A stretch of 4,268 nt of DNA, taken from the IMG/VR virus record IMGVR_UViG_2698536571_000008; one strand, written 5' to 3'. The notes beneath the pieces were generated by a model. The model saw nothing but the letters and a program-made list of their open reading frames with translations, was not told the DNA's origin and did not search any database. Each line of letters begins with the position of its first letter. Within the stretch, counting starts at the first letter, position 1. The position numbers and the translations under genes are program-made. This DNA comes from a virus. Taxonomy: Duplodnaviria; Heunggongvirae; Uroviricota; Caudoviricetes. Shown one piece after another: positions 1 through 4,268 of the stretch.

Positions 1-51
1 GGGGAATATCTCCCCGGCAGCCTTCAGGGAAAAATATCATCAGATGGCTGC

Positions 52-405
52 TTAAAAAAAGAACAAATGGTAGTGTCCGCTATTGCCAGTACACCTCAAT
101 TGCTCTGCGGCTTCGCTCAGAGCTGGCGTATGTTCCCGGCCTACTGATTCACACAGGTAATCAACGAAACCGGACACCAGTTTTCGTTCGCGAGGCGTGA
201 TCGCCCCACCGACCGGAGTCCAGTAATCGAAACCCAGTTGCAGGAGTTTGAAAAAACGCTTGTGGAATGCGTAGTTACACACACGCTTAAAGTCTGCGTG
301 TATCCACTCACCTATTTTGATTTGATGCAGAAAATCGCAACTCTCCGGCGTCGCCGGGAGAAGTAATCCGGAAGAGGTTTGTTTGACCAGTTGTATATGT
401 GCCAT
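52..405 (-). CDS. Hypothetical phage protein, about 117 aa from the ATG at 405. The ORF track's 131-aa version starts at a TTG at 447.
   Basis: Open frame 52..447 on the minus strand with TAA stop at 52-54. The internal ATG at 403-405 is preceded by GGAG with a 7-nt spacer (minus strand CCGGAGAAAGCCG-ATG), whereas the TTG at 445-447 has no Shine-Dalgarno. I do not recognise the family. Confidence 0.45.
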   Translation of the reverse strand: MAHIQLVKQTSSGLLLPATPESCDFLHQIKIGEWIHADFKRVCNYAFHKRFFKLLQLGFDYWTPVGGAITPRERKLVSGFVDYLCESVGREHTPALSEAAEQLRCTGNSGHYHLFFF

Positions 406-443
406 CGGCTTTCTCCGGTGGCACGGTGTTACACAGCAGGAGT

Positions 444-731
444 TCAATCCTGCTCAAGATTGTAGATGAGTTTATTCTTCAGCAAAAGCAGAAAACCAGC
501 CTTAAAACCAATCTCTTTCAAAACCCGTAATGATGTGACAAATTCGTCCTCACGCAAAATAAAACCGTCCGTCAGAAGTCCATTACAAAAATAAAATAAC
601 ACAGCACCGCTCTTCCTTTGTTGAGATTGCAAACATCTAATGCGGCAATGGCTGACAATCGCTCCATTCTCAACGCGCACAGCATAGAGGCCATTTTCAC
701 TAAAAATTTCACGCAATTCTTCGATTTTCAT
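444..731 (-). CDS. Hypothetical small phage protein (95 aa)
   Basis: ATG at 729-731 preceded by GGAAGGA with an 8-nt spacer; TGA stop at 444-446. It lies downstream of a predicted promoter and upstream of the ORF at 52-405. No family recognised. Confidence 0.5.
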   Translation of the reverse strand: MKIEELREIFSENGLYAVRVENGAIVSHCRIRCLQSQQRKSGAVLFYFCNGLLTDGFILREDEFVTSLRVLKEIGFKAGFLLLLKNKLIYNLEQD

Positions 732-812
732 CTTCAGAATCCTTCCAGATAAATAGCTCTCCCCTGTTCGGGGTCCATCCCTCTTCTCCCTGCGCGCTAC
801 TTAAGTGAGTCG

Positions 813-840
813 ATTCTATCTGCGAAGGTGCGCGAATCAA
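813..840 (-). promoter_or_regulatory. Putative sigma70-type promoter for the 444..731 gene
   Basis: On the minus strand, -35 TTGATT (840..835) and -10 TAGAAT (818..813) are separated by a 16-nt spacer, about 80 nt upstream of the ATG at 731. The same two hexamers recur at the predicted hok promoter. Confidence 0.35.
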
Positions 841-850
841 ATTCACCGGA

Positions 851-905
851 AATAAACAACAAAAAACCCGCCGAAACGCTGAGAGATCACAGCGATGGGC
901 GGGTT
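851..905 (-). terminator. Rho-independent terminator for the mok/hok transcript
   Basis: Two-tier hairpin: outer stem 865-872 (AACCCGCC) with 898-905 (GGCGGGTT), inner stem 877-881 with 890-894. On the minus strand it is followed by a U-rich tract (TTTTGTTGTTTATT, plus 851-864). It sits about 75 nt downstream of the hok stop. Confidence 0.55.
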
Positions 906-944
906 AAGTGCGGGTGCGTTGAGGATGCCTGACACATCAGAGGT

Positions 945-972
945 GGGCGGGGATGGGATCAGCTCCCCGCCC
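945..972 (-). other. GC-rich perfect 9-bp hairpin 9 nt downstream of the hok stop; possible 3' structural element of the hok mRNA
   Basis: GGGCGGGGA (945-953) and TCCCCGCCC (964-972) are exact reverse complements around a 10-nt loop. No U tract follows on either strand, so it is not called a terminator. Confidence 0.3.
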
Positions 973-980
973 GGTCACTC

Positions 981-1136
981 TTACTTCCTGGATTCGTAGT
1001 CTACGAAGACAGCGACCTCCGTCTGGCCGGTTCGGATTCGTACCTCACAGAGGTCTTTCCTCGTTACCAGTGCCGTCACTATGACGGTTAAACAGATGAC
1101 GATCAGGGCGATTAACATCGCCTTTTGCTGCTTCAT
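981..1136 (-). CDS. hok: Hok/Gef-family type I toxin (51 aa small membrane peptide)
   Basis: Translation MKQQKAMLIALIVICLTVIVTALVTRKDLCEVRIRTGQTEVAVFVDYESRK has the Hok signature: a single transmembrane helix, the TRKDLCEV motif and the conserved C-terminal region. It is very close to E. coli HokC/HokD as I remember them, with a different C-terminal tail. ATG at 1134-1136 is preceded by AGGAG with a 9-nt spacer; TAA stop at 981-983. Confidence 0.85.
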   Translation of the reverse strand: MKQQKAMLIALIVICLTVIVTALVTRKDLCEVRIRTGQTEVAVFVDYESRK

Positions 1137-1193
1137 AGCCTGCTTCTCCTTGCCTTTCGGCATGTAAGAGGCTAACCTACATGTGCAAAGCAT
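981..1193 (-). CDS. mok: Mok-like regulatory reading frame (70 aa): an in-frame N-terminal extension of hok
   Basis: ATG at 1191-1193 is preceded by GAGG with an 8-nt spacer. The N-terminal extension MLCTCRLASYMPKGKEKQA resembles the MokC extension (MLNTCR...KEKRAMKQHKAM) as I recall it, and is in the same frame as hok. Confidence 0.55.
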   Translation of the reverse strand: MLCTCRLASYMPKGKEKQAMKQQKAMLIALIVICLTVIVTALVTRKDLCEVRIRTGQTEVAVFVDYESRK

Positions 1194-1256
1194 GAAATTG
1201 GCCTCAGATTAATGTTAAGCGTCTTGCCGGACGCGTAATGTTAACTGGGGCTTTTC
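1185..1256 (+). ncRNA. sok: Putative Sok-like antisense RNA covering the mok translation-initiation region
   Basis: Inferred from hok/sok locus architecture. Plus-strand candidate promoter: -35 TTGCCT (1150-1155), 17-nt spacer, weak -10 TAACCT (1173-1178). Plus-strand stem 1201-1207 with 1245-1251 (one G-U pair) is followed by TTTT at 1252-1255. The transcript would be about 70 nt and complementary to the mok SD and start. Boundaries are approximate. Confidence 0.3.
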
Positions 1257-1312
1257 TCTATCTGCCTTTTGGTGTTCATGCCTGAAGCAGATAGCCTCAA
1301 GCACCCGCAGTC

Positions 1313-1342
1313 ATTCTACTTACCTCGCCAATATGAAATCAA
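1313..1342 (-). promoter_or_regulatory. Putative sigma70-type promoter for the mok/hok mRNA
   Basis: On the minus strand, -35 TTGATT (1342..1337) and -10 TAGAAT (1318..1313) with an 18-nt spacer. This gives a leader of about 110 nt before the mok ATG, consistent with the long structured leaders of hok mRNAs. Confidence 0.4.
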
Positions 1343-1363
1343 TCAGAAAGGTGCCCCATAAAA

Positions 1364-2050
1364 TCACTCCTTCTCTTCTTTACCGTAGTGGAGTTGACCA
1401 ATTTTGATAAGAGGGCGTCCCTGAGATTTGCGGTGTAGATTGGTATCGCGCAGAGAATACACACAGCCACAATATTCCTGCTGATAGAATTTTTCGCGCT
1501 TGCTGATTTCAATCATACGGGACGAGCCGCCCTGCTTGCGCCAGTTATAATCCCAGTACACCATGCCCGGATAATGCGCGACGGCTCGCCGCCCACAGTC
1601 GTTAACCTGCTGCATATTTTTCCAGCGTGAAATGCCCAGTGAACTGCTGATCACACTGAAACCATTTTCAGCGGCGTACAGCGCTGTCCGCTCAAAACGC
1701 ATGTCAAAACACATGGTGCAACGGATCCCTCGTTCGGGCTCCCATTCCATTCCTTTGGCTCGTTCAAACCAGTTGTCTGTGTCGTAATCAGCATCAATAA
1801 ACGGCACGCCGTGTTGTTCAGCAAAGCGAATATTCTCATCCTTACGAATTAAATACTCTTTCTGAGGATGAATGTTCGGGTTGTAGAAAAAGATGGTGTA
1901 GTCGATTCCCGAGGCCTGAAGCGCCTCCATCACCTCACCGGAACATGGAGCACAGCAAGAGTGCAGTAGTAGTTTGTTTGCCCCGTTTGGGAGCTCCAAT
2001 TTGGGCCGTTTGAAATCAGCAACTGTCATAAATATGTTTATTGGGGTCAT
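1364..2050 (-). CDS. queH: QueH-like epoxyqueuosine reductase homologue (DUF208 family). The 5' end is uncertain: candidate ATGs at 2050 and 2029, or the frame may extend into the N block.
   Basis: Translation carries the DUF208/QueH hallmarks [39 protein letters not shown] and [12 protein letters not shown]. Stop codon at 1364-1366. Neither ATG at 2050 or 2029 has a Shine-Dalgarno, and the frame stays open up to the N block. Confidence 0.75.
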
Positions 2051-2069
2051 AAAAATATCAAAGAGTGTA

Positions 2070-2263
2070 NNNNNNNNNNNNNNNNNNNNNNNNNNNNNNN
2101 NNNNNNNNNNNNNNNNNNNNNNNNNNNNNNNNNNNNNNNNNNNNNNNNNNNNNNNNNNNNNNNNNNNNNNNNNNNNNNNNNNNNNNNNNNNNNNNNNNNN
2201 NNNNNNNNNNNNNNNNNNNNNNNNNNNNNNNNNNNNNNNNNNNNNNNNNNNNNNNNNNNNNNN
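2070..2263. other. Run of 194 N (masked or unsequenced)
   Basis: Directly visible. ORFs in the track that cross it (poly-X) are uninterpretable there. Confidence 1.
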
Positions 2264-2329
2264 TATTTCCATGCTCCTCTCCTTTGATGCGAATGCCAGC
2301 GGTAATTGAAGCCTGATAGCTAATTTCAT

Positions 2330-2752
2330 TCACAGTATCGCCTCCTGAAAATTACCCTGATAGAAAGCCAGTACACGCTGCATAGCTTCGCTCTTCCGGC
2401 ACTCGCGACAGATTATATTCAGGCGCCTGTCGTAGCGGCGTATTTCTCCGTCAGGTAATGACCAGATAAGGTCCGGATCAACAACAACCGGTTTCCTCAC
2501 CTTTACTCTCGAGAGTTTTTTGCGGGCGCTTTGCCAGTCCTTGCGAGCCTGTTCAGACGGGAATAAGCCGTAGCCAGAATTATATACATCACCACTTGCG
2601 ACCAGTTCTATGCATAAGCGACCGACAGACGCACGACTGATACCTGTTTCATCTGACAACTGCCGAATCGTGACCCGACCGTCCTGATGCACGAGTTCCA
2701 CAATTCGCGTCTTCAGTTCTTCCCGCTGTTCGGGAGTAAAAGGTTTCGCCAT
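2330..2752 (-). CDS. Small winged-helix/HTH DNA-binding protein of the prophage replication module (140 aa)
   Basis: ATG at 2750-2752 is preceded by AGGAGG; TGA stop at 2330-2332. The N-terminal segment RQLSDETGISRASVGRLCIELVASG looks like a helix-turn-helix. It lies 14 nt downstream of the DnaC-like gene. Exact family not recognised. Confidence 0.6.
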   Translation of the reverse strand: MAKPFTPEQREELKTRIVELVHQDGRVTIRQLSDETGISRASVGRLCIELVASGDVYNSGYGLFPSEQARKDWQSARKKLSRVKVRKPVVVDPDLIWSLPDGEIRRYDRRLNIICRECRKSEAMQRVLAFYQGNFQEAIL

Positions 2753-2766
2753 AAATCCTCCTGAAA

Positions 2767-3356
2767 CTACTTAACAACCCTCGAATGGCTAACATTCGGA
2801 CGCCAGCTCTCCCAGTTAAAATTCACCCAGCGCCCGCCGTTCATGACCATGCGATCCATCACCCGCTCGCCGAGCAATGTTTTCATCACCTCATAGTTCA
2901 GGTTTGTCAGCATCCCCACGCTGCGCATCGACGCTGTCCGGCGATCAACAATCTGGTGCAGCACCACCTGCTCGTTTTTCGTCTCGCGCTGAATGCCAAT
3001 TTCATCAAGAACCAGCAGATCCACTTCGCACAGCTCCCGCAAAAATTTTTCGCCTGACTGCCCGTCGTCATAGCTGGCGTGCAGGGCGCTCATAACATCA
3101 GCCACGGTAACCACAATCACTGTCTGACCGTCTTTCAGCAGGCGATTCCCGATAGCTGCCGCTAAGTGATTCTTCCCGGTACCAGGTTTTCCGCTGAACG
3201 CAAAATTTGTACACCCGGTCATCAGTTCATCGGCGATGGATTTCGCCTGGCTTAACGCGTATCGCTGGCCGTCGTTCTGCACCTGGTAATTCGCAAACGA
3301 GCATTTACGGTGCAACGGCTGGATGCCTGAGCGATTCAGAATTTTTTCCACCCGCA
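2767..3356 (-). CDS. DnaC-like helicase loader (AAA+ ATPase, phage P-like/IstB-like), partial: the N-terminal ~55 codons lie in the N block
   Basis: Walker A FSGKPGTGKNHLAAAIG and Walker B LLVLDEIG. Strong resemblance to E. coli DnaC: NRSGIQPLHRKCSFANYQV matches DnaC FNRSGIRPLHQNCSFENYRV, and GERVMDRMVMNGGRWVNFNWESWR is also shared. Stop codon at 2767-2769. The GTG the ORF track uses as a start (3349-3351) aligns to an internal DnaC position. Confidence 0.85.
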
Positions 3357-3560
3357 NNNNNNNNNNNNNNNNNNNNNNNNNNNNNNNNNNNNNNNNNNNN
3401 NNNNNNNNNNNNNNNNNNNNNNNNNNNNNNNNNNNNNNNNNNNNNNNNNNNNNNNNNNNNNNNNNNNNNNNNNNNNNNNNNNNNNNNNNNNNNNNNNNNN
3501 NNNNNNNNNNNNNNNNNNNNNNNNNNNNNNNNNNNNNNNNNNNNNNNNNNNNNNNNNNNN
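3357..3560. other. Run of 204 N (masked or unsequenced), hiding the 3' end of the replication-initiator gene and the 5' end of the DnaC-like gene
   Basis: Directly visible. Confidence 1.
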
Positions 3561-3818
3561 CGCGAACAGGCCCTGGTATTCATTGGCGATGCTGTGTCGA
3601 ATCACCTGCTCAGGTGTAAAACCCTGCTGACGGAATTTTTCCAGTTCCCGTATCGCCCCGTTAGCGCCCTGCTCCGTTCGAATCGGTTTTCGCAATGCCT
3701 GTCTGAACCGGACCCACTCATGCCAGAGTGTTTCCGGCAACCAATCGGGCAGCTCAATAGCCTCCGGCTCGAATTTTTTAGACGCTCGTTTTTGGCGAGG
3801 GGGAGATCAGTATTTAGA

Positions 3819-3863
3819 TCTTCCTCTTCCTCTTCCTCTTCCTCTTCCTCTTCCTCTTCCTCT
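3819..3863. repeat. Perfect hexanucleotide tandem repeat (TCTTCC)7.5, which on the minus strand is (GAGGAA)n encoding Glu14 in the linker frame
   Basis: Seven complete TCTTCC units plus TCT, counted base by base. The plus-strand reading (poly-Ser in ORF 3207..3878) is the antisense artefact. Confidence 0.95.
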
Positions 3864-3966
3864 GGTAACGCTTTTTGATCCGTTTGTGTAACGCTGGCAG
3901 CGTTACCTTTTCGTTTCAGTTCGCGTATTTTTGTTACTCGCTCGTTTGTAACCGCCCGTTTTTTTT
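3864..3966. other. Iteron-like repeat cluster plus T-rich tract inside the replication-initiator linker region; candidate phage replication origin
   Basis: 19-bp palindrome GTAACGCTG-G-CAGCGTTAC (3888-3906). Further GTAAC(G/C)C or GTTAC-containing copies at 3865-3871, 3933-3941 and 3948-3955. Recurring CGTTTGT(G)TAAC at 3881-3892 and 3942-3952. T8 tract at 3959-3966. Confidence 0.3.
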
Positions 3967-4171
3967 AGAGCTTTTTCCGTTATGACGTTCAAAGTTAGGT
4001 AGAGAAAGCCCTCCGTCATTTTCGACCAGCCATCCAACCTGAATTAACGCATCAGCAAAACCAGACATAAAAGTGATGCGATCTATTGCACTTTTTGTAA
4101 CGCCGCGAGCGTTACAATCTGCATTACCGTCTATCATTTGTTGATCCGCCCATGCCCAGAAGCGAATAACC

Positions 4172-4268
4172 TGAGGTAGCCTGAGTTTAACGGACACTCC
4201 TTCCTGAAATAGAATGGCATCAGAAGGAGCTAATAATGAGCAGAAAAACCCAACGTTACTCTAAAGAG
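4172..4268 (+). mobile_element. Left end of an IS3-family insertion sequence (IS600-like), partial; continues beyond the window
   Basis: Terminal sequence TGAGGTAGCCTGAGTTTAACGGACAC starts with TG and has a GGACAC box about 20 nt in, as in IS3-family left inverted repeats. The orfA start lies 64 nt inside the end. The N-terminal peptide MSRKTQRYSKE fits the IS3-family OrfA pattern (basic residues, then Y/F-S-x-E-F-K). Confidence 0.5.
4236..4268 (+). CDS. IS3-family transposase OrfA, first 11 codons only
   Basis: ATG at 4236 is preceded by AAGGAG (4223-4228) with a 7-nt spacer. Translation is MSRKTQRYSKE and the frame is open to the window edge. Confidence 0.45.
   Translation, partial: MSRKTQRYSKE

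Follow-up and report, generated by a model that had tools for sequence, protein, structure and literature searches.

The closest characterised relative of the locus analysed here is hokW-mokW-sokW of the Stx2 phages 933W and Sakai prophage 5 (Sp5) (AF125520; PMC8621323), a cassette that is also present in VT2-Sakai and other Stx phages and is annotated there as mokW, hokW and sokW. HokW is toxic, localises to the inner membrane and is neutralised by sokW, a protection that is lost when the sokW -10 is mutated, and after induction HokW aids lysis and phage release (PMC8621323). The R1 hok/sok (parB) system is plasmid-borne and has proven post-segregational killing, and hokD (relF) lies in the Qin prophage of E. 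coli K-12. A recent survey collected 44,248 Hok homologues and found them enriched in prophages (bioRxiv 10.1101/2025.08.07.668861); according to work cited in that survey, the chromosomal hokA, hokB and hokC loci have complete elements and show no post-segregational killing.

We examined a hok locus in a 4,268-nucleotide stretch of viral DNA (IMG/VR record IMGVR_UViG_2698536571_000008; hereafter the window, numbered from its first letter). Positions 1342..861 of the minus strand most probably form a complete type I toxin-antitoxin cassette, hok/mok/sok, that belongs to the HokD/HokW subgroup and is carried by a degraded lambdoid prophage in a Shigella-type genome (probability about 0.85, from sequence comparison). 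The locus is already known, in that its toxin is named HokD in RefSeq, its family is listed in PHROGs and a near-identical relative has been characterised experimentally. An initial sequence-only reading had proposed a complete module at 981-1342, and every sequence-level hallmark of such a module that was tested was found, Sok as a predicted RNA. Nearly all the elements lie where that reading placed them; its limits fell short, as fbi and the terminator extend the cassette to 861 (Table 1).

Compared with 933W, the cassette shares about 92% DNA identity. The two Hok peptides differ at one residue, Glu50 in HokW and Arg50 in the window (VDYESEK vs VDYESRK), and Mok is 96% identical to MokW, with three residues different. 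The predicted Sok has the same position and length, its terminator hairpin is identical, and the promoter hexamers, tac and fbi are the same, whereas the 3' hairpin loop and the terminator differ and the Sok recognition tail carries seven substitutions. The 933W cassette lies near the right end beside a YgiW-like gene, while that of the window lies in the nin region adjoining QueH, in a prophage that, unlike 933W and Sp5, is defective.

K-12 hokD encodes a Hok 90% identical to that of the window and shares the 3' UTR with fbi, the terminator stem and the downstream neighbour rem. Its homology to the window starts only at the hok ribosome-binding site, with relE of relBE upstream instead, so that K-12 hokD is without tac, mok start, Sok target and Rfam match, whereas the window keeps the full leader. 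The synteny of hok and rem in a lambdoid nin region, together with the 90% peptide identity, identifies the window locus as an ortholog of K-12 hokD. The peptides end differently (TAYEPEE in K-12 HokD, VDYESRK here), and in its C-terminus the window Hok is closer to HokW than to HokD. The contrast with K-12 hokD in what lies upstream was correctly noted at the outset; the C-terminus was also thought distinctive, which the VDYESEK of 933W HokW and the MDYEPR/K of Photorhabdus Hok rule out, the ending being of HokW type. The R1 locus has the same order of elements, its mok likewise extends hok in frame by 19 codons and has GAGG placed 8 nt ahead of the start codon, and the R1-type hok mRNA adopts the same 5'-3' closed fold (z -8.0) and belongs to the same Rfam family (87 bits), but R1 Hok is only 41% identical to the window Hok and the leader sequence has diverged.

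Table 1. Elements assigned to the cassette, in window coordinates.
Feature	Coordinates	Strand	Details
hok promoter-like site	1313..1342	-	-35 TTGATT 1342-1337, 18-nt spacer, -10 TAGAAT 1318-1313; promoter scan
Predicted full-length hok mRNA	861..1306	-	About 446 nt, from GGGUGCUUGAGG to the U-run
hok mRNA leader	1131..1306	-	5' hairpin, Sok-target/terminator hairpin, mok and hok ribosome-binding regions; Rfam RF01794
tac element	1295..1306	-	GGGUGCUUGAGG, at the mRNA 5' end; base-paired to 924-912 in the predicted fold
mok reading frame	981..1193	-	70 codons and stop; 19-codon in-frame extension of hok; GAGG 8 nt before AUG
hok toxin gene	981..1136	-	51 codons (1136-984) and stop (983-981); own ATG behind AGGAG
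GC-rich hairpin after the hok stop codon	945..972	-	GGGCGGGGA/UCCCCGCCC; 9-bp stem, 10-nt loop
fbi element	912..924	-	CCUCAACGCACCC; complementary to tac, one bulged C
hok mRNA terminator	861..905	-	8-bp G+C-rich outer stem (905-898 with 872-865), 5-bp inner hairpin, U6; fold
Sok promoter (by homology)	1150..1178	+	-35 TTGCCT 1150-1155, 17-nt spacer, -10 TAACCT 1173-1178
Predicted Sok RNA	1185..1255	+	71 nt; 5' tail over the mok start region, long terminator hairpin, U-run

Toxin gene, mok reading frame and Sok

The hok open reading frame translates to a 51-residue peptide, MKQQKAMLIALIVICLTVIVTALVTRKDLCEVRIRTGQTEVAVFVDYESRK, ending FVDYESRK. Pfam HOK_GEF (PF01848) matches it over profile positions 1-42 of 42 at 81.1 bits (E 4e-23; cut-off 22), in agreement with the earlier description of Hok as intact, and PHROG 251 ('MokW-like host killing') matches the peptide at 112 bits. 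The search for Hok homologues found 625, and every one with a name is a Hok family toxin. The NCBIfam models stayed under their cut-offs (55 against 73 for the Hok subfamily model, and likewise for HokA), scores that are uninformative either way given those of Pfam and PHROG. The exact protein stands in RefSeq as WP_014532198.1, named HokD, and the exact Hok and Mok proteins each occur in at least 1000 contigs, mostly Shigella, and are named from Shigella sonnei and S. flexneri.

The in-frame Mok extension claimed from the sequence was recovered as a 70-residue open reading frame beginning at 1193, and mok is predicted to overlap hok from this upstream start, with a ribosome-binding site of its own. 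Its extension follows a pattern, MxxxxRLASYxPKGKExxA, that recurs in Escherichia, Photorhabdus, Pantoea and Citrobacter loci, and a 19-codon extension of the same pattern is present in about 30 loci and in the R1-type locus. By analogy with described systems, we infer that hok is translated through coupling to mok. Two short plus-strand open reading frames, at 953-1084 and 1269-1361, were considered as further genes and found to be without support.

Near the end of hok, the hexamer UACGAA (992-997 on the minus strand, codons Tyr47-Glu48) is invariant in 32 of 32 aligned loci, synonymous positions included. In the window the site reads CUACGAA, and the TadA editing site is retained in this allele; studies cited in the survey report that A-to-I editing by TadA recodes that Tyr to Cys in hokC, hokD and hokE (bioRxiv 10.1101/2025.08.07.668861).

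The 71-nt sokW misc_RNA annotated in 933W projects through a gap-free alignment onto 1185-1255 of the plus strand, which makes the span first suggested for a Sok-like antisense, 1185-1256, essentially exact. The predicted RNA would start at 1185, seven nucleotides after the -10, and its fold is a long hairpin with CUUUU directly behind it (-30.2 kcal/mol, z -5.5), in line with the position and terminator of the early proposal. Its promoter was not flagged by the simple scan: the -10 TAACCT has three of six consensus matches, below the scan threshold. The Sok promoter hexamers are nevertheless identical to those of 933W and Sp5, with one difference in the spacer, and primer YO-421, which alters the sokW -10 (the equivalent of TAACCT here), yields a promoter-less sokW that has lost its antitoxin activity (PMC8621323).

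The predicted Sok was compared with loci L005, L012 and L014. It departs from SokW of 933W at seven positions, every one of them in its first 16 nt (1185-1200 on the plus strand), and has an identical hairpin body. Two paralogues that share the genome of S. flexneri SFBU1023 with this allele differ from it at 8-9 positions, with 7-8 of the differences in the same 5' stretch and one in the hairpin loop.

Leader, fold and covariation of the hok mRNA

A promoter scan detected the hok promoter-like site with 9 of 12 matches, where 0.5 sites are expected in the region, in keeping with the claim that the locus has its own promoter. These hexamers place the +1 of the transcript at about 1306, on GGGUGCUUGAGG. 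The position of the -10 is kept in 30 related loci of the alignment, the -35 lies outside the conserved cassette, and homology to 933W starts just upstream of the -10. Relative to E. coli O18, a 10-nt deletion just upstream of the -10 has changed the -35 and created the alternative one detected by the scan. The same simple scan for promoters and terminators flagged neither the Sok promoter nor any terminator, and both were therefore assigned by homology and folding.

Rfam gives a single hit in the window, RF01794 ('sok'), which spans model positions 1-157 of 157 and scores 117 bits (E 3.7e-27), where the gathering score is 59. As controls, intact loci score 87-120 bits, with 87 for the R1-type locus and 113.5 for 933W, and four leaderless loci, K-12 hokD among them, gave no match to this model. 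The match lies on the hok-sense (minus) strand and ends on the hok AUG, as it does in twelve control loci; the model therefore represents the leader of the hok mRNA, and its middle portion, once reverse-complemented, corresponds to Sok.

The minimum-energy fold of the hok mRNA (1306..861) has -189.6 kcal/mol (z -8.4 vs shuffles) and is closed by 5'-3' pairing, with a tac-fbi helix of 12 pairs (1306-1295 with 924-912). The mok GAGG and AUG and the hok AGGAG and AUG all lie inside helices of this full-length fold. A disrupted leader or tac/fbi pairing had been named beforehand as the mark of an inactive locus; both are intact here, with RF01794 matched over its full length at 117 bits and 12 pairs in a covarying helix. 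At the 3' end, the GC-rich hairpin predicted to follow the stop codon was found at exactly 972..945, and its stem is conserved in 32 of 32 loci (helix 18, 99% of cells paired), with a loop that is longer in the window than in relatives. The terminator that had also been called is seen in the fold at 905..861, although the simple scan did not flag it; in relatives the outer stem is the same and is capped by a short UUCG loop, where the window copy has a 23-nt loop insertion. When the 3' end was trimmed in silico, the 5' end refolded and the mok start stayed paired, so this fold does not reproduce the activation step. Since thermodynamic prediction is unable to settle a kinetic pathway, the trimmed-mRNA fold was not used as evidence.

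For the comparative analysis, a single-protein query against one genome per species returned 47 loci, and the alignment comprises 32 full-length ones (Escherichia, Shigella, Kluyvera, Photorhabdus, Pantoea and Citrobacter, with 933W and E. coli O18); the set covers the HokC/D/W-like branch, and one R1-type locus was fetched separately. With the window structure projected onto the 32 loci, 80% of cells are paired, against 37-43% (about 41%) when the partners are shifted by 1-3 columns. Because the projected structure is that of the window itself, the paired percentage is overestimated, a bias from which pairs changed on both sides are free. There are 46 such double changes, against a shuffle mean of 34.6, and none of 500 shuffles reached 46. 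One of the tac-fbi pairs, U4-A392 (columns 94/501), about 390 nt apart in the molecule, is U-A in 17 loci and C-G in 12, and the 5' hairpin and the Sok-target hairpin have several double changes, e.g. A-U 21 / G-C 9 and G-C 19 / A-U 9. Divergence of the window from its HokD/HokW relatives is concentrated at 1201-1187 (the Sok 5' tail and its target), 1006-947 (the Hok C-terminus and the 3' hairpin loop) and 901-872 (the terminator loop).

Two of the loci collected have unusual upstream regions. In Photorhabdus khanii (L044), the leader match at 1956-2103 lies about 400 nt upstream of Hok at 2501-2650, which suggests an insertion or a second locus, and in a Kluyvera locus (L039) a relE-like 3' end replaces the leader upstream of 2501, as in K-12 hokD.

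Setting in the prophage remnant

The gene order in the nin region is QueH - hok - rem - NinB-like gene. The upstream neighbour is QueH (Pfam, 220.8 bits) and not relBE, as first stated from the sequence; in K-12 hokD, relE replaces the whole leader. This neighbourhood is by no means unusual, since the stretch comprising the end of QueH and hok (match covering at least 80%) is shared by at least 782 of 5426 complete E. coli genomes. Two complete 'E. coli' genomes match a 581-nt region at 100% identity, and in them RefSeq annotates hokD adjoining QueH. Downstream of hok, a 95-codon open reading frame (444-731, minus strand) belongs to the Rem family (PF27490, precomputed; phrog_340), with synteny as in K-12 Qin, and is preceded by a promoter-like TTGATT-16-TAGAAT at 813-840 (minus strand) whose hexamers are those of the hok promoter.

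The prophage fragment spans 4.07 kb between two ends of IS3-family (IS600-like) elements in direct orientation. The left end (1-98) holds the 3' end of orfB (..REKYHQMAA, stop at 52-54), the right end (4172-4268) holds the start of orfA (MSRKTQRYSKE, from 4237), and a full 1264-bp IS600-like copy is present elsewhere (L045, 358-1621). With IS600-like ends in the same orientation at both ends of the window, the fragment with hok/sok and QueH is bracketed in the manner of a composite element. IS elements truncate both the NinB-like DUF1367 gene and the replication-initiator gene, and the latter (phrog_2509; 3700-4197, minus strand) is a pseudogene, with its 5' end cut by the IS and with frameshifts. 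Where an intact copy (L001, 8963-9745) reads A6, the pseudogene reads A8; it has also lost 10 nt relative to that copy, and a perfect (TCTTCC) repeat at 3819-3863, encoding Glu-Glu on the coding strand, has 7.5 copies in the window and 2.5 in L001.

Two genome records (L054 and L056) match the window at 100% identity outside masked runs and this repeat tract. In these the tract is 12 nt (L054) and 6 nt (L056) shorter, with a single gap each, probably reflecting one or two fewer repeat units. The N runs at 2070-2263 (194 N) and 3357-3560 (204 N) correspond to 476 and 253 nt, respectively, in both records, so the masks do not preserve length. The first hides a 118-codon open reading frame between DUF977 and QueH whose function is unassigned, and the second covers the stretch where the replication-initiator gene meets a DnaC-like gene.

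In six genomes with the exact Mok protein, IS elements have struck varying neighbours of the cassette (QueH, rem, the DnaC-like gene, DUF1367). The 496-nt cassette itself, compared in nine genomic copies, varies by 0-2 bases (99.6-100% identical). Intact, near-identical cassettes amid IS damage are compatible with selection for retention, short of a demonstration of it.

Proposed mechanism, alternative readings and meaning

The mechanism proposed below is modelled on R1 hok/sok and Sp5 hokW-sokW, and what the window itself displays are its sequence elements. The weak promoter at 1342..1313 would produce a stable mRNA of about 446 nt. In this molecule tac, at the 5' end, would pair with fbi, at the 3' end, burying the mok and hok ribosome-binding sites and start codons, and the full-length mRNA is proposed to be inert because this pairing locks it. 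Slow trimming of the 3' end would then take off fbi and allow refolding, after which mok would be translated and hok with it by coupling. A short-lived 71-nt Sok (1185-1255, plus strand), made from its own promoter within the mok/hok start region, would pair over the mok start, block translation and mark the duplex for RNase III. Once Sok synthesis stops, leftover mRNA would yield Hok, a predicted 51-residue inner-membrane peptide expected to collapse the membrane potential.

What the cassette does for its present host can be read in more than one way. Co-resident hok/sok paralogues of Shigella may be insulated from one another by diversification of the first ~16 nt of Sok, each with a private antidote; the pattern of differences in the Sok 5' tail would be expected if paralogous antitoxin RNAs are insulated from cross-reaction. 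In addition, addiction-type retention of the 4-kb fragment that carries QueH between IS600-like ends could lie behind the intactness of the cassette. Taken jointly, these two readings are tentative and more likely wrong than right. Stabilisation, abortive infection and persistence, the roles that the sequence-only reading raised for hok in prophages, are general lore of the family.

The cassette could instead be complete in sequence yet physiologically silent, repressed by Sok with no natural condition that activates it, and persist as a small and recent element that is costly to lose. We consider this unlikely. In its favour, the sole function demonstrated for the nearest relative, assistance in lysis and phage release upon induction (PMC8621323), is inapplicable to the window because its prophage is dead (IS cuts at both ends, frameshifts in the replication initiator), and copies that are 99.6-100% identical carry no signal of purifying selection. 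Against it, the regulatory elements are all intact, the exact allele survives in many differently rearranged remnants, Hok is one residue from a demonstrably toxic peptide, and, should the mRNA be produced, the cell could tolerate the locus only with Sok still active. It is highly improbable that a subtle lesion (the shifted -35, Arg50, or a loop insertion of the 3' hairpin or the terminator) blocks toxin production and makes the locus an inactivated remnant like several K-12 hok loci. The 10 nt lost just upstream of the -10 in comparison with O18, the loop insertion in the 3' hairpin and the 23-nt one in the terminator loop, both specific to this allele, and the concentration of divergence at 1006-947 and 901-872 would fit such a lesion. 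Against it, 1342..861 is uninterrupted by frameshift, stop or IS and retains tac and fbi, the ribosome-binding sites and start codons of mok and hok, and the Sok promoter hexamers. The locus also scores as high in Rfam as intact ones do, the deletion supplies an alternative -35 seen by the scan, and the insertions lie in loops and spare the stems.

Read as a complete hok/mok/sok cassette, the locus has small significance beyond its correct annotation. RefSeq records list the hokD gene alone, leaving mok, Sok and the 3' UTR elements unannotated, and automated strand calls could be misled, as RF01794 'sok' reports the hok-sense strand, opposite to the real Sok gene. Since K-12 hokD is without the leader, the window shows the complete ancestral form of the truncated K-12 locus. 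The family gains one natural variant, with Arg50 and a private Sok 5' tail, and a tidy example of a toxin-antitoxin cassette outliving its prophage. If the reading of private antidotes is true, each hok/sok copy would keep its own antidote.

Follow-up and report, generated by a model that had tools for sequence, protein, structure and literature searches.

The tgt/queA pathway of E. coli is the source of the epoxyqueuosine (oQ) substrate, QueA making oQ34 on tRNA-Asp, tRNA-Asn, tRNA-His, and tRNA-Tyr, and the step from oQ to queuosine (Q) in this organism relies on imported vitamin B12. Queuosine affects the decoding of NAU and NAC codons and, in Shigella, virulence; we know of no established reason why bacteria reduce oQ to Q. 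To our knowledge, E. coli carries out no de novo B12 synthesis. One of the two enzymes that complete Q, QueH, is cobalamin-independent and has a [4Fe-4S] cluster with an adjacent iron site. The published accounts describe QueG as converting oQ to Q with cobalamin and two [4Fe-4S] clusters (PMC4646009) and QueH as doing so without cobalamin (PMC11906303, PMC13443448), and a review citing Frey 1988 relates that in glucose-salts medium lacking B12 enteric bacteria contain oQ34 in place of Q34 (PMC6850298).

Phages use enzymes of the queuosine pathway for DNA modification, and the survey describing this reports that it detected no homologues of QueA, QueG, or QueH in the viruses it analyzed (Hutinet et al. 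2019; PMC6884629). A queH gene borne by a phage qualifies that published statement of no Q-specific virus genes, and we came across no account of a phage-borne QueH in the searchable literature. The family and chemistry of the enzyme are already known, as is the RefSeq naming of queH, and the enzyme itself is ordinary. We interpret the gene presented here as a functional, canonical QueH, captured by a phage together with its promoter and serving lysogens as a B12-independent backup for Q formation, a reading to which we assign a probability of roughly 0.6.

The window, that is, the whole stretch of DNA analyzed, comprises 4268 bp, with every gene on the minus strand. Its features are as follows.

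1–98, plus strand: right end of IS600 (IS3 family), which cuts the DUF1367/NinB-like gene
99–447, minus strand: truncated DUF1367/NinB-like gene
444–731, minus strand: ORF of PHROG 340
981–1306, minus strand: hok/mok/sok type I toxin-antitoxin (Pfam HOK_GEF, PF01848, E 9.8e-23), directly downstream of queH
1364–2029, minus strand: queH CDS, 221 aa from the conserved ATG at 2029 to TGA at 1364–1366 (Pfam, PDB, RefSeq model)
2064–2069, minus strand: TACACT, the -10 hexamer of a putative extended -10 (TGCTACACT), flush with the N-run
2070–2263: N-run of 194 nt, masked or a gap, between DUF977 and queH
2330–2752, minus strand: DUF977 winged-HTH gene (Pfam PF06163, E 1.1e-33; PHROG 142, "Ren-like exclusion protein")
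2767–3351, minus strand: DnaC/YdaV-like helicase-loader ATPase (NCBIfam PRK12377, 403.6 bits against a cut-off of 389; Pfam IstB_IS21)
3561–4171, minus strand: fragment of a YdaU/O-like replication initiator, collinear with CDS 15704–16492 of E. coli FDAARGOS_944 (L001) up to window position 4172
4172–4268, plus strand: left end of IS600 (orfA start at 4237), which breaks the YdaU/O-like gene, whose 5' end is gone

Because both of its ends are IS600 ends, the window most likely amounts to an entire draft contig, made up of a prophage fragment lying between two IS600 copies. The DnaC/YdaV-like gene has lost its 5' part in a second N-run (3357–3560) of 204 nt, where the closest complete relatives have 253 nt; the first N-run corresponds to 476 nt in the nearest complete relatives, a stretch that holds a 118-aa phrog_1621 ORF as well as the 5' boundary of the queH cassette. 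As both runs are shorter than the relatives' sequence, they are gaps or masks whose length is not preserved. The first begins 20 nt upstream of the longest queH ORF, leaving most of the queH upstream region unreadable in the window. The YdaU/O-like fragment contains a perfect (GAAGAG)7.5 repeat encoding poly-Glu, and the sok RNA is recognized by Rfam RF01794 (117 bits, 1131–1306). With the DnaC/YdaV-like ATPase and DUF977 upstream and hok/sok downstream, queH lies between the replication genes and hok, as the first-pass annotation had stated.

The longest uninterrupted ORF runs on the minus strand from an ATG at 2050 to the TGA at 1364–1366 (228 aa). The RefSeq model WP_012421537.1, annotated in FDAARGOS_944, where the queH DNA is 100% identical to that of the window, has 221 aa. 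Since the ATG at 2050 is missing from the aligned chromosomal orthologues and lies only about 5–8 nt from the predicted transcription start, the second, conserved ATG at 2029 is preferred as the probable true start. No Shine-Dalgarno sequence was found ahead of either ATG. The GC content of queH (0.49, against 0.51–0.53 in DUF977, DnaC, and the hok region) does not set it apart from its neighbors.

The product is matched by Pfam PF02677 (QueH, DUF208) at E 1.9e-65 (bit score 220.6; cut-off 23.5) over profile positions 1–174 of 175, and it matches the Thermotoga maritima QueH (TmQueH) crystal sequence (7LC5) at E 5e-22. The NCBIfam profile search gave no match for the protein, so the family assignment stands on Pfam, PDB, and fold. 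The AlphaFold2 model is of moderate confidence (pLDDT 73, pTM 0.74), and its best PDB matches are five TmQueH entries (target-normalized TM 0.74–0.77, E 4e-10 to 1e-8); the next matches, PP-loop/adenine-nucleotide-alpha-hydrolase enzymes at E ~3e-5, are four orders weaker.

The protein carries the ligand motifs CCAPC (C32, C33, C36), CxxC (C111, C114), and CGC (C194, C196), which align to C9, C10, D13, C87, C90, C169, and C171 of TmQueH. These ligand roles are taken from alignment to PDB sequences and from the names of PDB mutant entries; the PDB holds TmQueH entries for C9S and D13N, so that the depositors picked two of the seven aligned positions. Searched exhaustively with HMMER, a set of 1.84 billion cluster representatives yielded 4755 relatives. 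When the window protein was aligned with the 63 whole-domain sequences among the best 150 matches (n = 64, 35–74% identity), six of the Cys positions were invariant in 64/64, and position 36 was Cys in 61/64 and Asp in 3/64. The prevalence of Cys36 makes CCAPC the normal form of the family and the crystallized enzyme, with Asp, the exception. The earlier description of a QueH-type homologue with intact cysteine motifs holds: the ORF is whole, the Pfam match runs from end to end, all seven ligand positions are present, and the CCAPC and CGC cysteines are kept on alignment to TmQueH and the 63 representatives. Judged by its sequence, the protein is an ordinary, mainstream QueH and not a diverged one, and it is very probably an active oQ reductase.

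The nearest complete genome, E. coli FDAARGOS_944, is 99.9% identical to the window over the shared parts. There the window genes lie inside a complete lambdoid/Rac-type prophage adjoining ybhA/modC, which encodes an integrase, an excisionase, RecE/Gam, CI/Cro, YdaT, YdaU, YdaV, and DUF977, followed by queH, a hok gene annotated hokD, a NinB-like protein, a Q-like antiterminator, four tRNA genes, and lysis and head genes. Phage HannyBb (a complete 45-kb genome, source "bird poop") encodes, at the equivalent position, a 96.5% identical protein annotated as hypothetical. In IMG/VR, 189 viral contigs encode a relative of the window QueH, and 80 of the 189 were compared and are 99–100% identical. 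Outside E. coli, most tblastn matches in the phage collection fell in short, unannotated contigs of fecal origin labeled "Bacteriophage sp." or in the very large records of "Acinetobacter phage MD-2021a"; these were not counted as reliable phage evidence.

Conservation at the same position extends to other lambdoid prophages, the order DUF977-queH recurring in FDAARGOS_944, HannyBb, O157:H7, ST131, and a wild-bird strain, and also in a 175-kb E. coli plasmid record with the same phage block. DUF977 is the constant upstream neighbor of queH in Escherichia prophages; downstream, hokD, an NgoMIV-type restriction-modification pair, or DUF1971 may follow, and in other strains the same gene block includes a Doc toxin. 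The gene occurs in 995 of 5426 complete E. coli genomes (18%), nearly always directly behind DUF977, with a median of one copy per carrying genome, and 1014 of 1017 copies are chromosomal. It bears the RefSeq name "epoxyqueuosine reductase QueH" in all of the E. coli matches listed. In Shigella, queH survives inside IS-eroded prophage remnants.

Enterobacteria had been said to use QueG, not QueH. This stands for the E. coli core genome, queG being present in 5426 of 5426 complete genomes; it fails for the Enterobacterales, in which chromosomal QueH proteins 79–92% identical to that of the window are widespread (Enterobacter, Kluyvera, Erwinia, Pantoea, Serratia, Pectobacterium, Rahnella, Proteus, Providencia, and Photorhabdus). 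The Enterobacter protein is 92% identical, and those of Erwinia, Serratia, Pantoea, and Proteus are 79–86% identical. We called and clustered the flanking genes at 82 queH loci. The phage context DUF977-queH-hok is confined among them to Escherichia and Shigella copies. Erwinia and Pantoea have dcm and vsr upstream and an HD-domain gene downstream; the neighborhoods are yciI-queH-tonB in Serratia, dusC-queH-sapA-like in Pectobacterium, and AI-2E transporter-queH-DUF969 in Rahnella; and Enterobacter, Kluyvera, Scandinavium, and Kosakonia carry the gene at assorted non-phage sites. PLSDB contains 302 plasmid records with queH. On Klebsiella IncF plasmids the gene lies between TonB and TolA fragments, a segment that, from its gene content, is a captured piece of chromosome.

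We aligned four phage backbones with differing upstream sequences (L001/L004, HannyBb, and an E. albertii prophage). Homology across them starts about 65–70 nt before the queH ATG and stops right after the TGA, and these common cassette ends on different backbones point to one capture event. Within the ~70-nt leader a single block, TGCTACACT or TGCTACAAT, recurs in chromosomal copies from Enterobacter, Scandinavium, and Kluyvera; the flanks of this motif, TGCTACA(C/A)T, are otherwise unrelated between phage and chromosomal copies. It lies 43–44 nt before the ATG in Escherichia and Shigella prophages, HannyBb, and chromosomal Enterobacter, Scandinavium, and Kluyvera, and 42 and 40 nt before it at two further loci. 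Its form is that of a textbook extended -10 (TGn plus a TAnAAT-like hexamer), and in genera farther removed, different sigma-70-like pairs occur at that distance (GTGACA...TACACT in Erwinia, TTGAAG...TATAGT in Serratia). In the window the TG (~2071–2072) and all bases further upstream are hidden in the N-run. The putative promoter was recognized by phylogenetic footprinting, i.e., comparative alignment, and not by scan: a consensus sigma-70 promoter/terminator scan, which found fewer sites than in shuffled controls, did not call a queH promoter, missing the TACACT element because its -35 is weak.

With its fixed ends across phage backbones and a conserved extended -10 common to chromosomal copies, the queH cassette looks like a self-transcribed "moron". 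A plausible history is that a Rac/lambda-type Escherichia phage acquired queH in a single event, taking a ~740-bp cassette out of the chromosome of a related member of the Enterobacteriaceae; the cassette would have included ~70 nt of upstream DNA with the native extended -10 promoter, and its landing place would have been the variable cargo site just behind DUF977 of the replication module. The gene would then be transcribed alone in lysogens, with read-through from the early-right operon possible during lytic growth. We give expression from its own promoter in lysogens slightly better than an even chance.

The first-pass annotation had proposed co-transcription with the replication module, which the conserved extended -10 of queH and the interruption of the YdaU/O-like gene by IS600 leave unsupported, although it could still occur, given that the genes lie on one strand with no terminator detected. 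A fuller version of this idea makes queH a delayed-early gene, similar to those of the nin region, that is co-transcribed from the early-right promoter and acts only in the lytic cycle, maturing Q-tRNA for phage translation. Such a role would fit a gene that always lies directly behind the replication module, on the strand of cro, ydaT, ydaU, ydaV, and DUF977 and ahead of the genes for the Q-like antiterminator and for lysis, with no terminator-like site in the DUF977-queH interval. It accords poorly with a promoter motif that is inherited from chromosomal copies 43 nt upstream, with an intact queH behind an upstream operon broken by IS600, with the occurrence of queH on Klebsiella IncF plasmids, which have no phage program, and with the tRNA genes of the prophage (Gly, Thr, Arg, and Ile), none of which is a Q substrate. 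We consider a purely delayed-early role rather unlikely. Delayed-early expression and expression from an own promoter are not mutually exclusive.

The breakage of the upstream initiator gene by IS600 makes the gene's own promoter the likelier source of any expression in the present remnant. On the minus strand the scan found no terminator-like hairpin, either in the queH-hok interval or ahead of queH, so the gene is not a fully insulated unit. An Rfam search around queH in the window, in FDAARGOS_944, and at three chromosomal loci (L005, L030, and L050) detected neither a riboswitch nor any further RNA element. Control of the B12-independent isozyme by a B12 riboswitch was considered and rejected, there being no Rfam element and a leader of only ~35 nt.

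The phage-resident alleles that share the capture junction differ by a dS of 0.15–0.18 and by 2–5 non-synonymous changes. The dN/dS ratio of the window gene is 0.054 against HannyBb, 0.025 against the E. albertii prophage, and 0.025 against Enterobacter, which by sequence comparison indicates that queH has been kept functional during phage residence under strong purifying selection. In the window the ORF is intact within an IS-eroded prophage remnant in which genes on both sides are cut by IS600.

Such values bear on the idea of a diverged function, raised in the first-pass annotation, in which the phage protein acts on another substrate, such as a 7-deazaguanine base in phage DNA, or in anti-defense. 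The use of queuosine-pathway enzymes by phages for DNA modification offers a precedent, and the PHROG to which the protein belongs, 3217, is labeled "unknown function". Nevertheless, no DpdA/TGT-like gene and no preQ0 gene (FolE, QueD, QueE, or QueC) is annotated beside queH in the 28-kb prophage stretch of FDAARGOS_944 or in 32 kb of HannyBb, and a PADLOC defense-system search of queH gave no match. The majority-type ligand set, the 92% identity to chromosomal QueH, and the strong purifying selection (dN/dS 0.03–0.05) likewise speak against it. We regard a diverged substrate as very improbable and as the weakest of the three rival explanations.

The same selection data argue against queH being neutral cargo, a redundant oQ reductase that hitch-hikes in a lambdoid recombination hot spot and brings no benefit. 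Redundancy is real, in that QueG is encoded in every E. coli genome and 82% of complete genomes lack queH; the site behind DUF977 takes many cargoes (hokD, the NgoMIV-type restriction-modification pair, the Doc toxin, and DUF1971); and we know of no phenotype that tells oQ-tRNA from Q-tRNA. Neutrality is, however, difficult to reconcile with dN/dS of 0.025–0.054 over a dS of 0.15–0.18 among phage alleles with one capture junction, with the presence of at least 80% of the gene length in 985 of 995 carrier genomes, with an ORF that is intact within an IS-eroded remnant, and with an independent mobilization of queH on plasmids. We therefore hold neutral cargo to be improbable.

Because queG is universal in E. 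coli, every queH-positive strain has both enzymes. The species names Pantoea endophytica and Pantoea sp. NPDC088449 appear in the QueH and QueG match lists alike, and S. aureus has been reported to have both QueG and QueH (PMC13443448), which together make the carriage of both enzymes a natural state. As far as can be judged from sequence, the most likely role of queH is that of a cobalamin-independent oQ-to-Q reductase backing up the B12-dependent QueG. Given that QueG needs cobalamin, which E. coli cannot make, the prophage copy would allow B12-free completion of Q, finishing the modification at position 34 of tRNA-Asp, tRNA-Asn, tRNA-His, and tRNA-Tyr in lysogens when B12 is unavailable.

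A measurable benefit from this route is possible but doubtful. Corrinoids are usually present in the gut, which counts against it, and with no known physiological difference between oQ and Q a B12-free route may bring little benefit. The movement of the isozyme on Escherichia and Shigella prophages and on Klebsiella IncF plasmids, under strong purifying selection, nonetheless suggests that the last step of Q synthesis is important enough to be retained as a form of mobile insurance.

In the boldest form of the preferred reading, a temperate phage uses a self-transcribed queH as a lysogenic-conversion factor that uncouples Q completion from vitamin B12; we advance this tentatively, as a proposal with the odds against it. 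If it were true, about one in five E. coli strains, together with Shigella, could keep their Q-tRNA fully mature where B12 is scarce or once they have lost BtuB, the B12 receptor, which also serves as a phage and colicin receptor. As an auxiliary gene carried by a phage, queH would then act on the epitranscriptome of the host, and it would provide a measurable fitness read-out for the long-unexplained oQ-to-Q step. Lysogens with and without queH, grown with and without B12, offer a natural experiment.

Among described systems, the closest in sequence are the chromosomal QueH genes of Enterobacter hormaechei, Scandinavium, Kluyvera, and Erwinia, which are 85–92% identical in amino acid sequence and agree with the window copy in start codon and in the extended -10 motif 40–44 nt upstream. 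They are surrounded by ordinary genes (e.g., LysR-budABC, or dcm-vsr and HD), whereas the window copy lies between the phage genes DUF977 and hok. TmQueH (7LC5, 7LC7, 9DEU) shares ~31% identity, the modeled fold, and all of the CC, CxxC, and CGC cysteines. It differs in having Asp13 (CCAPD) where the window protein has Cys36 (CCAPC); the window protein also ends in a basic tail of ~25 aa, a feature conserved in the Enterobacterales, and is encoded within a prophage instead of at a chromosomal locus.

QueG (YjeS) catalyzes the same reaction, from oQ34 to Q34 on tRNA, and is present in every queH-positive E. coli genome, but it belongs to an unrelated fold and family (PF08331/PF13484), requires cobalamin and two [4Fe-4S] clusters, and is encoded by a core gene (5426/5426), in contrast to the accessory queH (995/5426). 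The 7-deazaguanine modules of phages (DpdA with FolE, QueD, QueE, and QueC; Hutinet et al. 2019) resemble the present case in being phage-carried queuosine-pathway enzymes. They comprise early steps of the pathway and a DNA transglycosylase, DpdA, which is not annotated beside queH in the FDAARGOS_944 (28 kb) or HannyBb (32 kb) stretches; the window encodes the last, tRNA-specific step only.

The lambdoid "morons" and lysogenic-conversion genes provide the nearest parallel in organization: a single gene between conserved phage modules, at a site of variable cargo, with a promoter-like element and a product probably useful to the lysogen and not to virion production. The queH cassette departs from them in showing neither a terminator-like hairpin of its own nor a GC anomaly, and in that its cargo is a tRNA-modification enzyme instead of a surface, toxin, or exclusion function.

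The site behind the DUF977 gene is a cargo hot spot in these prophages, and it accepts defence genes too. In E. coli O157:H7 Z1768 (L084 1306-3316), a restriction endonuclease of the NgoMIV family, together with a cytosine methyltransferase, replaces hok directly 3' of queH. The features of the window and of the plasmid loci discussed here are the following.

Features of the window and of two plasmid loci
1-98: IS600 end (IS3 family), same orientation as the end at 4172-4268; cuts a NinB-like gene
981-1306, minus strand: complete hok/mok/sok type I toxin-antitoxin locus, beginning 58 nt past the queH stop
2070-2263: N-run of 194 nt; 476 nt in the nearest complete relatives
3357-3560: N-run of 204 nt; 253 nt in the nearest complete relatives
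4172-4268: IS600 end (IS3 family), same orientation as the end at 1-98; cuts a YdaU/O-like gene
L167 and L168, around locus positions 3600-6300: queH on Klebsiella pneumoniae IncF/IncR plasmids

No terminator was found between the queH and hok/mok/sok units. A promoter-like sequence, TTGATT-18-TAGAAT, lies just 3' of queH in the E. coli FDAARGOS_944 prophage (L001 13244-13215). In the same intact prophage, four tRNA genes (Ile, Arg, Thr, and Gly; L001 10367-10677) separate the Q-like gene from the lysis cassette, and no queuosine-modified tRNA is among their products.

Approximately 100 Klebsiella plasmids also carry queH (92.8% identical), as do plasmids of Bacillus, Ligilactobacillus, and Acinetobacter. 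On the Klebsiella plasmids the gene is neighboured by an IS3 element and by fragments of TonB and TolA, an arrangement that resembles a tonB-queH segment captured from a chromosome.

The protein encoded at 1364-2050 is named QueH by RefSeq/PGAP, but no model matched it in a search of NCBIfam release 20, so the name must stem from another evidence source. Two records designated "Acinetobacter phage MD-2021a" (CAKLQH020000001.1 and CAKLQF020000001.1) encode a QueH of 78% identity, annotated there as a "putative prophage protein"; their size (328-379 kb) suggests that they are not simple phage genomes. Among the distant relatives, four very long representatives (719-1398 aa; P0125, P0128, P0135, and P0138) carry the QueH domain at the C-terminus and are possibly fusion proteins or gene-calling run-ons.

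Both N-runs are shorter than the matching sequence of the nearest complete relatives, which encode, at the place of the gap nearer queH, a 118-aa PHROG 1621 ORF with CxxC-type motifs. The window also contains a perfect hexanucleotide repeat at 3819-3863 (TCTTCC x 7.5 on the plus strand, GAAGAG on the coding strand), the product of which is the poly-Glu tract of the YdaU/O-like replication protein; this tract could be prone to slippage.

The window probably represents an entire draft contig, namely a prophage fragment flanked by two IS600 copies, and a prophage fragment bounded in this way by two gene-cutting copies of IS600 is a pattern typical of Shigella-like genomes.

Follow-up and report, generated by a model that had tools for sequence, protein, structure and literature searches.

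An IS600 insertion and two repeat-associated frameshifts in a probable ydaU-family replication-initiator gene of a Rac-like Shigella sonnei prophage

Reading frames and insertion sequences at the locus

The window, that is, the entire 4,268-nt stretch of DNA that was analyzed, is the remnant of a prophage with a similarly oriented IS600 copy on either side, and its minus strand carries, adjoining one of these copies, a gene remnant that is spread over three reading frames (Table 1). The window was read whole and translated in all frames, and all coordinates of the three-frame layout proposed in an initial annotation of this DNA were confirmed. The first frame extends on the minus strand from the window edge to the TAA at 3934–3936, close to an A8 tract (T8 on the plus strand, 3959–3966). 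The −1 frame opens within the A8 tract, straight after a TAA that overlaps the start of the tract on the minus strand, and stays open through a basic linker and 14 Glu codons, reading KKRAVTNERVTKIRELKRKGNAASVTQTDQKALP and then Glu14. The next −1 frame begins by the TGA at 3807–3809, beside a C5 tract at 3799–3803 (G5 on the other strand), and reads SPPRQKRASKKFEPEAIELPDWLPETLW..., given also as SPPRQKRASKKFEPEAIELPDWLPETLWHEW.... The C5 tract does not end the middle frame, which is open as far as 3602. When the translation was recomputed with one A and one C added, a single ORF was recreated, as the initial annotation had claimed. Position 3561 is merely the edge of an N-run (3357–3560), under which the last ~28 codons of ydaU are hidden.

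Table 1. Features of the ydaU remnant and of the IS600 copies at the two edges of the window
Feature	Coordinates	Strand	Basis
ydaU remnant, from gene nt 105 onward, in three frames	3561..4171	-	Alignment with intact alleles; PHROG 2509 and PHROG 6451
Frame 1, N-terminal domain segment (intact residues ~36–108), then out-of-frame NGRLQTSE and TAA 3934–3936	3937..4170	-	Translation; PHROG 2509 E = 3e−36
Frame 2 (−1), basic linker and Glu14	3809..3964	-	Translation
Frame 3 (−2), DnaT-like C-terminal domain segment	3561..3806	-	2RU8 E = 3e−5; PHROG 6451 E = 2e−26
A8 tract, first frameshift (A6 in intact alleles)	3959..3966	-	Alignment
GAGGAA hexamer tandem repeat (×7.5), encoding Glu14; copy number varies	3819..3863	-	TRF
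Single TCCCCCT left by a 10-bp deletion, second frameshift (ancestral TCCCCCTAAATCCCCCT)	3798..3804	-	Alignment
Perfect 19-bp palindrome GTAACGC-N5-GCGTTAC in the linker-coding region	3888..3906	.	Conserved at +368 in intact loci
Second copy of GTAACGC-N5-GCGTTAC in the N-domain-coding region	4097..4115	.	Conserved at +161 in intact loci
Left end (IRL) of the IS600 inserted in ydaU, with the orfA start ATG at 4236	4172..4268	+	Repeat match; IS600 identity; GGT duplication
Right end (IRR side) of the IS600 copy lying to the left of the window, truncating a DUF1367 gene	1..98	+	Identity to L030, L085, and L091

Homology to ydaU ends at window position 4172, and bases 4168–4268 match a highly repeated element that is 99.5–99.8% identical to loci annotated as “IS3-like element IS600 family transposase.” The IS600 in ydaU is ~1,265 bp long, with the ends TGAGG...CCTCA and a 3-bp target duplication (GGT, ydaU nt 105–107), and the first 107 nt of ydaU are found beyond it in three relatives whose sequences reach further (L085, L087, and L091), indicating a simple insertion. 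The initial annotation had started the gene at 4197, but the GTG there lies inside the inverted repeat of IS600 and is not a gene start. The insertion, which removes the first 35 codons of ydaU and its promoter, is a lesion that was absent from that annotation. At the other edge of the window, positions 1–98/99 match the distal end of the IS600 copy in each of L030, L085, and L091 with 100% identity. The DUF1367 gene cut by this copy (52–447) covers only profile positions 1–102 of 198. A draft S. sonnei-type contig (L092) contains two copies of the remnant with the A8/IS600 junction, at ~6213 and ~10334, which suggests an IS600-mediated duplication or rearrangement of the region. The two N-runs in the window (2070–2263, 194 nt; 3357–3560, 204 nt) correspond to 476 and 253 nt, respectively, in the 100%-identical L030, L085, and L091; each is thus a mask or a gap whose length is arbitrary, and the second covers the ydaU stop and the ydaV start.

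Gene family and domain architecture of the remnant

The top DNA matches of the remnant were ydaU genes of E. coli Rac-like prophages. The 262-aa ydaU of this type (Escherichia phage Rac, MN652886; WP_001737256.1) shares ~90–96% nucleotide identity over the remnant, the gene order ydaT, ydaU, ydaV, and the succession of N-terminal domain, linker, Glu run, and DnaT-like C-terminal domain; the window copy differs in being interrupted by IS600, twice frameshifted, and expanded in its Glu array. The intact 262-aa homolog is named “phage replication initiator YdaU family protein” by PGAP, and its residues 1–262 cover positions 1–277 of 277 in the PHROG 2509 “replication initiation protein” profile (E = 4e−89). 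In the window, the N segment also matches PHROG 2509, and the C segment matches both PHROG 6451 “primosomal protein” (Table 1) and PHROG 2509 (E = 2.8e−9). The segments are true homologous pieces rather than chance ORFs. By descent, the window ydaU is a member of PHROG 2509 that has turned into a pseudogene, and an uninterrupted ORF of ~260 aa with its own start codon is not present.

The last 93 residues of the intact homolog (170–262) align with residues 92–179 of DnaT (primosomal protein I/replication restart protein), including PDW.P and the terminal NTVS.PDS.IPPGFRG, and match the DnaT C-terminal domain (2RU8/9ZBT) with E-values of 3e−5 to ~1e−4. When the window C segment was completed from L091, which is 100% identical, it matched 2RU8 at E = 3e−5, including the terminal PPGFRG. 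The initial description of the C-terminal domain as DnaT-like is borne out by these matches to 2RU8 and 9ZBT. Only this domain is common to DnaT and the ydaU product: in scans of the intact homolog and the window segments, the NCBIfam DnaT equivalog NF002770 reached 16.2 bits, over the tail only, against a cut-off of 201 bits. The ydaU-type protein is accordingly best read, from such profile comparisons, as a probable phage initiator with a DnaT-like module and not as DnaT itself.

For the N segment, the initial annotation had suggested a phage replisome-organizer domain. Pfam returned no family at E ≤ 0.01 for either the intact 262-aa homolog or the window segments, NCBIfam likewise yielded no family of replication initiators, and this candidate was excluded by the absence of matches to Phage_rep_org_N, Phage_rep_O, and DUF1376. 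The E. coli K-12-type YdaU (285 aa, L089:3176–4033) does contain DUF1376, and its N-terminal half is unrelated by BLASTP to the type studied here, which has neither DUF1376 nor any other Pfam match; in contrast, its C-terminal 124 residues, including the DnaT-like domain and PPGFRG, are 81% identical (compared with L002:3898–4686). The YdaU family is modular, with exchange of the N-terminal half at a joint that falls within the linker, the part of the gene in which the lesions are concentrated. A literature search turned up only passing mentions of ydaU.

Downstream, ydaU adjoins ydaV (2767–3351), which encodes a DnaC-like loader (403.6 bits to NF009043 and 270 bits to DnaC), and the ydaU–ydaV gene order of a lambdoid early-right operon is the same in four other loci (L001, L002, L003, and L093). 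Homology and this gene order suggest that the ancestral ydaU product would have served as a replication initiator.

Indels, their distribution, and alternative readings of the three frames

The closest intact allele is a 260-aa CDS of E. coli FDAARGOS_943, in which the gene order (cro-like, ydaT, ydaU, ydaV, DUF977, a hypothetical protein, and QueH) is the same as in the window lineage. In the alignment with FDAARGOS_943, the window lineage differs by the IS, two additional A, 30 nt of additional hexamers, a loss of 10 nt, and two base substitutions, and by nothing else. At the A-tract, the intact allele reads TCT AAA AAA CGG (A6), and two A have been inserted in the window to give A8. At the C-tract, the intact GATCTCCCCCTAAATCCCCCTCGCC has become GATCTCCCCCTCGCC through the loss of 10 bp between two direct repeats of 7 bp. 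The hexamer array comprises two GAGGAA units in FDAARGOS_943 and seven in the window, the five extra units being in frame. The initial annotation, which had the gene split at two homopolymer tracts, was right about the net frames, but the molecular history that it implied, with one A and one C missing, does not hold, since A6 became A8 and the second site is a 10-bp deletion. Two out-of-frame indels are all that lies behind the three frames in the ydaU remnant.

To place these differences in a wider context, related loci were collected by searching IMG/VR and the GTDB representatives with a gapped pattern that spans the A-tract; with three loci retrieved beforehand, the set comprised 84 loci. 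A single ORF of 260–264 aa ending in ...AIPPGFRG was present in 56 of them; together with the end-to-end match of PHROG 2509 to the intact homolog, this upholds the single-ORF ancestor that had been proposed. The A-tract was of normal in-frame length in 70 loci, A7 in four, A8 in eight, and A9 in two, and the 10-bp deletion occurred in 10/10 A8/A9 loci and in 0/74 others. No A7, A8, or A9 allele was found in 5,426 complete E. coli genomes, where the best match was 97.5% and had A6; the GTDB representatives yielded two loci only, both with A6 and a different, 11-bp deletion. GAGGAA units numbered 1–4 (usually 3) in intact relatives and 3–8 in the A8/A9 lineage. Among otherwise identical S. sonnei-type loci, there were three units in L030, L085, and L086, six in L087 and L090, seven in the window and L091, and eight in L015; the array behaves like a VNTR, and some of the low counts may represent collapsed short-read assemblies.

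A sequence of this kind could also arise from sequencing or assembly error, with true A- and C-tracts that are in frame and homopolymers that were under-called, as the initial annotation had allowed (A9 and C6 in the true sequence). Homopolymers are classic error sites, the two N-runs indicate that the record may be draft or masked, and the occurrence of both A8 and A9 among related assemblies implies that the length of the tract is either not fully stable or not always called correctly. However, the tract is longer than the A6 of the intact alleles, and two bases would have to have been added in error rather than one lost; the 10-bp deletion between the TCCCCCT repeats is beyond any homopolymer miscall, as is the IS insertion, and even a perfect A9 would leave both of these lesions in place. 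The 87-aa chimeric ORF, which requires A8 together with the IS junction and is named in the sources as an S. sonnei protein, was found on 492 contigs and in 481 collection blocks, among them several 4.8-Mb contigs, and one 4.8-Mb contig (L091) is 100% identical over all 708 bases of 3561–4268, including the seven hexamers. The combination of A8, the 10-bp deletion, and the IS junction was reproduced in six IMG/VR loci and in 8/8 NCBI loci examined. Because the exact allele recurs in hundreds of S. sonnei assemblies, an artifact is very unlikely; the exact count of eight A rests on the agreement between assemblies.

Recoding would offer another way out of the frameshifts: on this reading, either a −1 ribosomal frameshift at A_AAA_AAC or slippage during transcription of A8 would bridge the first site, and another shift at C5 would complete the full-length initiator. 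In the A8 allele, the zero-frame context is indeed A_AAA_AAC and the −1 frame opens within the tract, so the slippery pattern pointed out in the initial annotation, which ranked recoding as its least likely option, is real. Both processes have precedents, in a gene cluster of IS elements with A_AAA_AAC that has been described as a proven case of frameshifting (PMC4066793) and in runs of 8–9 A at which productive transcriptional slippage can occur in some bacteria (PMC1088944). However, the 56 intact relatives read AAA AAA CGG in frame and lack the heptamer, which is confined to the mutant A8 lineage; most loci have A6 here, longer runs (A7, A8, or A9) occur in disrupted alleles only, and no run of ~9 or more A/T is conserved at the frame junction. 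RNA folding gave no stem-loop 5–9 nt downstream of the slip site, ~50 nt there being unpaired or weakly paired, and the sole stable hairpin is a palindrome starting ~52 nt downstream; the z-score of the fold was a modest −2.2. Two successive low-efficiency shifts would be required, the CCCCC of the second site is no known efficient shift site, and IS600 has taken away the start codon and the promoter in this window. Slippage on A8 (PMC1088944) could at most correct the first site in a small fraction of transcripts from alleles without the IS, and the second site would stay. The lesions found in related lineages (an 11-bp deletion, C4, and A7) are also of other kinds and not homologous to these, which is the pattern of decay and not of a program. 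With the heptamer not conserved and no stimulator, recoding is an explanation to which we attach hardly any probability.

The IS600 junction of the window is shared by 6 of the 10 A8/A9 loci, and four loci (L032, L083, L046, and L079) have the indels with an intact 5′ end of ydaU; because of these four loci, the indels are older than the IS600 insertion. The pieces that remain after the insertion could in principle be functional, with the N-terminal domain and the DnaT-like domain now existing as separate, domesticated polypeptides. The 87-aa ORF is called by gene callers, the DnaT-like domain is largely contained in a TTG-initiated ORF (3336–3740), and natural exchange of the C-terminal module is seen in the K-12-type YdaU, which combines a different N domain with an 81%-identical C half. 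Nevertheless, the 87-aa ORF begins at a GTG in the IS600 inverted repeat and is missing the first 35 codons of the domain, no ribosome-binding site was seen by eye before the TTG at 3740, and the census of related loci contained no relative with a conserved, separately initiated C-terminal gene. Moreover, two point substitutions relative to the intact allele leave too little time for purifying selection on the pieces to show. We regard such a functional split as highly improbable.

The lesions of the window belong to a larger set. In five loci (S. flexneri SFBU1023 and four others; L004, L005, L047, L054, and L056), ydaU is independently frameshifted in its DnaT-like domain by the loss of 11 bp between direct repeats of GGGCG (GCAGGGCGCTAACGGGGCG to GCAGGGCG); these loci share the prophage backbone of the window, with flanks that are 99.6–99.7% identical to it. 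The ydaU of E. coli 2013C-4974 has C4 instead of C5 and carries the PGAP flag “frameshifted,” and A7 alleles occur on at least two, probably three, backgrounds. Altogether, 21/84 loci are disrupted, by at least eight independent lesions (A7, which arose on two or probably three occasions at the least, A8/A9, the 10-bp deletion, the 11-bp deletion, C4, IS600, and the truncated allele L011), and point substitutions are nearly absent. The A-run, the GAGGAA array, the TCCCCCT direct repeat, and palindromic candidate origin sites all lie in the linker-coding stretch of ydaU. This stretch might be a built-in hot spot for the recurrent loss of the initiator in resident Rac-like prophages, a loss possibly favored by selection on the host, as a taming of the prophage, and not a product of neutral decay, although we consider this idea rather doubtful.

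We therefore identify the remnant, with a probability of roughly 0.93, as a ydaU-family prophage replication-initiator gene that has been multiply inactivated in an IS-rich, Rac-like cryptic prophage of S. sonnei. It is an ordinary multi-hit pseudogene, recent and repeat-driven, and neither a case of recoding nor an assembly error; a functional initiator cannot be produced from this copy. Pseudogenization in a cryptic prophage, the first explanation listed in the initial annotation, is the correct one, as IS600, A8, and the 10-bp deletion show when set against intact alleles. The ancestral gene was a single ORF of ~260 aa, located directly upstream of the DnaC-like helicase-loader gene ydaV, and in its product the N-terminal domain was joined through a basic linker and a short Glu run to the DnaT-like C-terminal domain. 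The repeat context suggests slippage as the source of the indels: replication slippage would have lengthened the A-tract by two bases, stepwise from A6 to A7 to A8 and occasionally A9; the GAGGAA array would then have expanded by slippage with the frame kept; and a slipped-strand deletion would have taken out 10 bp between the two TCCCCCT direct repeats. Finally, IS600 entered at codon 35/36, and the remainder of the gene was thereby parted from its promoter and start codon as well as from the first 35 codons. All of these lesions are very recent, because point changes are almost absent.

Pseudogene formation driven by ISs and slippage is familiar from Shigella genomes, and the present locus, with an IS600 flanked by a 3-bp duplication and small repeat-mediated indels in a cryptic prophage gene, is a typical example of this known phenomenon with nothing unusual about it. 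The proper annotation is a single IS-interrupted, frameshifted ydaU pseudogene instead of an 87-aa “bacteriophage protein” and orphan ORFs, and beyond such annotation hygiene the significance of the remnant is small. The locus nonetheless provides a clean, datable case of gene death in an S. sonnei prophage, by repeat slippage and then IS600 with hardly any point mutation, and the GAGGAA array and the A-tract are possible minor typing markers.

Palindromes within ydaU and other features of the window

The sequence GTAACGC-N5-GCGTTAC occurs twice in the window (Table 1), compared with 0.01 occurrences expected by chance. In intact loci, three such palindromes are conserved in or just upstream of ydaU, at −31 from the ATG, +161, and +368, with a half-site at +404 (L002 positions); across these loci the arms are invariant and the spacers variable. 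In bacteriophage lambda, ori lies inside the O gene. The ydaU locus resembles lambda O in that the initiator gene is directly upstream of a helicase-loader gene, a low-complexity linker connects the N- and C-terminal domains, and palindromic sites recur within the coding sequence; in contrast, the ydaU-type protein has no detected similarity to the phage replication families of Pfam. By analogy with lambda, the palindromes are candidate initiator-binding or origin sites, and they offer a testable guess at the location of the origin of Rac-like prophages.

Elsewhere in the window, a hok/sok module is located at 981–1306. It consists of a hok-type toxin ORF (981–1193, minus strand), for which Pfam HOK_GEF matches the same gene in related loci, and a full-length match to the sok antitoxin RNA (RF01794, 117 bits; 1131–1306, minus strand). 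A prophage-borne gene for epoxyqueuosine reductase QueH lies at 1364–2040 (Pfam QueH, E = 2e−65) and is apparently intact up to the N-run.

Follow-up and report, generated by a model that had tools for sequence, protein, structure and literature searches.

The DNA analysed here (the window) is a stretch of 4,268 nucleotides from the IMG/VR virus record IMGVR_UViG_2698536571_000008, with an IS600 copy at either end (positions 1–99 and 4171–4268). By megablast, PHROG matches and three-frame translations, the minus strand at 3561–4172 was recognised as the remnant of a prophage gene for a YdaU-family replication initiator; this gene has become a pseudogene. The 5′ end of the remnant is an IS600 replacement and its 3′ end enters an N-masked stretch. 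Inside it, at 3819–3863, TRF detected an array with a period of 6, 7.5 copies, 100% matches and a score of 90. The array consensus, TCTTCC on the plus strand, corresponds to (GAGGAA)7 on the minus strand. Perfect head-to-tail repetition of such a short unit makes the array a microsatellite (VNTR), exactly the 7.5-unit perfect hexamer repeat that an earlier note on this DNA had described, and its perfection is far beyond chance. TRF, translation, alignment and the MLVA literature together point to the array being the VNTR SS10/SF1. An Rfam scan of 3561–4268 gave no match, and a promoter/terminator scan returned hits at chance level only.

The minus strand of 3561–4172 matched 681 complete E. 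coli genomes by megablast with more than 80% coverage and 94–96% identity. Annotated members of the YdaU family are 94–96% identical in DNA over 612 nt, which makes the remnant a homologue of that family. The matching E. coli genes are labelled 'hypothetical protein' or 'phage replication initiator YdaU family protein', and further matches came from three E. coli phages, where the gene is called 'DNA replication protein O', and from the record of a Rac-type phage, where it is 'ydaU'. The neighbours form a Rac-type replication module, with ydaT upstream and the genes for YdaV (a DnaC/IstB-like ATPase), a DUF1627 protein and a DUF977 protein downstream. An intact homologue of 262 aa matched phrog_2509 ('replication initiation protein') at 3.9e-89 over residues 1–262, and residues 118–262 of the intact protein matched the PHROG 'primosomal protein' and 'replication initiation O-like' families. 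A Pfam search with the intact 262-aa initiator returned no family; therefore its N domain is not the DUF1376 domain of K-12 YdaU. By tblastn the N half was found paired with other partners in TL-2011b, epsilon15 and CP2, and the C half with other partners in Gifsy-2 ('lambda gpO homolog'), mEpX1 and N7. The two halves of the gene have thus recombined with differing partners in many phages.

The AlphaFold model of the intact protein, built on 19 homologues, has confident domains at residues ∼11–97 and ∼160–235, and residues 98–159 (62 residues) have a pLDDT below 50. The Glu run at residues 138–143 falls inside this low-pLDDT segment. Since low pLDDT here lies between two confident domains, the tract of intact proteins sits in an interdomain linker, which is predicted to be disordered. 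The earlier note had placed the tract between a predicted DNA-binding N domain and a DnaT-like C domain. The two-domain arrangement agrees with the model of the intact homologue; the DnaT-like label is not established. Behind that label are a sub-threshold match to NCBIfam PRK02854 (DnaT), which gave 16.2 bits against a cut-off of 201 and covered only the last 19 residues of the intact homologue, and PHROG names such as that of phrog_6451 ('primosomal protein', 1.8e-39), which are labels and no test for DnaT. Foldseek against the PDB found nothing below E = 0.001, with weak winged-helix/Rep-like resemblances only. In the window, the C-terminal part of the gene is N-masked.

Lesions in this copy were defined by alignment with three intact or near-intact genes. 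The IS600 end (IS3 family) at 4171–4268 lies on the plus strand, with the orfA start ATG at 4235. It was recognised from matches labelled 'IS3-like element IS600 family transposase' and from an identical 98 bp elsewhere in related loci. Homology to ydaU starts at 4172, and IS600 replaces the first ∼35 codons plus the promoter side. An A8 homopolymer at 3959–3966 (minus strand), which is A6 in intact genes, causes a +2 frameshift that ends the N-domain frame at ...LQTSE* (...GRLQTSE*), as indicated by alignment, locus survey and translation; the length of this run differs among genomes from A5 to A9. Alignment also revealed a 10-bp deletion junction shortly past the tract, at 3798–3804 (minus strand), where TCCCCCTAAATCCCCCT has become TCCCCCT between direct repeats. 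This deletion is the second frameshift and parts the Glu frame from that of the C-domain, which lies in the third frame. It is also present in loci L022, L031, L048, L051, L052, L068, L072, L114 and L150–L154. With the IS600 truncation, A8 and the 10-bp deletion, no intact ORF giving both domains was found in the window.

On the minus strand the frame CCA (GAG GAA)x7 GAT translates as P-E14-D. This is the ancestral gene frame because intact homologues read ...QKALPEEEEEEDLNTDLPLNPPRQKRA... / ...KGNAASVTQTDQKALPEEEEEEDLNTDLPLNPPRQKRASKKF... at this place. Three-frame translation of the window put the N-domain remnant, the Glu tract and the C-domain each in its own frame. We searched the Glu frame between the upstream stop and the tract for ATG, GTG or TTG and found none; the ORF list gives no start for that frame before 3757, which lies downstream of the tract. 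With no start codon ahead of it, the Glu14 tract of the window cannot be expressed within an initiator. The proposal of an in-frame Glu14 tract within the initiator consequently holds for the ancestral frame and fails for this copy. To judge from these lesions, the initiator gene in the window is dead and the tract encodes no protein; a Glu14 linker is not produced from this pseudogene. The prophage in the window is degraded along with its initiator gene.

Loci for a comparison of copy number were drawn from IMG/VR and NCBI; a pattern scan of a genome-contig collection for the tract plus its flanks gave no match. Among 119 IMG/VR loci with flanks, 88 had three units, 16 had four and 12 had two, and five and six units were seen once each. 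The upper alleles among these 119 loci were those of seven units (one locus) and eight units (three loci). Three units also dominated in a spread sample of complete E. coli genomes, in which 4, 5 and 6 units occurred too. Intact E. coli genes carried 5 units (DEC5E) and 6 units (ETEC1738), and an 8-unit allele of E. coli sits in an independently frameshifted gene. Intact genes translate the tract as Glu4 to Glu12. In the protein database, homologues with LP-E(n), n = 2–10, were found from E. coli, Shigella, Salmonella, Citrobacter, Klebsiella, Serratia, Yersinia and Enterobacter. The idea that alleles of at least 5 units are confined to broken genes held in the IMG/VR sample and was refuted by the intact genes of DEC5E (5) and ETEC1738 (6); for 7–8 units, of which the sample was small, every gene observed was a broken one.

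The closest relatives of the window vary as well. Loci with its A8/A9 run and 10-bp deletion carried 3, 3, 3, 5, 6, 7, 8 and 8 units, and flanks 100% identical to the window (∼3.9 kb, 0 substitutions) were found with alleles of 3, 5, 6 or 7 units (3, 3, 3, 5, 6 and 7 in genomes that share its lesions). Five complete genomes, found via the neighbouring DUF977 protein, had 5, 6, 3, 3 and 7 units, and in four of them every unmasked base outside the repeat (∼3.9 kb) was 100% that of the window. The 7-unit allele is present also in IMG/VR contig L072 and in the fifth of these complete genomes, L154 (HE616528.1, which we take to be S. sonnei 53G); L154 has no IS600 insertion and shows one substitution relative to the window. 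All observed alleles differed by whole units within conserved flanks, the behaviour of a VNTR. Whole-unit length polymorphism is what the earlier note had foreseen, and 2–8 units were indeed found in related prophages. The comparison of copy number across homologous prophages and strains that it had suggested as a check gave variable numbers, with 3, 5, 6 and 7 units between 100% identical flanks. Judging from these alignments, the tract is a slippage-prone hexanucleotide microsatellite. Strand slippage during replication adds or removes whole 6-nt units and, as the comparison of alleles shows, leads to neutral length drift in the dead gene. Such behaviour would be tolerated because the 6-nt unit keeps the frame on slippage.

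High mutability and a position within a coding region would also suit a contingency locus, in which copy number acts as an on/off switch for initiator expression (phase variation). Against this, every change in a 6-nt unit is frame-neutral, so the array lacks what makes a locus phase-variable and the idea is essentially refuted. The A-run and the 10-bp deletion, and not the hexamer, account for the frameshifts that the gene does carry, and there was no sign of unit number altering the promoter or RBS spacing of a downstream gene. We regard phase variation as extremely improbable. Nor is it credible, beyond a very slight chance, that the tract length is an artefact of assembly or sequencing. 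Low-complexity repeats and homopolymers are error-prone, and the neighbouring A-run does vary between assemblies, but the 7-unit allele was repeated in the independent complete genome L154 and IMG/VR contig L072, and a study of 1,672 isolates measured alleles of 2–10 units by PCR followed by capillary electrophoresis (PMC3310650).

These last data come from a typing marker. The forward primer for SS10 in the S. sonnei scheme is ACGGTGGGCTTTCTCTACCT (PMC3420240 Table 1). Matched to the window, this primer has a site with 1 mismatch at 3997–4016 (minus strand), 134 nt upstream of the tract and directed at it. SS10 has a 6-bp unit and 9 alleles of 2–10 repeats among 1,672 S. sonnei isolates, and is one of eight loci classed 'highly variable' (PMC3310650). 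Primer match, unit size and range of alleles all suggest that SS10 is the window locus. The SS10 primer pair reportedly originates in Liang et al. 2007. The S. flexneri MLVA marker SF1 likewise has a 6-bp unit, with the consensus TCTTCC, in S0917, a 'putative bacteriophage protein'; its copies number 2–3 in strains 301, 2457T and 8401, and across 242 isolates it ranged from 1 to 4 copies or was missing (PMC2806262). SF1 is located at ∼0.9 Mb, and the homologue in S. flexneri SFBU1023, at ∼0.887 Mb, has GTGGAAGAGGAA. Unit sequence, annotation and map position thus link SF1 to the window locus, and the two are probably the same. The length polymorphism of the tract was predicted correctly, but it is very probably already known as SS10/SF1. 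As a polymorphic repeat the locus is ordinary; it would account for some of the power of Shigella MLVA to resolve strains. That the marker appears to drift neutrally in a dead S. sonnei gene is useful when allele distances are interpreted.

A cluster of GCGTTAC/GTAACGC half-sites, which are putative initiator-binding repeats on the evidence of repeat search, enrichment and conservation, occupies 3864–3907 (minus strand). Adjoining the tract, it consists of a single site AGCGTTACC (3864–3872) and a perfect palindrome GTAACGCTG-N-CAGCGTTAC (3888–3906). The repeat search found a second palindrome, TTGTAACGC-N5-GCGTTACAA, at 4095–4117 (minus strand) in the part coding for the N domain, at codons ∼53–59 of the intact gene. 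The window contains 5 exact copies of GCGTTAC/GTAACGC, all within 3865–4115, against an expectation of 0.34; none of 200 shuffles reached 5. Across 16 loci there are three palindrome clusters with 12-nt spacing, located ∼35 nt before the start codon, at codons ∼50–58 and at codons ∼122–135.

To describe codon conservation we used the fraction of identical codons among pairs with the same amino acid in 16 genes from different genera (42–70% protein identity), a fraction that, like every other statistic given here, ignores phylogenetic kinship. By this measure it was 0.84–0.93 at codons 121–150, 0.66–0.76 at codons 46–60 and 0.60–0.67 at codons 96–110, compared with 0.3–0.5 over most of the gene. 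In the DNA alignment, GTAACGC-N5-(A/G)GCGTTACA-N∼10-CAAAAAGCGTTACCA-GAGGAAGAG is nearly invariant in 15 genera. The half-sites are invariant across these 15 genera and the spacers between motifs are free to vary, which argues for site-specific constraint and against recent shared ancestry. GCGTTAC is read in differing frames (S-V-T, A-L-P and, as the complement, x-N-A), and the rare Leu codon TTA is fixed. The Glu codons of the tract alternate between GAG and GAA in the different genera, with GAA at positions 2, 4 and 6 in 34/34 and GAG at positions 1 and 3 in 25/32; elsewhere in these genes GAA makes up 58% of Glu codons. The frozen synonymous sites point to constraint at the level of the nucleic acid. 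Poly-Glu can be encoded by purines only (GAA/GAG), so constraints on the peptide and on the polypurine tract are confounded in the hexamer class, and concerted evolution by slippage alone could maintain the GAG/GAA alternation.

Distant homologues have a different all-purine tract, (GAGAA)4, at the matching position of the gene. Its sequence, AGAGAAGAGAAGAGAAGAGAAGA, was found in Pseudomonas VW-6S and phiPSA1, Xanthomonas CP2, Salmonella epsilon15 and SPN1S, and the Ralstonia phages YL1, Raharianne and RPZH3. It encodes REEKRRE(D/E), not poly-Glu, and directly follows 3–4 short repeats that depend on the clade: GGTAACG/CGTTAC, GTCCGC/GCGGAC or GTAGAC/GTCTAC. Phage TL-2011b has the hexamer form of the tract. 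The unit of (GAGAA)4 is 5 nt, not a multiple of three, and single-unit slippage would therefore shift the frame. In eight of these distant genes, with 52–65% G+C, the Arg codons of the tract are AGA in 23/23 cases, compared with 11/135 elsewhere in the genes.

At least 120 viral contigs of IMG/VR contain the exact 23-mer AGAGAAGAGAAGAGAAGAGAAGA, which among the matches listed always lies within an ORF of ∼165–375 aa. Among these matches, a 6-mer repeated at least three times on either strand was present in the 70 nt upstream of the 23-mer in 88 of 102 cases, compared with 20 of 204 controls, and the 30 nt after the 23-mer were A/T-richer (57% vs. 48%). All six sampled ORFs carrying the 23-mer, which have unrelated N termini, matched PHROG replication-initiation, primosomal or O-like families, and both downstream genes scanned (2/2) code for DnaB-type helicases. 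An argument that reading of the 23-mer in three frames excludes a peptide motif was downgraded, because a 5-nt repeat gives (REEKR)n in every frame. The same periodic peptide from all three frames leaves room for a peptide role as a charged ER/K-type spacer, and the invariance of the AGA codons is the stronger argument. The literature searched, of incomplete coverage, contained no description of the purine-tract element.

If the protein and not the DNA were the selected feature, the tract would be an acidic, flexible, possibly DNA-mimicking poly-Glu linker that tunes the spacing or autoinhibition of the initiator, with the DNA incidental. Every enterobacterial homologue has LP-E(n)-D/K, an alignment of 19 sequences shows no change at L136, P137, E139 or E142, and AlphaFold predicts the segment to be disordered. 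Intact genes tolerate E4 to E12 and even a 114-aa insertion directly after the tract. However, the homologues of Pseudomonas, Xanthomonas, Ralstonia and the epsilon15-like phages have the non-acidic REEKRRE(D/E) in this place while their DNA is still all-purine; synonymous positions are frozen, rare TTA-Leu and AGA-Arg codons included; and the gene in the window is dead and produces no peptide. An acidic or DNA-mimicking linker had been offered in the earlier note, and in view of the REEKRRE(D/E) encoded by (GAGAA)4 and of the frozen synonymous sites the idea is weak; we consider selection on the peptide unlikely. The conserved mid-gene block, purine tract included, might instead be a recombination junction at a module boundary that is kept by mosaic exchange. 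The tract does lie exactly where architectures diverge, one N domain with its tract precedes C-terminal parts of differing kinds, and K-12 Rac ydaU has only the C-terminal half in common. A junction would account poorly for half-sites that are invariant in a block whose spacers vary freely, for a half-site that follows the N-domain clade (GTAACGC, GTCCGC, GTAGAC, GTCACG) in a constant layout, or for the further copies of the palindrome ahead of the start codon and at codons ∼50–58. This explanation seems quite improbable.

Two further roles of the tract were rejected. For an internal Shine-Dalgarno sequence or internal start there is no start codon suitably spaced after the tract, and (GAGAA)n is without GGAG. 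Triplex formation (H-DNA) as a common mechanism does not agree with the reading of the sequences: (GAGAA)n is a mirror repeat, whereas (GAGGAA)n is not.

We infer that the conserved feature is an all-purine DNA or RNA tract adjoining a cluster of putative initiator-binding repeats. Tract and repeats would most likely belong to a replication origin that lies within the initiator gene (compare lambda O). In enterobacteria the unit happens to measure 6 nt, which would make slippage frame-neutral and the VNTR tolerated. As regards an origin, the half-sites of the mid-gene repeat cluster are enriched, conserved at synonymous sites and co-varying with the N-domain clade, all as judged from sequence. 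As regards an unwinding region, the adjoining element is a polypurine tract of G and A and so differs from the A/T-rich DUE of classical origins; the next 30 nt are modestly A/T-richer (57% vs. 48%). Taken together, the tract in the window is very probably the slippage VNTR SS10/SF1 in a dead YdaU-family gene, drifting neutrally, with an in-gene origin as the putative function in intact relatives. In view of the ori-lambda model, we consider an in-gene origin the most likely function in these relatives and would give it nearly an even chance.

A broader proposal, made with slightly less assurance, is that the hexamer tract may be the codon-phased form, found in enterobacteria, of a cis element that is widespread in phage replication modules and has apparently not been described. 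We would tentatively describe such an element as an all-purine GA tract in the initiator gene, most often in the form of the exact 23-mer, placed after 3–6 clade-specific repeats and before an A/T-richer stretch. The repeats would then be binding sites of the initiator and the purine tract the place of origin opening or priming. Candidate routes are an unwinding site, an R-loop (a purine-RNA:DNA hybrid arising from transcription) and strand-specific loading of the helicase or primosome. On this view the VNTR of Shigella and E. coli would be a side effect of the change to a 6-nt unit.

The repeat would accordingly mark the centre of an apparent origin embedded in a replication-initiator gene. 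The purine tract recurs across initiators with several N-terminal domains, in phages of Enterobacterales, Pseudomonas, Xanthomonas and Ralstonia. If the proposal is true, it provides a simple sequence signature for origins in many unstudied temperate phages and prophages, and the alleles of 2–10 units form a natural series for relating tract length to origin function. What is worth following is the recurrent purine tract beside iteron-like repeats inside phage initiator genes; the repeat itself is ordinary.

Compared with the published markers SS10 and SF1, the array has the same 6-bp unit, TCTTCC being equal to GGAAGA/GAGGAA, and the published ranges (SS10 2–10, SF1 1–4) cover the 2–8 units seen here. 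The typing papers treat an anonymous marker, and the replication initiator, the pseudogene status in S. sonnei and the DNA block common to different genera are unmentioned in them. The array also resembles other in-frame coding VNTRs that act without phase switching, in that the unit is a multiple of three, changes are by whole units and mutability rises with unit number. It differs from them in that it overlaps sequence conserved at synonymous sites and that its host gene is already inactivated.

The nearest K-12 counterpart is YdaU of the Rac prophage (b1359, a DUF1376 protein). The gene studied here has the same position in the order ydaT-ydaU-ydaV, its C-terminal half is 78% identical in DNA, and both have a C-run/TAAAT/C-run element after the linker. 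K-12 YdaU differs in having another N domain, other mid-gene repeats (GTTCAAACA) and no (GAGGAA)n tract. The position of Rac oriJ relative to ydaU was not found in the literature searched, the coverage of which was incomplete.

The lambda O sequence has four annotated iterons followed by a purine-rich A/T stretch, ACAAAAGAAAAAAGAAAAGA, in the linker-coding part, and the hydrophilic linker of lambda O that is encoded there is ...TKDTITKEKRKDYSSENSGESSDQPEN.... The candidate origin described here departs from ori-lambda in several respects. Its putative sites, palindromes built from a 7-nt half-site (GTAACGC), are scattered across ∼430 bp, one of them upstream of the gene, where lambda has four adjacent 18-bp iterons. 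Its purine tract is GA-rich (50% G+C), not A/T-rich, and its N domain is unrelated in sequence to that of lambda O. In common with ori-lambda and other lambdoid initiator genes, putative initiator-binding repeats are followed by a strand-asymmetric purine-rich stretch, and both lie in the linker-coding part of the gene, between an N-terminal origin-binding and a C-terminal loader-recruiting domain. The C domain is common to proteins described as 'lambda gpO homologue', and in both systems the gene for a helicase loader lies directly downstream.

The hexamer tract of the initiator pseudogene, (GAGGAA)7, is directly flanked by Dam sites: three GATC sequences (3805-3808, 3817-3820, and 3877-3880) are held within 76 bp, and the last Glu codon of the tract runs into one of them (GAA GAT C). 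In many E. coli and Salmonella homologues, a 114-aa insertion (THPKPFPSGREF...GGAV) follows the Glu tract directly (proteins P0011-P0058 of 376-380 aa; alignment A2, columns ~170-305). Insertion-bearing homologues are 374, 376, 378, or 380 aa long, in steps of one hexamer unit. A second hypermutable site in the initiator gene is an A-run (3959-3966), found as A5, A6, A7, A8, or A9 across related loci, A6 being the intact form. Synonymous conservation is raised in the block that holds it (TCT AAA AAA CGG, codons 101-110).

In most genera, the GTAACGC-N5-GCGTTAC palindrome is also present ~20-35 nt 5' of the start codon of the initiator gene (2866-2884 in the related locus L002; equivalent positions in loci L126-L140). 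The placement of this copy upstream of the start codon suggests autoregulation by the initiator. The window lacks this upstream region, with IS600 in its place. IS600 termini lie at both ends of the window (1-99 and 4171-4268), and positions 5-98 are identical to the 94-bp repeat unit of the S. flexneri VNTR SF5 ("IS600 OrfB"). A DUF1367 gene on the minus strand (52-447), whose Pfam match spans profile positions 1-102 of 198, is cut short by the left IS600 copy.

Two runs of N mask parts of the window (2070-2263 and 3357-3560), the latter concealing the initiator pseudogene at its 3' end and ydaV at its 5' end. Loci L150-L153 are identical to the window outside these runs and could be used to fill both gaps. 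Among the neighbouring prophage genes is a QueH (epoxyqueuosine reductase) homologue (1364-2029, minus strand; PF02677, 1.8e-65), which is an uncommon cargo for a lambdoid prophage. It is flanked by a DUF977 gene on one side and, on the other, by a gene for a Hok/Gef family toxin (981-1193, minus strand; PF01848, 9.8e-23), which is annotated as 51 or 70 aa in related loci.

In the IMG/VR contigs that carry the all-purine 23-mer of distant phages (L165-L284), the purine run that includes it is 23 to 52 nt long. The repeats upstream of the 23-mer are highly varied in type, e.g., GCAATGCAAAT in variable copy number, three copies of GTGTCCCGAGA, and GTCACG/CGTGAC, which implies that one tract is common to many initiator specificities. 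The ydaU gene of the Rac prophage in E. coli K-12 MG1655 has a different N domain, and its mid-gene repeats (L285, 765-940) consist of three copies of GTTCAAACA plus an inverted copy, after which come an A-rich run of purines and C7-TAAAT-C7. Its layout is that of the window-type initiator gene, with different repeats.

Follow-up and report, generated by a model that had tools for sequence, protein, structure and literature searches.

The window analysed here is a stretch of 4268 nt in which the genes discussed all lie on the minus strand and make up the early region of a lambdoid prophage. Its genes and gross features were as follows.

52-447, minus strand: DUF1367 gene
981-1193, minus strand: ORF of a Hok-like toxin
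1364-2040, minus strand: gene for QueH (epoxyqueuosine reductase)
2070-2263 and 3357-3560: N runs, the former upstream of QueH, the latter at the junction between the 3' end of the initiator and the 5' end of the DnaC-like gene
2330-2752, minus strand: DUF977/Ren-like gene
2767-3356, minus strand: DnaC-like helicase loader gene (ydaV-like), directly downstream of the initiator and masked in its 5' part (Pfam IstB_IS21 and Bac_DnaA ATPase; PHROG 50)
3561-4171, minus strand: remnant of a ydaU-type (Rac-like) initiator gene, a pseudogene, recognized by DNA identity and reading frames
3959-3966, minus strand: A8 on the coding strand (T8 on the plus strand), a +2 frameshift in the Lys-Lys run of SSKKRA, located by alignment and three-frame translation
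4172-4268, plus strand: IS600 (IS3 family), left end, in which the transposase ORF begins (MSRKTQRYSKE...), at 100% identity

The initiator remnant shared ~90% DNA identity with ydaU of 'Escherichia phage Rac' (MN652886) and with the gene annotated as 'replication protein O' in vB_EcoS-666R9, and ydaV was found at the corresponding downstream place in both relatives. An intact homologue of the remnant matched PHROG 2509, a replication initiation protein family. The 3' end of the pseudogene fell in the N-mask at 3357-3560. At the other end, IS600 had inserted in the initiator gene with a junction at ~4172, and the window terminated within the element; many E. coli genomes contain sequences that are annotated as 'IS3-like element IS600 family transposase' and are 100% identical to positions 4172-4268. 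Relative to intact genes, the remnant lacked the 5' ~102 nt and all upstream DNA, which IS600 separates or removes together with the upstream cluster of repeats described below. Alignment with intact Rac-type ydaU genes revealed A6 at the position of the T8 run; the AAAAAA of the intact gene, in the Lys-Lys codons of SSKKRA, had become AAAAAAAA in the window copy, and three-frame translation indicated that the frame switches there. A 10-bp deletion near 3804/3805 caused the second frameshift. This deletion took out one copy of a direct repeat (TCCCCCTAAA TCCCCCT), and its sequence is consistent with an origin by slippage. Beside it, the window copy carried four additional GAGGAA units, and this 24-nt expansion is a slippage product as well. 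The truncation by IS600 and the two frameshifts thus left the window initiator dead three times over, which bore out the earlier remark that the initiator is now broken. The exact window allele was absent from complete E. coli genomes, among which the closest was 96.5% identical.

Within the initiator remnant, the following repeats and the neighbouring tract were observed.

3819-3863, minus strand: polypurine (GAGGAA)n on the coding strand, encoding a Glu run, and all-pyrimidine (TCTTCC)7.5 on the plus strand (TRF and alignment)
3865-3871, minus strand: half-site reading GTAACGC on the plus strand and GCGTTACC on the coding strand, codons A-L-P (exact match)
3887-3907: core palindrome of the linker cluster, TGTAACGC-TGGCA-GCGTTACC, formed by two inverted half-sites 12 nt apart from start to start
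3933-3937 and 3948-3952: weak 5-mer matches GTTAC and GTAAC, not conserved across homologues
4095-4127: second cluster, in the N-domain coding sequence, formed by the palindrome TTGTAACGC-CGCGA-GCGTTACAA at 4095-4117 and a degenerate half-site, GCATTAC

The sequence-only reading had described a 19-bp palindrome with related GTAAC/GTTAC repeats at 3864-3966, next to a run of eight T, and had proposed a replication origin there. The repeats were present: a perfect 9+1+9 palindrome (GTAACGCTG-G-CAGCGTTAC) occupied 3888-3906, GTAAC or GTTAC occurred at 3865, 3888, 3902, 3933 and 3948 (spacings of 23, 14, 31 and 15 nt), and the T run lay at 3959-3966. They also exceeded chance. Counted on both strands, the 7-mer GTAACGC occurred five times in the 4268-nt window against an expectation of 0.40, with all five copies in 3865-4115, and none of 200 shuffles attained five copies; likewise, 7 of the 12 GTWAC matches in the window fell in the same 251-nt stretch, which makes up 6% of its length. 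The interval itself was only partly right. Among its five sites, the conserved 7-mer was found only at 3865-3871, 3888-3894 and 3900-3906. At the positions corresponding to 3933 and 3948, homologues often read CTTAC or GTTGC, suggesting that GTTAC 3933 and GTAAC 3948 are probably not core sites. Moreover, the feature reached further, to the second cluster at 4095-4127, whose palindrome, 209 nt from the first, had been missed; the degenerate third half-site at 4121-4127 lay 12 nt beyond the half-site of this palindrome. In the coordinates of intact genes, the second cluster corresponded to +149/+161/+173 and coded for residues 50-60, a loop modelled with low confidence in the predicted winged-helix domain. 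The +149 half-site was missing in about half of the distinct E. coli alleles among viral contigs, and likewise in the window, where GTAATGC replaced GTAACGC. Being absent from about half of the alleles, this half-site appears dispensable or in flux; many E. coli copies that are otherwise intact likewise carried the GTAATGC allele.

The initiator has more than 1200 homologues. We collected homologous DNA from 22 genome loci (Shigella to Planctomycete), 80 viral contigs and eight named phages, and built a codon alignment from 12 non-redundant loci. The IMG/VR scan yielded only E. coli copies of 95-99% identity and was used for allele frequencies, not for divergence. In most homologues, the 7-mer was present in 4-8 copies per gene at fixed positions relative to the ATG, down to ~45% protein identity; the Planctomycete locus had five copies, and an end-truncated Ignavibacteria contig had two. 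Intact relatives carried three clusters of half-sites ~200 bp apart, located upstream of the gene, in the DNA coding for the N-domain loop and in the DNA coding for the disordered linker. Within the clusters, half-sites stood 12 nt apart, as inverted pairs with extra direct copies. The upstream cluster consisted of a palindrome, tGTAACGC-N5-GCGTTACa, placed 20-40 nt before the ATG in non-coding DNA in most loci, and the intergenic DNA around it was unalignable between genera. The sites in the N-domain coding sequence, in coding orientation, were +149>, +161> and +173<. The linker sites spanned +368 to +427, with 2-5 copies in 12-nt steps and a final copy 23 nt on, and the core-palindrome pair was found at +368/+380 of intact genes of E. 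coli, Mixta, Yersinia, Serratia, Pantoea and others, with a 5-nt spacer that varied. From one homologue to another, the number of half-sites shifted by 12-nt (4-codon) steps. The final half-site of the linker cluster, at 3865-3871 in the window, abutted the polypurine tract and was kept in 12 of the 12 non-redundant homologues as GCG TTA CC. The earlier placement of the repeats in the linker-coding part of the gene therefore held for the cluster at 3865-3907 (+368..+410), and a further cluster lies in N-domain coding sequence and a third upstream of the start codon. A homologue from Akkermansia was also searched for a repeat family, and none was convincing.

Most half-sites share one reading frame and are read as x-Asn-Ala or x-Val-Thr, as would be the case if the repeats were a by-product of coding for an NA...VT peptide with ordinary codon usage. 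We compared third codon positions inside and outside the motif. The entropy was 0.10 bit inside the motif (12 columns) and 1.16 bit outside it (142 columns), and it was 1.11 bit at columns with an invariant residue (48 columns). Mann-Whitney tests gave p ~3e-7 for motif versus outside and ~6e-7 for motif versus invariant-residue columns, values that overstate independence because the homologue loci are phylogenetically related. Codon choice followed the motif: Val was GTT in 45 of 51 'VT' dipeptides compared with 61 of 205 elsewhere (p = 1e-14), Asn was AAC in 60 of 75 'NA' compared with 103 of 198 elsewhere, and the residue preceding Asn was G, C or S, always through xGT codons. Free variation was observed in the 5-nt spacers and at the third positions of the Ala and Thr codons immediately beyond the 7-mer. 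Furthermore, the last half-site is read in another frame than the remaining ones, with the rare Leu codon TTA invariant. The frozen synonymous positions, the half-site in the other frame and the copies in non-coding DNA indicated that the repeats have been selected as DNA. In a Phycisphaerae locus, a single DNA repeat is read in three frames (VRKM / SAKC / PQV) because its period is 11 nt. The sequence-only reading had itself named two results that would speak against it, and both analyses went in its favour: synonymous positions in the 12 homologues did not drift freely within the repeats, and an account from the codon usage of a repetitive peptide failed on the other-frame half-site, the non-coding copies and the codon bias. 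With this selection at the DNA level and five 7-mers against 0.4 expected, we rejected both chance and codon usage of a repeated peptide, to which we assign next to no probability; the rejection stands because the homologue set is not near-clonal (protein identity ~45% within the class). The conserved NA...VT residues in the loop and the disordered linker are accordingly the protein shadow of these DNA repeats.

The polypurine tract came immediately after the last half-site in the locus of every homologue. In the window it measured 45 nt, i.e., 24 nt more than in intact relatives, and 21 nt was its length in 46 of 51 distinct E. coli alleles. Among all 40-bp windows from -150 to +900, the tract ranked lowest or second-lowest in stability in 10 of 12 loci and third-lowest in the other 2. 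In distant phages, the tract took the form cAGAGAAGAGAAGAGAAGAGAAGA, a 23-nt all-purine run at ~+376..+425 of the initiator genes. One such run, AGAGAAGAGAAGAGAAGAGAAGA, was identical in Xanthomonas CP2 and Salmonella epsilon15, whose N-domains are ~39% identical and whose loci have 64% and 54% G+C, respectively, and it was near-identical in Pseudomonas and Ralstonia phages. Arg within the 23-nt run was encoded by the rare codon AGA in 17 of 17 cases, compared with 7 of ~90 Arg codons elsewhere in those genes; part of the conservation of the tract could nonetheless be at the protein level, because it encodes an acidic/basic peptide (EEEEEE or REEKRRE). The Rac-type tract has ~50% A+T and is not classically AT-rich. 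We propose the purine tract as a candidate unwinding or loading element. The T8 run had earlier been taken for the AT-rich element of the origin. The eight T are real, but we rejected them in this role: they are the frameshift lesion, A8 in place of the A6 of homologues, and the T run is not conserved. The element that would serve the origin is instead the purine tract at 3819-3863, on the other side of the repeats.

We then considered which protein might recognize the repeats. In tblastn searches, the motif-bearing loci all had a single protein in common, the N-domain of the initiator; several of them lacked the cII-like, repressor and DnaC-like genes, and the C-domain was frequently swapped after residue ~137-160. 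The N-domain family is absent from Pfam and NCBIfam, and an intact homologue had no Pfam match at E <= 0.01. The only PHROG families it matched were 'replication initiation' families, and the 'O-like' PHROG 678 covered only residues 85-236. In the AF2 model, residues 96-159 formed a disordered linker, and fold searches with the full-length model gave weak winged-helix matches, which suggested a winged-helix-like fold for the N-domain. The loci fell into the following classes of binding site according to their N-domains.

GTAACGC / GCGTTAC: N-domains of Rac-like prophages, TL-2011b, CP2, VW-6S, YL1 and the Planctomycete locus
GTCAC / GTGAC: Vibrio phage 1.211.A
GTCCGCA / TGCGGAC: Epsilon15, phiPSA1 and the Phycisphaerae locus
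GTAGAC / GTCTAC: Ralstonia phage Raharianne

The class motif was the top non-purine 6-mer in -100..+520 of each locus, with 4-11 copies in the same regions of the gene; that is, the motif class varied with the N-domain subfamily, and the architecture remained constant. A related exchange was observed in E. coli K-12, whose Rac prophage has been reported to carry an active origin, oriJ (PMC3945230). The K-12 ydaU-ydaV region shares with the window family the gene order (cII-like gene, initiator, DnaC-like loader). Its YdaU has a C-domain 83% identical over 119 residues, with repeats at the same position in the linker DNA, followed by an A-rich purine tract. Unlike the window family, K-12 YdaU has a DUF1376 N-domain, and its linker repeats are GATGTTCAAACA rather than GTAACGC; only the C-domain is shared, and the window family does not belong to the YdaU type defined by the DUF1376 N-domain and its cognate repeats. 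The different N-domain and repeats of K-12 therefore place the window origin in a different specificity class. A literature search for a nucleotide-level map of oriJ found none. The covariation of motif and subfamily, the N-domain as the one protein shared by the motif-bearing loci and its winged-helix-like fold suggest that the N-domain may bind the repeats.

The motif is short (7-8 bp), so that another binder, either a host factor or another phage protein, is conceivable. However, loci from Winslowiella, Samsonia, Pantoea, Pectobacterium, the Planctomycete and Ignavibacterium have no detectable protein other than the N-domain in common with the Rac type and keep the motif clusters, and the motif switches with the N-domain subfamily, including the clean module swap in K-12 YdaU. 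It is also unlikely that a host factor would be conserved across phyla while its motif switches within Proteobacteria. We consider recognition by a protein other than the initiator very unlikely.

The palindromes could also act in RNA, as mRNA hairpins that influence translation, stability or processing, or as a terminator of antisense transcription. Folding of the region was slightly more favourable than that of shuffled sequence (z = -2.4); on the antisense strand, the palindrome with the CTTTTCG behind it scored as terminator-like; and both arms changed together between motif classes. Within a class, however, the arm sequence was invariant and did not co-vary. Many copies were unpaired, including the extra direct copies, the three direct and two inverted copies of one Serratia locus and the lone last half-site 23 nt away. 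The number of terminator-like structures was within chance (2 found, 1.4 expected), and the T run is not conserved. A role in RNA structure is highly improbable on these data, and we rejected an antisense terminator.

We interpreted the GTAACGC/GCGTTAC repeats together with the purine tract as a lambda-style origin within the initiator gene, a reading to which we give a probability of roughly 0.7. It is known that lambdoid phages have origins inside their initiator genes, so the principle would not surprise a specialist. In the proposed mechanism, the N-terminal domains would bind the half-sites, as dimers on the palindromes, and the resulting nucleoprotein complex would destabilize the all-purine tract after the last half-site. 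The C-terminal domain would then recruit the DnaC-like loader encoded by the neighbouring gene and the host DnaB helicase. We infer each of these steps, namely binding, melting, helicase recruitment and origin firing, from comparative sequence evidence.

The assignment to the replication module follows from the layout, which resembles that of ori-lambda in gene O of lambda and Stx phages: midway through the initiator gene, the DNA that codes for the linker between the two domains contains repeats, which here are the putative binding sites of the initiator, and beyond them comes a strand-asymmetric tract, which in lambda melts easily and here would be the candidate for melting (PMC7466680). The window retains the linker cluster between the domain-coding parts and, directly downstream of the initiator, the DnaC-like gene at 2767-3356. 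Both systems also combine an N-domain that is origin-specific, here by prediction, and an exchangeable C-domain with a helicase-loader gene next in order, and in both, relatives differ in their repeat number and the protein grows with it, as extra iterons lengthen the O proteins of Stx phages (PMC7466680). There were also differences. The N-domain here falls in no Pfam family and does not detectably match the N-domain of lambda O in sequence, and it does not belong to the lambda O family (Pfam Phage_rep_O). In place of the four to six iterons of ~19 bp in lambda, there are half-sites of 7-8 bp at 12-nt spacing, arranged as palindromes with extra copies; these are grouped in three clusters at intervals of ~200 bp, one of which precedes the gene. 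Beside the repeats lies an all-purine tract, (GAR)n, in place of one that is simply AT-rich, and the loader is DnaC-like and not lambda P. The earlier proposal of a lambda-like intragenic origin was thus upheld in its repeats and its broken initiator, and gained the covariation with the N-domain; its T8 element, its coordinates and its confinement to the linker were not upheld.

A further explanation is that the sites are operators only, through which the initiator or another regulator controls how the replication operon is transcribed or translated, with the origin located elsewhere. The upstream palindrome runs right up to the Shine-Dalgarno sequence (GTTACaaggtgaaaacaatATG), and an autoregulatory operator would fit equally well there. 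In iteron plasmids, inverted iteron repeats are known to serve as Rep operators. However, it is not evident why an operator would need the two further clusters, 150-430 nt into the gene, or the tract; the second intragenic cluster is always followed by the conserved purine tract, which uses non-preferred codons; and the layout resembles that of the lambda origin, in which mid-gene iterons lie beside an easily melted tract (PMC7466680). A promoter scan around the upstream palindrome found nothing. We regard a purely regulatory function as unlikely. The two roles are not mutually exclusive, and the upstream palindrome may double as an autoregulatory operator.

The arrangement also recalls the iterons and operators of plasmid Rep proteins (pPS10, F and P1). 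These are winged-helix initiators, the fold suggested here, and their short motif occurs as an inverted repeat near the start of rep and as repeated copies at the origin. There is no sequence relationship to those systems, and plasmid iterons are direct repeats of 17-22 bp outside the rep gene; here, most sites are in the coding sequence and are of half-site size. Two circular phage-like records filed as plasmids carry the initiator, namely Pusillimonas NC_015459.1 (41 kb), with six GTAACG sites in -100..+520, and E. coli CP088505.1 (52 kb). These may be phage-plasmids or replicating phage DNA.

At its C-terminal end, the protein resembles the E. coli primosomal protein DnaT: the last ~19 residues of intact ydaU products (..PDSAIPPGFRG; ..VSLPDSAIPPGFRG), whose codons fall in the mask in the window, matched the DnaT C-terminus. 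In the Rac type, this match was confined to the tail, with E 0.005-0.4, far below the family cut-off, and a PDB sequence search returned only matches to the DnaT tail, at E ~0.4. The C-domain of the epsilon15 homologue, by comparison, matched Pfam DnaT (PF17948) at 1e-12. The similarity suggests a shared partner-binding tail. DnaT itself lacks both an origin-binding N-domain and associated repeats. In common E. coli and Salmonella variants of the initiator (376-380 aa), an insert of ~114 residues without a Pfam match was observed. It sits exactly after the Glu run and purine tract (alignment columns ~170-310), i.e., in the putative origin, and is possibly a mobile or nuclease-like module.

A rep_origin feature was absent from all ten phage records examined, and the literature search found no nucleotide-level description of this origin. 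The origin of this initiator family has apparently not been described before.

The window holds neither an intact cognate initiator nor the full set of clusters, and its origin is a relic, defunct in cis, which could fire only with a matching initiator supplied in trans. We also considered whether the relic array, with five intact half-sites and the expanded tract, has been retained because it acts in trans, as a decoy for the initiator of an incoming or co-resident phage of the same class, or is fired by such a phage. This is speculative and, in our estimate, distinctly unlikely; the intactness of the sites is equally explained by recent decay. If it were true, the decoy would blunt phage replication; alternatively, firing of the relic origin would amplify the neighbouring chromosome in situ. 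Ectopic copies of ori-lambda are reported to blunt lambda replication (PMC4488673, PMC3349717).

On this reading, the window itself holds the remains of an origin that no longer works, in a prophage that is decaying and probably Shigella-like. For the initiator family, they provide a testable prediction of the origin of a widespread group of proteins that lacks a Pfam model and occurs in Rac-like prophages, TL-2011b, epsilon15/SPN1S, Xanthomonas CP2 and several Pseudomonas, Ralstonia and Vibrio phages. The prediction spans at least four classes of binding site that track the N-domain, the module swap in K-12 YdaU and an all-purine tract that overrides codon preference. If it is correct, residues in a loop and a linker of the protein would be dictated by the protein's own DNA-binding sites, which bears on the interpretation of 'conserved' residues and on the recoding of phage genomes.
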